From: a virus
Taxonomy: Duplodnaviria > Caudoviricetes
Direction: 5' to 3' (one strand)
DNA length: 64,000 bases
IMG/VR virus record: IMGVR_UViG_3300044852_000015
Coordinates: 32,001-96,000 of that record
This document shows positions 1 through 64,000 of the stretch, piece by piece; within the stretch, counting starts at the first letter, position 1, and the number at the start of each line of letters is the position of its first letter. The translations under genes and the position numbers were made by a program. The notes under the pieces were generated by a model that saw only the letters and a list, made by a program, of their open reading frames with translations, searched no databases and was not told where the DNA came from.

Positions 1-2
1 AG

Positions 3-2642
3 ATTCTGGTCAGTAGTATCCTCTCGCCAAAAGACATGGTTACGACGGAGTTGAACTACGTCTGTAATGAGTCTTCCTTGAAGGGGGAGATCACAGGTGT
101 ACTCCTCAGTGTCATCGAAGAATTTTTCACCAAAGTCTATAAAATAGATCCCCAACTGCCGGGTATTTTGTCAGACGTCCTTTTCAAGAAGGGCTCCTAC
201 CCGGTTATGATCATTCCAGAGTCATCTGTGGATGAAATCATCAACGGGGAACGTAACAACGTAGGTATGGAAGGACGCGTAGATACCCAGAGCTTGTTCA
301 CCCATTCCATCGGTGTTTTGGGCGACTCTACCTTCGAAGACGGCAAGCCCGTACCGAAGAACCGCGTCAAAGTGTCCATGGAAGACATGAACCAGTACTA
401 CACCCAGAACTTCCGTATGTTGCGCCCACGGCTGTCGAAGAAAGGGTTTGACACCAAGATCTCGGTCTCGGACAACCCGGATCTGTTGAAGGCCCCGTTT
501 GTTCACGAACTACAACGTCGTAAGCATCTGGCAGCAACCTTCAAGCGTCAAGGCTTTGGTATGGAGTCCAACAATGAGGTGTCACGCGATGACATCGAAA
601 TGTCGTTCTACCGCCCACGCCTACAAGCTGCTCGTCCGGTTGTCGGTGTGAAAACCGCTGCTCAGGTTAAGCGTGCTACTGTGGGTCACCCACTAGTCAT
701 GCGTCTGCCGTCTGAGTCGATCATCCCAGTACACGTACCGGGTAGTCCAGACGAGCACATCGGTTACTTCGTGATCCTCGATCCCCAAGGCAACCCAGTG
801 GTGAAAGCCAACCGGTCTGAGTACTACAACGACCTGAACATGAACATGTCTATTAACAAGGACATGGCCAGTCAGTTGATCTCCCAAGGTCAGCGTACGG
901 TTGAAGGCTACCAACAACGTTCGGACATCGACACCGAAGAAGCCACACGGATCTACGCCCAGCTCGTAGAGGAAGACCTGATCGCTCGTCTGCGAAACGG
1001 TATCTACGCCGACAACATCGAGATCTCTCGTCCGTTGGAAGTGTACCGCATCATGCTGGCGCGCACCTTTGCAAACATGACCACTCAGTTGCTGTTCGTT
1101 CCGGCTGAGCTGGTGACGTACTTCGCTTTCGACTACAACCGCTACGGCGTGGGTAAGTCTCTGCTCGAAGACAACAAGATCTTGGCTTCGCTGCGTGTAA
1201 TGATGATGCTGTCGAACACCATGTCGGCCATCAAGAACTCTACCCCTCACACGGGCTTGAACATTACACTCGACCCTACTGATCCAGATCCATCGGGGAC
1301 TGTAGAGAAGCTCGTTCACAACTACACTCAGACACGTCAGGCGTCGTACCCACTGGGTGCGTCTTCACCGGTAGACATTGTTAACTTCCTGCAAAACGCA
1401 GGCGTTGACTTGAACGTCCAAGGTTCTCCTGCGTACCCTGAGACTCGGATGGAAGTTGAAGACCGTCAACGTTCAGTAGCTGCACCGAACACTGACCTCG
1501 AAGACAACCTGAAGAAGCAGTTCCTGATGTCCTTGGGCTTGTCCCCAGAGACAGTGGATAACGGTTACAACGTTGAGTTCGCCACGTCGATCGTAACCAG
1601 TAACTTGTTGTTGACCAAACGAGTGATGCTCTACCAAGATCTGTTCACCTCCCTGTTGGGTGAATTCATCCGTAAGTACGTGTTGAACTCCGGTAACTTG
1701 ATGGACAAGCTCCGCAAGACCGTGGAAGCCAACAAGAACATGCTGCAAGAAGTTGACCCTACTAAGCAGAAAGCGCAATTGGCGGAAGGTGGGCAGAAGC
1801 CTACTGAAGATACAGAAGCCGAAAGTGAGAAAGATGCGGCTGTAGACGTTGACGCTATTGTGGCAGAGTTCATCAACTCCTTGACCGTAACCCTCCCACG
1901 TCCAGACAGCATTACTCTGGAGCGTCAGATGGAAGCCTACGACAAGTACATCGAAGGTCTGGAGAAGTGCCTTGAGGCTTACTTCAACAGTGACTTCCTT
2001 GACGGTACTTCGTTGGGCGATCAGTCTGATTCTGTGGACGTTGTGAAAGCGGCTATCTTGGCGCACTTCAAACGTAAGTGGCTGCGTGATAACAACGTCA
2101 TGCCTGAGCTGGCTGATCTGGTGACCTTCACTGAAGACAAACACCCGATGATCGACTTGCTCACCACCCACACCGAACACGTTGATGCTATCGGCGCCAG
2201 CATCCAAGGCTACATGATCAAAGTTGCGGAGACACAAAAGAAACGCAACGAATTGACTGAAGCTGTGGAGAAGGACAAAGACATCGAAGTCGGCGGTGGT
2301 GATAGCGGTGGCATGGACGACAGCGGTGGGGATGACATGGGAGGTGACGACGACGGAATGGGTGGAGACGATGATGATCTCGGTGGCGATGACGATCTAG
2401 GGGATATGGGTGACGACGAAGGGGGAGGTGATGATACCGACGCTGGAGACGACACTGATAGCACCGAAGAGGAAGAAGGGGGAGCCGACGACGAGGCAGA
2501 CGCCGAAGAGGAAGAACCTGAACCGGATGCTGAAGAGGAGGAAGTGAGTGAGGAAGCCGACTTGGGTCAATCCAATGGCGGTGGCGGTGCACTGGCTGAC
2601 TTCTTGGAACGCAGTAAGCGTGTCCGGAAAGATAACCACTAA
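3..2642 (+). CDS. Portal protein, phiKZ gp129-like (5' truncated by window edge)
   Basis: Frame open from window start (ILVSSILSPKDM...); motif PSESIIPVHVPGxPxEHIGYF; about 870 aa with acidic tail; synteny with the gp118-123 block. Confidence 0.8.
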   Translation: MLVSSILSPKDMVTTELNYVCNESSLKGEITGVLLSVIEEFFTKVYKIDPQLPGILSDVLFKKGSYPVMIIPESSVDEIINGERNNVGMEGRVDTQSLFTHSIGVLGDSTFEDGKPVPKNRVKVSMEDMNQYYTQNFRMLRPRLSKKGFDTKISVSDNPDLLKAPFVHELQRRKHLAATFKRQGFGMESNNEVSRDDIEMSFYRPRLQAARPVVGVKTAAQVKRATVGHPLVMRLPSESIIPVHVPGSPDEHIGYFVILDPQGNPVVKANRSEYYNDLNMNMSINKDMASQLISQGQRTVEGYQQRSDIDTEEATRIYAQLVEEDLIARLRNGIYADNIEISRPLEVYRIMLARTFANMTTQLLFVPAELVTYFAFDYNRYGVGKSLLEDNKILASLRVMMMLSNTMSAIKNSTPHTGLNITLDPTDPDPSGTVEKLVHNYTQTRQASYPLGASSPVDIVNFLQNAGVDLNVQGSPAYPETRMEVEDRQRSVAAPNTDLEDNLKKQFLMSLGLSPETVDNGYNVEFATSIVTSNLLLTKRVMLYQDLFTSLLGEFIRKYVLNSGNLMDKLRKTVEANKNMLQEVDPTKQKAQLAEGGQKPTEDTEAESEKDAAVDVDAIVAEFINSLTVTLPRPDSITLERQMEAYDKYIEGLEKCLEAYFNSDFLDGTSLGDQSDSVDVVKAAILAHFKRKWLRDNNVMPELADLVTFTEDKHPMIDLLTTHTEHVDAIGASIQGYMIKVAETQKKRNELTEAVEKDKDIEVGGGDSGGMDDSGGDDMGGDDDGMGGDDDDLGGDDDLGDMGDDEGGGDDTDAGDDTDSTEEEEGGADDEADAEEEEPEPDAEEEEVSEEADLGQSNGGGGALADFLERSKRVRKDNH

Positions 2643-2644
2643 GA

Positions 2645-2700
2645 CGGCATAAAAGCCAAAAAAAAAAGAGAGGTGTAAAAGCCTCTCTTTTTTATGCCGT
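2645..2700. terminator. Bidirectional intrinsic terminator
   Basis: AAGAGAGG...CCTCTCTT hairpin with A/T tracts between convergent genes, flanked by inverted GGCATAAA/TTTATGCC. Confidence 0.85.
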
Positions 2701-3128
2701 CAAACAGCTTGGAGGTATCCTCGACGACCTACTGCACTGGCAGCACGATAGTACGGGGCACCACCATTGAATTGTAAGACGATGTTGTCATTCATCATGT
2801 AACCATCAGCCAAAGAACATTCAGTAGTGTAGATAATGTCCCCCGTTACTTGTGTAGCCATCTTGCGCTCAGGGTCTTTGACATCCAAACAGATCACCCA
2901 GAGGTCATCGGTGTGGTGTACTTCGTCATTGATCTGGATCAAATAACCATGAGGGTAGTTGGCCACTTCGGTGCCGTCAGGGTTTTTGTGGCACATGGCA
3001 CTACAGATGGCAGCACCACTAAACTCCTTGTCCTTACAAAACTTTACCATTAAGAGGTGTTCGAGCAACTCTTCTTTGGTGGTGTGATCAAACGGGGTGT
3101 CTTTATACAGCAGTACGGTTAGTGACAT
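2700..3128 (-). CDS. Hypothetical protein
   Basis: 142-aa ORF, AAGG RBS, fills the gap between two terminators. Confidence 0.7.
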   Translation of the reverse strand: MSLTVLLYKDTPFDHTTKEELLEHLLMVKFCKDKEFSGAAICSAMCHKNPDGTEVANYPHGYLIQINDEVHHTDDLWVICLDVKDPERKMATQVTGDIIYTTECSLADGYMMNDNIVLQFNGGAPYYRAASAVGRRGYLQAV

Positions 3129-3167
3129 GGTGACCTTCTAAGGCTTCAGGGTTATTGGATCGGGTCA

Positions 3168-3193
3168 TAGCAGGGAGCCGAAGCCCCCTGCTA
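3168..3193 (-). terminator. Intrinsic terminator hairpin
   Basis: TAGCAGGGAGC-CGAA-GCCCCCTGCTA (TTCG loop on minus strand) just after the stop at 3201. Confidence 0.7.
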
Positions 3194-3200
3194 GTTTTAC

Positions 3201-5441
3201 TTACACCGAGGCAGCACGCACCAGCACGGAATTCGAACCTAGGTAACCGGGCAGGATTTCCATTACACGACCTTGCACGTCAACAACGTAGTGGTGAGAG
3301 AACTTGGTAGGTTTCTTCCCAGTACGAGTCAACAAAGCGATCATGGCTTTGTGTACCGCAGCGTTTTCAGTGGCTTTCAGAACTTGCGCTTCTTTACCAG
3401 CGTAGAGTTCCAGCGACCAAGGCAGGTGAGTGACCGAGTTCAGCTCATAACGAGCCAGCACTTGCATCACGTCTGCTTTGTGTTCCTTGTTGAGGTTCTT
3501 GCCCAGCTTGTCCAGGTACTCCCAGTATTCCTCACCTTTGAGGATGTTGGTTACAGAGTTGAGGATGTCTGCCGCACGCTCTGTGTTCAACAGAGACCAC
3601 AACAGGCCCATTGCATCGTTGTGTAGCTCGTTACCCAGATCGTCGATGTCCAACACGAAGTCGGTAATCACGCACTGGTTACCATAACCCAGGTTCACGC
3701 TCAGGGCTTGGTTGGTACGTTCGGTCAGCGCTTGGTTGAGGATGTTGTACAGACGAGGGGTGATCTCGTCGTTCTCTTGGTGTTCACGCAGGAACTTGGC
3801 AGCAGCGCTCAGCGTTTGTTTCTTGCTCAGCTCTACCATCACACCGATCATGTTGCCATCAACGTTGACTGGCTTCATGTCACGGTAGTAGTACTCACGC
3901 ACCTTGCCGTCGAAGTGCTCAGACCCAACCGCAATAACTTCATTGAGGTATTTGATCTCAGCTTCATCGAACGAGTGCGCCCCCAACTCGACCGGAATGA
4001 TCTTCACTTCTGGGTTCTCCACAGGGATACTTTCCCCATCGTCCGCCAAAACTACTTGAGGAGCATCCAGAGTAGCCACTTCTTCCCAGTCTACTGGCAT
4101 GACTTTCTTGGATGGGTCCAGGACGTACGGGGTACGCGATTTGATTTCGTGTTGCAGGTATTCCATTTTCTCAGCTTCCTGAGGCGCGATTGCCTTGACA
4201 ACTTCTTTAACCACACCGTCCGGGGTACGAACGTGGAACTTCATGTGGGTGTTCGGATCGAAGGCCATATCCCATGGCTGCTCGATAGTCCAGGTACGTT
4301 TCCACGGGCTGTTGTGCGCAGGACGGATTTCAACACCGCTGTCCAGTTGCACCAGATCGTAAGGACGGTCTTCATCAATCGTGTCGTGGTTGGTTACCCC
4401 GTTAGGGCTTTGCGTAGCCACAGGAGCTTGTACGGGCTCCACGTAAGGTTCAGGAACAGGCTTCTGCTGTTGGCGTTGTACGCTTTCGGCGAAGGCCTTC
4501 TGTTGAGCATTCTCAATGGGTTGCATAGCTGGAGTCCCCATGTCCTGGAACATTTCTTCAACAACACCGGCTGGGTTGCTAGGCGCAGCAGCACGCTTAG
4601 GCCAGTCGGAACTGCTACGACCACCCCACTGATTACTGAAAGTATCAGCAGTCGGTGTTGGGGCTGCTTGTGGAGCTGGTGTAGGGGCTGGGAGGGCCGG
4701 AGCAGCGCTCAGACCACCACGACCTTGGTAACCACCCGCATTTGGGTTGAACGTGCTTGCAGCAGGCGCTGCGTTGACTGCACCACCAGCGAAGCGACCC
4801 CAGTTGATGTTGGGGTTTGCTGCTGGAGCTGGAGCACGGTTCTGACCCCACTGACCTTGTTGCTGCTGAGGCCAGGTGCTTTGCTGTTGCTGTGGTTGCG
4901 AGAACTGGTTCTGTTGGAAACTAGGGAAGCCTTGTTGTGGCTGTGGAGCGAAGTTCTGCTGAGACTGCTGCTGACACTGCGCAATCAACTGACCGATCTG
5001 CTGGTGACGCTGCATCAGACGGTTGATCTCAACGTCAATACCCTGACCCATCATCTGTTTCAGAGCGGGATATTGATTTGCCATCATTGCGGTGGCACAA
5101 GAAACGACTTCGTTTGCCGCGTTGAGTACGAGTTGCTCCTGAGAGTTCCCCTGAGTCGTTACTGCGAAAGCTTCTGCCAGTGCAGTAGCCGAAGCCACTA
5201 GCATCTGGTACAGCTCGTTCTGATAGCTATTAGCAGAGGCCATGTTGAACAGAAAGATCCGCAGCGGGTTCTTGAAAGCATTGTCCTGCAACATCTTGAT
5301 CACGTAACCGTTGACGATGTCAGGGAACGCGTTCTTGAAAGGAACCTGATACGGAGCACCGGAGCAGTAGAACTGTTGGTTAACATCGGTTGCCGAAACT
5401 GGCAGTTGATTCACGTTGGGCTGGTTAAAGGTGGAAAACAT
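3201..5441 (-). CDS. Large hypothetical protein with Q/P/A-rich disordered central region, downstream of the gp123-like gene
   Basis: Long ORF; likely start MFSTF with GGAG RBS; low-complexity middle. Confidence 0.8.
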   Translation of the reverse strand: MFSTFNQPNVNQLPVSATDVNQQFYCSGAPYQVPFKNAFPDIVNGYVIKMLQDNAFKNPLRIFLFNMASANSYQNELYQMLVASATALAEAFAVTTQGNSQEQLVLNAANEVVSCATAMMANQYPALKQMMGQGIDVEINRLMQRHQQIGQLIAQCQQQSQQNFAPQPQQGFPSFQQNQFSQPQQQQSTWPQQQQGQWGQNRAPAPAANPNINWGRFAGGAVNAAPAASTFNPNAGGYQGRGGLSAAPALPAPTPAPQAAPTPTADTFSNQWGGRSSSDWPKRAAAPSNPAGVVEEMFQDMGTPAMQPIENAQQKAFAESVQRQQQKPVPEPYVEPVQAPVATQSPNGVTNHDTIDEDRPYDLVQLDSGVEIRPAHNSPWKRTWTIEQPWDMAFDPNTHMKFHVRTPDGVVKEVVKAIAPQEAEKMEYLQHEIKSRTPYVLDPSKKVMPVDWEEVATLDAPQVVLADDGESIPVENPEVKIIPVELGAHSFDEAEIKYLNEVIAVGSEHFDGKVREYYYRDMKPVNVDGNMIGVMVELSKKQTLSAAAKFLREHQENDEITPRLYNILNQALTERTNQALSVNLGYGNQCVITDFVLDIDDLGNELHNDAMGLLWSLLNTERAADILNSVTNILKGEEYWEYLDKLGKNLNKEHKADVMQVLARYELNSVTHLPWSLELYAGKEAQVLKATENAAVHKAMIALLTRTGKKPTKFSHHYVVDVQGRVMEILPGYLGSNSVLVRAASV

Positions 5442-5454
5442 CTTGTTGCTCCGT

Positions 5455-5553
5455 TTACTTAGACTGACCGAGGGGATTGATGTGACCATACTCTGCTACT
5501 GTTGATTTGGGCTTTACAGTGCAGCTCTCTACTTCCTCAAGTGCGAGACTCAT
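5455..5553 (-). CDS. Small ORF, 32 aa (MSLALEEVESCTVKPKSTVAEYGHINPLGQSK)
   Basis: AAGGAG RBS; fills the intergenic gap; translated by hand. Confidence 0.5.
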   Translation of the reverse strand: MSLALEEVESCTVKPKSTVAEYGHINPLGQSK

Positions 5554-5564
5554 GGTCACACTCC

Positions 5565-7235
5565 TTACTTGGTATATTGGATTTTACGTTGAACTTCGTC
5601 GATCAACGGTCTGAACTTCTCACTACGCACAACCCGATAGTTCGAGTCATACTGCACGCACGTACCGATACGTGTCCGACCATCTGGACTGGCTTTCGGT
5701 AAGTTGTTATACGAACCGATCTCCACGATAGACGAATGGAGCAATTTGGAAGCGTCAGTTGCAGCCGACTTACCACTGTTACGTCCGGTGCCAGTGGCAC
5801 TGGTCTGTGGGACCAAGTTGGACGTGATCTTGAAGTACATGTTATCCCCAGGACTGGAGATACCTGCCACCTCACCGTGTTGACGGTTGATCTTGGTGAT
5901 AGCATCCAAAGTGAGGTTCCGGCGCAGTGCCAGATTGATTTCCTCTTTGATCTTTGGTTTGCGTGCTGCTTTCTGAAGTGCAAACTTGAAGTGGGAGATA
6001 GCCTTGTTGATGTCGAACAGCGCATAGCGCAAGACCATCAACTCTTTATCGTACATCGTGGATTCCACGTTGTCCGACTGGATCACCATCTCAGACAGTG
6101 CTCCAATGATAAACGCAAACAGCTCGTACACGTCGTTTACCAGGATATTCTCACTTCGTAGGTCCAACCGTGATCGTTCATCCAAGGACTCATCCAAGGA
6201 TTCGATGTGGTTCTCGACCTCTTCCGCCAACTTACCTTCACTTTGATTGGACCCAAAGATCAGGTGACCCAGCAGAATACGCCAAAGACGCGTGCTGTTG
6301 ATGAACTCTGGTTCTACGCGTTGCGGGAAATGATCCACCACGTAGAAGAAGCCAGCAACTAGACCAACGTTCTTGGTATTCCACGAAGCACGAGGAATCG
6401 CCATCCGCAAGTTACTTGCGATGTAGCCAATCCGACGCATTCCCCGCAGGGTTCGTGGACACATCTGTTTCGAGCCGCAGATAACCCATTCAGACTTCGG
6501 ATAGAGGTCATAGTTGACTTCATCCGGGTAACCCACATGGACGTCTGTGTTAGACACCATTTTGAAGGTCTGGGTGACACCATACTTACTGAACAAGTAG
6601 TGCGCCATTGTGTGTTTTGCTGTGATACGGTTTTTCGAGTTTGCTCCCTTCTCAGGGCTACGATTGTAAACAGTGGCCCACGCCACGTTTGCAGTTTCAT
6701 TCCATGCCGTCTCTCCGCCGTTGTCAGCCACGTCGAACATCCGGAACGTATGGTCAAGCCGTTCAAAGGTAAGCTTCGTTACCTGCAACGGAATGAATAT
6801 CGTGTTAACCCCATAGCTAATAGCCCGATCAGCCAAAACTGGACTGATGCTAAATGTACTGCCACGAATTGTAATCAACCCCGCCTGACGGACAAAGGGT
6901 AAATACATGTAGCGCTTCAGCAGTGGTTCCTTAACCCCTGTCTTGGGATCAGTGTAGCTGAAGTTGTACTCCACCAGAAACAAATCGGATCGCGCAATGT
7001 CGAACACTGGCTTACCGGTACGCTTCGGTGTAATCTCGTTGAACTCTTCCTGAGGAGTGCAACGGCGACAGTTCTCGTATTTCAAGCCCTCTGGGAAGCT
7101 TTTCGAAATACTCCTGAACAAACCATCCACGTAGCGTTCAACGCCACGCATCTGCTCTACCGCAAGACCAGACATGATCTTATCGTTAAAGCGCGGGATA
7201 GCCCGTTCGACCAAGTTGAAGAAGTGGTTGTCCAT
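5565..7235 (-). CDS. Non-virion RNA polymerase beta subunit, N-terminal part (phiKZ gp123-like)
   Basis: Motifs FPEGLKY..RRCTPQEEF, YLPFV..G...IRGS.F.ISPVLAD, LHSS..E.GS; 556 aa; synteny with the capsid gene. Confidence 0.85.
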   Translation of the reverse strand: MDNHFFNLVERAIPRFNDKIMSGLAVEQMRGVERYVDGLFRSISKSFPEGLKYENCRRCTPQEEFNEITPKRTGKPVFDIARSDLFLVEYNFSYTDPKTGVKEPLLKRYMYLPFVRQAGLITIRGSTFSISPVLADRAISYGVNTIFIPLQVTKLTFERLDHTFRMFDVADNGGETAWNETANVAWATVYNRSPEKGANSKNRITAKHTMAHYLFSKYGVTQTFKMVSNTDVHVGYPDEVNYDLYPKSEWVICGSKQMCPRTLRGMRRIGYIASNLRMAIPRASWNTKNVGLVAGFFYVVDHFPQRVEPEFINSTRLWRILLGHLIFGSNQSEGKLAEEVENHIESLDESLDERSRLDLRSENILVNDVYELFAFIIGALSEMVIQSDNVESTMYDKELMVLRYALFDINKAISHFKFALQKAARKPKIKEEINLALRRNLTLDAITKINRQHGEVAGISSPGDNMYFKITSNLVPQTSATGTGRNSGKSAATDASKLLHSSIVEIGSYNNLPKASPDGRTRIGTCVQYDSNYRVVRSEKFRPLIDEVQRKIQYTK

Positions 7236-7260
7236 CTCTGATCCGACCCTTACCTAACGA

Positions 7261-8433
7261 CTACTTGAAAGCTAGAAAGAGAGCCGCAATGCCTGTGGCA
7301 ATGGCTGGAACCCATTTAAGAAACTCCGAAGCATCCTTCCGTACGTGACTTCGTTCTTCATAGTGGTCTTTACGCTCTAGTGCTGCAATGCTCCGCAGGT
7401 GCTCCACTCGCGTTTGTTCCTCCTTGAGTCTTGCTCCGGCTTCGTTAATACGAGCCTCCTCAAGTTTCCACCGATGCTCCTGTGCTTTGCGATCGCTTTC
7501 CTCCGCTAAACGTCTCTGTTCGAGATCTCTTCTCCATGTCTCAAACTCCTCCTCGCGATCCAACCTTTCGCTTTTCATGCGAATCTCTTGAGCTTTTAGG
7601 TCATGAGCTAAGATTTCGAGTTCTCGTTTCTTCTCTGCTGCGGTGTCTCCCAACACTAAAGCTTCTTCGTAGGTCTTGAACATACCAAGACACGCTTCTG
7701 CTTCAGGGAATGCGAAGTACTCCGCCCGAGGCTTCCCAACACCACCACTCTCACTCACAGGACAGGTCGAAGCGCGATACACGCCACTGAGCCTACCCTG
7801 ATCTTTGACGGGTTGGACTAGGTAGATCTCCTTATTAATGTTAATGTAACGTGGCCCAAAGATGTCTTCGTTGTCAACGATTTGTAGACTGTAGCCCACC
7901 ACTCCTGCTGTATTGATAGTTTCGTTATCGGCCACTAGGCGGTTACGGACGCCGTCCTGACTAAATGGATGATGCGGGACATAGCCCCCGACCATCGTGG
8001 AAACCACGACGTCTAGGTTGACTAAGTAAAGGGAGCCTCCATTACGTTGTACTTCGTCCTCATCTACTCCATAATCCACTTGGGCGAAACACTGGCCCAT
8101 GCGCTGCCTGACACTACCGCTGAGTACTGCATCGCGTAATGCTCTCATGCCTTCAGACGTTGCATTGGATAGTCGTTCTACGTCAATATTTACACCGGCT
8201 CGATACTTGATCGTGTAGCGTACTATGAACTTGCTCAGGCCTCGTACGTTCATCGGCTGAATAACGAGGGGCATACCAGAGCGATCAACCATTGTAACGG
8301 CCTTGCGAAAGCCGTTAAAGAACTCCTTCTCTATGGAAAGCTGGGAACCGGGTCCAAGATCCAGAATACCTGGAACTTCAACTAGCGGCGCTTCATGGTT
8401 AATGAGTTGGTTATTGGGAATGTACTGGCTCAT
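7261..8433 (-). CDS. Conserved phiKZ-like protein (gp122-like) with C-terminal coiled coil and hydrophobic tail
   Basis: Lies between MCP and gp123-like gene; E/R-rich helix followed by WVPAIATGIAALFLAFK. Confidence 0.7.
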   Translation of the reverse strand: MSQYIPNNQLINHEAPLVEVPGILDLGPGSQLSIEKEFFNGFRKAVTMVDRSGMPLVIQPMNVRGLSKFIVRYTIKYRAGVNIDVERLSNATSEGMRALRDAVLSGSVRQRMGQCFAQVDYGVDEDEVQRNGGSLYLVNLDVVVSTMVGGYVPHHPFSQDGVRNRLVADNETINTAGVVGYSLQIVDNEDIFGPRYININKEIYLVQPVKDQGRLSGVYRASTCPVSESGGVGKPRAEYFAFPEAEACLGMFKTYEEALVLGDTAAEKKRELEILAHDLKAQEIRMKSERLDREEEFETWRRDLEQRRLAEESDRKAQEHRWKLEEARINEAGARLKEEQTRVEHLRSIAALERKDHYEERSHVRKDASEFLKWVPAIATGIAALFLAFK

Positions 8434-8489
8434 CGGTATTTCCACTCAATCAGGTATTATCCCTTGATAATCCTCTTCTTAGTACACCT

Positions 8490-8509
8490 TGATAATATAC
8501 ACTTGAAAT
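8490..8509 (-). promoter_or_regulatory. Early (virion RNAP) promoter variant
   Basis: Minus strand ATTTCAAGTGTATATTATCA matches the TTCAA-N3-TATATTAC motif; upstream of the nvRNAP operon. Confidence 0.7.
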
Positions 8510-8525
8510 AGCTTTGAATGTAAAC

Positions 8526-8570
8526 GGCATAAAAGGAATCCCCCTGAGCCCGAAGGCCCAGGGAGTTCCA
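8526..8570 (-). terminator. Terminator downstream of the MCP gene
   Basis: GC-rich hairpin with TTCG loop followed by TTTTATGCC on minus strand. Confidence 0.75.
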
Positions 8571-8677
8571 GTGTCCCCACTTAAAGGACTCCCCTCAGTA
8601 ACCTAAGTCACTAAGGTGATGCAACGATCACTAGACCGGAAAGTCGAGTGGTTACCACCAAATCAGCAAGCCTCTGC

Positions 8678-10873
8678 TTAGGGGGCCACCGCGATCTTGT
8701 GAGTAAGCACTGCTTCCAGGCCTTTCACTTTGATGATCGCCATTACCGGCAGGTGGTTGATCTGGAGGTTACGTGGTTGAACCATGGCCTCTGGATAGGT
8801 ACCACCGTCGCGCTGAACCATCATGCTCGAAGCCAGCTCAGGAATCCAGGCGTGAACGCCGAAGGTGAGTGGGTCGATGCCTTCGACTTGACCGGTACGG
8901 GTCAGGGCGATGACGATGGTGTCCTTCATACGGCTGTCGAACGAAGATTCGATTTGGTATTCAGGGAACGCGATACCGAAGGTGCGGCTGTCGCCGACGA
9001 CCATCAGGTGACGTTGCAGAACTACGTCGGTACCGATCAGCAGTTTCGGCTGCTGAGAACCACCAACGGCGGCGTTCAGAGCTGGCTGGTAGCCCGAGTC
9101 ACGGTACATGCGGTACGACACGTCACGAATGGCGTTAACCAGGATCGCGTTGATGTCTTCTGCACGGTCCATGTCACGGATCGACGATACCTGCGATTCC
9201 AGGTCGATTTCTTTCTCTTCGAAGAAAGGCTTGACCAGGAAACGACCGACGCCTTCCACTTCTGGAATGGTGTCGTTACGCTTGACGCTGACCGCGTAAG
9301 CACGCAGGGTTTCTGCGTAGTTCAGCAGGCGGGTCACAGCGTTGTTGGTGTTACGAACGCGAGCAGCGCTGATCAGTGCTTCCAGGTCACGTGCATCACG
9401 GTTGCTACCGGCTGGCGAAGGAGCCGAGATCGGAGCGCCCAGTGGGATGTGGAAACGGAAGGTGCGATCGTTGGTATCGAGCAGCAGGCCGCGAGTACGA
9501 CGGTTGCTGTTGGTACGCGAAGCTTTCAGCTCGTAAGCAACTACCTTGGAACCAGCCAGGGCAGTAACGATAGCAGCACCAGCACCAGCGGTCAGGCTGA
9601 TGTCAACGCCGTCTTTGTTCACGATGCTGTCAACGACTACAGGCGAGCTGTAAACGCGACCGTTACCCAGTTGGGTATCGAACTCACCGTTCAGGTTCAC
9701 GGCCAGACGAACAGTCAGTTCACCCGACACGACGCCAGCCAGTACGTCCGGCACTACGCCAGCAACGTTCTTGGTGTTGGCATCCAGAACCAAATCCGAA
9801 GTACGGAAGTTCAGGTTCATCTCGCGGTTTGCACCTTCAACCGACTTGACGAAGTGGCTGCGAGCCAGACGACGAGTGGTGAAAGCAATTACGTCAGCGC
9901 CGTCAGCGTCAGGACCAGCAGCGTCGATCTGGATGTAGATCTTGTCCAGGCCAATGCTGTTGTCGATTGCGTCGGTGTGGTCGATCACGCCAGCGCCGAT
10001 CAGACCTGGGTGCTGGGACAGACCGAGCAGGTTCAGTTCCTGGTTGATGGCCAGAGGCGCGGTGGTCACGTCAACGTTGGAGATGCGACGGATTTCACGA
10101 GCCAGCAGAGCTTCGTCGATGAACATGTCGGCGTTGGAGCCGTTGGCCAGAACCACTGGAACCAGAGCAGTGCTCTCGTCAGCCAGGATGGTGTAGTCCA
10201 TTGCCGCGTCAACCAGGTTCTTACGATTCCAGTTGGTGGCCTTACCGGTGTTGCTGTGCTGGATGGCGTTGTGCACCAGGGTGCGACGAACGGTGATGTC
10301 CAGGCCGCCTTGTTCTGGCGGAACAACGGTAGTTGGGTAGAACATTTCCGAGAAGCTGTCCTGAACCGACGCCTTCACGTTGAACGCGATGGAGTAAGGC
10401 AGGAACTTGGCCAGTTCACGTTCGTCGAAGGATTCCAGCGACGGAGTGTCACGGGTATCAACCGAACCAGCGGCGCCAGTGGAGCCGATGTCAACAACGC
10501 CGTCAATGCCAGCGCCTTGTTCAGCCTGGGAGCGCATAGCTACGTCGGCGTAAGCGGCAGGGTCGCCTGCGGCCATGGCTGCGATCGCACCGGCTTCCAG
10601 TTGGGTTTCGGTCAGCTCTTCGCCGCTGTCTTCGCCGTCTTCCATCGAAGGGCGCAGGGCTTTGAACGCGTCACGGATTTCGGAAGACAGGTCTTTACAG
10701 ACGCGGGACAGTTCACTGTGGCCGCCTTCGTCCAGGGATTCCATGGAGATCAGGTTGGCAGTAGTGCCTTTGGAGGCGAACTCGCTACCTTGGGTAGCAA
10801 CGGTTTGCTTCAGCGCAGAAACCACGTTAGCCAGCGCCGAGCCAGCGGAACCTTTGTATTTCAGAAGTGACAT
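8678..10873 (-). CDS. Major capsid protein precursor (phiKZ gp120-like)
   Basis: 731 aa from MSLLKYK (AAGGA RBS); motifs QDSFSEMFYPTTVV, TNSNRRTRG, QPRNLQINHLPV; acidic propeptide with SxE sites; strong codon bias. Confidence 0.92.
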   Translation of the reverse strand: MSLLKYKGSAGSALANVVSALKQTVATQGSEFASKGTTANLISMESLDEGGHSELSRVCKDLSSEIRDAFKALRPSMEDGEDSGEELTETQLEAGAIAAMAAGDPAAYADVAMRSQAEQGAGIDGVVDIGSTGAAGSVDTRDTPSLESFDERELAKFLPYSIAFNVKASVQDSFSEMFYPTTVVPPEQGGLDITVRRTLVHNAIQHSNTGKATNWNRKNLVDAAMDYTILADESTALVPVVLANGSNADMFIDEALLAREIRRISNVDVTTAPLAINQELNLLGLSQHPGLIGAGVIDHTDAIDNSIGLDKIYIQIDAAGPDADGADVIAFTTRRLARSHFVKSVEGANREMNLNFRTSDLVLDANTKNVAGVVPDVLAGVVSGELTVRLAVNLNGEFDTQLGNGRVYSSPVVVDSIVNKDGVDISLTAGAGAAIVTALAGSKVVAYELKASRTNSNRRTRGLLLDTNDRTFRFHIPLGAPISAPSPAGSNRDARDLEALISAARVRNTNNAVTRLLNYAETLRAYAVSVKRNDTIPEVEGVGRFLVKPFFEEKEIDLESQVSSIRDMDRAEDINAILVNAIRDVSYRMYRDSGYQPALNAAVGGSQQPKLLIGTDVVLQRHLMVVGDSRTFGIAFPEYQIESSFDSRMKDTIVIALTRTGQVEGIDPLTFGVHAWIPELASSMMVQRDGGTYPEAMVQPRNLQINHLPVMAIIKVKGLEAVLTHKIAVAP

Positions 10874-11026
10874 GTTTGAGTCCTTACTTATCGGATAAGT
10901 ATAAGTGGGGTGGAATCGGCATTCTGCCTTTACCAATTGCGACCACAACGTATTTTGTTATAGCTGCTATATAATTAAACAGATTTCACAAAACTATTGA
11001 AAAGGTCATTGAAACATAGAATATAT

Positions 11027-11557
11027 TTAAACACTCTTAACGAGGCTCAAATACTCTTTGAAAATCGGAGTGGTAGCAACCAGCTCAAGTGACGAGACGG
11101 AGACCCACAGACCAATCAACTGATCCATGAACCGTGCGGCATCGGCTTTTGCGTCTGCGGCAGCTTGTCCTAAGATAGGTGTAATAATTAACGTATCGCT
11201 ACCAACCAGTTGTGCTGTAAGGCTGTAGCCAGACGCTTCGGCAACATCACGACCAATCCAAGCCTCCTCCAAAGTAGGCTTGTCCTTGATTCTCAGGTAC
11301 TGAAGTTGATTGGAGATTTTGTCGTACTTATCTGATGCAACGCTCGCATCGAGATCGAACAAACCAGTACCATCGAACGACTGGGCCACGCCCTTAGTCA
11401 GGTACGTTGCGCGTTCCTCATTGAGCATGAGGTATTTCGCTACGTCCTCCGTCGATAGTATAGTCGTCAAGGTTTTGAGATCCGTGACCGTTGACAAATT
11501 CAGATTAGCTTGCTCCAGTGAACGCTTCAGCCACTGGGGTACCAAGATTACTTTCAT
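11027..11557 (-). CDS. Virion protein, phiKZ gp119-like
   Basis: Lies between MCP and DnaB; N-terminal VILVPxW. Confidence 0.6.
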   Translation of the reverse strand: MKVILVPQWLKRSLEQANLNLSTVTDLKTLTTILSTEDVAKYLMLNEERATYLTKGVAQSFDGTGLFDLDASVASDKYDKISNQLQYLRIKDKPTLEEAWIGRDVAEASGYSLTAQLVGSDTLIITPILGQAAADAKADAARFMDQLIGLWVSVSSLELVATTPIFKEYLSLVKSV

Positions 11558-11586
11558 TTAAAAACTCCGGGCTGGGTATCAGAGAA

Positions 11587-13140
11587 ATGGATTATAAACT
11601 ACTATTGGTGCAGGTGATCACTCTCCTGTACCGGGAAAGTCAACTGGACAACCGGACAGCAAACTCTGCCGAACTGGTCGGTCAGATTGTGGCCAGTATT
11701 CGTATCCCAGAAACCTCAATGGAGACAGACCGTGGTCGTGAGACTTTGGTGGGTCTTAGAGCTACCGCGATGTGGATGGCTGGTAACCCGGTCAACCAGG
11801 ATTACGATAGGACTATCCTACTTCAAAGAATACGTGTAAACGTAGCGGATGAGGATGGGCTGTACCAAGCGTTTGAAGGGGCTACTGAACCTTGTGAGGA
11901 CATGAACCTCATTAAACGTATGGTACTCGAGTACCGTTCTGAGCTGCAAGCGTACCTGAACCAGAACCAGATTACTGAGATCCTCAAGCAAACGTCTCAG
12001 AAGGCTCTGTTCAATCCACACACCATCGACTGGAAGAACTTCGTTAAAGACGTCATGGGTGAACTCGAACCTCTGGCTACTGTCCAGACGATTGAGAACA
12101 ACCCGGCCATCGTGGGCTCGGTGGACATCAATGACGACGACGCGGTACAAGCGTTGATGGAACAAGCCCAAGACGAACTGTCCGCTGATGGTGTACTGCG
12201 TTCGGGTTGGCAAGCTATTAACAGAATGTGCGGTGATCAGGGTGGCTTCCGTCGTGGGGAGTTTGTTCTGCTCGGTGCACTGCAACACAACTTTAAAACA
12301 GGCTTTACCCTGAACCTGTTTAAACACATGTGCATCTATAACAAGCCGTACATGCGTGATCCACTGAAGAAACCTCTAGGTCTCCACATCTCCGCAGAGA
12401 ACAACCTGCTTGATAACGTCATGCAGCTCTACGTGTCGCTTAAGGAGAACGAAACGGGTGAAGCCGTATCAATCCGTGGGGTAGACACCGCCGAGGCTTC
12501 TGCGTACGTTAAACGCCGTCTGCGTGAAACCGGTTATGAAGTTCGTATGCTGCGGGTTGACCCATCCCTGTTCGGCTACCGTGACCTGTTCGACCTGATC
12601 CAGAAATACGAATCCGAGGGATACGAAGTCCACTTCTGTGTACTCGACTACCTCAACATGTTGTCTAAGCGTGGTTGCCAGCAAGGTCCACACGGTTTCG
12701 AGACTCGTGACCTGTTCCGTCGTGTGCGTAACTTCACTGCACCGCGTGGCATCACCTTTATTACCCCGCATCAATTGTCGACTCAGGCTAAGGAGCTTGT
12801 AAGGTCCCAGATTGAAAACTTCGTACAAGAGATTGTCAACAAAGGCTACTACGACTCCTGCCGTACCGTAGACCAAGAAGTTGACATGGAGCTGACCATC
12901 CACATTGAGAAGCTCAACGGTGAGTCCTTCTTGACAGTGGGTCGGGGTAAACATCGTAAAATCACGATAACCCCTGAGCGTGACTTGTTCACTGTGCTCA
13001 AGTTCGAGAAGATCGGTAACATCCCTGACGACATTAACGGTGCCGACCGTTCGATGCGTAAAGTGGGTGGTCGCCCTGAGACTGAGGGCGGTAGTGGTAA
13101 CGTCTGGTGGGAAACACAAGAGTTCAAACAAGCCGCTTAA
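11587..13140 (+). CDS. dnaB: DnaB-like replicative helicase (phiKZ gp118-like)
   Basis: GGFRRGE..GALQHNFKT (Walker A), LDYL (Walker B), TPHQLS, RGKHR. Confidence 0.9.
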   Translation: MDYKLLLVQVITLLYRESQLDNRTANSAELVGQIVASIRIPETSMETDRGRETLVGLRATAMWMAGNPVNQDYDRTILLQRIRVNVADEDGLYQAFEGATEPCEDMNLIKRMVLEYRSELQAYLNQNQITEILKQTSQKALFNPHTIDWKNFVKDVMGELEPLATVQTIENNPAIVGSVDINDDDAVQALMEQAQDELSADGVLRSGWQAINRMCGDQGGFRRGEFVLLGALQHNFKTGFTLNLFKHMCIYNKPYMRDPLKKPLGLHISAENNLLDNVMQLYVSLKENETGEAVSIRGVDTAEASAYVKRRLRETGYEVRMLRVDPSLFGYRDLFDLIQKYESEGYEVHFCVLDYLNMLSKRGCQQGPHGFETRDLFRRVRNFTAPRGITFITPHQLSTQAKELVRSQIENFVQEIVNKGYYDSCRTVDQEVDMELTIHIEKLNGESFLTVGRGKHRKITITPERDLFTVLKFEKIGNIPDDINGADRSMRKVGGRPETEGGSGNVWWETQEFKQAA

Positions 13141-13175
13141 CAGCCAAAAAAAAAAGAGTCCACGCCCGGACTTGT

Positions 13176-13212
13176 GAGGAGAGAGCCAAGACGGCTCTCT
13201 CCTCTTTATGCC
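13176..13212 (+). terminator. Intrinsic terminator
   Basis: GAGGAGAGAGCC-AAGAC-GGCTCTCTCCTC followed by TTTATGCC. Confidence 0.85.
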
Positions 13213-13213
13213 C

Positions 13214-13525
13214 TTACTCTTCTGCCTTCAGATAGAAGTACATGGAACCCACCGCGTCTTCGAGTGTTGGCCCGATGATGTCGATAGTCTCTTCCTCGGT
13301 CTCGCCATTGGCTGTCAGTTGGACGATCGTACCTGAGGCCACGTACTGGTCTGCATGGTCATCGTCAATCAACCCAGTGGCTACCAGACGGTCTACGGCT
13401 TCCTCAATGGTTTGGTTCTCATCGAGGTGTTCGTTGATCGTGATGGTAAGACTGCGCTGAGCCATGCGCTGGATTTCAGCCAACATCACCGGTGTAGTCA
13501 GCTCGTCATCAGGTACGTCGGTCAT
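13214..13525 (-). CDS. Hypothetical acidic protein
   Basis: 103 aa, GAGG RBS. Confidence 0.7.
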   Translation of the reverse strand: MTDVPDDELTTPVMLAEIQRMAQRSLTITINEHLDENQTIEEAVDRLVATGLIDDDHADQYVASGTIVQLTANGETEEETIDIIGPTLEDAVGSMYFYLKAEE

Positions 13526-13528
13526 GGT

Positions 13529-13873
13529 TTATTCCTCGTCGTCGTAACCGAGCAGTGAGTTGATGTAGTTGGTGCCGTCTACCAACTCAGCCAAGGTATC
13601 GGCTTGCGAGAGGTAGGTTTCGACATCGAACGACACCTTGAAGTTTTCACCACCAGGTTTGCCTTTGACCACGTAACCCATATCACGCAGGTCGTTGATC
13701 ATCTTGCTGATGCTGACGTCCTTGATGCGATCACCTTGGGTCAGGCCGCGCAGTTCAGTTCGGGTGAACTCTACCACGATGTCCTTGGTGAATTCGAGTT
13801 TGAGGTTGATGGCCAGACGTTTCATCATTGCAGCGTTGATGTGTTTAGCCAGATTCGAGGTGCTGAGTGCCAT
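13529..13873 (-). CDS. Hypothetical protein
   Basis: AAGGA RBS before MALSTS; phage-like codon usage. Confidence 0.7.
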   Translation of the reverse strand: MALSTSNLAKHINAAMMKRLAINLKLEFTKDIVVEFTRTELRGLTQGDRIKDVSISKMINDLRDMGYVVKGKPGGENFKVSFDVETYLSQADTLAELVDGTNYINSLLGYDDEE

Positions 13874-13946
13874 TGTTACATTCCTTACCATTAAGGGTAT
13901 TTGATTTGGTTGAGTGAGGGTCGACCCTCAGCTCTTCAGGTTTTAC

Positions 13947-14210
13947 TTAGGTGTAAGCTTTGATTACCCAGATCATGCGGAAAGAGTCCGAAGTCTCTTC
14001 TTCCACTTGCTCCAGTGTTGCGTTCGGCACATAGACCATGCTCTCGCCAACTTGAACGGTGATGTTCATGCCGTCGATCTTGCGTTGTTCGAAGCTTTGG
14101 CTTTTAACCAAGACTCCGTCGCCACAACGCATGGCTGTGGTGGTATTGAAGTCGTCTTCACTGATGGTTACCCAACGTTCTGCGATGGGTGCTTGTTTTG
14201 TTTGTGTCAT
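13947..14210 (-). CDS. Hypothetical early protein
   Basis: AGGAG RBS; first gene after an early promoter. Confidence 0.7.
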   Translation of the reverse strand: MTQTKQAPIAERWVTISEDDFNTTTAMRCGDGVLVKSQSFEQRKIDGMNITVQVGESMVYVPNATLEQVEEETSDSFRMIWVIKAYT

Positions 14211-14270
14211 GGATGCTCCTGCATTAATAGATTGGTTTGAATGCTCTAGACTAGTCTATCCTATTCACCT

Positions 14271-14290
14271 AGGTAATATAGGTCTGTAAT
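14271..14290 (-). promoter_or_regulatory. Early promoter (TATATTAC)
   Basis: Minus strand ATTACAGACCTATATTACCT. Confidence 0.75.
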
Positions 14291-14417
14291 ATGTTTAATT
14301 CTACATCCACCGGTATGTTCCCGTCAGAAGTAAAGTCTTACAGAACTCACTTAATTAATGAACGAGCAATGATGCACGTTCTTAAAAAGCAACAATAATC
14401 TTAAAAGGGAAGTACCA

Positions 14418-14789
14418 ATGGAAAGTAGTCGCACGAGAACCAACGTGCCAAAACCCACGGAAGGGGGTATTGGTGTGGTGTCTCGTAATGGTACTAGGCG
14501 TTACACTCCTTCAACCCACCTACTCACCCAACCGGGTGTATCTGTTTGTCCCTCTCCCGAAGTCTCTACGGTTACAAACGCGATAGCCTTGCATCGGTTT
14601 CGTCATCTGTGGAACGTTCAGTTAGTGCAACAGTGGTGTTGTGAGCTAACCCCTAAGTTGTTAAGCTTTGTAGATAGAGTCGCAGACCTTCACAGAGTAG
14701 CACTTAAGGTAATTCTTTTCGGGTTCGAGTCGTCTGTTGCCAAGCCTGCAAATTCACTCCCATACCTGAACATTGATAGTATGAGATAA
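14418..14789 (+). CDS. Possible hypothetical protein (doubtful)
   Basis: Only ORF in a gap of about 600 bp; AGGGGA RBS but atypical composition. Confidence 0.3.
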   Translation: MESSRTRTNVPKPTEGGIGVVSRNGTRRYTPSTHLLTQPGVSVCPSPEVSTVTNAIALHRFRHLWNVQLVQQWCCELTPKLLSFVDRVADLHRVALKVILFGFESSVAKPANSLPYLNIDSMR

Positions 14790-14828
14790 TAACACATGTC
14801 TCCACAACCGCTGTTCCTGTGGCCAAGG

Positions 14829-14880
14829 GGCATAAAAGCCCTAATGCTCTAGTAGCCTTCTTCGGAGGGCTACTAGAGCA
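14829..14880 (-). terminator. Strong hairpin terminator
   Basis: TGCTCTAGTAGCCTTC-TTCG-GAGGGCTACTAGAGCA plus GGCATAAA motif. Confidence 0.8.
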
Positions 14881-14890
14881 GTCACAGTAT

Positions 14891-15277
14891 CTATGCCGCT
14901 TGCTTTTTAATGCCAGCGTGTGGGAACAACCGTAGGGTGGTGAAGTACCCGTAAGTGTTACCACTGTAACCGTGGGACTTAGGCAGATTAACTTCGAAGA
15001 CTTGGACACCACATTCCTTAAACTTACGCTCAAGGTACGCGCCGAACGAGGCGATGAAATCAATTTCCTTGTGTTGACACGGAGATTGTGAGACTCCGTC
15101 GACTTCCATGTAGAAACGTTGCTTCTGGGTTGTGAACCCAGCTTTCGTACCATAGGTAAAATACCCAATGTGCGACTGAGGCAAGTTATCCGTCACGTCC
15201 GTGATCAGGTAGATTTTGGTGTCTGGTAAGAAGTTCAATGCTTCCCTACACTCCACCGCAGCTTTAATTGTAGCCAT
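14891..15277 (-). CDS. Hypothetical protein
   Basis: AAGGAG RBS before MATIK. Confidence 0.7.
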   Translation of the reverse strand: MATIKAAVECREALNFLPDTKIYLITDVTDNLPQSHIGYFTYGTKAGFTTQKQRFYMEVDGVSQSPCQHKEIDFIASFGAYLERKFKECGVQVFEVNLPKSHGYSGNTYGYFTTLRLFPHAGIKKQAA

Positions 15278-15417
15278 CGTAGATACTCCTTTAGGTGATG
15301 ACACAAAAACTTGTGGAGATACATTTGGTGCCGTGTTAAGTGTTGGTGTGGGCTAGATTATAGTTAAAGCGCCACCGGGCAATGTGCCTTTTGGCCACCC
15401 GTCATCTAATAGGTAGG

Positions 15418-15915
15418 TTAAGCCGTCAATTCCCCTTGTGCCCACTCAGCTTCGAGTTGGCGCTTCAGAGGTTTACTGCTCGGTTCTGAGGTCTGCGTTA
15501 CAACGCGGTAGAAGTCCACAGCAGCCTCGATCGTCTTCGCGGTGAACTCAGGTACCTCTAGTACACGCATCGCCTCCAAGAGGATGTCATCGGCCTCTGA
15601 GCGGGTGATGCTCTGTGGTACTCCGTCGACCGTGATCGACAGGTATTCACACAAGTAGTCGTGAACCACCGCCGCTTGACCGTACGCACCCCATTGTGGG
15701 ATCACTGACCAGAAGATCTGTGGTACTGAAGCACCATCAGTCAAGAAGCCAGCCGGTACGTAGACCCAACGGTTGGAACCTTTTGTCCCTAGGTAATAGC
15801 GGAAGCCCTTCTGGACACGCCAGTAGTCTTTACCTAGGAGCTTACTCGCTTTAGTGTCATACGCTACCATGAGTTCAGCATCGAACTTTCTGAAACTAAC
15901 AATGTCAGCCATCAC
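15418..15915 (-). CDS. DUF1353 family protein
   Basis: VPAGFLTDGASVP...AAVVHDYL...EAD signature. Confidence 0.85.
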   Translation of the reverse strand: MMADIVSFRKFDAELMVAYDTKASKLLGKDYWRVQKGFRYYLGTKGSNRWVYVPAGFLTDGASVPQIFWSVIPQWGAYGQAAVVHDYLCEYLSITVDGVPQSITRSEADDILLEAMRVLEVPEFTAKTIEAAVDFYRVVTQTSEPSSKPLKRQLEAEWAQGELTA

Positions 15916-15987
15916 GATACACCTTTAAGAGAGGGACATCCCTCATATCGTGGCGGCATAAAAGGGAACCGAAGTTCCCTCTCACGT

Positions 15988-16215
15988 TTACGAACGGTGT
16001 TTCGCGACCCAGTACGGCCAGATTGCGAGCCCGATGACGTACCAGTACAGCAGAACCAACACTGTCTTCAGGTAGTTCTGCCCGTAGGCCTGCATGAGTT
16101 CGAGCCTGTAGTCTTTTAGGAACCTTGGATAGTCAGTACACAGGGTCAACAGAAAGCCACCCAGAACGACGTACAGGAGCAATCCATACATCAACGCGAT
16201 CACAATCAAGTTCAT
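15988..16215 (-). CDS. Small membrane protein (2 TM)
   Basis: Two hydrophobic segments. Confidence 0.65.
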   Translation of the reverse strand: MNLIVIALMYGLLLYVVLGGFLLTLCTDYPRFLKDYRLELMQAYGQNYLKTVLVLLYWYVIGLAIWPYWVAKHRS

Positions 16216-16306
16216 TCCCTTTCCCCACCCTAAGCAAAAAGATCATAATGTCATAGAGTAGGACAAAAAAAAGAAGGGGACCGAAGCCCCCATTCTTTCC
16301 CTTCCT

Positions 16307-16705
16307 TTAATGTACCGTGGCGGGTGTGGTAGGTGCGTAGAACACCTGATCACCGATGTGGTACTCTTGCAGGTAGAGACGTTTCCACGGGATCACGTTG
16401 CCGGCCTTGGTGTTCTCCAGCAGGCCTTCGCGTTTCTTGTGAATCGCCATGGGATTGCCGTAAGGTTGCAGCGCTTGGATCAGTGTTGGATCGTTCAGTA
16501 CGTCCAACGAGACTTTCTTCCGGTCTTTGATTTCACGCGAGGTGAAAACCTGATCCAACAGCCCCAAGGTCTTGAACAGGATGTTGAAGTAGACGAACCC
16601 GCCAGAAGCCTTCTTAACGGCTACGTGGGGTTTCTCGGGATTAAATGCCTCGGTGTCAATGCCCACCGGGACAGCAACTTCACGACGAGTAGAGAGCAGG
16701 CTCAT
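16307..16705 (-). CDS. Hypothetical protein
   Basis: 132 aa, overlaps the end of DHFR, followed by a terminator. Confidence 0.7.
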   Translation of the reverse strand: MSLLSTRREVAVPVGIDTEAFNPEKPHVAVKKASGGFVYFNILFKTLGLLDQVFTSREIKDRKKVSLDVLNDPTLIQALQPYGNPMAIHKKREGLLENTKAGNVIPWKRLYLQEYHIGDQVFYAPTTPATVH

Positions 16706-17267
16706 TTAGGTCTTTCCTTTGTGTATATAGTTCAACAACAAATGTGGGGGCAACCAGTAGTTCTTCGTTGCTCCAGTCAGATGGATCGAAGCTTGGGAAG
16801 AAGGTATCACACGGAACCTTGTGGGCTACGTGTGAAATCAACATCGTGTCGATCAGGTCCTTCTCCAACGCTTCTTTATATAGCTGCCCACCGCCAGCGA
16901 GGTAGATCTGTGCCTCCTCGTCTTTATTAAGCTCCCAGGCTTTGGCGATGGCTGCTTCCAAACTACGCTCGACATACAATCCCAGTCTCACGTAATTACG
17001 GACATACTCCTTACGGGACACTACAATGATCGTGCGGCCCGGTAAGACCATTTGTTCCTGCGGGGTGTAGACTTTTTTCACCCTCTCGCTGAGTTTGATC
17101 AGGGAATCGACGGTACGACTCCCCATAATCAACACTCGCCCCAATGTAGCCAAGCGAAAGTGTTTCAGTTCTGCTGGGTCTTTCCAGGGCATCTCACCAT
17201 TCAGCCCAATCCCACGCATTGATGACATTGCAGTGATCAAACCGATCTTCTTATCTTCAGCACTCAT
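16680..17267 (-). CDS. folA: Dihydrofolate reductase
   Basis: GIGLNGEMPW..AELKHF..T...IMGSRT, LPGR, GGGQLY, CDTFFP. Confidence 0.92.
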   Translation of the reverse strand: MSAEDKKIGLITAMSSMRGIGLNGEMPWKDPAELKHFRLATLGRVLIMGSRTVDSLIKLSERVKKVYTPQEQMVLPGRTIIVVSRKEYVRNYVRLGLYVERSLEAAIAKAWELNKDEEAQIYLAGGGQLYKEALEKDLIDTMLISHVAHKVPCDTFFPSFDPSDWSNEELLVAPTFVVELYTQRKDLNEPALYSS

Positions 17268-17914
17268 TGCTGACCCCCATTAATTGTTTTAGGACCGATG
17301 CGATGTACGGTAGCGTCACGATCTTCAGCCACCAACCCATTCAGGTAGAAAGGTAGATCGTCGTTCATCTCAACGCCCCAATGTTTAATCAAGCCATTGT
17401 AGCCACGGTTCTGGAACAGCAACACGTCAGCAGTGGCGCGGCGTGGTGTACCTTCAGCGCGTGGTGCGTCACGGAATGTGTAGAGTAGGTCACGACAGAC
17501 ACCCGTCCAGAGTTCAGATTGGTTCATGCGAGCCCAATGGTAGTCACTTTCGGTTTCGTACCAGATCTCTACGGGGTACACCACCTTCTCGTGGATGGCG
17601 TATCCATCGAAGCCCTGAGCACCCAACTGGGTAGCAGGTACCGAGTAGTATAGGTAGTCCGAGATGAACCAGTTCAGCGTACGGTCCAGTTCATCGGTCT
17701 TCATGTAGAGCATCCCTTTCAGGACGCCTTGCTGCACAACCGGTTGAGTCCGATCCCACAGTTCTTTAACCATTTCCTTGACGGCACGCTTGTTAGCTTT
17801 GCCATGGAACTTGCGCACTAGCGCTAAACGCAACAGTACATCCAGATCGTGGAACAGGGTTTCTTTCTCTTCAGCGATCTCTACTTGAATCTCGTCCACG
17901 GTAAAACTCTCCAA
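17264..17914 (-). CDS. Hypothetical protein
   Basis: 216 aa, ATGA overlap with folA. Confidence 0.65.
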   Translation of the reverse strand: MESFTVDEIQVEIAEEKETLFHDLDVLLRLALVRKFHGKANKRAVKEMVKELWDRTQPVVQQGVLKGMLYMKTDELDRTLNWFISDYLYYSVPATQLGAQGFDGYAIHEKVVYPVEIWYETESDYHWARMNQSELWTGVCRDLLYTFRDAPRAEGTPRRATADVLLFQNRGYNGLIKHWGVEMNDDLPFYLNGLVAEDRDATVHRIGPKTINGGQQ

Positions 17915-17966
17915 CTCTACTCAGAGTACATTGATTAATGAAGGGGCTCTAGTGAACCCCGGTGTG

Positions 17967-18461
17967 TCAGCTTACTTTCTTGCTTGGTTCCCGGCAGACA
18001 CGTTCCAACTCGAAGTCTGTCGGCTTGTTACTCAACCCACTGATCTCGTGGTCTGCGTTCAGGTACAGGATGCACAGCTTGGTGTCGCTTGGGTGTTCAT
18101 GGCCAAACAACAACCATGGACTGCGCTCAGACATCATCTCCAACGTAGTCATCCGCTGAATACGAGCAAAGCGTTGAACTTCAACCATCACCACCCGTTC
18201 ACAAGGAGCGGTACGATCAAAGCCTTTACCCAATACCCCATCCACCAACATTTGGTCTTTAGAAAGTCCTTGAGTGTAATCACCACAGTCGGCGAAAAGC
18301 ACAGCACGGTGTAGACTATCCACAAAACCAAAATGCACGTTCTCGATTGCAAGAGCGCCAGCCAGTGTGTCCAGAGCATCTTCACGAGTTTCATGGGGCT
18401 CACCAGTTTGGCGCACGTATGTCAGCATCGGGTGTCTCCACACGGAGTTTATCGAAGTCAT
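17967..18461 (-). CDS. Hypothetical protein
   Basis: ORF within operon. Confidence 0.55.
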   Translation of the reverse strand: MTSINSVWRHPMLTYVRQTGEPHETREDALDTLAGALAIENVHFGFVDSLHRAVLFADCGDYTQGLSKDQMLVDGVLGKGFDRTAPCERVVMVEVQRFARIQRMTTLEMMSERSPWLLFGHEHPSDTKLCILYLNADHEISGLSNKPTDFELERVCREPSKKVS

Positions 18462-18828
18462 GGTAAGGTACGTAATGTGGGTGAGTATAAGCGTCTTCTA
18501 GACAGATTATTAGCTTACCCTGTAAACCATTATTGAGCATCGCTTGTAGACGATGGGCTGTCATCATCTCAGGGCGAGGGTTAGGCATCGCCATGGGGAA
18601 GAACGTCCCCAAGGGAAACCCACCATTCAACATGCTTGCTGAGATACCCATCGTGGGTAGACTTGACAACATGTCCACCTCCAAGCTCTGGAGATGCTCG
18701 TAGATGCCGTGACCTTCGCTACCTACCCCGGAGTAGGCCTCAATGTCCCACGTGACTTGGAGCTTCTGTTGGCGAGGGCTATCAGGCCAACGACGACGAG
18801 CACCGAAGTATTGTTTACGCTTCCTCAC
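18400..18828 (-). CDS. Hypothetical protein
   Basis: ORF overlapping the end of ligA. Confidence 0.5.
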   Translation of the reverse strand: MRKRKQYFGARRRWPDSPRQQKLQVTWDIEAYSGVGSEGHGIYEHLQSLEVDMLSSLPTMGISASMLNGGFPLGTFFPMAMPNPRPEMMTAHRLQAMLNNGLQGKLIICLEDAYTHPHYVPYHDFDKLRVETPDADIRAPNW

Positions 18829-20881
18829 TAAGGTAATCCTCCAGCTTTGGGTTCAGTCCAGCTTTTATATCATCCACGAAGCGATCAAAGTCCACAGGCA
18901 CCATGACACGGACTTTAAACTTACGGGCTTTGTCAATTTTACCACCACCACCTTCACCTGCTAACAACACATCGGTTTTCTTTGTTACGTCACTCGAGAC
19001 ATTCGCCCCGAACCCAGCCAACAGGTCTTTCAACTGATCACGGGAGTAGTGATCGAAGGAACCTGTGATCGCCCAGTTCTGTCCCGCCAAGTCTTGGTTA
19101 GACGAGTTGAACAGAGGGTTAGTCAGTTCGAGGATCTCCAACAGCGCCGTGTAGGTTTCACGGTTGCGTGGATCTTTGAACCAGTTGACCAGACTCGCAG
19201 CAGTTTCATCGCCAATGTCTTTTATGCCCTTGAAGTCCTCATAAGACGCATGACCAATTTCACTGGCTGTAGCAAACCGACGAGCCAACCGCTTGGAGGT
19301 ACCTTCCCCAACTTCAGGGATACCCAGACCAAACAAGAAGTTGTGTAGGTTCTGCTTACGGGACGTATGGATCGCTACATGGCTGTCACGCGCCGAAGTC
19401 GCTGCAAACCCTGGGAGTTCTAAGAAGTCCGTGGCAACCAGCTTGAACAGGTCTTGAGGACGCTGGATCTTCCCGGCTTCAATCAGGCAGTCCAAGGTCG
19501 CTGGGCCAATCCCGTCAATGTTCAAAGCACCGCGAGAAACGAAGTGTTCGAAACGGCGCTGGGTTTGTGCGGAACATTCCCAACCGTTCTGACACATCAG
19601 GTCTGCACCCACCTTGACCAGCACGGAGTTACACACCGGACAGTGGGTAGGGGGTTCTACCTGAGCATGGGGAGTGTTCTTCATCACCACCCGCAGGATC
19701 TTGGGAATCACGTCACCAGCACGGCAGACGCGAATCTCATCCAGCAAGCCCAGACCCAGTCGAGTGACTTCGTCGTAGTTGTGGAGTGTGACTGAGGAAA
19801 CCGTAACCCCAGCCAGATGCACTGGGAGGATCTTGGCTACTGGAGTCACCTGACCGGTACGTCCCACTTGGTTCACCACGTTCTGGAGTACAGACGTAGC
19901 TTCTTCCGCTTGGAACTTCAGTGCAATCGCCCACCGTGGCTCACGACTACGGTAGCCCAACTTACGCTGGAGTGCCAGTTCGTTAACCTTGAACACCAAC
20001 CCGTCGATCTCGTAAGCGAGGTTCGGACGAGCAGTCTCCATCAACTCGATGAAGCACTCAGCGTCTTTGGCGTTGTCGATTGGGAATGTCGGGTTGACAT
20101 TGAATCCCCACTCAGCAGCCTTCTGTAGTTGCTTCTCATGGAAAGGCTTGATCTCTTGGATCATCCCGTACATGTAGAAAGTCAGACCACGATCTTTCAC
20201 CACACCCGAGTCAGACTGCCGCAGGGTACCCGCCGCCGCATTACGTGGGTTGGCCTTAGGTTCTTGTCCTTGAGCGATCAGTCGGTCGTTCAGCGCAAGG
20301 AACTGGGCTTTATGCATGGTCACTTCACCACGCACCTCTACCACCTCAGGCCAGTCGTCCCCTTTGAGTTCCATGGGGATGCCTTCAACCATGCGCAGGT
20401 TGTCTGTGACATCTTCCCCTACTTCCCCATCACCCCGCGTTACACCTTGAGCGAACACACCGTCAATGTAACGCAAGCCCACAGCTAGGCCGTCGAGCTT
20501 GACTTCACCCGTCGCCTTGGGATCGACGTGGCGACTACCTTCAGTCTCAGTCAGCCCTGTAAGGCCATACCACTTCATCAGGTCGTCAAAGTTAAACACG
20601 TTACCCAAGCTAAGCATCGGGATTACGTGGCGGACCTTTTGGAAGCCCCGTTCTTTGGGAGTGTAACCAACCCTCTGTGTCGGAGAGTCTGGTGTGACCA
20701 GATCAGGACGTTGTAGTTCGAGGGAGACCAGCTCGCGGTAATGGCGATCATAGTCAGTATCAGCAATGGTCGGAGCATCGTTGTCATGATACTCCTCGTT
20801 CCATTTATTGATCAGCCCTCGGAGTTCGAGGATTCTTTCCGGAATATCCACGGCTTCTAAGCTCCGTATTAGATTAAACAA
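18815..20881 (-). CDS. ligA: NAD-dependent DNA ligase
   Basis: SPTQRVG, MLSL, KLDG, TRGDG, NPRNAAAG, CPVC zinc finger, HhH, C-terminal BRCT; start may be GTG near 20851. Confidence 0.95.
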   Translation of the reverse strand: MFNLIRSLEAVDIPERILELRGLINKWNEEYHDNDAPTIADTDYDRHYRELVSLELQRPDLVTPDSPTQRVGYTPKERGFQKVRHVIPMLSLGNVFNFDDLMKWYGLTGLTETEGSRHVDPKATGEVKLDGLAVGLRYIDGVFAQGVTRGDGEVGEDVTDNLRMVEGIPMELKGDDWPEVVEVRGEVTMHKAQFLALNDRLIAQGQEPKANPRNAAAGTLRQSDSGVVKDRGLTFYMYGMIQEIKPFHEKQLQKAAEWGFNVNPTFPIDNAKDAECFIELMETARPNLAYEIDGLVFKVNELALQRKLGYRSREPRWAIALKFQAEEATSVLQNVVNQVGRTGQVTPVAKILPVHLAGVTVSSVTLHNYDEVTRLGLGLLDEIRVCRAGDVIPKILRVVMKNTPHAQVEPPTHCPVCNSVLVKVGADLMCQNGWECSAQTQRRFEHFVSRGALNIDGIGPATLDCLIEAGKIQRPQDLFKLVATDFLELPGFAATSARDSHVAIHTSRKQNLHNFLFGLGIPEVGEGTSKRLARRFATASEIGHASYEDFKGIKDIGDETAASLVNWFKDPRNRETYTALLEILELTNPLFNSSNQDLAGQNWAITGSFDHYSRDQLKDLLAGFGANVSSDVTKKTDVLLAGEGGGGKIDKARKFKVRVMVPVDFDRFVDDIKAGLNPKLEDYLSEEA

Positions 20882-20923
20882 AAAAAGAGTGAGGGGTTGG
20901 CCCTCCTCACTCTTACCGCAGGC

Positions 20924-21844
20924 TTACTCGGCCAGTAGGAACATACCCGAGTAAACTTTCTTCGGTCCTTGTGCAACCCCAACCACCGAGGCTTCGTTGT
21001 TGTGGTCGTAGTTTGCCATGAGTTCCATAACTACCATGTCCAACTCAACCGCAGCTTCGTCACGACCGAACGGTTGTGGGCGATGGCGGTACTGATCAAC
21101 CGGCTGAGGAGCTTCGAGCACCAGGTAACGTGGACCTTTGTCGATCATGTGGGCCACAACGTCGCCACGCTTGAACACAGGGCGTTCTTGCTGCAACAGG
21201 ATGACCACTTCGTCTTCAGCGAGAGCCAACGCCGTTTTGTCGCTGTTCTTGATGATCTTCTCGACTTCGGTACGATCCACTGGCGAGAGCAGCACGCCGG
21301 TGTAGTTGGAGATGTCGTAGTAGAGATTGCTTTCAACCCCGAAGGTGAAAGTGTGGAACTTGTCGCCGATCAGGAACTCTGCGCAGTACTCGGTAGACAA
21401 GCGGTAGTCTTGGGTGGACGCCAGCGCTTCACCATTGAGGTACAGGGTAGCAGTTTGACGCAGCCCTTTCTTCTGACCGACCACAGACATGTAGCAGTCA
21501 CGACGATTAGGCATGTCGTGGAACGGACGACCCATCCCTTGGTTAGGCTTAAAGGTCGCTTCGATTTTGGCGATAGCTTCAGCAACAGCAGGAGAGACTG
21601 GTGTCATTACGGCATTTCCTTTAACAGGGGAGGATTGGGTTGTGGTGGCTTCTACACGCGGGAGAATAGAAGGTTGTTGTAGGGGTAGTGGCTGAGTAGC
21701 TTGTACCCCTACCGGTTTGGTGGAGGTGGTGATTTGATTAGCGAGTTTGTCAGCCAACGCTTTAGAGCTAGTCTTTGGACCAGGTTTCTTGCCTGCTGCG
21801 GGTTTGGTGTCGGCAGGCTTGTTCTTCGGGATTCCACGTGGCAT
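20924..21844 (-). CDS. Hypothetical protein with basic, disordered N-terminus
   Basis: 306 aa, AAGGA RBS. Confidence 0.7.
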   Translation of the reverse strand: MPRGIPKNKPADTKPAAGKKPGPKTSSKALADKLANQITTSTKPVGVQATQPLPLQQPSILPRVEATTTQSSPVKGNAVMTPVSPAVAEAIAKIEATFKPNQGMGRPFHDMPNRRDCYMSVVGQKKGLRQTATLYLNGEALASTQDYRLSTEYCAEFLIGDKFHTFTFGVESNLYYDISNYTGVLLSPVDRTEVEKIIKNSDKTALALAEDEVVILLQQERPVFKRGDVVAHMIDKGPRYLVLEAPQPVDQYRHRPQPFGRDEAAVELDMVVMELMANYDHNNEASVVGVAQGPKKVYSGMFLLAE

Positions 21845-21859
21845 TGTCTTTTCCTTTCT

Positions 21860-22111
21860 TTAGGATTGATGATTGTATTTGTTGCGGATGGTTTCTACAC
21901 GGAGTTTCAAGTCCATGGGGAGGTACTCTTGGTGCACCATCTGATCAGCACGACCAATCAGATTCAGTGCTTCGGAGCCGTCCTTGGACATGCCCGGTGG
22001 GAACTCGATATAATGACGCCCGCTCTTGCTTGTGAACCTTACACCATCGAGTACGAACTCGAGGAACTCGCAGGCTGCACGTACTTCGGACTCTTCGATC
22101 TTTACAATCAT
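21860..22111 (-). CDS. Hypothetical protein
   Basis: GGAG RBS. Confidence 0.65.
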   Translation of the reverse strand: MIVKIEESEVRAACEFLEFVLDGVRFTSKSGRHYIEFPPGMSKDGSEALNLIGRADQMVHQEYLPMDLKLRVETIRNKYNHQS

Positions 22112-22217
22112 GGATAGCTCTCCTCAGAGCAGTTGGATAGAGATAGGGAATAAAGAACCCCTATCTCTATTCTTTTTTAAGAACAGGTTTGTTTGGTCAT
22201 TATATCAGCCGGAGCTG

Positions 22218-22655
22218 TTAAGATTTACGGGTGAACGTAGTTTCCTTGTAACGGGTCAGGTCCAAGTCCGAGCGATTCTCCTCGTGACATTGAACCAAGG
22301 TGAAGGCCAACGAGGCACACATCGAGTTCCACATACAGAGTTCTCGGTGTTCCTGTGGCGTTTCCAGGGTCAGGAACTTCACCAGCTTATCTAGCGCTTC
22401 CTGAGGTGTATTACCAAACCGCAAAGGAAACCACGGGATGTTGGTGAGGTGACCTTGCCAGAAGTCATCATCCTCAACCATACTCGGGAAAGTGTTGGCG
22501 TAGTTCTGGGTGTTGTCTTGGCTATAGATGAAGGCAGCGTAGCCACCCCAGCCTTGGTGTCGCAAACTACAGATGCTCAACGTGTTACCCAGAGCCGTTG
22601 GAGTATCGGCGTCGTTGTACATCTTGATGAACTTGTCGAGACCTTCGAGATTCAT
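22218..22655 (-). CDS. Hypothetical protein
   Basis: ATGA overlap with upstream gene. Confidence 0.65.
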   Translation of the reverse strand: MNLEGLDKFIKMYNDADTPTALGNTLSICSLRHQGWGGYAAFIYSQDNTQNYANTFPSMVEDDDFWQGHLTNIPWFPLRFGNTPQEALDKLVKFLTLETPQEHRELCMWNSMCASLAFTLVQCHEENRSDLDLTRYKETTFTRKS

Positions 22656-23887
22656 TTGCGATTCCTTGGGTCCCATTGGGTACCTTCCAGCAGATAGTCG
22701 AGTCCCCCTTCCTGTGCTTCCTTGATCGCTGCTTCACGATCGGACAGCTCTTCAGGAGTCAGTGGTGCTTCCATCATGATTGGATCAAACACGTGGTCTG
22801 ACCGATCAACAACCATGTACGCCATGGTCTCGTTACGACCCACACTTTGGGAGGTTGCGTAGGTCAGGTCTACGAACTCAGCGATGCGTGAGCCGCGCCC
22901 CGGTGGAGCGACTTCGTACTGGTGGGTTTTTCCCTGAACCAGATACTCCAGCTCGGCGTTCTCCCCAGGAACATACAACTCAACCACCCCAGTGATCCCA
23001 ATGTTGTGGAAGTTAGAGTGAGTGTGCTTCCAGACGTGGCCAGCGTGTTGGAACAGGTACGATTCGACCACTTCAACCTCCGGGCACAGATTAGACTCGA
23101 ATATGCGATGGTCCCAATGAAATGTTCCACTGAGGTCCACGTTACCGTTTGGTAGTAGATGTCCGCCAACCTTCAAACGGTTGTACAGGTCTTGGGCGAT
23201 CGGTACTGGGCCATCCTCGTAAGTCTCAGGAATCACCCCAGTGAGCAACCCGATCTCAGAAATCACTGGATCGCTGTCTTTACGAGCCCGGATCGCGTCA
23301 AGTTGAAAGTTTTCCCGTACAGTCAGGATAGGGTTGTGCTTACGATCCATTGGTTCTATATCCCAAATACCAGAAGGTCCATGTTTATCACGTTTTACAA
23401 TACCGTTCTCCACCACACGATCCGAACGGAACATGTAGTCGAAGCAGGCCTCGTCGTCTAACCCAAAGTCCACACTGTGTTCCTCGCTGGAAACACTCAA
23501 CTCAGGGAAAGGTTTGTAGTTGGTGTCATCGCCGTACAGATTCAACAAACTGCCGATGCGGATCTCACCTTCAGGAGCCTCGTTGACCCAGTCCTGTACG
23601 AACTGCATCTCTAAGCCTGACCAGTAGTCATGGACCACTTGGCGTTCGATGTGCTCCGGCAAGCCTGAGTGGTTGAACGGGTCAAACCCGACCATCACCA
23701 CACGAGAGACCGTATTGCGCAGTGGTTTGTGTTGGTTCTTGGTGCGCTTGAATTGAACACCCTTGATCTCAGGGAACTCGTAGCCAGCTTCACGGAACTC
23801 CCGAGCTTTGCGAGCGATGTACAGAGTATCGACATGATTGAAGCCTGGGTTGTACACGCCATCTTTCCAGCCACGTTCGTTACTCAT
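22652..23887 (-). CDS. Hypothetical protein (411 aa)
   Basis: Long ORF in coupled operon. Confidence 0.75.
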   Translation of the reverse strand: MSNERGWKDGVYNPGFNHVDTLYIARKAREFREAGYEFPEIKGVQFKRTKNQHKPLRNTVSRVVMVGFDPFNHSGLPEHIERQVVHDYWSGLEMQFVQDWVNEAPEGEIRIGSLLNLYGDDTNYKPFPELSVSSEEHSVDFGLDDEACFDYMFRSDRVVENGIVKRDKHGPSGIWDIEPMDRKHNPILTVRENFQLDAIRARKDSDPVISEIGLLTGVIPETYEDGPVPIAQDLYNRLKVGGHLLPNGNVDLSGTFHWDHRIFESNLCPEVEVVESYLFQHAGHVWKHTHSNFHNIGITGVVELYVPGENAELEYLVQGKTHQYEVAPPGRGSRIAEFVDLTYATSQSVGRNETMAYMVVDRSDHVFDPIMMEAPLTPEELSDREAAIKEAQEGGLDYLLEGTQWDPRNRK

Positions 23888-24444
23888 TCTTTATCCTCCT
23901 CAGGGTCAAACTTCAGAAGCTCTGTTAAGTGCTGACGCAGCTCGGGGTTAGCACCCTTATCCAACAGCTCGTCAACATTCCCAGGAACAGGACGTAGGTC
24001 AGATTGATCGCCGAAACGCTCCCAGTGTTGGCGGATAGGGTTAGGGCGGGTCACAACCGGATGGGTAGTTCGGTCGATCGCTACGCCGTCTTTGAAGATC
24101 AGCGTCAGATCCTCACCCATCTCAGCCACTTGCTCAGGGGTGGCTTTGATAGCCAACTTGGTGTGATCACGATCCTTAGCCCGACTAGGATCACTCAAAC
24201 CAAGAGGTAGAGCAGCCCTATCCATACCCGAAGCAAGCTCTGCGTCTATACCGCCCCACAGGACATCGTAAGCTTCTTGACTGGTTAGCGGTGTCGTACT
24301 AGTTAGGTTAGGTAGTCGCATACTCAGCCGACCACTCGCAGTCTTAAAGTGGTCCATGGGGAGAAGCTGCACAGTTGCGGCAGTCAGCTTCGTCAATTCT
24401 TTAAGAGCTTTCTTGATGTGGCGTTTCTTTGGGTTCTTCATCAT
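23884..24444 (-). CDS. Hypothetical early protein
   Basis: AGGAG RBS; directly after an early promoter. Confidence 0.7.
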   Translation of the reverse strand: MMKNPKKRHIKKALKELTKLTAATVQLLPMDHFKTASGRLSMRLPNLTSTTPLTSQEAYDVLWGGIDAELASGMDRAALPLGLSDPSRAKDRDHTKLAIKATPEQVAEMGEDLTLIFKDGVAIDRTTHPVVTRPNPIRQHWERFGDQSDLRPVPGNVDELLDKGANPELRQHLTELLKFDPEEDKE

Positions 24445-24480
24445 AGATCTCCTCAGATCGTTTAGGTTAGTATTGCCCTT

Positions 24481-24500
24481 AGGTAATATATACTTGAAAT
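24481..24500 (-). promoter_or_regulatory. Early promoter (TATATTAC)
   Basis: Minus strand ATTTCAAGTATATATTACCT. Confidence 0.8.
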
Positions 24501-24650
24501 CTGGTTGGTTAGAGGGAGTGTTTAGTTACATACGCAGTGTACCCTATGTTGGTTTTGGGGATTGTTTTTGACAGACGATTTTGAAACCTAATGTTATAGT
24601 CACGGACTAATTACTGTCCCCTGTTAGTAGCCAAATTTAAGGTTTGAGTC

Positions 24651-27158
24651 ATGATTAAAGAGATGATCAAGTTTGACGGTTCCAGCGAGCCCTTCATTGC
24701 CGAGAAGGCCAAGAAGTGGGGACAATGGGCAGGCCGCAAGCTCGGTAGCCGAGTGGACTGGGCGAGCATCCTGCTGGATGCAGTTAATGAATGTCCTCCG
24801 GTGCTGAGTACTCAAGACTTCCAGGAAAAGCTGATTGACGTCACCCTACGTGGTGAGAGCTGGGCACACTACCTGATGGCAGGTAAACTCTATGCCCCGC
24901 TGATCATGAAAAAGACCTTCGGACAGAAAGTACCGACGGTGCGTGAGCTACACTTGTCGTTGGCTGAGAAAGGCTATATGTACAAGCTGGACTACTCCGA
25001 GGCTGAATACGCCGAAGTAGAAAAGCTGATCCAGCACAAGAAAGACCAGACTTACCCGCATTTCCGTAGCGAGTACATCTACAAGAAGTACGCCCTGCAA
25101 AATCGTATCGGTGCCGAACGCAATGTCTTCGAGACTCCACAGTTCGTGTACATGCGTATGGCCATGGCTCTCTCTGAAGAGCAGCCGCGTGAACGTCGCA
25201 TGACTGACGTTGCCAAGTTCTACGAGCACCTCTCGGACGCTCGCATCAACGCCCCCACCCCGAACTACGTGAACCTGGGTACTCCGTTGCGTGGTTTCGC
25301 TTCTTGCTGCATCTACAGCAACGAAGACACCGCTGCTTCGATCGGCATCGGCCTGCACATTGCTTACACCATGACCTACATGTCGGCAGGTTGTGGTACT
25401 CACCTGAACACTCGCTCGCTGGGTGACGCTGTTCGTGGTGGCATGATCAAACACCAAGGCAAACTCCCATACGTCCGTGCTACCAAGGCGATGGTCGAGG
25501 CCAACCTGCAAAACGGTCGTGGCGGTGCTGACACCCTGACCTACAGCATGTTCGATCCTGAAAACGAAACCATGTTGCAACTTCAGAACCCGATGTCGGT
25601 GGAAGACAAGCAGATCCGTGGTATCGACTACAGTGTGACGGTGAGTAAGTTCATCGCTCGCTTCGCTGGTGCCAAAGGTAAGCTGTTCAAGTTCAACTGC
25701 TTCACAGCACCTGATCTGTACGAAGCCTTCTACTCGGCAGACTTCCCACGCTTTGAAGAGCTGTACGCCAAGTACGAAGCTGACCCGCTCTTCGTCAAGG
25801 ACTACTTCAACGCCCGTGAGCTGGTGCTGGTGGCTCTGACGGAAGCTTTGGAAACTGGTCGTTACTACCTGACCTGGGCTGACGAGATGAATCGTCACAC
25901 CCCGTTCTACGATTCGATCTTCGCTTCCAACCTGTGCCAAGAGATCATGCTGCCTCAGCGTGGTTACGCCCACATGATGGACCTGTACTCCAGCTCGGCT
26001 GTGGGTTACATCAAACTCACCACCACTGACGGCAACCGCATCATGTTGGATGCGCCGCAGAAGGTCTGGGTAGATCGTGCTCCGCCTGAAGGTGCTGCTC
26101 CGGGACGCATCGGTCGTAAGGCCATTGCTGCTATCGAGTTGGGACCTGATGAATCGTTCCGCACCGTTAAGGACGGCCTGACTTACAAAGTCGCCAGCAT
26201 TGACGAGATCAAACACGAGCCAGAAGTGGCTATGTGTAACATCGGTGGTGTGGTTCCAGCCAACATCGACAGCGACGCACAGTGGGCAGAAGTTACTTAC
26301 TACGCCTTGCTGATGATCGACATCTGCATTCACAAAGCCGAATACGAACTACCACACATCGGGTTTACCTCGAAGGCTCGTATGAACGCTGGCGTGGGTC
26401 TGATGGGTGTTGCTACCTGGATGGCGAAGAACAACTACAAGTACAGTAGTCAAGAAGGCAAGAACGCTCTGTTCCACCTCGACGAAACGCACATGTACCA
26501 CCTGATCACTCAGTCGATCAAGTTGGGCAAAGAGCGTGGCAATGCTGAGTGGATGCACCGCACCCGCTGGCCAGAAGGCTACCTCCCACAAGACAGTGCA
26601 AACCAGAACGTCCTCGAACTGGTGACTGTGGGTCCTGCTCGCGATTGGGCTCCTGTGCGTCAAGACCTGATCGACAACGAAGGTATGCGTTTCTCCTGCG
26701 TCAACTCCCACATGCCAGGTGAGTCCAGCTCGAAAGCTGCTGGTCAACCAAACGGTCGTTACCCAGTGCGTGACGTGGTGATGACCAAGACCGACAACGG
26801 CATTGTGTCGCGTTGGGCTGCTCCTGAGGGTGACCTGTGGGGTGATCGTTACGAGATCGCATGGGACGTTCCACCTGATGACCAGATCGACAGCTACGCC
26901 GTCGGTCAGTACTGGTGCGACCAAGGGATGTCGGCTGACCAATGGCGTCGTTTGCCACAAGGTGAGACGGTAGGTTCGGCTGAGTTGCTGAAAGGCTTCT
27001 TCCGCATGACCAAGTACGGGTTCAAGTCTCGTTACTACTACAACACTCTGACCACCGAAGCCAAGACACTGAGCAACGGTGAGATCGTGATGGTTGAAGT
27101 ACGTAACACCGACAAGCTCCCGGAAGCTGACTGCGGTGCTGGTGGCTGCAAAATGTAA
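24651..27158 (+). CDS. nrdA: Class Ia ribonucleotide reductase alpha subunit
   Basis: ETPQF, PTP, ASCC, SNLCQE, AMCN, KSRYYY, C-terminal CGAGGC. Confidence 0.95.
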   Translation: MIKEMIKFDGSSEPFIAEKAKKWGQWAGRKLGSRVDWASILLDAVNECPPVLSTQDFQEKLIDVTLRGESWAHYLMAGKLYAPLIMKKTFGQKVPTVRELHLSLAEKGYMYKLDYSEAEYAEVEKLIQHKKDQTYPHFRSEYIYKKYALQNRIGAERNVFETPQFVYMRMAMALSEEQPRERRMTDVAKFYEHLSDARINAPTPNYVNLGTPLRGFASCCIYSNEDTAASIGIGLHIAYTMTYMSAGCGTHLNTRSLGDAVRGGMIKHQGKLPYVRATKAMVEANLQNGRGGADTLTYSMFDPENETMLQLQNPMSVEDKQIRGIDYSVTVSKFIARFAGAKGKLFKFNCFTAPDLYEAFYSADFPRFEELYAKYEADPLFVKDYFNARELVLVALTEALETGRYYLTWADEMNRHTPFYDSIFASNLCQEIMLPQRGYAHMMDLYSSSAVGYIKLTTTDGNRIMLDAPQKVWVDRAPPEGAAPGRIGRKAIAAIELGPDESFRTVKDGLTYKVASIDEIKHEPEVAMCNIGGVVPANIDSDAQWAEVTYYALLMIDICIHKAEYELPHIGFTSKARMNAGVGLMGVATWMAKNNYKYSSQEGKNALFHLDETHMYHLITQSIKLGKERGNAEWMHRTRWPEGYLPQDSANQNVLELVTVGPARDWAPVRQDLIDNEGMRFSCVNSHMPGESSSKAAGQPNGRYPVRDVVMTKTDNGIVSRWAAPEGDLWGDRYEIAWDVPPDDQIDSYAVGQYWCDQGMSADQWRRLPQGETVGSAELLKGFFRMTKYGFKSRYYYNTLTTEAKTLSNGEIVMVEVRNTDKLPEADCGAGGCKM

Positions 27159-27217
27159 CACTGGTGGGGCGTTCTGGGGAGCGCCCTTTCCTTTAATAGT
27201 CTTTAGAGAGTGTTCTC

Positions 27218-28384
27218 GTGACAGTACCAGTAATGATTCAAACGGGGTTTTCCAAAGCTCCACCGCAGATTGATCCAGCCATCTTCAACACTAACAAAAC
27301 GGATTACCAGAACACCAGCCTGTTGCTAGGGCAACCTGGGGGTTTGTTCGACACGGTGAATAAGCAGTTTCCTCAAGTATGGAAGCTGTACAAGACCGTG
27401 AAGTCTTTGGACTGGGATGAACTAGAGATCCCAATGTCTTCCTGTAAGGCTGAGTTCAAGTCTCTACCTCGCACCAAATCCCAAAAGATGATCAAGTCTC
27501 TGGCTTGGCAATGGGAAGCTGACTCTGTTGCATCTCGCAGCATCAGTCACATCGTCAGCCTGTTTAACCCGGCATCGGAACTGTGGGCAGCTTGGCAGCG
27601 TATCTCTGACCAAGAAGTGATCCACGCAGCGACCTACTCCGAGATCGTTCGGGCTAGCTTCGACAATCCTCGTGAAGTCCTCGACAAGATCCTGGAAGTT
27701 ACCGAGGCTATGCAACGCTTGGAAACGGTTGCAACCGAGATGCGCTGGATTCGTGAGCGTGGCTTGCGTTTCCAACTGGGTGAGTTCCCAGCAGACCAAG
27801 AAACCTACAACGCAGCCTTCATGTTTGCGTTCGTGATGTTTGTACTGGAACGTTTGCAGTTCATGGCATCGTTCGGTGTAACCTTCGCACTGGCTGCTGA
27901 AGACTTGTTCATCCCGATCTGCAAGATGGTGCAGAAGATCGCACAAGACGAGTACGAGACTCACTGTGCGCTGGACTTCGCTGTCCTGCAACACGAGATG
28001 ACAACTGAACGTGGGCAGATTGCTTACCAACAGTTGCGTCCTCGTATGAACCGCCTGTTGAACGAAGTCATCGCCTGCGAACTGAACTGGTCGGACTTCG
28101 TGTACTGGGACGAGGAAACTCAGACCTACGTCGAAGACCTGAAGTACTGCTCCCGTGCTCAGCTCAAAGACTCCGTCCTGTTCCATGCAACCTACGTGTC
28201 TCGTTCGATGCGTTTGGACATGGAGTACCCGCAAGTCGAGAACTTACCACTCCACTACATGAAGACCTGGATGAACATGGGTGACACCCAGCCTTCACCT
28301 CAGGAACAAGCCAACGCCCAGTACAAGGTAAACGTCGTTGTTCGTGACGACGATGACGTGGACTTTGATGTCTCCGGTTTCTAA
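27218..28384 (+). CDS. nrdB: Class Ia ribonucleotide reductase beta subunit
   Basis: EADS, EVIHAATY (radical Tyr), LERLQF, DEYETH, SPQE...Y. Confidence 0.93.
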   Translation: MTVPVMIQTGFSKAPPQIDPAIFNTNKTDYQNTSLLLGQPGGLFDTVNKQFPQVWKLYKTVKSLDWDELEIPMSSCKAEFKSLPRTKSQKMIKSLAWQWEADSVASRSISHIVSLFNPASELWAAWQRISDQEVIHAATYSEIVRASFDNPREVLDKILEVTEAMQRLETVATEMRWIRERGLRFQLGEFPADQETYNAAFMFAFVMFVLERLQFMASFGVTFALAAEDLFIPICKMVQKIAQDEYETHCALDFAVLQHEMTTERGQIAYQQLRPRMNRLLNEVIACELNWSDFVYWDEETQTYVEDLKYCSRAQLKDSVLFHATYVSRSMRLDMEYPQVENLPLHYMKTWMNMGDTQPSPQEQANAQYKVNVVVRDDDDVDFDVSGF

Positions 28385-28396
28385 AAGGATCTAGTC

Positions 28397-28546
28397 ATGC
28401 CTGAATCAGTTAAAGTCGCTTTGTGGATTGCCTGCCTGTGTAGCTTGGTCTTCACGGTTGGTGCTTGTTTGTTCTTTAAAGGAGCTAAGCAGAATGACTG
28501 CGACCGCTTCGGGACACTGGATTCTCCGACTACTAAAGATGTCTAA
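28397..28546 (+). CDS. Small membrane peptide, 49 aa
   Basis: AAGGA RBS; MPESVKVALWIACLCSLVFTVGACLFFK...; translated by hand. Confidence 0.55.
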   Translation: MPESVKVALWIACLCSLVFTVGACLFFKGAKQNDCDRFGTLDSPTTKDV

Positions 28547-28563
28547 TGGAAAGGGGTAGCGTC

Positions 28564-28653
28564 ATGTCGTTCTTACTTGGTGTGGGCGTAACAATTTTAG
28601 CGGTTGTAGGTGCAGCACTTTACTGCGGTTACAAGTTGTGGTCACGGACATAG
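28564..28653 (+). CDS. Small membrane peptide, 29 aa
   Basis: AAGGGG RBS; MSFLLGVGVTILAVVGAALYCGYKLWSRT. Confidence 0.5.
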   Translation: MSFLLGVGVTILAVVGAALYCGYKLWSRT

Positions 28654-28664
28654 TTGGATAAACC

Positions 28665-28934
28665 ATGGAACCATTGTCTTTCGACATTATGGATCGCCTT
28701 CGGGTGTGCTTTGAATCCCGTGAGTACCAGATCCGCCATGAACACTGTGCGGGCTACGTGATTATGGATGACGGTACTGAACGGTACTTCAAGATCGTCA
28801 ACGGCCTGTGTAAGCCCGAAGAAGTAGAACAACTGTTCAACTGTACGGGTATTGCTCAAGTCATCGTACGTAACGTCCCAGGGGCTTTAACCTGCGAGTA
28901 CGTGAACACTGCTGATTACGGTTTCACGCATTAA
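28665..28934 (+). CDS. Hypothetical protein
   Basis: 89 aa, last gene of the nrd operon. Confidence 0.6.
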   Translation: MEPLSFDIMDRLRVCFESREYQIRHEHCAGYVIMDDGTERYFKIVNGLCKPEEVEQLFNCTGIAQVIVRNVPGALTCEYVNTADYGFTH

Positions 28935-28937
28935 CAG

Positions 28938-28974
28938 AAAAAAAAGAAGGGGCTCGCACCCCTTCTTTTATGCC
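28938..28974. terminator. Bidirectional terminator
   Basis: A-tract, AGAAGGGG...CCCCTTCT, then TTTATGCC. Confidence 0.85.
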
Positions 28975-28978
28975 GCCA

Positions 28979-29599
28979 TTAACCAGGTATCGGTTTGCAA
29001 CGGTGAGTCATGAAGAGCAGTTCGGTTTCACGTTGGTTCTGAAGATTCTCATGAACCTCTACATCGAAGACGGAACCGATCACTTCTTCGGAGTTGTACA
29101 TATTGCAACGAGCTACTTGCAACGCTAGGATCAGGTTGAAGCAATCGGCCCGATCGGTAGTGAGCCGAGAGAACCCACCGTGGACGTCCAAGTACTTGGC
29201 TAGGTTGTCCCCCGCCCAGTGACGGATAGTCGAATCGAATTCCTGCTCACCCACATCCAGTCTTTGTGGGGCGGTGTTTCGCAGGTAGTCGTATCCGTGA
29301 TTCACCGCCTCCCAAGTAACGCGCTGCGGAAGGATCACAATGTGACGGTTGTAACCGTCCATGCGGTGGGACATCGCAGCGTTGACGAAGATGGGGCGGC
29401 TACCGAACCACGTTGGGTTACGACGGATGTGGTCCGCCAGAACCCTCTGTACTTGGTCTTTCAAACGGTCAAACCCGTAAGCTTGACTGGGAGGTAGCGA
29501 TGGACTGTAGATCTCCCACAGCTCTTTCAACCGACGCAGGTCGATTTCATTGAGTGTGTCACCACCGTCTACCGACATTGTAATATCAACGAGTGCCAT
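28979..29599 (-). CDS. Hypothetical protein
   Basis: AAGGAG RBS. Confidence 0.7.
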   Translation of the reverse strand: MALVDITMSVDGGDTLNEIDLRRLKELWEIYSPSLPPSQAYGFDRLKDQVQRVLADHIRRNPTWFGSRPIFVNAAMSHRMDGYNRHIVILPQRVTWEAVNHGYDYLRNTAPQRLDVGEQEFDSTIRHWAGDNLAKYLDVHGGFSRLTTDRADCFNLILALQVARCNMYNSEEVIGSVFDVEVHENLQNQRETELLFMTHRCKPIPG

Positions 29600-29608
29600 G
29601 TGAACTCC

Positions 29609-30106
29609 TTAGTTCGAGTGGATTGATTTGGTTTTAACAGGACGAGGGATTGGGTACTTCGATTTAGCGATGCGATACTGTTTGTGGTGCAGGACAATCA
29701 GCACCCGTTCACCGACCATCACTTCCAGCTTCTCAAAGACAGCGGTAGGCATTACGTACGCGTGGCCGGTATCAACCAGCACAATGCGTACCAACCCGTT
29801 GCTTTCAGTGACCGCTTGAATGAAGCCAGAGTCGTGGATCTTGGCGAGGTCGAAGTTAATCATCGACTCCGTTTCACGCTTCAGTACCATGTCGTGGTAC
29901 TTAGCCAAGATCTGAGCGTTGGGTTGAAGCACCACGTCCAGATCCGTAGGCTCACGGAACGCCGCCAGACGTTTCATAGCCAACACCCCTTGGAGCATTT
30001 TGATCTGGTCCTCCAAGTCTTTCTCAGACCAGTGGGTGTAGTCGTGACCACAACGACACGGGGTATCCCAACATTTGATGCAGTCAGACATTCCCATGAG
30101 TAACAC
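29609..30106 (-). CDS. Hypothetical protein with N-terminal CxxC..CxC
   Basis: CIKCWDTPCRCGH; start uncertain. Confidence 0.65.
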   Translation of the reverse strand: MLLMGMSDCIKCWDTPCRCGHDYTHWSEKDLEDQIKMLQGVLAMKRLAAFREPTDLDVVLQPNAQILAKYHDMVLKRETESMINFDLAKIHDSGFIQAVTESNGLVRIVLVDTGHAYVMPTAVFEKLEVMVGERVLIVLHHKQYRIAKSKYPIPRPVKTKSIHSN

Positions 30107-30827
30107 CCTCTTCAGTTACAGTGGATTCTTTACGGAAACGGATCAGGAACAACGCTTGACCTTTTTGGTTAGGGTCTTTGACGTCTAGGTAGATGTGTCG
30201 GGCCCTACTGTGGTATAGGTACTCGAGTTCCAGATCGCCATAAACGATTGGTTCCGGGTAACCCTTGGCACACGAAGGCATCTTGAGCTTACCGCTGTCC
30301 CAGATCCCCTCAGACGCCTTACGTTCGATCCCCACCAAATGGATAGCCTCAACAGCCCAGCCTTCCATCTGACGCGGTAGACGAGAGTCACGCCCCAGTT
30401 CCACACGGACGATACGCGACTTAACAACTGGTTTACGCTCACGGTTAATGAACTGCCGTTTGCGAGGAGTCTGTTGTGGGATAGTCCCCAACATCTGACC
30501 AATCTGAATCGGGTGTAGCGTTACTGTCCGCAGGATCTTCGGGAATGGTTTCTTGGAGAATGGTCCCAACGTCTGAATGGCTTCTTCCACCGGACGGACT
30601 TTCCCACCCCAAGCTTCGAGGACAATCGGATTAGAACGCTGACGGCGGAACGAGCAGAGCTGGTGATAGCAGTAATCCACCGGCTCGTCTTTCGCTTCTT
30701 CGCGAACACGCACACTACGAATGTAGGCAATCACACCTTCTTCCGTGACCCACGCATTCAGCCCTACGACCTTGGTGATCCAGGTGGAAGGAACCCAAGG
30801 TGCTGTTTTTCTGAGGTAGTTAGACAT
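30084..30827 (-). CDS. Hypothetical basic protein
   Basis: Likely start MSNYL overlapping the upstream gene. Confidence 0.65.
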   Translation of the reverse strand: MSNYLRKTAPWVPSTWITKVVGLNAWVTEEGVIAYIRSVRVREEAKDEPVDYCYHQLCSFRRQRSNPIVLEAWGGKVRPVEEAIQTLGPFSKKPFPKILRTVTLHPIQIGQMLGTIPQQTPRKRQFINRERKPVVKSRIVRVELGRDSRLPRQMEGWAVEAIHLVGIERKASEGIWDSGKLKMPSCAKGYPEPIVYGDLELEYLYHSRARHIYLDVKDPNQKGQALFLIRFRKESTVTEEGVTHGNV

Positions 30828-31122
30828 CTTTCTTACCGTCCTTATTCTTCGTCGCAGTGAAGTAGTACTTACCCTGATACTCGTAGACCTTACACCGGTC
30901 GCCCACACTGTACCCAAAGGCTTTCGCCATCTGCTTCTCGACATAGTAGAGCTGTCGGTGGTTGACCATGAAGATCATCCGGCTTTCAACTTTACTTTCT
31001 CGAACACCAGTAATTTCACCGGTGGCAACCACCATCGCCCCAACAGTCTTGGCGAGGTTCATTGGGATGTTCAGTGTTGCACTACGTGGGTTAGGTCGCG
31101 AGCTGCGTTCTTCAAAACACAT
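30820..31122 (-). CDS. Hypothetical protein
   Basis: ORF in operon, AAGGA RBS. Confidence 0.6.
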   Translation of the reverse strand: MCFEERSSRPNPRSATLNIPMNLAKTVGAMVVATGEITGVRESKVESRMIFMVNHRQLYYVEKQMAKAFGYSVGDRCKVYEYQGKYYFTATKNKDGKKDV

Positions 31123-31138
31123 GGTTGAAACATCCTTG

Positions 31139-31270
31139 TTAATTGGGCCAAACTATTGCGAGCAGGAAAAGGAAAGGAGCTGGGTCATACGCAATCAACC
31201 CAGCCAAACCAGCATACGTCAACCCCAGTGCCCACCAAGTGGCTGGAGCTATCTTTTCGTTTTGTGACAT
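31139..31270 (-). CDS. Small membrane peptide, 43 aa
   Basis: MSQNEKIAPATWWALGLTYAGLAGLIAYDPAPFLFLLAIVWPN; fills the gap; translated by hand. Confidence 0.5.
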   Translation of the reverse strand: MSQNEKIAPATWWALGLTYAGLAGLIAYDPAPFLFLLAIVWPN

Positions 31271-31271
31271 C

Positions 31272-31724
31272 TTAGCTCTCTTCGGCTACATGGATGTGTT
31301 TACGTCTGGCGTGAGCGAACATCTTGTTGACTGTTCCACCCGCACCCTTTAGTACAAACAGGAAGTTCCCATTACTCGTACCGTAGTGTCGCATCTGAGT
31401 TCCGTTGATCAACATCATCCAGTCAGCAATCTCACTGGTGACGGTGTCTTCACGGGCCGGAGGTAGGTAAACCTGCTGTTCCCCAAAGACCACAGGCTCA
31501 CTGTCTGGATTCAGCACGAACAACACGTACAGGTTGTTGTCCTCCAGCAGTTCATCCTCAATCCTCAGGACGTTGTAGTACGGGTAGTGATCGAGAGACG
31601 GGCTCTCAAATACGTCCCCCACAATTGGTGCGTCAGCAAACGCCGGGATGTGACCCAAGTAAAACAGCGTGTCATCCACCTTGGGTGTTTCATCGAAGCG
31701 ATAGACCACTAATGTGACCGCCAT
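31272..31724 (-). CDS. Hypothetical protein
   Basis: AAGG RBS. Confidence 0.65.
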   Translation of the reverse strand: MAVTLVVYRFDETPKVDDTLFYLGHIPAFADAPIVGDVFESPSLDHYPYYNVLRIEDELLEDNNLYVLFVLNPDSEPVVFGEQQVYLPPAREDTVTSEIADWMMLINGTQMRHYGTSNGNFLFVLKGAGGTVNKMFAHARRKHIHVAEES

Positions 31725-31739
31725 GACTATTACCTTTCT

Positions 31740-32042
31740 TTACGCTCTGCAACGAGCATGTGGATTCTTAACACGGTTTATTTGGGCTGAAGTCAAAGCG
31801 ACCTCTTCCGGCTCCCCAGGCGCTAAGTATTTGGGATCGACATGAAGGGTACCGTCCCATGCCCCACCGGAAATGTATAACACCTCCAGGTTTGAGCAGT
31901 CGCGTTTGAAAGTACCGGTTAGCAACTTTGCTACGGTAATCTTCCCCGTGCGATCACGGTTCCAACGTTTGGTGATTTCAAGGGCTGCAAACACAACAGT
32001 CAACCCATCACGACCCTTGTACGCCTTAATCTTAAAATCCAT
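31740..32042 (-). CDS. Hypothetical protein
   Basis: GAGG RBS. Confidence 0.65.
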   Translation of the reverse strand: MDFKIKAYKGRDGLTVVFAALEITKRWNRDRTGKITVAKLLTGTFKRDCSNLEVLYISGGAWDGTLHVDPKYLAPGEPEEVALTSAQINRVKNPHARCRA

Positions 32043-32061
32043 CCTGCGTTACCTCTTATTG

Positions 32062-32601
32062 TCAGCTTTCGCGTTTAGTCCCCCGCACAGCACGACCTTT
32101 ACCCTTACGAGGAAACCGTTCGTTGAGTTCCTTAATGATGTCGGGGATCTGAAGCTTGACGATCCGTGCCGAACTGCTTCTGAGAGTTTGCTGTACTATC
32201 GCTAGCGCAGCATCCAAGTTGTCGTCTGTCGCATCCAGAGCCGCAGTCCAGACCTCTTCCAGATCCATCGTGTTGCTGCGACAGTGCACGACTTCAGGAC
32301 CCCATGGTAAGATACGGCGAATCATGCCGACCTGACCAGTTGGACGACTACTCCATTCTTCCAGCTCTCCTTCATGGGTGATAAGGTAGGCCTTGATAGT
32401 ACCCTCAATCATCACCTCAAGATCACGATCGCCGTTCAGGTACGCCAGCACGTTCAGGCCGTTAAATTCCATCGGGATGATAAAACCCCAATCGGAATAG
32501 TAGTAGCTCACCGGGACTTTAGCAATCAGCCCGTTGGGCTTGATCAGGTCTTGGAAGAACATGACTTCGTTACCGACTACAGCGGCGAAATTGTAAGCCA
32601 T
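32062..32601 (-). CDS. Hypothetical protein, possible inactive Ntn-fold paralog
   Basis: Coupled (TAATG) to the upstream Ntn-like gene; similar predicted layout and FPR plus basic tail. Confidence 0.5.
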   Translation of the reverse strand: MAYNFAAVVGNEVMFFQDLIKPNGLIAKVPVSYYYSDWGFIIPMEFNGLNVLAYLNGDRDLEVMIEGTIKAYLITHEGELEEWSSRPTGQVGMIRRILPWGPEVVHCRSNTMDLEEVWTAALDATDDNLDAALAIVQQTLRSSSARIVKLQIPDIIKELNERFPRKGKGRAVRGTKRES

Positions 32602-33209
32602 TACTTAGCTCTCCTTGGAGCACGAGGTTTCTTGGGTTCTACTACAGGTTTGGCTTCACGAGGGAAGGTGTCCAGCGTAGACATGGACAGTGCTTGTACC
32701 GGACCACCACAGGTGTTAGCCAATAGACTGATGCGGCGGATGATCTCCGGGGCGTCAAAACCAGCTTTGTAGAACACGTTGGCAAAGTTACCCTCAGAAC
32801 CTTCCGTCCAGTACTGGGTTGGATCAATGGAACTGACTACAGCCCCCTCATCCACGTCTCGTTCGATTACCCACGCGTGTTCCTGAGTCACCAGAAACAT
32901 CCGACGGATAACCTTTATGCCCTTAGCAGACATCCCACACAACAACCCACGTTCTTCCTCAGAGAACTCCAACGGATTCCCAGCGTCATACGACAAATAA
33001 AAAGCGGCCAGTCGAGGGACGATGAAACCCCAGACGAGGGCCATCTCCGTAGAGTTGAATTCGCCACCCACAATGCCAAGAGCAGCACGCTTGCAGGGAC
33101 TTACAAAAAGCTTCTGACCGAAAGCGATGTACTCATCGCGAGCATTGATGTTCATCAACATCTGGCTGTCAGTAGCCAGAATACCATTTAACAGAACTGC
33201 CTGTGACAT
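32601..33209 (-). CDS. Proteasome-beta/HslV-like Ntn hydrolase
   Basis: M-SQAVLLNGILATDSQ, QKLF, GIVG, EGSEG, TCGGPV match the TT..DG.LAADSQ / K / GSG / TGG pattern. Confidence 0.6.
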   Translation of the reverse strand: MSQAVLLNGILATDSQMLMNINARDEYIAFGQKLFVSPCKRAALGIVGGEFNSTEMALVWGFIVPRLAAFYLSYDAGNPLEFSEEERGLLCGMSAKGIKVIRRMFLVTQEHAWVIERDVDEGAVVSSIDPTQYWTEGSEGNFANVFYKAGFDAPEIIRRISLLANTCGGPVQALSMSTLDTFPREAKPVVEPKKPRAPRRAK

Positions 33210-33281
33210 TTTACATGCTCCCTTGAGCTGACGGCATAAAGAGTGTGGGGTTGGCCCTCCACACTCCTTGTGTTTTACGGC

Positions 33282-33542
33282 TTAGCCTTGGACGCGAGCT
33301 TCCAGGCAGCCAGTGCGACCGGTCTTGGCCGCAGGTTTGAAGTTCGGGTGTTCCGAGCCAGTCAGTACGCCAGTGGCGTCGAAGGACAACTTGGAACCGA
33401 CGACGGTTTCTTTCGGCAGTTGGCCGTCAGCGATTTCCATAGTGACCAGTTCATTGGCCTCGTTCATCACGGTCAGCGAGCAACCAGCAACTTTCACGAA
33501 AGAAACGGTGGTAGCTTTTTCCAGAGCGGTAGACAATTTCAT
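33282..33542 (-). CDS. Hypothetical early protein
   Basis: Monocistronic between an early promoter and a terminator. Confidence 0.7.
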   Translation of the reverse strand: MKLSTALEKATTVSFVKVAGCSLTVMNEANELVTMEIADGQLPKETVVGSKLSFDATGVLTGSEHPNFKPAAKTGRTGCLEARVQG

Positions 33543-33590
33543 GAACAGCTTTCCTTGTACAAGGTTGGTTTTGGTTTGGTTATTACACTT

Positions 33591-33610
33591 AGGTAATATA
33601 TACCTGAGTT
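33591..33610 (-). promoter_or_regulatory. Early promoter (TATATTAC)
   Basis: Minus strand AACTCAGGTATATATTACCT. Confidence 0.75.
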
Positions 33611-34454
33611 ATGTTTCAATCAAAGGTTGTGTTTCAGACACAGTGAAGGTCATGAGGGTGACGATGCCTTCAATGACGTTCCCCGGATACACCCGCATGG
33701 CTGACCGAGTTTCGTCGGTATACCCAAGGAAGATACAGTACCCGAAACCCGGAGACTCAATCATCTGTCCTTCTTCGAACGGAGTGCTAGCCATGTAGGC
33801 GTCGTACTCAGCACGCAGTCGGTCACGGTTCTTCTGGTCGTGGTCAACGAAGCGCGCGCTGGGTTCCCACTCACCGATGTCGATGGTTAGACCGTAGGTA
33901 CCGTAGCCTGCGTAGTACGAAAACGCTTCACAGTGTTCGCCACCACGATCCACACACAAAGCAGCCACTTCAAAGATCGCAACGTTACCCCACAGGTCGT
34001 GAGTCTCCGTCTTACCTACGTAAACGTGTAACCCACGCTCAATGTAGATCGGATCACCATTCCAATCGTAGCCCAGTCTAAGACGCTTCTGACCACGTTT
34101 GTACGGAGAGTCATTCCGGTAGACCCTCCAGATCAGAGCATTCAACTCTCGATTAGGCTTCAGGTCAAACTCTTGGACCGGGTCTACGGTGAGTTCGATG
34201 AAGTTGTTCCAACCAATCAGCATGTTGGCGTGGTCGTGTGGGCGGAAGTACGAGAGTCGCTTATCTGTCCGGTCAACCCCGGTTACGAAATAGACGTTCC
34301 CTTCAGGTCCTGAACCCGACGTCACCCCACGCATCTTGACATAGGGTCTGGTTTTGAGCATGTGTTCAACACGAAACAAAGTACCCATCAAGGTGGGAAC
34401 GTAGGGAGTCACCGTACACCACTTGTAGATGGCACGAGCTATACGCTTTAGCAT
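33609..34454 (-). CDS. Hypothetical protein
   Basis: 281 aa, AAGGA RBS. Confidence 0.7.
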   Translation of the reverse strand: MLKRIARAIYKWCTVTPYVPTLMGTLFRVEHMLKTRPYVKMRGVTSGSGPEGNVYFVTGVDRTDKRLSYFRPHDHANMLIGWNNFIELTVDPVQEFDLKPNRELNALIWRVYRNDSPYKRGQKRLRLGYDWNGDPIYIERGLHVYVGKTETHDLWGNVAIFEVAALCVDRGGEHCEAFSYYAGYGTYGLTIDIGEWEPSARFVDHDQKNRDRLRAEYDAYMASTPFEEGQMIESPGFGYCIFLGYTDETRSAMRVYPGNVIEGIVTLMTFTVSETQPLIET

Positions 34455-34525
34455 GGAGCATCCTTAACAAAAAAAGAACCCCGGTGGCAAGGGGAGAGGA
34501 ATTGCTCCACCGGGGGTTTCCGAAG

Positions 34526-35134
34526 TTAAAACAGGTTGCGCTGTAACCCTTTGAAGTTACAGTTGATCGCTTCCACGAGATCGTCGATCAATCTACGCGC
34601 CTTATGTAAAGCTTCCAGTTGGTCAGCCTTAATAGTAGCGGGAATGTAGGTCACTCGCAACTTGTCCTTATACAGGCCAGTCACGTAATGCTCACAGATC
34701 CACTTCGGCGCGTATTGTCGAGCTAAGTCCTCAACCCACATCTCCGCCCACCAATCCGTCTTCTTCAATCGCGTCAGGTCCGGTATAGGGATCACGACGT
34801 TAATCTTAGGGATCTTCGGGTCAGTTACCAGCTCTGCCCGAGTCACCCGTTCGACTGACAATAGGATTGGTACAACCTCATCACTACATTGGGCAGGTCT
34901 GTAGAAGTAAACACCTTGCCGGAATTGCCCGAAGCAACGCCCGTAAGGATTGTTGTCCGACCACAGACTTACCTCTTCGTCCTCTACAGCAAACTCAAAC
35001 TTGTAGATAGCGTAGTTGATGGGGGCTACGACTTCGTTGTGGTACTTATAGAGAGTGATTTGAGCGATCCGGTGAATCCATTCAGGATCAGTGAGATCCG
35101 TCATCATGTTCAGTGGTCCGAATAGCGTCAACAT
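34526..35134 (-). CDS. Hypothetical protein, paralog of the upstream gene
   Basis: Likely start MLTLFG; shares YxPKW..Y..G..DK.R..Y.P.T. Confidence 0.7.
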   Translation of the reverse strand: MLTLFGPLNMMTDLTDPEWIHRIAQITLYKYHNEVVAPINYAIYKFEFAVEDEEVSLWSDNNPYGRCFGQFRQGVYFYRPAQCSDEVVPILLSVERVTRAELVTDPKIPKINVVIPIPDLTRLKKTDWWAEMWVEDLARQYAPKWICEHYVTGLYKDKLRVTYIPATIKADQLEALHKARRLIDDLVEAINCNFKGLQRNLF

Positions 35135-35144
35135 CGCACACCCC

Positions 35145-35756
35145 CTAGAGACCGTCGAGGAATTCCTGTTGGGAACCGTGGTCAGACACGCAGGTTGGTA
35201 ACTGCTCCATGATCGTCTCACCAAAGCCCATCAGGTTTGTGATCAGGGTAGCCACTGCGGTTGGGTTGACAGTCAGGGGAACGTAATCCAAACGGATCTT
35301 GTCATTCCCGATCTTACCGAACACGTAGCCCTTAGCACCCCACTTGGGTTTGTAACGTTCTATCACCGCCACAACATCGGGATGGTGATACCAGTGGGTG
35401 GAGTTCAGGCTGTCGCGGTCTACCACGGCTACGATGCTGACGCGAGGGATGTCCTCAACAATCGGCAAGCGTGCCTTCTTAACCACCTTGGTGTTGGTGA
35501 TCTTGATAGGATCGCCTTTGTACACCCAGTTCACCCCGTGGTCGTACAACCCAGGCGCCAGATCGACATCGGGCAAGGCGTACTTCTCTGGATTGATCAC
35601 GTCCTTCTCAGGAATGTCCAGAGTTAGTTCGATGACGTTCTGATCGAGATCCGGCGTCACCGATTTGGCATCACGCTTCAACCGCAGGGTGATTTCACTT
35701 TTAGTGAACAACTCCGGCAAAGGGTAGTGCATGTTAATTGCCATGTACAATTTCAT
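35145..35756 (-). CDS. Hypothetical protein, paralog of the downstream gene
   Basis: Likely start MKLY with GAGG RBS. Confidence 0.7.
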   Translation of the reverse strand: MKLYMAINMHYPLPELFTKSEITLRLKRDAKSVTPDLDQNVIELTLDIPEKDVINPEKYALPDVDLAPGLYDHGVNWVYKGDPIKITNTKVVKKARLPIVEDIPRVSIVAVVDRDSLNSTHWYHHPDVVAVIERYKPKWGAKGYVFGKIGNDKIRLDYVPLTVNPTAVATLITNLMGFGETIMEQLPTCVSDHGSQQEFLDGL

Positions 35757-35763
35757 GGTTGCC

Positions 35764-36294
35764 TCACTTACAGAACTTGTTGCTATCGACAACAGCACTG
35801 CGACCTTTCACGTAGAACGCGTAGGTCTGTGCTGGCTTGGTTTTCATTTTACCGTATTCACCTTCAGAGGTCTTCATCGACCACCAACCTTCAGAACCAC
35901 CAATACCGAACACCACCGCGTCATTACCTTTGTACTCGATGGTGGTGGACACTTCGATCTTGGCGGTATCAATGATACGGATGCCAAAGATGTCAAAGTA
36001 GTTGTACTGGTACTCACGAACGCCAGTAACCTTTTCCCCACCGACATCCACCGAACAAGGACGCATGTCTGTTACAACTTGAGTCACACGGTTTTTGTAG
36101 GCATCGTTTACAAAGTACCCCAGTACAGAAGCTGCGATGATTACCACCACAGCGATCTGTACTTTTGTCCAGAACCAGATACGGCGCGCTACGCTTTGTT
36201 TGGTCTGGAGTTTTTCACGGGCTACGGAACCAGCATCGACTTCAGGAGTTTCTACTGCTGCTGCGGATGCCATTGGGAGGGACATGTCGTTCAT
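35764..36294 (-). CDS. Single-pass membrane protein
   Basis: TM segment IAVVVIIAASVLGYFV followed by a beta-rich domain. Confidence 0.7.
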   Translation of the reverse strand: MNDMSLPMASAAAVETPEVDAGSVAREKLQTKQSVARRIWFWTKVQIAVVVIIAASVLGYFVNDAYKNRVTQVVTDMRPCSVDVGGEKVTGVREYQYNYFDIFGIRIIDTAKIEVSTTIEYKGNDAVVFGIGGSEGWWSMKTSEGEYGKMKTKPAQTYAFYVKGRSAVVDSNKFCK

Positions 36295-36328
36295 GAGTGT
36301 TTTCCTTACTTAAGGTTGGGAGTTACGA

Positions 36329-36871
36329 TTAGGTACGGCGTTTGAAGTGGTGGGTGGGTGGAACGTTTTCGGCAATGAGCTGATCCCATTTACCGTTGGC
36401 TGCACAGCGCAGCGGCCAGAATACGTCAGCACCGATGATAGCCGAATTGGACATCACAAAGGTGAACGCAGTCGGGAGTTGATGTTCGCGCAGGAACTTG
36501 TCGAACCATTCAATGCGAGCCATGTCAGTTTGGAACGCTTTACGGCGCTGGGTCAGACTAGGTACAGTTTTGGGTTTGGTCAGCTCGTGTTTCATAGTTG
36601 CCCAAGACTTTTCGTCCAACACCGTGTAGTACGTTGTTTGTTCGGTGTTGTTACGCGGCATCGTCATGACTTCTTCTTGACGTTGTGCGATCAAGCTGAG
36701 CATCCCACGGGTGGTGCGCTCCTCGTCGGTGAATGGTACCAACTTGTCAGTCAGGGGCACCAACTTACCGAGGTTGAAGATTTCAGTGTACGGTTCCAGA
36801 GAAGCCAAGTCGTCAATGAGAACCCAGTTGACGTCAGGGCGGCGATTGGTGTGGAGAGCTGGATCAAACAT
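36329..36871 (-). CDS. Hypothetical protein
   Basis: ORF in coupled operon. Confidence 0.65.
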   Translation of the reverse strand: MFDPALHTNRRPDVNWVLIDDLASLEPYTEIFNLGKLVPLTDKLVPFTDEERTTRGMLSLIAQRQEEVMTMPRNNTEQTTYYTVLDEKSWATMKHELTKPKTVPSLTQRRKAFQTDMARIEWFDKFLREHQLPTAFTFVMSNSAIIGADVFWPLRCAANGKWDQLIAENVPPTHHFKRRT

Positions 36872-37424
36872 TGGCCATTGTCTCCCGTGGGATCAGGATG
36901 GCTTTAGGGATCAACAACATAGCCCCATCGAACTCTTTGTCCATCTTGTAGCCGAGGTAGGTAATGTCTTTGAGGATCTTACCCAGCCGACCAGATTTGA
37001 TGGTGTACTGCTTCATTTCAACAGGACCATTGTCACCATACTCGATTGGGGCGTGCATGGTGCCGAAGAACTCAAAGCCATTGCGATGCAGTGCAAGCAT
37101 CAGCGTTGCGTTGATCTGGGGTCCGTAGTGTGCGAGAGTTTGGGGATTGTAGACACCCAGGCGATTCAACATTGAAGTGGCCGAAACCGGCATACCGAAA
37201 TAGTGATCGGTAACACCCATCTCTCTGAAGATTACGAACTCCGATTTCCCACCGTTCATGACAGAAGGCAACAGTTTTGGATCGAACGTGCGGAAGAACA
37301 CGTCACCAGACGCCCATTGAAGGAAGGCTGCATCAACGAGTTGACTAGGGGTTAGATCCGGGGTGGTACCCAACCATGCGTCGAGAGATTGACTGACGTT
37401 AGATTTCGGTTGTTGAAGGGCCAT
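36864..37424 (-). CDS. Hypothetical protein
   Basis: TAATG coupling. Confidence 0.65.
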   Translation of the reverse strand: MALQQPKSNVSQSLDAWLGTTPDLTPSQLVDAAFLQWASGDVFFRTFDPKLLPSVMNGGKSEFVIFREMGVTDHYFGMPVSATSMLNRLGVYNPQTLAHYGPQINATLMLALHRNGFEFFGTMHAPIEYGDNGPVEMKQYTIKSGRLGKILKDITYLGYKMDKEFDGAMLLIPKAILIPRETMANV

Positions 37425-37723
37425 TACTTTTGCTCCATAGCAGGATGGGGTTGTTGTAGCATGTATCGCTTGATACCGTCGATGATGTGTGCTGTGGTGT
37501 TACGGTCAACAGTGGATTCGCTCAAGGCGTTCTCCACTACGTCGAGTGTTTGGAAATCCCACCACTCGTTCTTACGGGCTTCATCAACAAAGCCTACCCA
37601 ATCAACCTTCATCGAGTGTTGGTTGAGTAGGATGTCCAAGGCGTTCTCTAGTGGCATCCCGTGGGTTGCTTTCAACTGGAACAATTTAGCCCCAGAATAA
37701 GGTGATTTGTTAGCCAACGACAT
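37424..37723 (-). CDS. Small protein resembling an alanyl-tRNA synthetase helical segment
   Basis: SGAKLFQLKATHGMPL...D....KVDWVGF versus AlaRS DGETAFRLYDTYGFPV...D....KVDEAGF. Confidence 0.65.
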   Translation of the reverse strand: MSLANKSPYSGAKLFQLKATHGMPLENALDILLNQHSMKVDWVGFVDEARKNEWWDFQTLDVVENALSESTVDRNTTAHIIDGIKRYMLQQPHPAMEQK

Positions 37724-37757
37724 AACTCCTTAGTTAAATCCGATTCGGTGTACGCTT

Positions 37758-37777
37758 AGGTAATATAGGTTTGAAAC
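37758..37777 (-). promoter_or_regulatory. Early promoter (TATATTAC)
   Basis: Minus strand GTTTCAAACCTATATTACCT. Confidence 0.8.
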
Positions 37778-37792
37778 TATTTTCAAACGAAC

Positions 37793-37831
37793 AAAAAGAA
37801 AAGGGCGTGAACCCTTTTCTTTCTTTATGCC
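37793..37831. terminator. Terminator hairpin
   Basis: AAAGAAAAGGG-CGTGAA-CCCTTTTCTTT plus TTTATGCC. Confidence 0.75.
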
Positions 37832-37832
37832 G

Positions 37833-38531
37833 TCAGCCCTTCAACCACTCCTTAGCAAACGCTGGGGAGATTGGTTTAACCCCGGTACATTGCATGGCCA
37901 GGCTCAGAGTAAATGCAGGGAAGCATTGAAGGCGGATGATCTTGCCGATCTCAGTATTCAGCTCAGCCTTACGAATGAACTCTTTGTAGCTTTCGGCAGC
38001 TTCTTCTTTGGTGATCTCTTTCTTCAACTGGATTTCCAGCTCAGCTTTGAGGTCACGCAACACGATGTGAGGATTACCCATTACCGTGGTGTACAACAGA
38101 TCAGCATCACGCAGGCACTTGGCTTCAAGAGTTTTAGCCTCGCCGACGTAAGGGTACTGAGTAACCCGAATGAACATCTCAACCAAACGAGGGTCCATGT
38201 ACTTAGGTTGGAGTTTCTCGTACGCTGTGTGCCAAGCTGCTACCGCACGGTCGATATTGACCGAGTCTGGCTCGTTGCCGCCACTGTGGTCGAAGTCGTG
38301 GAACAACGCAGCAACGATCATTGCCCGTTCGTTACAGGTGGACTGGGCTTCGCTGGAGTGAGCTTGGAAGAACTCGTCAGCCAACCACGCCATGTAGAGC
38401 ATGTGGCTGGTGTTGTGGTACGGAGCACCCTCAGAAGGATTGTTCTCCGACACGTAGAGCCACAGGTCGTAGAGATCCAGTTGTGTCAAGCGGTTCAGGA
38501 ACAGGACGATGTTAGTTCTTTCAAAGTTCAT
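37833..38531 (-). CDS. HD/PDEase-like metal-dependent phosphohydrolase
   Basis: PYHNTSH, AALFHDFDHSG, RDADL. Confidence 0.85.
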   Translation of the reverse strand: MNFERTNIVLFLNRLTQLDLYDLWLYVSENNPSEGAPYHNTSHMLYMAWLADEFFQAHSSEAQSTCNERAMIVAALFHDFDHSGGNEPDSVNIDRAVAAWHTAYEKLQPKYMDPRLVEMFIRVTQYPYVGEAKTLEAKCLRDADLLYTTVMGNPHIVLRDLKAELEIQLKKEITKEEAAESYKEFIRKAELNTEIGKIIRLQCFPAFTLSLAMQCTGVKPISPAFAKEWLKG

Positions 38532-38561
38532 GGGAACTTCCCCGGTAGATTAAATAGAGTA

Positions 38562-39083
38562 TCAGCTACGAATCCACTTAAGGAATCGTGACCACAGGTT
38601 CATCTCAGGCATCGCCAGTGCAGCTTCAGGTGAGGTCACAGTTTCAACTCGCACCAAGTCTTCTAGCAACACGCCCCACGGGTTACCCTTGGAGTCAGAC
38701 TTCATCTGCACCGGCTTCCAGTACTTACACGCCAACTCAGGGATCTGGGAGAAGTTGGTGAACCCCAAGTAGATCACTGAGTCATCGAGTTCAGCGGAAC
38801 CATCACAGACCATCATGGTTCGCTCACCATTCTCCCCACACCAAGCCAAAGCTCGAGAGGGACCATCGTGATCACTGTGCCAGTTACCAGCAATCAACCC
38901 AGGCTTGTCACCGAACTCGTCGAGGAAGCTTTTGAACAACTCACGGAAACGACCTTTCGACAACCGGTACGTCACCACGTAATCGAAGCGGTTGGTCAGT
39001 TGTCGCAACGTGAGGGGGTGTTGGATCATGACCGCTTTACGCAGTTCTTCTCTCGGCAATACTTCAACTTCCATTACAGTCAT
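38562..39083 (-). CDS. Hypothetical protein
   Basis: AAGGA RBS. Confidence 0.65.
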   Translation of the reverse strand: MTVMEVEVLPREELRKAVMIQHPLTLRQLTNRFDYVVTYRLSKGRFRELFKSFLDEFGDKPGLIAGNWHSDHDGPSRALAWCGENGERTMMVCDGSAELDDSVIYLGFTNFSQIPELACKYWKPVQMKSDSKGNPWGVLLEDLVRVETVTSPEAALAMPEMNLWSRFLKWIRS

Positions 39084-39088
39084 GGTTC

Positions 39089-39253
39089 TTAGTCCTTATC
39101 TTTACCGATCCCAGCCACGACTTCCTGATAGACAGCTTCCATCTCAGGAGAACGTGGGAGGTCATAGTCCGAGTACTTTACAAACGGTACAACTGGTGGG
39201 TTGGGATCTGATTCAGGAGGATGCTTGAGGATTTCTTCCAGTACCTTACTCAT
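39089..39253 (-). CDS. Small ORF, 54 aa
   Basis: MSKVLEEILKHPPESDPNPP...; fills the gap; translated by hand. Confidence 0.5.
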   Translation of the reverse strand: MSKVLEEILKHPPESDPNPPVVPFVKYSDYDLPRSPEMEAVYQEVVAGIGKDKD

Positions 39254-39677
39254 CACGTTGCCCCATTACAGCGACTCGTGGATAGACGATGCCCGACTTA
39301 CGCAGTTCGCCAGTCTTGATGCTACGGGCAAACACTAGGGTCGGAGTCGCTAGGTCTTCATGGTGGTGTATGAGTTGCAACCCCAGTTCTATTCTGGTGA
39401 AGACGCGGAAGTACGGATGGTTCTCGAGGAGGTGGTCCCACCCGTGGGTAAAGAGTTCTACTTTGATGTCCTGGGTACTAAGACCCTTCGGACCAACCAG
39501 CAACACTTCGTCGCCGGGATTGAGTTCCATGTAGCGGTAATCGAGATCGTCCTCGATCGCAATGTTGAGGGCGGCGTAGTAATGGAGCACGTTGGGTTTA
39601 AGCGCAAGCCACTTTGGTACACAGGGTAGGATGCGACCAGCTTTGAACTGCTTACGCAAAGGTCGAGGAAAAGACAT
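39246..39677 (-). CDS. Hypothetical protein
   Basis: AAGGA RBS. Confidence 0.6.
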   Translation of the reverse strand: MSFPRPLRKQFKAGRILPCVPKWLALKPNVLHYYAALNIAIEDDLDYRYMELNPGDEVLLVGPKGLSTQDIKVELFTHGWDHLLENHPYFRVFTRIELGLQLIHHHEDLATPTLVFARSIKTGELRKSGIVYPRVAVMGQRDE

Positions 39678-39702
39678 AACCGGTTCCTTCTAAGGAGTGG
39701 GA

Positions 39703-39834
39703 TTAGTGAAACAGTTGGTACACCAGATTGGCCAAGCACGTAACAATAAACAGGCCGAGGTAAATGCGGTGTTTGACATTCTCGCAGTATTCCAGGCGAC
39801 GGGCTTGGGTTTGACGCAGTGGCCAGTTATCCAT
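39703..39834 (-). CDS. Small ORF, 43 aa, with C-terminal TM
   Basis: MDNWPLRQ...IYLGLFIVTCLANLVYQLFH; fills the gap. Confidence 0.45.
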   Translation of the reverse strand: MDNWPLRQTQARRLEYCENVKHRIYLGLFIVTCLANLVYQLFH

Positions 39835-40099
39835 TGTGTTTACCCCGAGGTTCCATGGGGATGTCTTTCTCGGCGCTACCTTTAGGGAAACAGATTACTT
39901 CACGACGAATACTTTTCCCTGCTACGACACCATTGGTGTACCAGACGCCTTGGTTCAACTCCGCGCCAGTACCCAAGATCAGGGTAGCAGTCCGTTCACA
40001 ACCTAGGTCATCGTAAGTTTCAAAGGACGTGGAGGTTGTTGCGATCGTACCACTGAAGGACATAGTGGTAGTTAGAATTACGTTCATTAATAGTGGCAT
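39827..40099 (-). CDS. Hypothetical protein
   Basis: AAGGA RBS. Confidence 0.55.
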   Translation of the reverse strand: MPLLMNVILTTTMSFSGTIATTSTSFETYDDLGCERTATLILGTGAELNQGVWYTNGVVAGKSIRREVICFPKGSAEKDIPMEPRGKHNG

Positions 40100-40156
40100 T
40101 GTTTCTATCCTTACTTAAGGGCATAAAGGCCACCCCCGGAGGAGTGGCCAGATTAC

Positions 40157-41770
40157 TTATACAGCAGCCTTGGGGAACTTGATCTTCGCGGTGTGTTTGT
40201 AACCCACAACCTCGATGTCTTCAACCTTGAAGTCAAAGATGTTCTTGACATTTGGGTTGAGACGAATGGTTGGGTGGGAGTCTGGATGGGCATCGTGCTC
40301 CAGCCATTCCAACACACCAGGCCATTGATCTTCGTAGATGTGACAGTCGCCACCCATGTAGGTGAAGGTGTCAGTTGCCATACCTACACACTGAGCGATC
40401 ATGTGAGTCAGCATCGAATACTGAACGATGTTGAAAGGATGACCCAGTGGGATGTCATTGCTGCGCATATAGAGCAGCGAAGACAACTTGCGGGTTGGTA
40501 CGTTCGCTTGCTCCAGCAACTCACGTAACACAGCGTCATTCTGGAATTGTGCTTCATGGCGGCGATCGTCATGTTGCATAGCCAGATTCAACATGTCTTG
40601 GGAGAGGTGCTCAAAGCCAGCAGGCTTGTACGTACCCAACCAAACCAGACGTTCTTTAACAGTCATCGGCTTGGAGAAGAACTGACACAGCGTGTGACAA
40701 GGACGCAGAGCCATTTCGTCCAGCTCAGCAACGTTCCAGGCAGACAGAATAATACCCCGGTCGTCTGGTTTGTCGCGCAGTTGGTCGATAACTTTTTGCA
40801 GTTGGTCGATCTTGCGATGTACCACCACCTTCGGACCCATGTTACCCAGCACTTCGAAACCACGCTCTTTGTAAGCATCGAGTTCTTGGTTATCTTCCAG
40901 TACGCGGGTGTCTTCCCAACCGCGCCACTGATGCTGGTAGATCCGTGGGAGTTCACCAGCAACCAATTCTTTGGGCTCTACACCCAACAGGTCGAGGTAA
41001 CACTGCTGAAGTCCGGCGAGGTCGTAGGTGAGGATCAGGCGCTGTTCTTTACCTTCGTCTAACCCGTATTCACCGATCTCGTAGATCTCGTTACGCAGCG
41101 GTTCACTAACCGTTTCTTCCGCAGTCACGGTTTCGAAGGAAACGTTGTAACCTACACCGAAGTGTGCTACGATCGCATCCTGTATTTCTTTCACGGTGAG
41201 GATGTGATATTCTTCAGTACCAGGCTTCACCCATGAATCCCAGATGTTAACCTTGCGGGCCTTGAGGAAGCGGATGTTGGTATCACCGGAGATCATCCAG
41301 ACCAGTTCGACTTTGACGCCGTAGATCCAGGTGTACTTCGATGACACCGCTGGGACTTGGCCCATGGAGATGTCGTAGGTGTGTTGTACGCCGTTCACAC
41401 CACGGGACTTGATACCAGTGCGAGTGGTATCGTTATCGCCTTCTTCCATGATGCGCAACAACAACTCACGAACGTTGTCATCAACGGTTGGTGGAGTCGG
41501 CTTGACCAAAGTCTTCAGGCAGAATTTCTTGTTACGAGCCAACTGCGCCGAAACCTCTGGGCGGAAGTTGAACGGGATGCGTTGGTTGTCCAATTCGCAC
41601 AACAGGTCACCCACTTGCATTGGGTCGTACTTGTTTGCCAGACCGGCCATGTAGTTACCTTTGAAGGAGAGCAGCTCTACACGTTGGTCGAAGGTGTAGA
41701 AGTTCGACTTGTCATGATCCGCAATCATTTTCTTTGCGGTTTCACGTTGTTGTTGATTTGGAAAGGTCAT
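40157..41770 (-). CDS. thyA: Thymidylate synthase (extended, with insertions)
   Basis: TRTG, ELVWMISG, IWDSW, DQL, DDRG, SAWN, MALRPCH, RSNDIPLGHPFN, GDCHIY. Confidence 0.93.
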   Translation of the reverse strand: MTFPNQQQRETAKKMIADHDKSNFYTFDQRVELLSFKGNYMAGLANKYDPMQVGDLLCELDNQRIPFNFRPEVSAQLARNKKFCLKTLVKPTPPTVDDNVRELLLRIMEEGDNDTTRTGIKSRGVNGVQHTYDISMGQVPAVSSKYTWIYGVKVELVWMISGDTNIRFLKARKVNIWDSWVKPGTEEYHILTVKEIQDAIVAHFGVGYNVSFETVTAEETVSEPLRNEIYEIGEYGLDEGKEQRLILTYDLAGLQQCYLDLLGVEPKELVAGELPRIYQHQWRGWEDTRVLEDNQELDAYKERGFEVLGNMGPKVVVHRKIDQLQKVIDQLRDKPDDRGIILSAWNVAELDEMALRPCHTLCQFFSKPMTVKERLVWLGTYKPAGFEHLSQDMLNLAMQHDDRRHEAQFQNDAVLRELLEQANVPTRKLSSLLYMRSNDIPLGHPFNIVQYSMLTHMIAQCVGMATDTFTYMGGDCHIYEDQWPGVLEWLEHDAHPDSHPTIRLNPNVKNIFDFKVEDIEVVGYKHTAKIKFPKAAV

Positions 41771-41797
41771 GTGTGTTCTCCTGGGTATCGTTACCCG

Positions 41798-42214
41798 TTA
41801 GATGCAGATGTAAGTGCCGCGATTGTTCATGATCTGGTTGAGTATCGACTGTTTCTGGAGAGCGATGTCTGACTCGTTCTCGTAGATGTAGCAATCTTGT
41901 AAGACATCGAGGAACTGCTCGATGCGACCCAGTTGTTCGGATGGGTGATTGAAGAAACTGATGTGTACCGCCGACTCATGGTCAGGTTCGATCACTGCTT
42001 CTTTCAGTTGAGGGGCGAACACGTTTGTTACGACCACCAGCGTCCCGGTGTTCTTAGCCCGACTAACCCAGCAGACCAGACGCTGAGGTTTCCCGGTTTC
42101 AGGATCAGCCAAACGTACGAACTCACCCAGTGGTGCAACTTGACGGAACCCTTCAACATTCGCCAGCAATTGACGAACGCGGTTTGGAATCAACGTAGCT
42201 TCAACTTTCAACAT
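41798..42214 (-). CDS. Hypothetical early protein
   Basis: Likely start MLKVE downstream of a promoter motif. Confidence 0.65.
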   Translation of the reverse strand: MLKVEATLIPNRVRQLLANVEGFRQVAPLGEFVRLADPETGKPQRLVCWVSRAKNTGTLVVVTNVFAPQLKEAVIEPDHESAVHISFFNHPSEQLGRIEQFLDVLQDCYIYENESDIALQKQSILNQIMNNRGTYICI

Positions 42215-42259
42215 TACATCGACCTTCTTAGGCAAGTTTTTAATGGCATTGTTGCAACT

Positions 42260-42279
42260 AGATGATATACGTTTGAAAT
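42260..42279 (-). promoter_or_regulatory. Early promoter variant
   Basis: Minus strand ATTTCAAACGTATATCATCT. Confidence 0.55.
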
Positions 42280-42338
42280 ATCTTTCTATAAGGGCATAGA
42301 GCCGTGGGGCTTTCACCCACACGGCTCGAACCTTTTAC

Positions 42339-44021
42339 TTACGAAGCCAGGTCGCTCAAACGCGTAGCTTCTTCTTCAGCAGTCGGTTGCACCGAGTCGC
42401 TGATGCGGGTCAGTTCGTCAACTGCAACTTTCATCTGGTCGTCAGTAGTACCGACTTCACGATGCAGTTCAGTCAACACCTTGGTTTCAGCCGAAGGGTC
42501 AATCGGGTTGCCAGTACCTTGCCAGACAGCAGGTTGTTCAATGAAACCCGGACCAGCATCCAGTTGACCGATGATAGCTTTGGCGAACTGATCAACTGGA
42601 GCTTCAGCAGTGTCGATACCGTGAACGCCAACCACGGACTCCTTGTAGGTGTCCGTCAGAAACTTGATGGTCTCCGATGGATTTGGATCTTCCGGGTGGA
42701 TGGTGAAGTACAGCCCACCGTCTTCCCCACGAAACATCCCTTCAACGTTCAGCGGGTCCATCCACTGTTCCAACAGGCCGGCTTTGACTTGTGCCAGTGT
42801 GGCGATTGGGTCTTTGTCGGACGGCAGGACGTGTGCGTGTAGTTCCTTTGGACCTTCCCATGGATGTTCGATGGTATCCTGAATGAACACCAACTCACCG
42901 CGAGCGAACAAGCTAGCGCCTTCCGGCAACACCAGGTCTTCCAGTGCTACACCTTCAGCGCGGTGACGAGAGCGATGTTCGTCAGTAATCTCGCCGATTT
43001 CTGGCAGGTCTTCAGGATCACACATGGCGATACCCGATTCTGCGATTTCGAGTTGATCTTGACGCCAGGTCTGATCGGCATCGGGCTCTTCACCCAAGTA
43101 CAGCTCTTCATCCAGATGTTGCACCGGAGCGGTCTGGCCGCGACCAATGTCGGCTTCCACAGTTTCAGCTTGACCGTTCTCTTCGAGGAACATGGCGTCA
43201 ACCTTCGCCGCCGCTTGTGCTGCTTCGATACGCTCAACGTTGGAACGGATGACCAGCTTCGACCAGTTTTCGAAATCGTACTGGGCGTTGACTTCTGGAA
43301 GTTCCAGATCAGCCGACAGTTCTTCCAGGGTACGGAAGCCGACAGTGATCAGTTCTTCTTCCTTACATTCAACTTCCACGCCAGCAGGCAGGCCGATGGT
43401 GTAGACGATACCGATGTGTTGCAGACCGACTTTGTCGCTGTCATCACGCAGGAAGCCTTCGTGACCGTAGGTGAACATGCCACCGGATTCGCTGTAGTCG
43501 CTGAAGGACATACCGTTAAAGGTTGCTTCTTCGTCCAACTCGGTCACCAGGCAGGCCATCAGGCTTTCAGTGGTGTTGAACGACCAGTCTTCGTGGAAAC
43601 GAATGGACGGCGCTTCTGGGTGGCCACCGAGGGCTACGGAGAACTTCTGACCGAGCAGGTCTTCACCGATCAGCTTGGTGCGCTGGTAAACGAAGAACTC
43701 GAGGCTACCGTCTTCACGCTGACGGAAGATAACGATGTACGGGATCGGGTGACGGAAGTACGGATCGCTTTCCAGACGAGCACGCTGGGCAACCAGAGTA
43801 CCTGGCTTCAGAGCTTCCAGACGCTCACGCAGAACGTCGACGGATGGGTCAGTCATGACCTCGAAGCCTTGGACTGGGAACACTGCTTCAGCGGCGTCAC
43901 GGAAGAAGCCGATGATGTTGGCCAGTTTCGCTTGTTCTTTCTTCGACAACACGGGACCAGCTTCTGCTACTGCTGTAGCCAAACCGACTTCGGATGGGTG
44001 TACGTTGTTTGCTTCGGACAT
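42339..44021 (-). CDS. Nudix-family phosphoesterase (COG4112-like) with long acidic C-terminal region
   Basis: R..LESDP.F.HPIPY, YQR...GE..L..K.S..GGH, ELDEE, HIG, FENWS. Confidence 0.75.
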   Translation of the reverse strand: MSEANNVHPSEVGLATAVAEAGPVLSKKEQAKLANIIGFFRDAAEAVFPVQGFEVMTDPSVDVLRERLEALKPGTLVAQRARLESDPYFRHPIPYIVIFRQREDGSLEFFVYQRTKLIGEDLLGQKFSVALGGHPEAPSIRFHEDWSFNTTESLMACLVTELDEEATFNGMSFSDYSESGGMFTYGHEGFLRDDSDKVGLQHIGIVYTIGLPAGVEVECKEEELITVGFRTLEELSADLELPEVNAQYDFENWSKLVIRSNVERIEAAQAAAKVDAMFLEENGQAETVEADIGRGQTAPVQHLDEELYLGEEPDADQTWRQDQLEIAESGIAMCDPEDLPEIGEITDEHRSRHRAEGVALEDLVLPEGASLFARGELVFIQDTIEHPWEGPKELHAHVLPSDKDPIATLAQVKAGLLEQWMDPLNVEGMFRGEDGGLYFTIHPEDPNPSETIKFLTDTYKESVVGVHGIDTAEAPVDQFAKAIIGQLDAGPGFIEQPAVWQGTGNPIDPSAETKVLTELHREVGTTDDQMKVAVDELTRISDSVQPTAEEEATRLSDLAS

Positions 44022-44086
44022 TACGGTTCCTCGGGAACAGGGTTAATCACACAAGATCAGTCGATCGTGTCAATATTTACAGAGGG

Positions 44087-44584
44087 TTAGCGACGGTTCT
44101 TACGGGCGTCTGCAACCTTAGCAGCGATACCGTCAAAGAAGCTACTGACTTCGTCATCGGCGATTTCTGGCTGGTATCCGAGAGTCGATTTAGCGTAGTC
44201 GAACACTGTCTCGACGATCTCACGCATTGCTGCCTCAACGTCTTTAGGGAAGCCATCGCGCCATTCAGAAGGGGTGTCCAACGACCACTCCACCGGAAAG
44301 CCCAGTTCGTCGCGATCGTGAACAATGACACTCCAACGATATGGGTAGCCGTCGCCGACACGGAAGAAGAACGCAGTGTTAGTGCCGTCTTTGTCACCGT
44401 AGAAGTTGTACTGACACTCTTGGTCGAAATGCTTAGTGCCTTGGAACGTGATGACCTGTAGGTTCAACGTACCGCACGAGGTTGGTTTGGACCACATCAT
44501 CTCCCGAGGGATCGCACACTTGCGTAGGCGTTCGAGTTGAGTAGCATAGAAGTGCATCGTTGCGCTTGATTCTGAAAAAGCCAT
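44087..44584 (-). CDS. Hypothetical protein
   Basis: GGAG RBS. Confidence 0.7.
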   Translation of the reverse strand: MAFSESSATMHFYATQLERLRKCAIPREMMWSKPTSCGTLNLQVITFQGTKHFDQECQYNFYGDKDGTNTAFFFRVGDGYPYRWSVIVHDRDELGFPVEWSLDTPSEWRDGFPKDVEAAMREIVETVFDYAKSTLGYQPEIADDEVSSFFDGIAAKVADARKNRR

Positions 44585-44635
44585 TTGAATTCTCCCAACA
44601 TAAAGGAGGGCCGAAGCCCTCCAGTATGCCGTTAC

Positions 44636-46441
44636 TTAAGCAGCACGCAAACGCGCACGAATCGTTTCGAGGTCAACACGGTTGTGGAACTCACCGTTCT
44701 TGAAGACCGAACGCAGTTCACCAGAACCCAACTCGAGATCAGCGAAGGTCATCTCTTGCTCTTGTGCGAGGATGAAATCACCAGCCTCGTCTTTCACAAC
44801 ACGCAGGAAGCCCTTGGCCGACTTCTTGGCAGTTTCGCCTTCAGTCGCTGGTGCTTTGTACAGGTCGATCAATGTACCACCCACGTCCACAGCAGTAGCC
44901 TTGATGGCCATGCCGAAGGTATCGCGGGTGTTGTACTGGTAAGTGTAGCTACCAATGCCCAGTACCACGTTGCAGGAAGCGAAGTTCTTGCGAGCCAGAC
45001 GGCGCATGATTTCTTCGGTACGCTGAACAGTGATGCTGTCGCCGTAGATCAGACCGATGTGCTCGTCGAGTACACGGTAGTCGTTGTCGTTGACAGTGCC
45101 GCCGAAGATGTCCCACAGAACTTCGATAGCGCCCTTCTCTTCCGCCGACAGGACGTGCGGAGTGATCAGGTAACCAGCAACCCAGTGACCTTCTTCGATG
45201 CCTTCCAGAACACCTGGCTTGCGATCAGCAACCTTGTCAGTGGCCAGATAGAGTTCACCGCCGACAGCGCGGAAGTAAACCTTCTTCGGACGCTCGGTCA
45301 GAACACCTTCATGGTACACGGAGTTGGTCATCTTCACGATAGCTTCTGCTTCCGAGAAGATTTCCACACCACAGATGATCTCAACAGGATCACCCGAGTC
45401 AGGACGCACGACCACTTTGTTCAGGCCGGTGCTGTCTTTGGTACGCGCCATGATCTCTGGTTTCAGATCAGGCAGTACGTCAGTCAGGACACCCCAGAAG
45501 TTGAAGGAGTCACACACCAACGAGCAACCGCCGTCTGGGTAGACTTCGGTGATCAGTCGACGGATGAACTGCTTCTCGCCTTCCAAGCGGAGAGCTTTGA
45601 ACTCGGCTTCAGTCAGATCAGGCAACCCGTCAGCACGGCGCTGGTGAATCATGCGGTGCAGGTTCGACAGGATGTTCGCAGTTGCCACGGCGTGTTCGGT
45701 AGCCGGAATCGTGCAGGCCACGAATTCGGTTTCGACGTTGGCACCGTAGTAGTCTTCGACATAGTCGATCGCTGTGATGGTGTCAGTGCCGCAGAAACTG
45801 GTCAAGTGAGCCGAGTTCGAACGACAACCGTCTTCAGGACCACCCACGCCACGGTAGGCGAAGTCGTGACCTTGGACAGCCACGAAGTCAGCCGGCGAAC
45901 CAGTCAGCTTGGCCCAGTGTTCCAGGACGCGACGATACTCGTAAGCGATGGTGGCGTTCGTGACCATTTTCCAGATCAGGTTCGACATCGACGTTTCGAG
46001 GTAGTTCGTGAACCAGAAGAAATCCGGGTTGGTGTTGTAGATCACGTACAGCGGCACGTTCATGTTGACACGTGAACCTTCTGGTAGCGCCAGCACTTGG
46101 ATCGGCAGGTAGCCCAGGTCGTGGAGTGCTTCCATGCCGTCGGTAGGAACTTTACCAACACCCATGTAGTTGTCCATACGACGCTTGTAACGACGGATCA
46201 CCGCTTCTTTAGGCTGGGAGAAGAACGACTTGTCCCACAGCTCTTTCAGTTCTTGCAGGATACCTTGCAGACCGAACCAGGCCACCTTGTGGTCCCAGAA
46301 CTTGGACGCCGACACCGACTTCAGGAACAGACGGTCAGCACGAGCCGTCAGGTTGCCGTAGGTGAAGTGGGTGTTCAGAGGGAACATTGGACGGTGGCCA
46401 ATTTTGTAACCATCGGCAATGTGCGGTGCGAACAGGTTCAT
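44636..46441 (-). CDS. nadV: Nicotinamide phosphoribosyltransferase-like protein (NARP1 Namat candidate)
   Basis: DGYK.GH, HDF.YRG, PATEHA, SLVCDS, VVRPDSGDP, IYGDSIT, GIGSYTYQ..TRDT.G.A.KAT, KSAKG. Confidence 0.92.
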   Translation of the reverse strand: MNLFAPHIADGYKIGHRPMFPLNTHFTYGNLTARADRLFLKSVSASKFWDHKVAWFGLQGILQELKELWDKSFFSQPKEAVIRRYKRRMDNYMGVGKVPTDGMEALHDLGYLPIQVLALPEGSRVNMNVPLYVIYNTNPDFFWFTNYLETSMSNLIWKMVTNATIAYEYRRVLEHWAKLTGSPADFVAVQGHDFAYRGVGGPEDGCRSNSAHLTSFCGTDTITAIDYVEDYYGANVETEFVACTIPATEHAVATANILSNLHRMIHQRRADGLPDLTEAEFKALRLEGEKQFIRRLITEVYPDGGCSLVCDSFNFWGVLTDVLPDLKPEIMARTKDSTGLNKVVVRPDSGDPVEIICGVEIFSEAEAIVKMTNSVYHEGVLTERPKKVYFRAVGGELYLATDKVADRKPGVLEGIEEGHWVAGYLITPHVLSAEEKGAIEVLWDIFGGTVNDNDYRVLDEHIGLIYGDSITVQRTEEIMRRLARKNFASCNVVLGIGSYTYQYNTRDTFGMAIKATAVDVGGTLIDLYKAPATEGETAKKSAKGFLRVVKDEAGDFILAQEQEMTFADLELGSGELRSVFKNGEFHNRVDLETIRARLRAA

Positions 46442-47367
46442 GCAAAAATTCCTTGTACGGAGTGCCAGTAGATTGCTTGATCAGTAACGCCATCTGGGCG
46501 CTGACTGTATTGCGCTTCAGGGTGCCACGAGTTGGTGGTCTCGATGCGGCTGTAGTATTGCTTCAGCTCAGCGTACCCTTTGGTGAACAGACCGTGAGTC
46601 ACCCACAGTTCCAGCTCGTAAGCCGGTTTAGCAGTTGGGAGATCACCTTCACCGAGAATTGGAGTCAGCTTCTCACGCAGAGCCTTCGCCAATTCTACAA
46701 AGGTGTAGCCGCCGTCACAGATGTCGTCGACGACCAACCAGTTCATACCGGGACGGACTTCGAAGTTGATGTCCACACGAGTACCGGTGATCTTGCCGGT
46801 CGCAGTGTCACGGTCTTTAAAGCCGCAGACCACGTGAGGGCAACCAACCATACGAGCCAGCTCGAGGGTCTTCTTCATAGCGCCAGCATCGGGAGCGATG
46901 AGGACGGTGTTGGTCCACGCACCAGTGTTGGCTTCGTTACGACGAGTCATGGCCTTGGCAACGACTTGCGGCAACGAGACGTGACGAACACGATCCAACA
47001 GAGCCAGACCGGTGTCACTGTGAACGTCCAGCACCGACACGGTAGCGTACTGCTGGGAGTTGATCAGGTCACAGAACGGCTTGATGGTCAGCGACTCACC
47101 AGGACGCGGTACACGGTCTTGACGAGCGTACGGTAAGTACGGCATCCACAAGTGAATCTGGATGGCTGGATTCAGGCGACGGATGGCATCAGTCACCATC
47201 AACAGGTCCATGATGTCCGTACCGTTCTTGAGGTGAGCGGTCAGGTTGACAGCCGACCATGTAGCAACGGCTGGGTCGACGTATGGGTGCACTTCACCAC
47301 CCGGCAACACTTTGGAATCAGCAGGAAACGATACAGACGTGTTCCCACGGTTGGTAATCAAAATCAT
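46438..47367 (-). CDS. prs: Ribose-phosphate pyrophosphokinase-like protein (NARP1 Adps candidate)
   Basis: PGGE, PYLPYARQDR, DVHS, APDAGA, VVDDICDGGYTF, VTHGLF; ATGA-coupled to the NAMPT-like gene. Confidence 0.92.
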   Translation of the reverse strand: MILITNRGNTSVSFPADSKVLPGGEVHPYVDPAVATWSAVNLTAHLKNGTDIMDLLMVTDAIRRLNPAIQIHLWMPYLPYARQDRVPRPGESLTIKPFCDLINSQQYATVSVLDVHSDTGLALLDRVRHVSLPQVVAKAMTRRNEANTGAWTNTVLIAPDAGAMKKTLELARMVGCPHVVCGFKDRDTATGKITGTRVDINFEVRPGMNWLVVDDICDGGYTFVELAKALREKLTPILGEGDLPTAKPAYELELWVTHGLFTKGYAELKQYYSRIETTNSWHPEAQYSQRPDGVTDQAIYWHSVQGIFA

Positions 47368-47460
47368 TGTGGCTTCCTTTCTTTTTTACAAACGGGTTAC
47401 TCTCACATGATCTTGGCTGTATGTAGAAAAAAAAACAAGGGGCCGAAGCCCCGAGTTTAA

Positions 47461-47817
47461 TTAAGGATCTGGTGAACTACCCAGAGTCTGTTTCTCCCAG
47501 TTGATCATGGCAACATGTTCCCAGTTCTGCTCAGGAAAGAACTTGTCGCCTAACGACCCACATTGTGCGATACCCTCTACGGATAACGTCTCCCCACGGC
47601 CAGTTGCGTAGTCGATGCAATCCAACACCCACTGACGTCTGCGATCGTCATTCCGCAATTTCAGTTCGCTAGGTGAAGTGTCCTGAGCACGAGTCGCCTC
47701 TACTCGAGCCTCGTAAGCCGAACGTACGCCCACAATGCAAGCCACCACCAACACCATTAACATCAGCAACCCAAAGTGTTTACTGATGAAGTCACCGACT
47801 GCTCTTACTGGTCGCAT
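47461..47817 (-). CDS. Single-pass membrane protein
   Basis: N-terminal hydrophobic helix. Confidence 0.65.
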   Translation of the reverse strand: MRPVRAVGDFISKHFGLLMLMVLVVACIVGVRSAYEARVEATRAQDTSPSELKLRNDDRRRQWVLDCIDYATGRGETLSVEGIAQCGSLGDKFFPEQNWEHVAMINWEKQTLGSSPDP

Positions 47818-48851
47818 AGTTCTACATCCAACGAACGACGGTTAAGGATGGTGGTGATTGGAGTGTAGTCAGGATCGAAAGTTACTTCGACACTGATCGA
47901 CTCGTTCTCAACCAGCGGCACCTGTACCAACAACGCTTGGTAAACTTGTGGAACCTGATTCCACTCGAGGTCACCACTTGACACACCGAGTACGCACTGC
48001 ATCTCCCGAGAGAACGAAATGCAATAACCACATGGCTGCCATGCGATAGGCTTGAGGGTAATGACTCCGTCCACAAAGCGCACACCGTCTTCCTCTTGCA
48101 CCATGAGGAATTCGTGGAGACGCACTTCAATGTTTTCACGGTAGTCTTTGTCCGACAATTCCACACCACGGAACAGACCCGGTTTGTACTCACGGTCTTT
48201 CAAGTGAGTAGCGGTGGTGTAGTACTGATCCCAGAATGTCCCGTACTGGAAGTTCCAGTGTACCTGACAGTAGGGGGCGAGTTGTGCGTCTTGCTTCAAC
48301 ATCGGCAGTTGTTCCAGGGTGCTGCTGATAGCGAAGTTACGGAACAGCATGGACGGCACGCTGTACTCCAGACTCACGTTGCCGGTGTCGTTGGCTTGAC
48401 TGATGATCACTTGTCGCTTCAAGCACAGTAGTTTCAGATAACCACACGACACCGCGACCGTCGTGTACGGCATGTCGTGGTAGCCTTGGGAGTCATCACC
48501 AGCACGTCGTTTATTGACGTAGCGGACATACTCCGTGAACGCATGGTTCTGAACCCACAGGGGCTTCACGCAACTGTGGGAGATTGGTTCCACCTTCACC
48601 AAGTCCCAGTGATACGCAAGCCCAGCCCGTGGGTCGATTAGCCGTTTCATGCTAGCCACGGGACCACAGCCGATCAGCAAGGCTTCAAGGAAACGTCGGC
48701 GCTGGTCGGTGAAGAACATTCCAGCGTGAGTTCCGAGCATCCCCACCGACTGTGACACTTGAGGGACAGCCATGCACTGACTGGCCGACGCTTGGATACC
48801 AGAGAGCAGTTTGTTGACACTTTCTTCAAGAGCAGGATCGAACGGATTCAT
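47805..48851 (-). CDS. Hypothetical protein (348 aa)
   Basis: Long ORF in operon. Confidence 0.7.
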   Translation of the reverse strand: MNPFDPALEESVNKLLSGIQASASQCMAVPQVSQSVGMLGTHAGMFFTDQRRRFLEALLIGCGPVASMKRLIDPRAGLAYHWDLVKVEPISHSCVKPLWVQNHAFTEYVRYVNKRRAGDDSQGYHDMPYTTVAVSCGYLKLLCLKRQVIISQANDTGNVSLEYSVPSMLFRNFAISSTLEQLPMLKQDAQLAPYCQVHWNFQYGTFWDQYYTTATHLKDREYKPGLFRGVELSDKDYRENIEVRLHEFLMVQEEDGVRFVDGVITLKPIAWQPCGYCISFSREMQCVLGVSSGDLEWNQVPQVYQALLVQVPLVENESISVEVTFDPDYTPITTILNRRSLDVELCDQ

Positions 48852-49017
48852 GTACGAACATCCAGTAGTTGCCAGTGATTGTGATTAGGATCAAACACGG
48901 AATGCAGAACCAACCCCACTTAGGGTTAGCCCAGGTGTCAATAGACTTGAGCACACAGACGGCTAACCCGAGACAGCAGATGATGAACAGGGTCGCTGCT
49001 ATACGCTCCTCTAGCAT
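48826..49017 (-). CDS. Small membrane protein (2 TM)
   Basis: Hydrophobic; overlaps both neighbours. Confidence 0.55.
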   Translation of the reverse strand: MLEERIAATLFIICCLGLAVCVLKSIDTWANPKWGWFCIPCLILITITGNYWMFVHESVRSCS

Positions 49018-49691
49018 TCGACCACCGGCGAGTCACAGGTGTAGCAGTGTTCGCCGAGGTTCACGTTACCTTTGAGGTCACCCGCCACACAGGAAGGTTC
49101 AGGACGTGGTTCACCACCGAGGCAGTCAGACATGAACTGAGTTGCCTCAGCTATAGTAGACGTACCGCGAGGACCGATGTCAGACATAGCGTCTCGTTGT
49201 GGGGACTGAACCACGGTGATCAAGTCTTGACGATAACGCGTGTCGTAGTCAGCCTCACCCGGTAGCACGTTCGCCATGTCTGGGTAGCAGACCTGAGCAA
49301 CTTGTAGTCCCTTGCCAGCGCGTTGCTTCAGTTCCACGCAGTACTTGGTGACCGCTTCTTCACCGTGAAGCAAACGAACCAGAGAGCGCATCTCCTTACC
49401 GGGTTCAGTCGACTTCACGATGTCAGTACGCACTTCGTAAGAGGCTACCTTTTCACGCAGCCAAGCATTGGCCTGGTTCTTGAGGATCGCACCCATGACG
49501 CTGTTGGGGATTGGTCCGCAGATAAACAACTCTGGGAGTCCCTTGTGCGACAGACCGACGGTGTACGAGTAGTTCACCGGGTTAGCACCAAACACCGGTG
49601 GCGGGTTGACCGACAGGATGGCGAAACCATTATTGGCGATCGAACGCTTGATGTGACGTTTGAGTTGTTTGCGGTTGTCAGCAGTTTTCAT
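49011..49691 (-). CDS. DUF4262 family protein
   Basis: YSYTVGL..GLPEL...G and Q..YPD....P signature. Confidence 0.75.
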   Translation of the reverse strand: MKTADNRKQLKRHIKRSIANNGFAILSVNPPPVFGANPVNYSYTVGLSHKGLPELFICGPIPNSVMGAILKNQANAWLREKVASYEVRTDIVKSTEPGKEMRSLVRLLHGEEAVTKYCVELKQRAGKGLQVAQVCYPDMANVLPGEADYDTRYRQDLITVVQSPQRDAMSDIGPRGTSTIAEATQFMSDCLGGEPRPEPSCVAGDLKGNVNLGEHCYTCDSPVVEC

Positions 49692-49719
49692 TTTAAGCTC
49701 CTCAGCTTACTCAGATTGT

Positions 49720-50199
49720 TTACAATCTGTATTCAATTGGACCAGTGCCTTTTGGCAGCGGCTTCATGCGAGTGCGACGACGCGGCTTCTTCACGGCCTC
49801 GGGGACGTACTTGAACAGCGCGGGTGCAGTGAAGTCAGGTTGTCCGTGACGCACTTGTACCAGTATCGCCAACATCGGGACTTGTGGTGGGTTAGACCAG
49901 TCCATCTCGATGGTGTTCCAGTCGCTCCAACGGATACAGGACATCAGTCGACCTTGCGCCCACTTTTCGATACCTTGGGACTTGATCGACCGTTTGATCG
50001 AGGCCGCAGTACTGTGGAGCGGACCGTCTTCGTTGTGTGTGCCGTAGAAGTAGTAGTTGTCCAGATCCGTACCCACAGCAATCTCGTAGTAGGTCAGGTT
50101 GGAGGCGATGGGTTTGGTTACGAGGAAACAACGAGTACCCGCAAAAGCCGCAGAACGGTTAGTGGAGTACTCTTTCAGTTGCCGAACAATCAAACTCAT
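49720..50199 (-). CDS. Hypothetical protein
   Basis: ATGA overlap, start MSLIV. Confidence 0.65.
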   Translation of the reverse strand: MSLIVRQLKEYSTNRSAAFAGTRCFLVTKPIASNLTYYEIAVGTDLDNYYFYGTHNEDGPLHSTAASIKRSIKSQGIEKWAQGRLMSCIRWSDWNTIEMDWSNPPQVPMLAILVQVRHGQPDFTAPALFKYVPEAVKKPRRRTRMKPLPKGTGPIEYRL

Positions 50200-50606
50200 A
50201 CCGCACCTTCCTTCTTCGTGTAGTGGTTGAGGATCACACGGCACTCGCCTTCGGTTGGTGGGCGTGGTGGAGTAGTCTCGAACATCAACCACATGGCCTC
50301 CGTCCGTCCACGAGACTTATACCAACCCACCCACAGACAGACAGGTTGTGAATTCATGCGACCTTTCTCGTCTTCACGTGGCAGCACGTCCATGTCGAGA
50401 AGGCTCACGGTCGCGAAGTGCTGGTTCTCTTCGCACTGATGGTTGATGCGGGAGTTGTCCTGCGTCTCAGCCAGATCCCGGATCTCGTTGCAGGTAGCAC
50501 AGTTCCAGTTCTCGCCGTTGAAAGGTCCTTTCAAGAATCCACACGTAGGGTCTTGACCTTGCCAAGTTTTACCACGGGCTTTACAGGCTTCACATTCAGT
50601 AGTCAT
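50196..50606 (-). CDS. Cys-rich hypothetical protein
   Basis: CEAC..CG..WNCATC; WYKSRGRT. Confidence 0.65.
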   Translation of the reverse strand: MTTECEACKARGKTWQGQDPTCGFLKGPFNGENWNCATCNEIRDLAETQDNSRINHQCEENQHFATVSLLDMDVLPREDEKGRMNSQPVCLWVGWYKSRGRTEAMWLMFETTPPRPPTEGECRVILNHYTKKEGAV

Positions 50607-51205
50607 TACGCAGCTCTCTTGAGTTCGTTCCCATACTGGTCGAGGAATTTAGTGGCACGTGCCATTCCTTCGTCCGTGTAGAGATTAATCCGATTCTTAA
50701 TGCCGAACTTAATCGACGTTTGTAGGGCTTGGTTAGTACCACCACTGACCTTCTCATCTTTACCCACCGGACGAGCCCAATACAACAACGAGCTAATCGG
50801 ATCGGTGAGACAGTGGCCCATCACTTGGTAGATGTTGCGGGAATGCATTGCCCGAGCACCACGCTTACAGTGGTCCCAAGCTGGGTGGATCTCTGATGCT
50901 AAGGAGTTAGCCGTTTCCCACGTCGGGAACTTACTGGCGTCGTAGAAGTAGTTCTTCGGATCATGATGACGACCACGGACGCCATCCCAAGCCAAATAAA
51001 TACGGGCTCCCAAGACGTGATAATGAGGAGACACTATCGCCCCCTCATAGAACGCTGTGTCAGCCCCCTCAGCGTCGCCTGAGGACAACGCGTAACCTTG
51101 GGCATACAAAGCCACGCTAATACGCCGCATAAGCGCCAAGATCTCCTCAGGCGTTTCTCGACTACCTACCCCAGCGAACCAACCTTTGAATGGAATCGGT
51201 AACAT
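50606..51205 (-). CDS. DprA/SLOG-like Rossmann-fold nucleotide-binding protein
   Basis: FAGVGSRETP, SGDAEGADTAF, HPAW, RN..Q, GGT. Confidence 0.8.
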   Translation of the reverse strand: MLPIPFKGWFAGVGSRETPEEILALMRRISVALYAQGYALSSGDAEGADTAFYEGAIVSPHYHVLGARIYLAWDGVRGRHHDPKNYFYDASKFPTWETANSLASEIHPAWDHCKRGARAMHSRNIYQVMGHCLTDPISSLLYWARPVGKDEKVSGGTNQALQTSIKFGIKNRINLYTDEGMARATKFLDQYGNELKRAA

Positions 51206-51217
51206 GGGTCAGGTACC

Positions 51218-51550
51218 TCATCCGTTAAAAGACAGGTACCACTCATCCGCAGACAGATCCGGCAAAGGACCTCGCACCTTAAAGGAAGTGACCTTCATTT
51301 GGTCGCCGTTCAAGTCGCGGGTGTAAACCATATGGCCAACCAGTTCAGTGGCACTACGTTCCACACGACCAAAACCCACACCCACCCGAGTGTGTTCAGC
51401 CAAGTTGAAGTCCGGGTGGGTCTGGAGGTGGTTGACCAGTAACGCGAAGGTGTCAAAACCAACACGTTCTACGTTACTGACTACTGGGACCTCTACCCCT
51501 TGCTGGTCTAGATAGACGAGTTCAAAGGGGGCAAGTTGGCTAGGGAGCAT
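51218..51550 (-). CDS. Hypothetical protein
   Basis: ORF in operon. Confidence 0.6.
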   Translation of the reverse strand: MLPSQLAPFELVYLDQQGVEVPVVSNVERVGFDTFALLVNHLQTHPDFNLAEHTRVGVGFGRVERSATELVGHMVYTRDLNGDQMKVTSFKVRGPLPDLSADEWYLSFNG

Positions 51551-51942
51551 ATCGGTTCCTCATCCCCGTCCAAGTCAAGTTGAACGAAGAGGTTGTTGTT
51601 GATGATTTGGAAGTGGTTCATCGTGTAGACATACCACTCTGCCTTCTTGAGAATTGGCGCTAGGTACGGGTACATAGCGTTATAGAGTAGCCAGATAAAT
51701 TCGTAGAACTCCGGAGACTTCAAGTCTTCGAGGTAATTACAATCTTCTTCCTCATCTTCATTCTCGATCAACATATCCAAATACATGTGGAACAGGTGCC
51801 CAACAACATCTCGCTCTTTGTAATCCTTGTCCTGTAACATGAAAGTGGCGACAAAGTCTACGCAGTAGTACATGTGTTTCTCGACCCGCCCAGACGCATT
51901 GCGATAAATGTGCCCGAGCGGTATCAACAGTTTCTGTTCCAC
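51508..51942 (-). CDS. Hypothetical protein
   Basis: GGAGG RBS, GTG start. Confidence 0.65.
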   Translation of the reverse strand: MEQKLLIPLGHIYRNASGRVEKHMYYCVDFVATFMLQDKDYKERDVVGHLFHMYLDMLIENEDEEEDCNYLEDLKSPEFYEFIWLLYNAMYPYLAPILKKAEWYVYTMNHFQIINNNLFVQLDLDGDEEPICSLANLPPLNSSI

Positions 51943-51950
51943 GAGACCTC

Positions 51951-52181
51951 CTAGTACGGGTAGACTTTAAGGGTCCACAGTAGGATGGACAACATCTGTC
52001 CGAGGAAAAGAAAACACAGGCCTTGGTAGATCATCCATTCCTCGACACGACCTTCCCACGAGATCCGCAGGGCATGAATCCAATCTTTAGGGTGGAGCCC
52101 TAACCAGCGGACACAGATATACAGCAGACCTAGCAACCAGCAAAGTACGCCCAATACCAGACCAACTACAAATACGTTCAT
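51951..52181 (-). CDS. Small membrane protein
   Basis: Two hydrophobic segments. Confidence 0.6.
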   Translation of the reverse strand: MNVFVVGLVLGVLCWLLGLLYICVRWLGLHPKDWIHALRISWEGRVEEWMIYQGLCFLFLGQMLSILLWTLKVYPY

Positions 52182-52239
52182 TATCTTGCTTCCTTAAGCC
52201 AGAGGGTATAAAAGGCTCTCCCGAAGGAGAGCCTCAGTT

Positions 52240-52704
52240 TCAACCGTACACGCCTTGCACAGCCATCCACGTCGTAAGCAGTACACTCATCACCAAGATG
52301 ATGAAAGAGATCTTTTGATCGGCCTTGCGGTGTACGTTACCTTTCGTCTTGGTGAGTTTCCAGACGTCGTCCCACTTACTGACATTCATACCAGCTACAC
52401 TGATCGCCCATAGACCACGGTAGAGCACAAACGTGCCGAAGTACATCACCACACCCCACGCCACAGCGAGCTTGGTAACCCCATTGTGACCGAAGCCCCA
52501 GTTAGCCAGACTAGCCACCACACAGAGAGTGGTGACGGCACCGACCATGTACCAGAAAGGAGTTTCTTTGGCCACCATAGTGAAGACCAACGTGGGGACA
52601 TAATCCTTGAAGCGGAGTCCACACACTTTGATGATCACGATCAGTGCGAGTACCAGTGAGATACCGATCCCGGCCACCAAGCCGTTTAAGATTGCTTCAG
52701 ACAT
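52240..52704 (-). CDS. Multi-pass membrane protein
   Basis: About four hydrophobic segments. Confidence 0.7.
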   Translation of the reverse strand: MSEAILNGLVAGIGISLVLALIVIIKVCGLRFKDYVPTLVFTMVAKETPFWYMVGAVTTLCVVASLANWGFGHNGVTKLAVAWGVVMYFGTFVLYRGLWAISVAGMNVSKWDDVWKLTKTKGNVHRKADQKISFIILVMSVLLTTWMAVQGVYG

Positions 52705-52969
52705 GGTTTCTTCCCAGAACGTAAAAGATCATTGCGATAAATGCTGCAATCAAAGCTGCGTTAACCACCATGTGCCAGAAATCATTCCGGGTCTTGGGGT
52801 CAAGGATGGCTACATGGTACGTAGCCTCAGGCCACTGCCAGAGTTTCCACCGACAGTTGATCCACCCGATGTGGATAAACAACAGGGCCAACAAAATTGA
52901 CCATGCTGAGAAAAACGGTTTCAACAATTCCCAATGCATCACACTACTCCCACAATTAACGGTTACCAA
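52697..52969 (-). CDS. Small membrane protein
   Basis: Two hydrophobic segments; start uncertain. Confidence 0.6.
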   Translation of the reverse strand: MVTVNCGSSVMHWELLKPFFSAWSILLALLFIHIGWINCRWKLWQWPEATYHVAILDPKTRNDFWHMVVNAALIAAFIAMIFYVLGRNHV

Positions 52970-53837
52970 TATTGTCGCCGGGTTCTTCGTGTTCGTCTTC
53001 GAACGCTACTTCGTCGTACTCTAAGTCGACTTCTTGTGTGGTATTACGGTCCAGCATTGCTGCGATGTGTAAGTGACGGTACAGTCGTGGTAAGAATCGC
53101 GCATGACGGTAGATGATCTGTCCATCAATGTAGCGACGGAAGTTCCACGTAAACAGATAAAGCGCTAACCGCCGTACCGACTTGAGTCCTGGTTCAGAGA
53201 AGTCAAACTCGTCCATTAGCCTCATGCGATTAATCTTACGCCAGAACTCTTCAAAGCTGTAGTGGAATTGAATCCACTCCATCTTACCCTGAGGATAGGC
53301 GTCCACAGAGATCTGGAGATACTCGTCGGTGTGTACCTTGAGTAGGTCTTCGATGAGGTGTAGGTACTGGGTCTTCTGTTCAAAGAAATACAGCATCCCA
53401 AACTGAGCACCCATCAAACCGTAGTTACCTTGGCCAGTTCCGGCTAACGGATTGTTCTTCAGGCGTTCCTTCTCCCACGCTTGGTCTTCCATCAGCTTTT
53501 GATGTATACGCTGCTGCTGAGCTTTCGTCTTAAAGTACGTCTCATCTTTAAGCGACTTAAGGAACCCATTGTAGGTAGGGTGTTCCATACGCAGAGCCAC
53601 TAGGATTTCTGCAATGTTGCGAGGTACCTTCAGATCGTAGACCAGATGACCGATTACCCGTTGAGTGAACGTGATGGAGACATAAGGCTTGTCGTCCAAC
53701 TGCTCCAGACCCAACTCCACTGCGATGAAGTCCACCTCGTCAGGCAACGCTGGGGTTAGCTTAGCTCGTTGTTCCGGCGTCAACGCTACCCCACGGCGAC
53801 CGTAGCAGTAGATTCTTTTTGGCTTCTTCTCTGTCAT
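52956..53837 (-). CDS. Hypothetical protein
   Basis: 293 aa, GAGG RBS. Confidence 0.7.
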   Translation of the reverse strand: MTEKKPKRIYCYGRRGVALTPEQRAKLTPALPDEVDFIAVELGLEQLDDKPYVSITFTQRVIGHLVYDLKVPRNIAEILVALRMEHPTYNGFLKSLKDETYFKTKAQQQRIHQKLMEDQAWEKERLKNNPLAGTGQGNYGLMGAQFGMLYFFEQKTQYLHLIEDLLKVHTDEYLQISVDAYPQGKMEWIQFHYSFEEFWRKINRMRLMDEFDFSEPGLKSVRRLALYLFTWNFRRYIDGQIIYRHARFLPRLYRHLHIAAMLDRNTTQEVDLEYDEVAFEDEHEEPGDNIGNR

Positions 53838-53898
53838 CAGAGCACCTCTTGTTTAGTAATGAGCGATGTAGGACGGGACTCCGAGGAGTCCCTATGTA

Positions 53899-54147
53899 TC
53901 AGAAGCCACGATATGGTCGGGCTACTTCGTGTTGCGTTGGTTCTGGACCCCAGTCTTCACGAGGACGGTCTGGGATACCCATTCGGATACGATGGTTACG
54001 TTGCCGATCCATCACACCGATCTGGTGTCCTTCTTTGTACGACTTCTTGAGTGTCCGATCACCCGACCACTTAGAAGGTTTGCTAGCTCGAGCGTCAGAG
54101 TACCCTTTCGAGAACGCAGCAGCTCGACGTTGTGTCGTCTTTGACAT
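53899..54147 (-). CDS. Small basic protein, weakly Rmf-like
   Basis: AF.KGY.D....Y.EG...G pattern. Confidence 0.5.
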   Translation of the reverse strand: MSKTTQRRAAAFSKGYSDARASKPSKWSGDRTLKKSYKEGHQIGVMDRQRNHRIRMGIPDRPREDWGPEPTQHEVARPYRGF

Positions 54148-54149
54148 TA

Positions 54150-54866
54150 TTACATCCTTGGAATTACGACCCCGACTTGGGATTGGTATTTACCGCCACG
54201 GTCTTTGTAAGAGGTTTCACACTCTTCGTCAGACTCAAGGAACAACATCTGCGCTACGCCTTCGTTCGCGTAGATCTTCGCAGGTAGGTTCGTGGTGTTC
54301 GAGAACTCCAGTGTGACGTGTCCTTCCCACTCAGGTTCCAGCGGGGTTACGTTCACGATGATGCCACAACGGGCGTACGTGGACTTACCCAGACAGATGG
54401 TCAACACGTTGCGTGGGATACGGAAGTACTCCACGGTACGAGCCAACACAAACGAGTTAGGCGGAATGATGCACACGTCGCCTTCGAAGTCAACGAAACA
54501 GTCTGGATCGAAGTCCTTGGGGTCAATCTGGGACGAGTTGATGTTGGTGAAGATCTTGAACTCGTTCGCGCAACGCACGTCGTAACCGTACGAGGACGTA
54601 CCGTAGGAGATGATCTTCTGACCGTCACGTTCCCGCACTTGACCGGGTTCAAACGGTTCGATCATCGGTTTGAAACCTTTCACCAGAGGGTGATAAGGTT
54701 TCAGTTTACCCGCCCAGAAACGGTTCTCCAGATCCTGGAGTTGATCAGCCGTGTGGGTGTTACCTTCCCACGCCAGACTGGCGATGTCGCTGCTACCAGA
54801 ACGGGCAGCGATGGAATGGGTTGGAGGCATGGATTTACGGCGAATCCACTTGTCTGGCTTGATCAT
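54150..54866 (-). CDS. dcd: dCTP deaminase
   Basis: [44 protein letters not shown]. Confidence 0.95.
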
Positions 54867-55291
54867 TGTTGATCCTTGCTAACGGTTGGCACAGGAGGCA
54901 CTTCGCCCCACAGTTGAGTTGTCCACTTCTCATTCTCGGTAACGACAATGTAGGTCAGTGGAAGGAAACGTTTGGCGTCGTAGTTCAGCGTACCACCCAA
55001 GAAGGTCAGGGAGACCTCGGGGTGGTAGTAAGCAAAGCCCAGATTGAAAGAATCGGGACGCAGGCCCAGTCGAGCATGGATCTCCTCCGCACGGGCTTCC
55101 ATCTGGAAGGACGATTCGCTATCCGACAGGAACTTACCCCGGCACTTGGGATGTGCATCGAGATAGACCAGCAGGTCTTCCAGCGTTCCTTTATACAGCG
55201 ACAGCGTCTTGGCCTTCTCAGGCATTGGTTGGTTTTGATCGAATAGCATTACTCTGCCCTCAGAGATACAGATTGCGGTACGTGGTGTCAT
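54863..55291 (-). CDS. Hypothetical protein
   Basis: ATGA-coupled to dcd; start uncertain. Confidence 0.6.
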
Positions 55292-55550
55292 CCAGTACCA
55301 AGAAATGTTCAGGTGTTACTTCCACCACCCAGTCACCGGGATTCACCAACAACTTACCTTGGCGAGTGGTGATCACACCCATGACCGACCACTGGTACAT
55401 GCGTTCGTCACGAGAGCAACCAGAAGTACCAATCAGCTTATGGACTTCCATGTAGCTGGTGCCGGTGACTTTAGGGTGATCTAGGCACTCGTAGCCATTA
55501 ATAGCTTCGGTGTTCCAACGGGTAGCTTTTTGTATCGCCAACAGAGCCAT
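55260..55550 (-). CDS. Phage protein with PGDW motif (PGDYG-like)
   Basis: TTRQG....NPGDWVV....F......Y..Y. Confidence 0.6.
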   Translation of the reverse strand: MALLAIQKATRWNTEAINGYECLDHPKVTGTSYMEVHKLIGTSGCSRDERMYQWSVMGVITTRQGKLLVNPGDWVVEVTPEHFLVLDDTTYRNLYL

Positions 55551-55554
55551 TACT

Positions 55555-55932
55555 TCACCTTCTTAGGTAGGACGACGGGATTGCTTCAGCTTCGAACAGA
55601 TTAGCGATAGCGAGGGTATCAGAGAACACGACTACCCGCTTGTGGTTACACGAACGGATATATGTATTGACTTCTGCCAACACTTTAGACAACTCCAGAC
55701 CTCGCATCAGTTGTATTGTGGACACACTAACAAGGTGTGCGTTGATTACAGCCTGAAACGATTCAACGTTGTGATCAAGGTTGTACAGTGCAGCAAAGGT
55801 AGTCTCAGGGAAATCGTCATGACGGTGGTGTTGGGTCACAAACAGTACGTTACAGTCGTACTGCTTTAAGGCATAGCCAAATGCCTCAGTTAAAGTACCT
55901 TTGTACATCTTGGTGCCGTCTGCCAACTTCAT
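55555..55932 (-). CDS. Hypothetical protein
   Basis: Likely start MKLAD after a terminator. Confidence 0.6.
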   Translation of the reverse strand: MKLADGTKMYKGTLTEAFGYALKQYDCNVLFVTQHHRHDDFPETTFAALYNLDHNVESFQAVINAHLVSVSTIQLMRGLELSKVLAEVNTYIRSCNHKRVVVFSDTLAIANLFEAEAIPSSYLRR

Positions 55933-55996
55933 AAATGGGTCACCTAGATAAAATAAAATGGGGGCATAAAAGCAGGGGACCAAAGTCCCCCACTAT

Positions 55997-56254
55997 TTAT
56001 ACGTCGTGATACTCGGGGCGTAAGGCCACCCAAGCACCATTACTCCGTGCACAGTGCAACTGTTGCTGAACCACTAGACACTGGTAGTGAGTGCCAGCGA
56101 ACAGTACACCAGTCGCAGTGTGTGGACGGACCTGCCAACGCTTCCAGAACCAGCGGCCCGTACGTTCAACCACGTACTGGATGTGGTGCTGAGCCGCGAG
56201 GTACCCAGGACTTTCCAGCACTGTTGGGTGATCAGTCGCATCCGGAGGTTTCAT
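55997..56254 (-). CDS. Hypothetical protein
   Basis: TGATG coupling; last gene of operon. Confidence 0.6.
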   Translation of the reverse strand: MKPPDATDHPTVLESPGYLAAQHHIQYVVERTGRWFWKRWQVRPHTATGVLFAGTHYQCLVVQQQLHCARSNGAWVALRPEYHDV

Positions 56255-56517
56255 CAATAAGCCGCCATGGTTGAGTGAGAGGTATCGCAGATGGTGACCT
56301 TGACGTGCTTCTGACTGATCAACTGGTAGACTTTACAGTCACCAATGGTCGCAATCAGTTCGTGGTTGGTTGTCAGCGCTTGAGGGTTCGCCAAGTTGGC
56401 CGCACGGATCTCGTCACGCTCAGCCCTAGCCAACATCGCCAGACTGACAACCACCATTCCAACCATCAAGGCGTACAGTCCCCACCATGTACGGAAGTGC
56501 TTCTGCACCCAATTCAC
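56254..56517 (-). CDS. Small membrane-anchored protein
   Basis: N-terminal TM; GTGA overlap. Confidence 0.6.
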   Translation of the reverse strand: MNWVQKHFRTWWGLYALMVGMVVVSLAMLARAERDEIRAANLANPQALTTNHELIATIGDCKVYQLISQKHVKVTICDTSHSTMAAY

Positions 56518-57398
56518 TGACGCACAGCCTTGACATTGGCCGTGATAGCCTTGGTGATAGCGCGCTTGACGTCACGAGCTTCCTTGGGGTCCATGTTGGC
56601 GTGGTAGGCGTTGTTGTACACCACTTGGGCCGCCATGGCGTAGGTGTCGATCGAGAACATTTTGTTGTCGGTAGGGATGCCCGAGTCACCTTTGCTGGTC
56701 AGAGCGAACGGAGTGTAAAGAGGGTTCTCGTTACGATCCTTGGCTTTAGCGAAAGAGGACTCACCGATCTCACCGATCCACAGGCTGTCTTTGTAGTCGT
56801 CAGTGATGTCGCTGCTGATCAGACCCGAACGACCCACGTACAGAATGCCGCCAACTTCCACACGCACGCCGGACTTCATAGTGAAGCCCTGCGATGCCGC
56901 TTCTGCCGCTTCCAGCCAGCTATCGAATTCGACAGTTTTGATGTTGGCGTAATCCGGGTCAACCGCTGCAAAGTTCTTGACGGTCACTTCGGCACCAGAA
57001 CCAGAAACATAACCCACAGCGCGGGTCAGGTTTTCTGCATCGACCATACTGGAGAACTTCTTCACGCCAGTCTTACCGTGAAGCCAGAAGATGACCTCGG
57101 TGTGAGCGTTGGTCACAGTGATGTCGCGAGGCAGACCGAGGCTGGACACAGCATCAGCTTGCATGATCGCCATGACACAATCGCCTTCTTTGAGCAGGTG
57201 TGCGTTTTCCACCGAACCGCCGGTGTTCAAGACTTCAAGCTTGGCGCCAATCTTCTTGGCAATGTCCTTACCGATACCGGTACCCAACGACTCGTAGGCG
57301 CCAGTAGGACCACCAGTACAGAAGGTCAGGTCAGCAGGGGCGGCCAGTGCAACAGTGGATGCCAAAGCGAGGGCCAGGCCAATGAACAACTTTTTCAT
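56514..57398 (-). CDS. TAXI-family TRAP solute-binding-like periplasmic protein
   Basis: Signal peptide MKK...ALA; TGGPTGAY, TGGSVEN..LL, AIMQAD, GSGA. Confidence 0.8.
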   Translation of the reverse strand: MKKLFIGLALALASTVALAAPADLTFCTGGPTGAYESLGTGIGKDIAKKIGAKLEVLNTGGSVENAHLLKEGDCVMAIMQADAVSSLGLPRDITVTNAHTEVIFWLHGKTGVKKFSSMVDAENLTRAVGYVSGSGAEVTVKNFAAVDPDYANIKTVEFDSWLEAAEAASQGFTMKSGVRVEVGGILYVGRSGLISSDITDDYKDSLWIGEIGESSFAKAKDRNENPLYTPFALTSKGDSGIPTDNKMFSIDTYAMAAQVVYNNAYHANMDPKEARDVKRAITKAITANVKAVRQ

Positions 57399-58165
57399 GC
57401 TTTTACTCCAACGGGTTTTTGGTTTGTGTTATTAGAGGATGTTACTTTCAACTCAGCTTTCCACTGTCCGTTCTCGACCCAGAGTAAGATGAGCATCATG
57501 CTGTTGCGGATCAGGGTTGGTGTGTGACCCGTGTTCCAAGAGATACCCTCAAAGAACGTCAGGGTGAAGTTTCCATCGTAGACACGCACCAACAGCGAGT
57601 TGATCCTATCGCGATCAAAGTCACCCTCTTCCAGCTTCAAGTGGAAGTCATCACGAAGCGTTACATCCACAGCGTGATGGGTGTGATCCACCGAAATGAC
57701 TTTGTAGGGTTCCGACACGACATCGAAAGTTACCAAGGTCTGGATGGTAAAGTGTGGCTCTTCACGAGTCCCACTGAAACCAACACTGCGGATACCGAAG
57801 CTCAGATCACTCTCGGGTTCCTTCAGGAGCTGGCGAACGCGATCAGCCATCGGTCCCGTGGGTTTGAAACGACCAGTGAGTCTGTTCTCAGACACACCAC
57901 CCGCCACGATCATACCGCAGACCCGATCCTCGTACACAGCCGCTGCACGGTGGACTACGTCGCTGTACCCTAGATTATCGACGTTGGGTGTACCGAACTC
58001 CACGTAGATCGGAGTACGCTTGAGCAGTTCCTGGAACTTACCCTCAACCTGTTTAGGATCGTAGACCCGCCCGCTGGGGGCTGGTTTACCGAGGGTTGCC
58101 AAAGTGACGTAGTAATAACCGTCAGCATCAGGCGTGAGGTCTTTCACTGGATTATGTCCAATCAT
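57395..58165 (-). CDS. Prohead protease (phiKZ gp175/S80-like) paralog, catalytic residues altered, with C-terminal extension
   Basis: GYYYVTL, SGRVY, VEFGTP, EDRVC, KPTGP, FGIRS, VTFDVVSEP. Confidence 0.7.
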   Translation of the reverse strand: MIGHNPVKDLTPDADGYYYVTLATLGKPAPSGRVYDPKQVEGKFQELLKRTPIYVEFGTPNVDNLGYSDVVHRAAAVYEDRVCGMIVAGGVSENRLTGRFKPTGPMADRVRQLLKEPESDLSFGIRSVGFSGTREEPHFTIQTLVTFDVVSEPYKVISVDHTHHAVDVTLRDDFHLKLEEGDFDRDRINSLLVRVYDGNFTLTFFEGISWNTGHTPTLIRNSMMLILLWVENGQWKAELKVTSSNNTNQKPVGVKA

Positions 58166-58666
58166 ACTGGAACTCTTGGTGAAATGTCTGAAAGGTCTGA
58201 TAGCACCAAGTCCCACGTTACAATGGCCTTGAGATCAGTACGGTCAGCCGGGTTGGCAAACCCTCGCATCCTGAAAGACAGGGTATCGTCTTCAGTGGCT
58301 AAAATGTCTTGCACTAACGAGGCCATAGGACCCAGCGGTTTGAAGTGGGCGATCAGATGTTCGTCTCTACCACGTATGTCGGCACCCCCACGGATCAGTA
58401 CACCACACACCCGCCGTTCGTCAACAATAGTGCGGCGACTATGCGCTTCCAGTTGAGTCAGCATAGCGACTCGCGGCTGCCCGTATTCAACGTACATCGG
58501 AGCACCACGGTTCAAGCGATCAATGAACGCTTTGCGCACCGTGTCCGGCTGATACGTGAAACCGCCACGCTCGGGTGTTCCTAATTGACCGAGGACTACA
58601 CGGTAGTAACCGTCTTCGTCTACCTTCAGATGATTGACTTTGTTGTCACCAATCATACTGGAACTC
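58158..58666. repeat. 18-bp direct repeat CCAATCATACTGGAACTC at 58158-58175 and 58649-58666
   Basis: Exact repeat spanning the RBS/start of both protease-like genes. Confidence 0.85.
58162..58656 (-). CDS. Prohead protease (gp175/S80-like) paralog, catalytic residues altered
   Basis: GYYRVVLG, VEYGQP, ERRVC, KPLGP, FRMRG, VTWDLV. Confidence 0.7.
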   Translation of the reverse strand: MIGDNKVNHLKVDEDGYYRVVLGQLGTPERGGFTYQPDTVRKAFIDRLNRGAPMYVEYGQPRVAMLTQLEAHSRRTIVDERRVCGVLIRGGADIRGRDEHLIAHFKPLGPMASLVQDILATEDDTLSFRMRGFANPADRTDLKAIVTWDLVLSDLSDISPRVPV

Positions 58667-58820
58667 CTCGCTCGCGACAGGCTTGCTTGTATTCTTCGAT
58701 CATCGTGAAGAGGTTGTTCTTGTGGCGGATGTTCAGGCGGCGACAACGCTTGACCTTGGCCTCCTCTTTCTTAATGGCCGCTTGCATCTTTGCAAGTACT
58801 TCTTCTTGATCGTCTGGCAC
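58653..58820 (-). CDS. Small helical protein, 55 aa
   Basis: AAGGA RBS, GTG start, MPDDQEEVLAKMQAAIKK...GVPV; ATGA-coupled; translated by hand. Confidence 0.6.
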   Translation of the reverse strand: MPDDQEEVLAKMQAAIKKEEAKVKRCRRLNIRHKNNLFTMIEEYKQACRERGVPV

Positions 58821-58858
58821 GGTGAAATCCTTATTAAGATCAACTACGTGATACCCTT

Positions 58859-58878
58859 ACATAATTTGTACTTGAGAT
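58859..58878 (-). promoter_or_regulatory. Degenerate early-promoter-like motif
   Basis: Minus strand ATCTCAAGTACAAATTATGT; same spacing as the other copies. Confidence 0.4.
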
Positions 58879-58937
58879 ATTTTTGAATACAGATCGCGGC
58901 ATAAAGCCTAGGACTCACGCCCTAGGCGATACACGGG

Positions 58938-59597
58938 TTACTCTGGAAGTGTGAACAGTGTGTTAGCATCCGGAATAGTTGGCAGCTCAGCCAGAGTGGT
59001 GGCCGCAGTCACTCCGTCTTTAAAGCCCCAGATCTTCTGGTAGCCGATCGTGACCGCGCGGAAGGCAGCATCGGCCATCGCGACCAGTTCTTCAGCCGAC
59101 AACACCACACCGACGTTCTCGTACACGCGGAAGGGGAAGTTCATTGTTCCACCAGCAGCCACAACTTCCTTAGCGATAATGCGCAGGGAGGTGAGGTTAG
59201 ACCGATCGTCGTTACGGATCTGGACGTGGTACGTGCCCTCATTGAAGTCATAGGCGAAACCCCGTTCGAATTGACTGATGCGTAAGTCTTCAGCCGCACG
59301 TTGTAGTTCAGCTTTGCGGGTGGTCAACTGATCAGTAAGTTCTGATTGGGTGTAAGTCCGTTCGATCCAGCTTTGATGCCACTTACCCCCGATCAATTGT
59401 GGTGGACCGGCAACGACAACGTCATTCACTGGAATCGGTGTATCGTAAACGGGTTGGTACCCGAGTGCGACCATTTCCTCTACTTGAGGTTCTGTTGTGA
59501 AGCTGACCGTAGCTTTGAGTCGGTTACGGATCTGGTCCAATGTGATTGGATAGTCGCCAGTAGCAACCTCGATAAAACGAGTGTATTGAATTGACAT
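58938..59597 (-). CDS. Tail fibre assembly-like protein (DUF4376-like)
   Basis: YPITL, P....W.Q.W, C-terminal DUF4376-like pattern; follows the tail paralog array. Confidence 0.65.
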   Translation of the reverse strand: MSIQYTRFIEVATGDYPITLDQIRNRLKATVSFTTEPQVEEMVALGYQPVYDTPIPVNDVVVAGPPQLIGGKWHQSWIERTYTQSELTDQLTTRKAELQRAAEDLRISQFERGFAYDFNEGTYHVQIRNDDRSNLTSLRIIAKEVVAAGGTMNFPFRVYENVGVVLSAEELVAMADAAFRAVTIGYQKIWGFKDGVTAATTLAELPTIPDANTLFTLPE

Positions 59598-59609
59598 GAT
59601 TTGTGTTCC

Positions 59610-60533
59610 TTAAAAGACGAGTTCCAGAATTGGACGCCATGCGGTATAGATGTACGAGTAGGCCAAGGCTGCCGTCAGAACAGGGTCGGGGTTGACTGAG
59701 CCGTCCGGTCGGAAGATTATGGTATCTCCAGCCGTGGTAGTGACGTCTTTAGTGTACGCTTGACAGTTGGCCACCCACGTAAGGTCATCTAGTTGGATGG
59801 GGTTCACCTGACTGGTGCGCGTGAGGTACAGTGGTGAGATAATCTGATCGTATTCACCACCCACTTGGTTAGCCGGCACAGAACTGGCCGTCAAAGACCC
59901 TACACGGGTACCTGGGAGTCGAACCAAGAAGGTGTCTGCATTCTTCTGAACCGTGACGCCTTGTTGGATCGTTCCGTACGTAGATTTAGCTGCTGCTGAC
60001 CACGTACTCGGGTCATCCTTACCGTACACCAGACCCAATTGATACAGTGTCGCCCACGAAAGGGCGGTAGAGCCGTTCGCAATAGCCCGATCGGGAATGA
60101 ACAGGATCTTCCCGTTGTACACGATTTTAATCCACCAACTGGCAGCGTAGCCACCAGCAGCAGCGTACTGTGCCCCCAGTCCCACGATCTGACACAACTC
60201 GGCTGGACCGAACAAGTCCTCCACGGCTATACGACCAAATGTACCGTAGCTCCAGTCGCCTCGTAGGAGCTTCTGTGGACCCGGACCGGTATACGGCATG
60301 TACGCCAACGCCATATCAGCAGAGAGTGTTTCTTCACCGTTAGCGACCACACCGATGCGGTAGTGGTACGTTTGGTTACGAACGGCTGTGGCGTCTAGGT
60401 AGCTAAAAGTACCAGCAGCCACCTCAGCCAACGGAGTCGGTAAGGCGGTATCGAGAATCACGGTATCGGATCGGTAAACCCGAAACTTATCCACCGTGAT
60501 ATTTCGATCAACCCAATTAATGACGAGTGCCAT
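59610..60533 (-). CDS. Virion tail protein, phiKZ gp131-135-like family, N-terminal FN3-like domain
   Basis: GPGPQ.L..G....G.FG, W.K....GKILFIP, W..LY..GLVYG, WRPILEL. Confidence 0.75.
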   Translation of the reverse strand: MALVINWVDRNITVDKFRVYRSDTVILDTALPTPLAEVAAGTFSYLDATAVRNQTYHYRIGVVANGEETLSADMALAYMPYTGPGPQKLLRGDWSYGTFGRIAVEDLFGPAELCQIVGLGAQYAAAGGYAASWWIKIVYNGKILFIPDRAIANGSTALSWATLYQLGLVYGKDDPSTWSAAAKSTYGTIQQGVTVQKNADTFLVRLPGTRVGSLTASSVPANQVGGEYDQIISPLYLTRTSQVNPIQLDDLTWVANCQAYTKDVTTTAGDTIIFRPDGSVNPDPVLTAALAYSYIYTAWRPILELVF

Positions 60534-60542
60534 GATAACTCC

Positions 60543-61469
60543 TTAGGTCAGGATGAGTTCGAATACTGGGAGCCAACCAGGGGCCGGGTTGTAGCCCTGT
60601 TGGACGTTAGTGGCGACCATGGCGTCCATGTATGAGCCGTGACCGTTGGTGATGTTGTAGCCAGATGAGCTGAAGTGCTGCGTGAACGTGGAGTTCATCC
60701 ACGTACCTGGTGCTAGGTCGTTCCACTTGTCTTGTGGTGCCCAAGTATTTAGGGTATTACCCAAACGACCCAGCAGGTCTTCTATTTCGCTCGACTGTTG
60801 ATCGGCCTGACCGAGGGTCACGTAGGAGGACGTGGGTTTGTCACTGGCTTTGAATGACCGAACGATGAATTGGTACGCGCCAATCGAGAAGACTTTGTAC
60901 TGGTTGGCGGGTGCTGTGTAACCGGCAATAAGAACGCCGCTAGGAGCGAACGGGAACGCACCGTTGTCGTTGGTCCCGAAGACAAACCCAGCGTTGTAAA
61001 GTTGGCTAAAGGTGGGGCTTCCGAAGCTGTAGTTCGGGACGTAAAGGATCTTCCCTTTACGGACAAACTTGTGCCACAAGGTGACGTTACCATCGGAACC
61101 GGGACTTGAGTAGGGGTACACGGCGTTCAACAATGACGGTAAGGTCATTTGGACGGCGGGTACGGTCCCGAAGTAACCCAAGTTCCAATCACCACGTAAC
61201 AAGGTTTGTGAACCAGGTCCCGAATCAGGGAAATGTCCCTGAATCAATTGTTGACTCAACAGTTCCTGACCTGAGCGAACGTGACCCACGATGTAGTAGT
61301 AGACCGTGTTACGCACCGCCGCGGTATCGGCGTACGACGTAGCAGAACCTGCAATCGTTGCCAACGGGGTGGGGAGTGCGTTAGGGTCAATCGGGTTCGC
61401 AGAACGGTAAACGTTGATGCTCTCTGCGAGGGCCGCGTTAGCTGACCCCCAAGTGAGTGTAACTGACAT
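60543..61469 (-). CDS. Virion tail protein, gp131-135-like paralog
   Basis: Same motifs; ends GWLPVFEL. Confidence 0.75.
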   Translation of the reverse strand: MSVTLTWGSANAALAESINVYRSANPIDPNALPTPLATIAGSATSYADTAAVRNTVYYYIVGHVRSGQELLSQQLIQGHFPDSGPGSQTLLRGDWNLGYFGTVPAVQMTLPSLLNAVYPYSSPGSDGNVTLWHKFVRKGKILYVPNYSFGSPTFSQLYNAGFVFGTNDNGAFPFAPSGVLIAGYTAPANQYKVFSIGAYQFIVRSFKASDKPTSSYVTLGQADQQSSEIEDLLGRLGNTLNTWAPQDKWNDLAPGTWMNSTFTQHFSSSGYNITNGHGSYMDAMVATNVQQGYNPAPGWLPVFELILT

Positions 61470-61479
61470 AACCTACTCC

Positions 61480-62415
61480 TTACACCGCAGCCGGTTCAAT
61501 GAGTTCCAACACAGGCCACCATGCAACAGTACCAGTGTAAGCCAAGTAGTTTCGTTGGGCGAGGCTGGCTCGAGTGGCCCCGGCTGACCCTCGCAACAAG
61601 ATGTTTCCACTGGCGGCGTTAGTGACTTTTTCCTGCACTGCCGAATAGGTACCGCCGGTCAGTGTCGCCACTGCAATGTTCGCCCGGTTAGCCATACGCT
61701 GCACAGCAGGCACTAGGTTACAAAGAGGGTAAACCAAATCGTCCCATTCACAAGTGAATGTTTCTGTCGGTTCGGGGACCGTCGCGGCGGCTGGAAATAC
61801 GTTGTAGTCGTCATTGTAACCACGCATCAAACGCACGCGGTATTGGTCAGGTCCGATGGTAACTTTAGCCCCTTGGTTAACGTTAGCACCAGCGTTGTAC
61901 GGTCCGTTATCGTCCGAACCGAACACGATCCCGGCGTTGTACATTTGTTGCCAGGTAAGGCTGCCGGCGACCGCACCTTCTGGGATGAACAACACCTTCC
62001 CGTTACGGGCATACTTATGCCACTTTGGACTAACCGTGGAGACTGTACCTGACGCGAAGTTCACCGCTGTACGCAGGGCGTTGATGTTGATGAACGAGGC
62101 CGATGGAATAGTGCCAAAGTAACCATAGTTGTAGTCACCCACTTGCAGTGCGTTGGGTCCCGCGCCACGACGAGGCACTACGGTGATCGGGTAGTTCGGA
62201 GACACCGTACGGTCTGTTGCCGAGATCGTTTCAAACACGTAGTAGTACGTGGTGCCACGGGTCACGTTGGTATCATTGTAAGTGGTTTCACCGGCTGTCA
62301 AAGAAACAATCGGTGAGGACAGTGCAGCGCGATCCAGTGGAGCCAAGCCACGGTAGATGTTCACCGTAATGGCAGTGGCACCGTTGGGGTTGGTCCATGA
62401 CAATTTATTGTACAT
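61480..62415 (-). CDS. Virion tail protein, gp131-135-like paralog
   Basis: Same motifs; ends WWPVLEL. Confidence 0.75.
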   Translation of the reverse strand: MYNKLSWTNPNGATAITVNIYRGLAPLDRAALSSPIVSLTAGETTYNDTNVTRGTTYYYVFETISATDRTVSPNYPITVVPRRGAGPNALQVGDYNYGYFGTIPSASFININALRTAVNFASGTVSTVSPKWHKYARNGKVLFIPEGAVAGSLTWQQMYNAGIVFGSDDNGPYNAGANVNQGAKVTIGPDQYRVRLMRGYNDDYNVFPAAATVPEPTETFTCEWDDLVYPLCNLVPAVQRMANRANIAVATLTGGTYSAVQEKVTNAASGNILLRGSAGATRASLAQRNYLAYTGTVAWWPVLELIEPAAV

Positions 62416-62425
62416 TTAAAGCTCC

Positions 62426-63604
62426 TTACGGGTTATTAGTACCGCTAATACTGAAAGCGTTCAAGGCTGCGAGGCTGTATACAACATTCACAGGGTCAGC
62501 GACCAAGTCAGTCGGTGTCGCGGAGATACTAAAGGCGTTCAACCGTGCAATTTCATAAACCACATTCGCTGGGTCGGAGACTAGGTCAGACGGTGCTGCC
62601 GTGATATTGAACGGGTTCAGTCTCACGTTGGCACTGCCAACCACGTTGACTGGGTTCAACACTCCACCCGGATAGGTGGGGTCGATTATCACAGGTTGCT
62701 TCGTATTAACCGAAGACGTACCAATCAAGTTCACTGGGTTTAGCAGAGGGGGCGGGGTGCCATCAGGGGCTTGTGCCTGCTGTTGGAAAAGAATCGACGG
62801 AGGTTGTGGGGTGGCGGAGATACCCACGGTAACGCCCTGAGGATTCAACAGTGCATCCATCGGCAACAGTTCCAATATGGGTCGCCAAGCAGCATCCGTG
62901 TTGCCCGCATAGGTCTTCACGTTACTCGCACTACCGATGACCGCATAGACCGTGTATGTGGCACCTCGACTGTTAGCCTTGTTAACGTCCGTGGCTTGAG
63001 TCTCTTGGGTCCACGAAGCCATCGTACCACCCACACTGAGTGCACTAGCAGCTTGAGCATCCCACTTATCGGCGATGTTACCGTTACCCGACGTACAGAC
63101 TCGACCCAACAGTTGTTGCCATTCGCTGTTCGACGATTGTGGGTAAGCATCCAGTCCGGCACCCGGATAGGTGGGGTCTGGCCAACCCGTCATCAATCGG
63201 GGAATGAAGCCCCACGTAATCGGACCCTCCACCTTCGTGATCACGTTGTGTTGCCACGCTGCTGGCGTCGCCGGGTAAGCACCGTTCGACTTGGTCCCGT
63301 AAACGAGACCTGCCCCGTAGATGTCGTTCCAACTGATGAAGTTCTTAAGCTGCTGGTTCGGGACGTAAAGGATCTTCCCGTTGTAAGCAAACTTAAACCA
63401 GTACAGCCCTGCGGTGAAGCAGTCAACACCGAAGTTAGTGAAGTTCAACAACCGACCCAGTTCCAACGCACCAAACAATTCAGTGGTTGTTGTGGTTCCG
63501 AAGTACCCTAAAGTAAGGGTGCCGTATTTCAAAGTTTTGGGGCCAGGGCCAGAGGAGCCGTAATAGCTCCCTACTGGGGCTTTCCCAAGCATCATTTCTA
63601 ACAT
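62426..63604 (-). CDS. Virion tail protein, gp131-135-like paralog with C-terminal repeats
   Basis: MLEMM..GPGPKTL..GYFG, WRPILEL, then NP.N.V repeats. Confidence 0.75.
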   Translation of the reverse strand: MLEMMLGKAPVGSYYGSSGPGPKTLKYGTLTLGYFGTTTTTELFGALELGRLLNFTNFGVDCFTAGLYWFKFAYNGKILYVPNQQLKNFISWNDIYGAGLVYGTKSNGAYPATPAAWQHNVITKVEGPITWGFIPRLMTGWPDPTYPGAGLDAYPQSSNSEWQQLLGRVCTSGNGNIADKWDAQAASALSVGGTMASWTQETQATDVNKANSRGATYTVYAVIGSASNVKTYAGNTDAAWRPILELLPMDALLNPQGVTVGISATPQPPSILFQQQAQAPDGTPPPLLNPVNLIGTSSVNTKQPVIIDPTYPGGVLNPVNVVGSANVRLNPFNITAAPSDLVSDPANVVYEIARLNAFSISATPTDLVADPVNVVYSLAALNAFSISGTNNP

Positions 63605-63662
63605 AATTCTTCACCCTTGTTAACTATAGCACACCCCACGGTGTGCTATGTATGTCGTTAAT

Positions 63663-64000
63663 TTAGGGGACCAACTCCAGAACTGGCCTCCATCCGTAAC
63701 CTGGATAGGCAGTGTCATCTGGTTCGTACCAAATGCCTGCAAAGCCTGGATAACCACGCAACAGGTGACCACCAGAAGTACTGGCCTCTTTACAGATCTG
63801 CAATTCCCCGTTGGAAGTACCGCCGGTCCAACCCATGTCGGATGGTGTGTTCGTACCCCAAGCGCCATCACTACCTGGGTAGCTAGTAGTCACGCGCAGG
63901 AAGTAGTTGTTGTACTCACCACCGGCAACGCCGGATGGGTCGCTTCCATCACCACCAGTCATGGCCCGAACTTTGTACGTCAGTCCGCCGATCACCACTG
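63663..64000 (-). CDS. Virion tail protein, gp131-135-like paralog (5' truncated by window edge)
   Basis: YKVR.MTG, GWRPVLEL. Confidence 0.7.
   Translation of the reverse strand, partial: VVIGGLTYKVRAMTGGDGSDPSGVAGGEYNNYFLRVTTSYPGSDGAWGTNTPSDMGWTGGTSNGELQICKEASTSGGHLLRGYPGFAGIWYEPDDTAYPGYGWRPVLELVP

What the first reader, a model, noticed from the sequence alone, without database searches (positions are those of the whole stretch)
57395..58656. Tandem catalytically dead prohead-protease paralogs: candidate immune decoys
Seen: two adjacent paralogs carry the full motif series of phiKZ gp175 / T4 gp21-type head maturation proteases (GYY..LG, E.G.P, E..VC, KP.GP, F..R[SG], TW/FD.V). In both, the catalytic His of GE.GHP is replaced (EFGTP, EYGQP) and the catalytic Ser of FSIRS is replaced (FGIRS, FRMRG), by different substitutions, while the reading frames stay intact. 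They sit in an accessory operon behind an early-like promoter, not among head genes. Known: conserved virion-assembly proteins are common triggers for bacterial immune sensors. Inference: these are pseudoproteases retained for binding. They may act as decoys for a protease-sensing defence system, inhibit a competing phage's protease, or time this phage's own head maturation.
Basis: partly seen in the sequence, partly recalled or inferred. Interest (0 to 1): 0.85.

Follow-up and report, generated by a model that had tools for sequence, protein, structure and literature searches.

The report
Dead copies of phage head protease
A giant nucleus-forming phage carries two adjacent, intact but catalytically dead copies of its head-maturation protease; such copies were first reported in giant phages in 2017, they are kept by selection, and their job is still unknown.

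Summary
Window 58162-58656(-) (164 aa) and 57395-58165(-) (256 aa) both match Pfam Peptidase_S80 above threshold. The modelled N-domain of the longer one matches T4 gp21. Catalytic His is replaced by Gln/Thr and catalytic Ser by Arg/Gly; the Asp is kept. The phage's real S80 protease lies about 110 kb away.

This is not a new kind. Ali et al. 2017 (PMC5694885) described diverged, truncated, presumably inactive prohead-protease paralogues in giant phages (SPN3US gp117 and others), some in two copies. The scan has also found such copies on other DNA (e1-5378783, e1-5495969).

New here:
- In the family, Ser is Gly in 40 of 48 members and His varies freely, while Asp and Arg are invariant.
- The longer copy is under strong purifying selection (dN/dS 0.08).
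- The shorter copy is a cassette between two copies of an 18-bp junction and is absent from the closest relatives.
- Both lie in a six-gene, translationally coupled operon behind a degenerate phiKZ-type early promoter, together with a secreted binding-protein-like gene.

"Retained for binding" is plausible. The decoy idea is untested, though a 2026 preprint shows that CBASS senses prohead-protease cleavage. Verdict: new member of a known kind, moderate interest.

The parts
58907..58926 (-). GC-rich hairpin (CCTAGG-8 nt-CCTAGG) followed by CTTTATGCCG. This is the genome's standard terminator element and closes the upstream virion-paralogue/DUF4376 genes.
   Evidence: Sequence read. The motif TTATGCC[GC] occurs 42 times in the genome, almost always directly after a hairpin.
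58847..58896 (-). Degenerate phiKZ-type early promoter-like site: an AT-rich stretch, then TCTCAAGTA, then the core CAAATTAT at 58861-58868.
   Evidence: Weight matrix from this genome's 12 TATATTAC sites gives 22.6 bits, rank 19 of 22 sites above 12 bits, all on the minus strand. The phiKZ/201phi2-1/OBP promoter consensus is listed in PMC7058600, Table 2.
58653..58820 (-). First operon gene: a 55-aa basic, probably helical protein with two Cys. It has no family match.
   Evidence: ORF. No significant Pfam or PHROG hit. A 52-55 aa gene sits at the same position directly before the S80-like gene in L004/L005, L006, L015, L020 and L028, and one gene further upstream in L016-L019; sequence similarity was read in L016, L028 and at the junctions of L004 and L015.
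58162..58656 (-). P0002: a 164-aa dead S80-like paralogue (His to Gln, Ser to Arg, Asp kept) consisting of the protease-fold domain only.
   Evidence: Its sister is P0011 (62% identity; SH-aLRT 94-95). It is absent from the closest relatives L028 and L004.
58649..58666 (-). Upstream copy of the 18-bp junction repeat GAGTTCCAGTATGATTGG (stop of the 55-aa gene and start of P0002).
58158..58175 (-). Downstream copy of the same 18-bp junction repeat (stop of P0002 and start of P0001). The two copies bracket P0002 as a 491-bp cassette.
   Evidence: In L028 and L004 the single junction joins the 55-aa gene directly to the P0001 orthologue.
57710..58165 (-). P0001 N-terminal domain (residues 1-152): dead S80/gp21-fold domain (His to Thr, Ser to Gly, Asp kept).
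   Evidence: Pfam hit. AlphaFold2 pLDDT above 90. Foldseek match to 5JBL, T4 gp21. dN/dS 0.085.
57395..57709 (-). P0001 C-terminal domain (residues ~153-256): fold unknown, and no detectable relation to the real protease's C-terminal targeting tail.
   Evidence: hhalign against live-protease tails gives probability 0.4%. No Pfam hit. Low model confidence. Encoded as a separate 92-aa ORF in L016. dN/dS 0.08.
56514..57398 (-). 294-aa protein with a signal-peptide-like N-terminus and an NMT1_3 (TAXI/solute-binding-protein-like) match. It is translationally coupled to P0001.
   Evidence: PF16868 E 6e-8 and phrog_6856 E 1e-40. 4-nt overlap. A 294-aa NMT1_3 gene follows the S80-like gene (directly, or after one short ORF of 41-92 aa) wherever the contig reaches it: L004/L005, L015, L016, L018, L020 and L028; L006, L017 and L019 end before it.
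55997..56517 (-). Two small genes (87 aa with an N-terminal hydrophobic helix; about 86 aa) that end the translationally coupled run.
   Evidence: ORFs and overlaps. No family match.
55962..55992 (-). Hairpin plus TTATGCCC terminator element that closes the six-gene unit.
   Evidence: (motif at window 55969).

Best explanation
Shown:
- P0001 and P0002 are members of the diverged, catalytically inert prohead-protease paralogue family of giant phages (the SPN3US gp117 group).
- They keep the S80/T4-gp21 fold and the motifs that frame the old active site (E.G.P, KP.GP, F..R, T.D). They have lost the nucleophile Ser, the general-base His and two further residues that are conserved only in live proteases, so they cannot cut.
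- The host genome is a chimallin-encoding, phiKZ-like jumbo phage with its own intact S80 protease elsewhere.
- The pair arose by duplication within this phage lineage. P0002 is a gain/loss cassette bounded by the repeated 18-bp gene junction. P0001 carries an extra C-terminal domain and is held by strong purifying selection.
- Both are the second and third genes of a six-gene, translationally coupled operon with a degenerate early-type promoter upstream.

Inferred:
- They act as binding-only proteins in the cytoplasm before and during head assembly. The most likely ligand is the phage's own S80 protease or peptides that resemble its S/A/G-x-E cleavage sites. This would be a cFLIP-like regulator or site-masking role that keeps proteolysis confined to the prohead.
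- The ligand and the effect are not shown.
For: Identity:
- Pfam PF20034 above cut-off for both genes.
- Structural match to T4 gp21 (5JBL), E 2e-5.
- Best tblastn hits outside the real proteases are the gp117-type genes of Seoulvirus and Erwinia phages (31.9% identity, E 6e-11).
- In the tree, dead and live sequences need only one change of state.

Inactivity:
- The His and Ser columns are replaced. The published triad assignment for SPN3US gp245 is H77/S153/D178 (PMC5694885).
- Family-wide, Ser is Gly in 40 of 48 members and His is any residue. The live-only residues H102 and N148 are also lost. R154 and D177 are invariant in both groups.

Function retained:
- dN/dS is 0.083 (62.5 synonymous against 22.5 non-synonymous differences) versus L028, in both domains.
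- dN/dS is 0.19 versus L004.

Not a virion-targeted protease:
- There is no C-terminal tail with S/A/G-x-E sites. P0001 has none of these sites and P0002 has one, against five in P0007.
- gp117 does not appear in the SPN3US virion tables.

Operon and promoter.

Conserved cassette in relatives.

Genome type: chimallin homologue (E 1e-37) and non-virion RNA polymerase beta subunit homologue (E 5e-104).
Against: - No result identifies a ligand.
- The dead family is not significantly depleted in S/A/G-x-E motifs (z = -1.3), whereas live catalytic domains are (z = -4.4). There is therefore no sequence signature of routine exposure to the active protease.
- P0002 has a bulky Arg at the former nucleophile position, which fits poorly with peptide binding in the old groove.
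- The promoter core is degenerate and no expression data exist, so timing is inferred.
- In this clade the conserved partners are a secreted binding-protein-like gene and small membrane proteins, not head genes. That may point to a role unrelated to proteolysis.
- Genomic contexts differ between lineages: an AAA+ gene in Seoulvirus, DUF8224 in two metagenomic loci, and the region near the RNA polymerase gene in PhiPA3.
Confidence: 0.45

Rival explanations
1. Counter-defence decoy. The dead paralogues protect the phage from host systems that sense prohead-protease activity, for example CBASS CD-NTases with protease-sensitive activation loops. They would do so either by occupying the bait loop without cutting it or by sequestering free protease outside the prohead.
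For: - A 2026 preprint shows that T4 gp21 (same fold superfamily) activates CBASS by cleaving a CD-NTase loop, and that about 24% of CBASS operons carry such loops (PMC12991175).
- The genes are accessory. They are absent from phiKZ, vary from 0 to 2 copies, and P0002 is present or absent between close relatives.
- N-domains are shuffled between relatives. P0011 combines a P0002-type N-domain with a P0006-type C-domain.
- The former His position is hypervariable.
- The locus lies beside a hypervariable region (Kelch, alginate lyase or tail beta-helix genes in relatives) and behind an early-type promoter.
Against: - No direct evidence of any kind.
- The host and its defence systems are unknown.
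- Close relatives show strong purifying selection rather than positive selection.
- The S80 cleavage specificity (x-E) has not been shown to hit any CD-NTase loop.
- The tight coupling to a secreted protein is not explained by this idea.
Confidence: 0.15
2. Operon-specific role unrelated to proteolysis. The protease fold has been reused as an adaptor or oligomeric module. It would work with the 55-aa protein, the secreted solute-binding-protein-like protein and the small membrane proteins of the same operon, for example in envelope remodelling, superinfection exclusion or host takeover.
For: - Six genes are linked by 4-nt overlaps between one promoter-like site and one terminator.
- The order 52-55 aa gene / S80-like gene / 294-aa NMT1_3 gene recurs in the related contigs that reach both ends, across about 30-94% protein identity; some carry an extra short ORF between these genes.
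- No dead-family-specific motif beyond Gly at the former Ser position points to peptide binding.
- P0002 has Arg in the former active site.
Against: - The cassette is confined to this clade. Dead paralogues in Seoulvirus, PhiPA3 and other metagenomic phages have different neighbours.
- P0001 and P0002 have no signal peptide or membrane segment.
- Co-transcription alone does not show a shared function.
Confidence: 0.25
3. Evolutionary relic. The genes are leftovers of a protease duplication or replacement, as Ali et al. 2017 suggested for gp117, with no present function.
For: - P0002 is missing from the two closest relatives with no other visible change to the operon.
- It lacks the C-terminal domain that its sister P0011 has.
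- Branches in the dead family are long (median end branch about 1.0 against about 0.5 for live proteases).
Against: - P0001 has dN/dS 0.08, equal to its neighbour, over both domains.
- The frames are intact in every relative examined.
- The family is old and widespread (49 of about 150 best 50%-identity clusters) yet keeps about ten invariant positions.
- For P0002 the only comparator is saturated (dS about 2; ratio about 0.17), so decay cannot be excluded for that copy alone.
Confidence: 0.08

Closest known systems
Diverged ('cryptic') prohead-protease paralogues of giant phages: SPN3US gp117, Stratton gp135, Kwan gp144, 201phi2-1 gp206, PhiPA3 gp143 (Ali et al. 2017, Front Microbiol 8:2251, PMC5694885)
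   Same: - A second, S80-related gene in a genome that already has a canonical prohead protease.
- It lacks the protease's C-terminal tail and is presumed inactive.
- Some phages have two copies. Tandem pairs are confirmed here in PhiPA3 and pEa_SNUABM_29.
- P0001 hits the gp117-type genes directly and groups with them in the tree.
   Different: - P0001 carries an extra, conserved C-terminal domain of about 100 aa. It is a separate ORF in one relative.
- The genomic context differs: an operon with a secreted NMT1_3-like protein instead of the AAA+ neighbour seen in Seoulvirus.
- Ali et al. aligned a Ser and an Asp in gp117. In the relatives I could read, the Ser column is Ala or Gly.
- Purifying selection and the cassette nature of one copy had not been reported.
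phiKZ gp175 / SPN3US gp245 prohead protease (MEROPS S80, Pfam PF20034)
   Same: Same fold and motif series, with E.G.P, KP.GP, F..R and T.D conserved. The phage's own enzyme, P0007, is 27-28% identical to the two paralogues.
   Different: - The catalytic His and Ser are absent, as are the live-only conserved H102 and N148.
- Two internal loops are shorter.
- There is no C-terminal tail with S/A/G-x-E autocleavage sites ending in Trp.
T4 gp21 prohead core protease (PDB 5JBL) and herpesvirus assemblins
   Same: The only significant structural match of the P0001 model (E 2e-5, TM 0.67). Herpesvirus proteases appear lower in the list.
   Different: Sequence similarity is undetectable by profile search against the PDB, and the paralogues have no catalytic residues.
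Pseudoprotease regulators of active paralogues (for example cFLIP with caspase-8, ClpR in plastid Clp). This is an analogy from general knowledge, not tested here.
   Same: A catalytically dead paralogue retained under selection alongside an active enzyme.
   Different: No heteromer has been shown, and the one co-fold attempt gave no verdict.

Membership tests
Peptidase S80 (phiKZ gp175-type prohead protease), as homologues | Significant match to the family profile PF20034 | tested here: met
   49.6 and 46.5 bits against a cut-off of 23.4. PHROG 7478 and 3014 also hit.
Peptidase S80, as homologues | T4 gp21/assemblin-type fold | tested here: met
   AlphaFold2 N-domain pLDDT above 90. Foldseek match to 5JBL with E 2.2e-5, probability 1.00, TM 0.67. 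Only P0001 was modelled.
Peptidase S80, as active enzymes | Catalytic His (GE.GHP) | tested here: not met
   Thr in P0001 and Gln in P0002. All 104 live sequences have His.
Peptidase S80, as active enzymes | Catalytic Ser (F-S-x-R) | tested here: not met
   Gly in P0001 and Arg in P0002. All 104 live sequences have Ser.
Peptidase S80, as active enzymes | Third triad residue, Asp (T-W/F-D) | tested here: met
   Asp is kept in both genes and in 48 of 48 dead-family members.
Peptidase S80, as active enzymes | C-terminal prohead-targeting tail with S/A/G-x-E autocleavage sites | tested here: not met
   P0002 ends just after the fold. P0001's C-terminal domain is unrelated to live tails (hhalign probability 0.4%). 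P0001 has 0 cleavage-type motifs and P0002 has 1, against 5 in P0007.
Peptidase S80, as active enzymes | Proteolytic activity on head proteins | not testable with these tools
   Needs a biochemical assay.
Giant-phage diverged prohead-protease paralogues (SPN3US gp117 group, Ali 2017) | An extra S80-like gene in a genome that also has a canonical protease | tested here: met
   There are three PF20034 matches in the 238-kb genome. One is canonical at 255.6 bits, about 110 kb from the pair.
Giant-phage diverged prohead-protease paralogues | Direct similarity to, and grouping with, gp117-type genes rather than with live proteases | tested here: met
   tblastn of P0001 hits the SPAsTU/STsAS gp117-type gene (31.9% identity, E 6e-11). 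In the tree, dead sequences form one side of a branch, but support is only 59.
Giant-phage diverged prohead-protease paralogues | Truncated relative to the protease, and not a detected virion protein | tested here: inconclusive
   P0002 is truncated. P0001 is full length through an unrelated domain. Virion presence cannot be tested for this uncultured phage. gp117 is absent from the SPN3US virion tables.
Anti-defence decoy / anti-CBASS protein | Binds a host sensor, or blocks its activation by the phage protease | not testable with these tools
   Only the premise is documented (PMC12991175).

The most novel reading that the evidence does not exclude
The dead S80 paralogues of giant phages are a counter-measure against immune systems that sense prohead-protease activity. 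They would be made before the real protease. They would then either cap the protease-sensitive bait loops of sensors such as CBASS CD-NTases without cutting them, or hold stray protease inactive in the cytoplasm. The variable copy number, the domain shuffling and the free-varying former His position would then reflect an arms race.
Probability: 0.13. Interest if true: 0.85.

Novelty: new member of a known kind. Interest (0 to 1): 0.4.

Why it matters
Dead prohead-protease paralogues are widespread in giant phages: about a third of the best-scoring 50%-identity clusters in my search. Their function is still unknown nine years after the first report, and RefSeq often labels them 'head maturation protease', which is misleading.

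This locus adds three things to what was known:
- clear evidence of purifying selection;
- a family-wide substitution pattern (Ser to Gly, His free to vary, Arg and Asp invariant);
- a natural presence/absence polymorphism of one copy.

Prohead-protease activity is now reported to trigger CBASS. That makes these genes obvious, cheaply testable candidates for regulators that keep protease activity hidden or confined. Culturable phages that carry them are available (PhiPA3, SPN3US, Erwinia phages).

Tried and rejected
- **Co-fold of the protease with the dead paralogue.** P0007 (1-200) with the P0001 N-domain, both supplied as alignments, gave no verdict (score 0.20 against a mark of 0.32). This counts neither for nor against binding.
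- **C-terminal domain.**
  - There was no Pfam hit.
  - There was no relation to live-protease tails.
  - Only two further stand-alone homologues turned up.
  - The AlphaFold2 model of the stand-alone form had pLDDT 51 and was unusable, so no fold search was run.
  - The Atlas search gave only weak leads to P-loop-like fragments. The R-G-x(5)-G-K-S stretch in relatives is not a proper Walker A motif and is absent from P0001.
- **Profile search against PDB sequences.** It found nothing relevant.
- **Depletion of S/A/G-x-E motifs as a sign of exposure to the protease.** Depletion is significant in live catalytic domains (z = -4.4) but not in the dead family (z = -1.3).
- **A general synteny of a large upstream gene, the dead paralogue and a ~335-aa gene across lineages.** The DUF8224 protein and the Seoulvirus AAA+ protein are not similar. 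The 335-aa proteins are not similar to the NMT1_3-like protein. No DUF8224-like gene was found in this genome.
- **Near-identical DNA in the phage collection.** None was found.
- **Careful tree of the dead family.** It did not finish in the time allowed, so the quick tree was used.
- **Literature searches for later work on gp117, PhiPA3 gp143 or 201phi2-1 gp206.** They found no functional study.
Full report
**What is there**

On the minus strand, two genes sit end to end: P0002 (58162-58656, 164 aa) and P0001 (57395-58165, 256 aa). The longer ORFs listed by the ORF finder start inside the upstream genes. The ATG starts are supported by the N-termini of all homologues (MIG.N...) and by the conserved junction sequence.

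Both proteins match Pfam Peptidase_S80 above its curated cut-off (E 3.9e-13 and 3.5e-12). Both also match two PHROG 'head maturation protease' families. They are 37% identical to each other.

An AlphaFold2 model of P0001, built on a 70-row alignment, is confident for residues 1-152 (pLDDT above 90). It is poor for the remaining ~100 residues. The only significant PDB matches are the three chains of T4 gp21 (5JBL; E 2e-5, probability 1.00, TM 0.67). Herpesvirus proteases follow at non-significant scores. The reported homology is therefore real and far beyond chance.

**They are catalytically dead, and a live enzyme exists**

The window is part of a 238-kb viral record with three S80 matches: the pair, and a canonical protease (P0007, 255.6 bits) about 110 kb away, next to a virion structural gene.

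When aligned with P0007 and with Seoulvirus proteases:
- The His of GEYGHP is Thr in P0001 and Gln in P0002.
- The Ser of CFSVRS is Gly in P0001 and Arg in P0002.
- The Asp of TWD is kept in both.

These columns correspond to the published triad of SPN3US gp245 (H77/S153/D178, aligned with the T4 gp21 triad; PMC5694885).

**The genome**

The genome encodes a chimallin homologue (E 1e-37) and a phiKZ gp74-like non-virion RNA polymerase subunit (E 5e-104). It is therefore a nucleus-forming, phiKZ-like jumbo phage. Its protease is closest to those of Xanthomonas jumbo phages, at about 48% identity. No near-identical phage is in the collection.

**This is a known family**

Ali et al. [quoted passage not shown] Their examples were SPN3US gp117, Stratton gp135, Kwan gp144, 201phi2-1 gp206 and PhiPA3 gp143. 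[quoted passage not shown]

My own checks agree:
- P0001's best non-protease hits in the phage collection are exactly these genes in Seoulvirus and Erwinia phages.
- PhiPA3 and pEa_SNUABM_29 each carry a tandem pair plus a live protease, whereas phiKZ has only the live one.
- I found no later functional study.
- RefSeq often labels these genes 'head maturation protease'.

The scan itself has met such genes on other DNA (e1-5378783, e1-5495969).

**Family-wide pattern**

A profile of the pair and their close relatives, searched against 1.84 billion cluster representatives, gave 650 hits. Among the roughly 150 best:
- 103 carry the His-Ser-Asp triad and are about 250 aa long.
- 49 do not, and most of these are 130-185 aa long.

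In the dead group, the Ser column is Gly in 40 of 48 members and Ala in 5. The His column holds almost any residue. Two further positions conserved only in live enzymes (H102 and N148 of P0007) are also lost. E72, G74, P76, R90, P130, G132, F151, R154, T175 and D177 remain near-invariant in both groups.

In a maximum-likelihood tree, dead and live sequences fall on opposite sides of one branch, with weak support (59). This fits one old inactivation rather than repeated decay.

P0002's Arg codon (AGG) is one step from the Gly kept by its sister P0011.

**History of the pair**

- P0001 groups with P0003, P0004 and P0005, and then with P0006 and P0010 (support 99-100).
- P0002 groups with P0011 (support 94-95).
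- The two groups together form one side of a branch, but weakly (37).

The same 18-bp junction (GAGTTCCAGTATGATTGG, holding the stop of one gene and the start of the next) occurs on both sides of P0002. In the closest relatives (L028, 94% protein identity; L004, 69%), the 55-aa gene joins the P0001 orthologue directly through a single copy of that junction. P0002 is thus a 491-bp cassette that has been gained or lost by recombination at the junction.

P0011 combines a P0002-type N-domain (50% identical to P0006) with a P0006-type C-domain (79% identical), which shows domain shuffling. In another relative the C-domain is a separate 92-aa ORF.

**Selection**

Against L028, P0001 shows 62.5 synonymous and 22.5 non-synonymous differences. 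That gives dN/dS 0.083, the same in both domains and similar to the neighbouring gene (0.096). Against L004 the ratio is 0.19. Neutral decay is excluded for P0001. For P0002 the only comparator is saturated (dS about 2; ratio about 0.17), so the evidence there is weak.

**Context**

Six genes are joined by 4-nt start/stop overlaps:
1. the 55-aa basic protein;
2. P0002;
3. P0001;
4. a 294-aa protein with a signal-peptide-like N-terminus and an NMT1_3/TAXI-like match;
5. an 87-aa protein with a hydrophobic helix;
6. an ~86-aa protein.

The unit is bounded by two copies of the genome's standard terminator element, a hairpin followed by TTATGCC[GC] (42 copies in the genome).

Between the upstream terminator and the first gene lies a site resembling the genome's 12 TATATTAC promoters, which carry the phiKZ early consensus (PMC7058600, Table 2). 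A weight matrix gives this site 22.6 bits, rank 19 of 22 sites above 12 bits. Its upstream half matches well and its core is degenerate (CAAATTAT). 'Early-like' is a fair description, but timing is inferred.

The order 52-55 aa gene / S80-like gene / 294-aa NMT1_3 gene, with a dCTP deaminase further on, recurs in the related contigs that reach both ends. Some of them carry an extra short ORF between these genes. The genes upstream vary: virion-paralogue genes here, and Kelch, alginate-lyase or tail beta-helix genes elsewhere.

In other lineages the dead paralogues have different neighbours. These are an AAA+ gene in Seoulvirus, DUF8224 in two metagenomic loci, and the region near the RNA polymerase gene in PhiPA3. 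None of these neighbours is similar to another.

**What they probably do**

Shown:
- a retained fold;
- loss of the catalytic machinery;
- retention of the residues that frame the old active site;
- no prohead-targeting tail;
- purifying selection;
- accessory, variable distribution.

Inferred: a binding-only role. By analogy with other pseudoproteases, I consider the likeliest ligand to be the phage's own S80 protease or its x-E cleavage-site peptides. The proteins would act in the cytoplasm to confine or time proteolysis.

A 2026 preprint shows that T4 gp21 activates CBASS by cutting a CD-NTase loop (PMC12991175).

Points against any protease-centred role:
- The dead family is not significantly depleted in S/A/G-x-E motifs (z = -1.3), unlike live catalytic domains (z = -4.4).
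- P0002 has an Arg at the former nucleophile position.
- The clade-specific coupling is to envelope-directed proteins.

**Verdict**

This is a new member of a known kind, and the family's function is still open.

Noticed in passing
window 56514-57398 (-): A phage-encoded 294-aa protein with a signal-peptide-like N-terminus and an NMT1_3 / TAXI solute-binding-protein-like match (PF16868 E 6e-8; phrog_6856 E 1e-40). A 294-aa NMT1_3 gene follows the dead protease gene (directly, or after one short ORF) in every related contig that extends that far. A periplasmic binding-protein homologue in a jumbo phage is unexplained.
   Followed up: partly
whole genome (G000); e.g. window 58897-58926 and 55962-55992: A hairpin followed by (T)TTATGCC[GC] occurs 42 times and marks most gene-cluster ends. 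It contains TATG, the phiKZ late-promoter core (from memory), so it may be a combined terminator and late start. All 12 TATATTAC early-type promoters, and all 22 weight-matrix hits, lie on the minus strand.
   Followed up: partly
window 59610-63604 (-) and 58938-59597 (-): Four tandem paralogues (307-392 aa) match PHROG 'virion structural protein' families (phrog_1062, phrog_3589), followed by a DUF4376 protein. In related phages this position instead holds Kelch-repeat, alginate-lyase, tail beta-helix or DUF7941 paralogue genes, so it is a hypervariable, probably host-recognition, region.
   Followed up: partly
L007 (Salmonella phage SPAsTU) 1522-2007 and 2019-3779; L008/L013 (Erwinia phage pEa_SNUABM_29): In Seoulvirus phages the gp117-type dead paralogue sits just downstream of a 586-aa AAA+ (HslU/ClpB-like) protein. 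A further weak S80-like ORF (PF20034 E 0.002, below cut-off) sits just upstream of it. This pairs an orphan unfoldase with protease-fold genes.
   Followed up: partly
L016 8468-8746 (P0158); C-terminal parts of P0006, P0011, P0014: In relatives, the C-terminal domain carries a conserved stretch L-E-V-E-V-R-G-x-x-P-H-I-G-K-S that resembles, but does not fit, a Walker A loop. P0001's own C-domain lacks it. The fold could not be modelled with confidence.
   Followed up: partly
phage collection records, e.g. NC_031107, NC_019929, NC_031127, NC_031120: RefSeq annotates the short gp117-type dead paralogues as 'head maturation protease', so these genomes appear to have two proteases.
   Followed up: no
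window 54150-54866 (-): A dCTP deaminase (DCD) gene lies a few genes downstream of the operon. The same order (S80-like gene, then DCD a few genes later) is seen in the relatives L004, L016, L020 and in the more distant L030.
   Followed up: no
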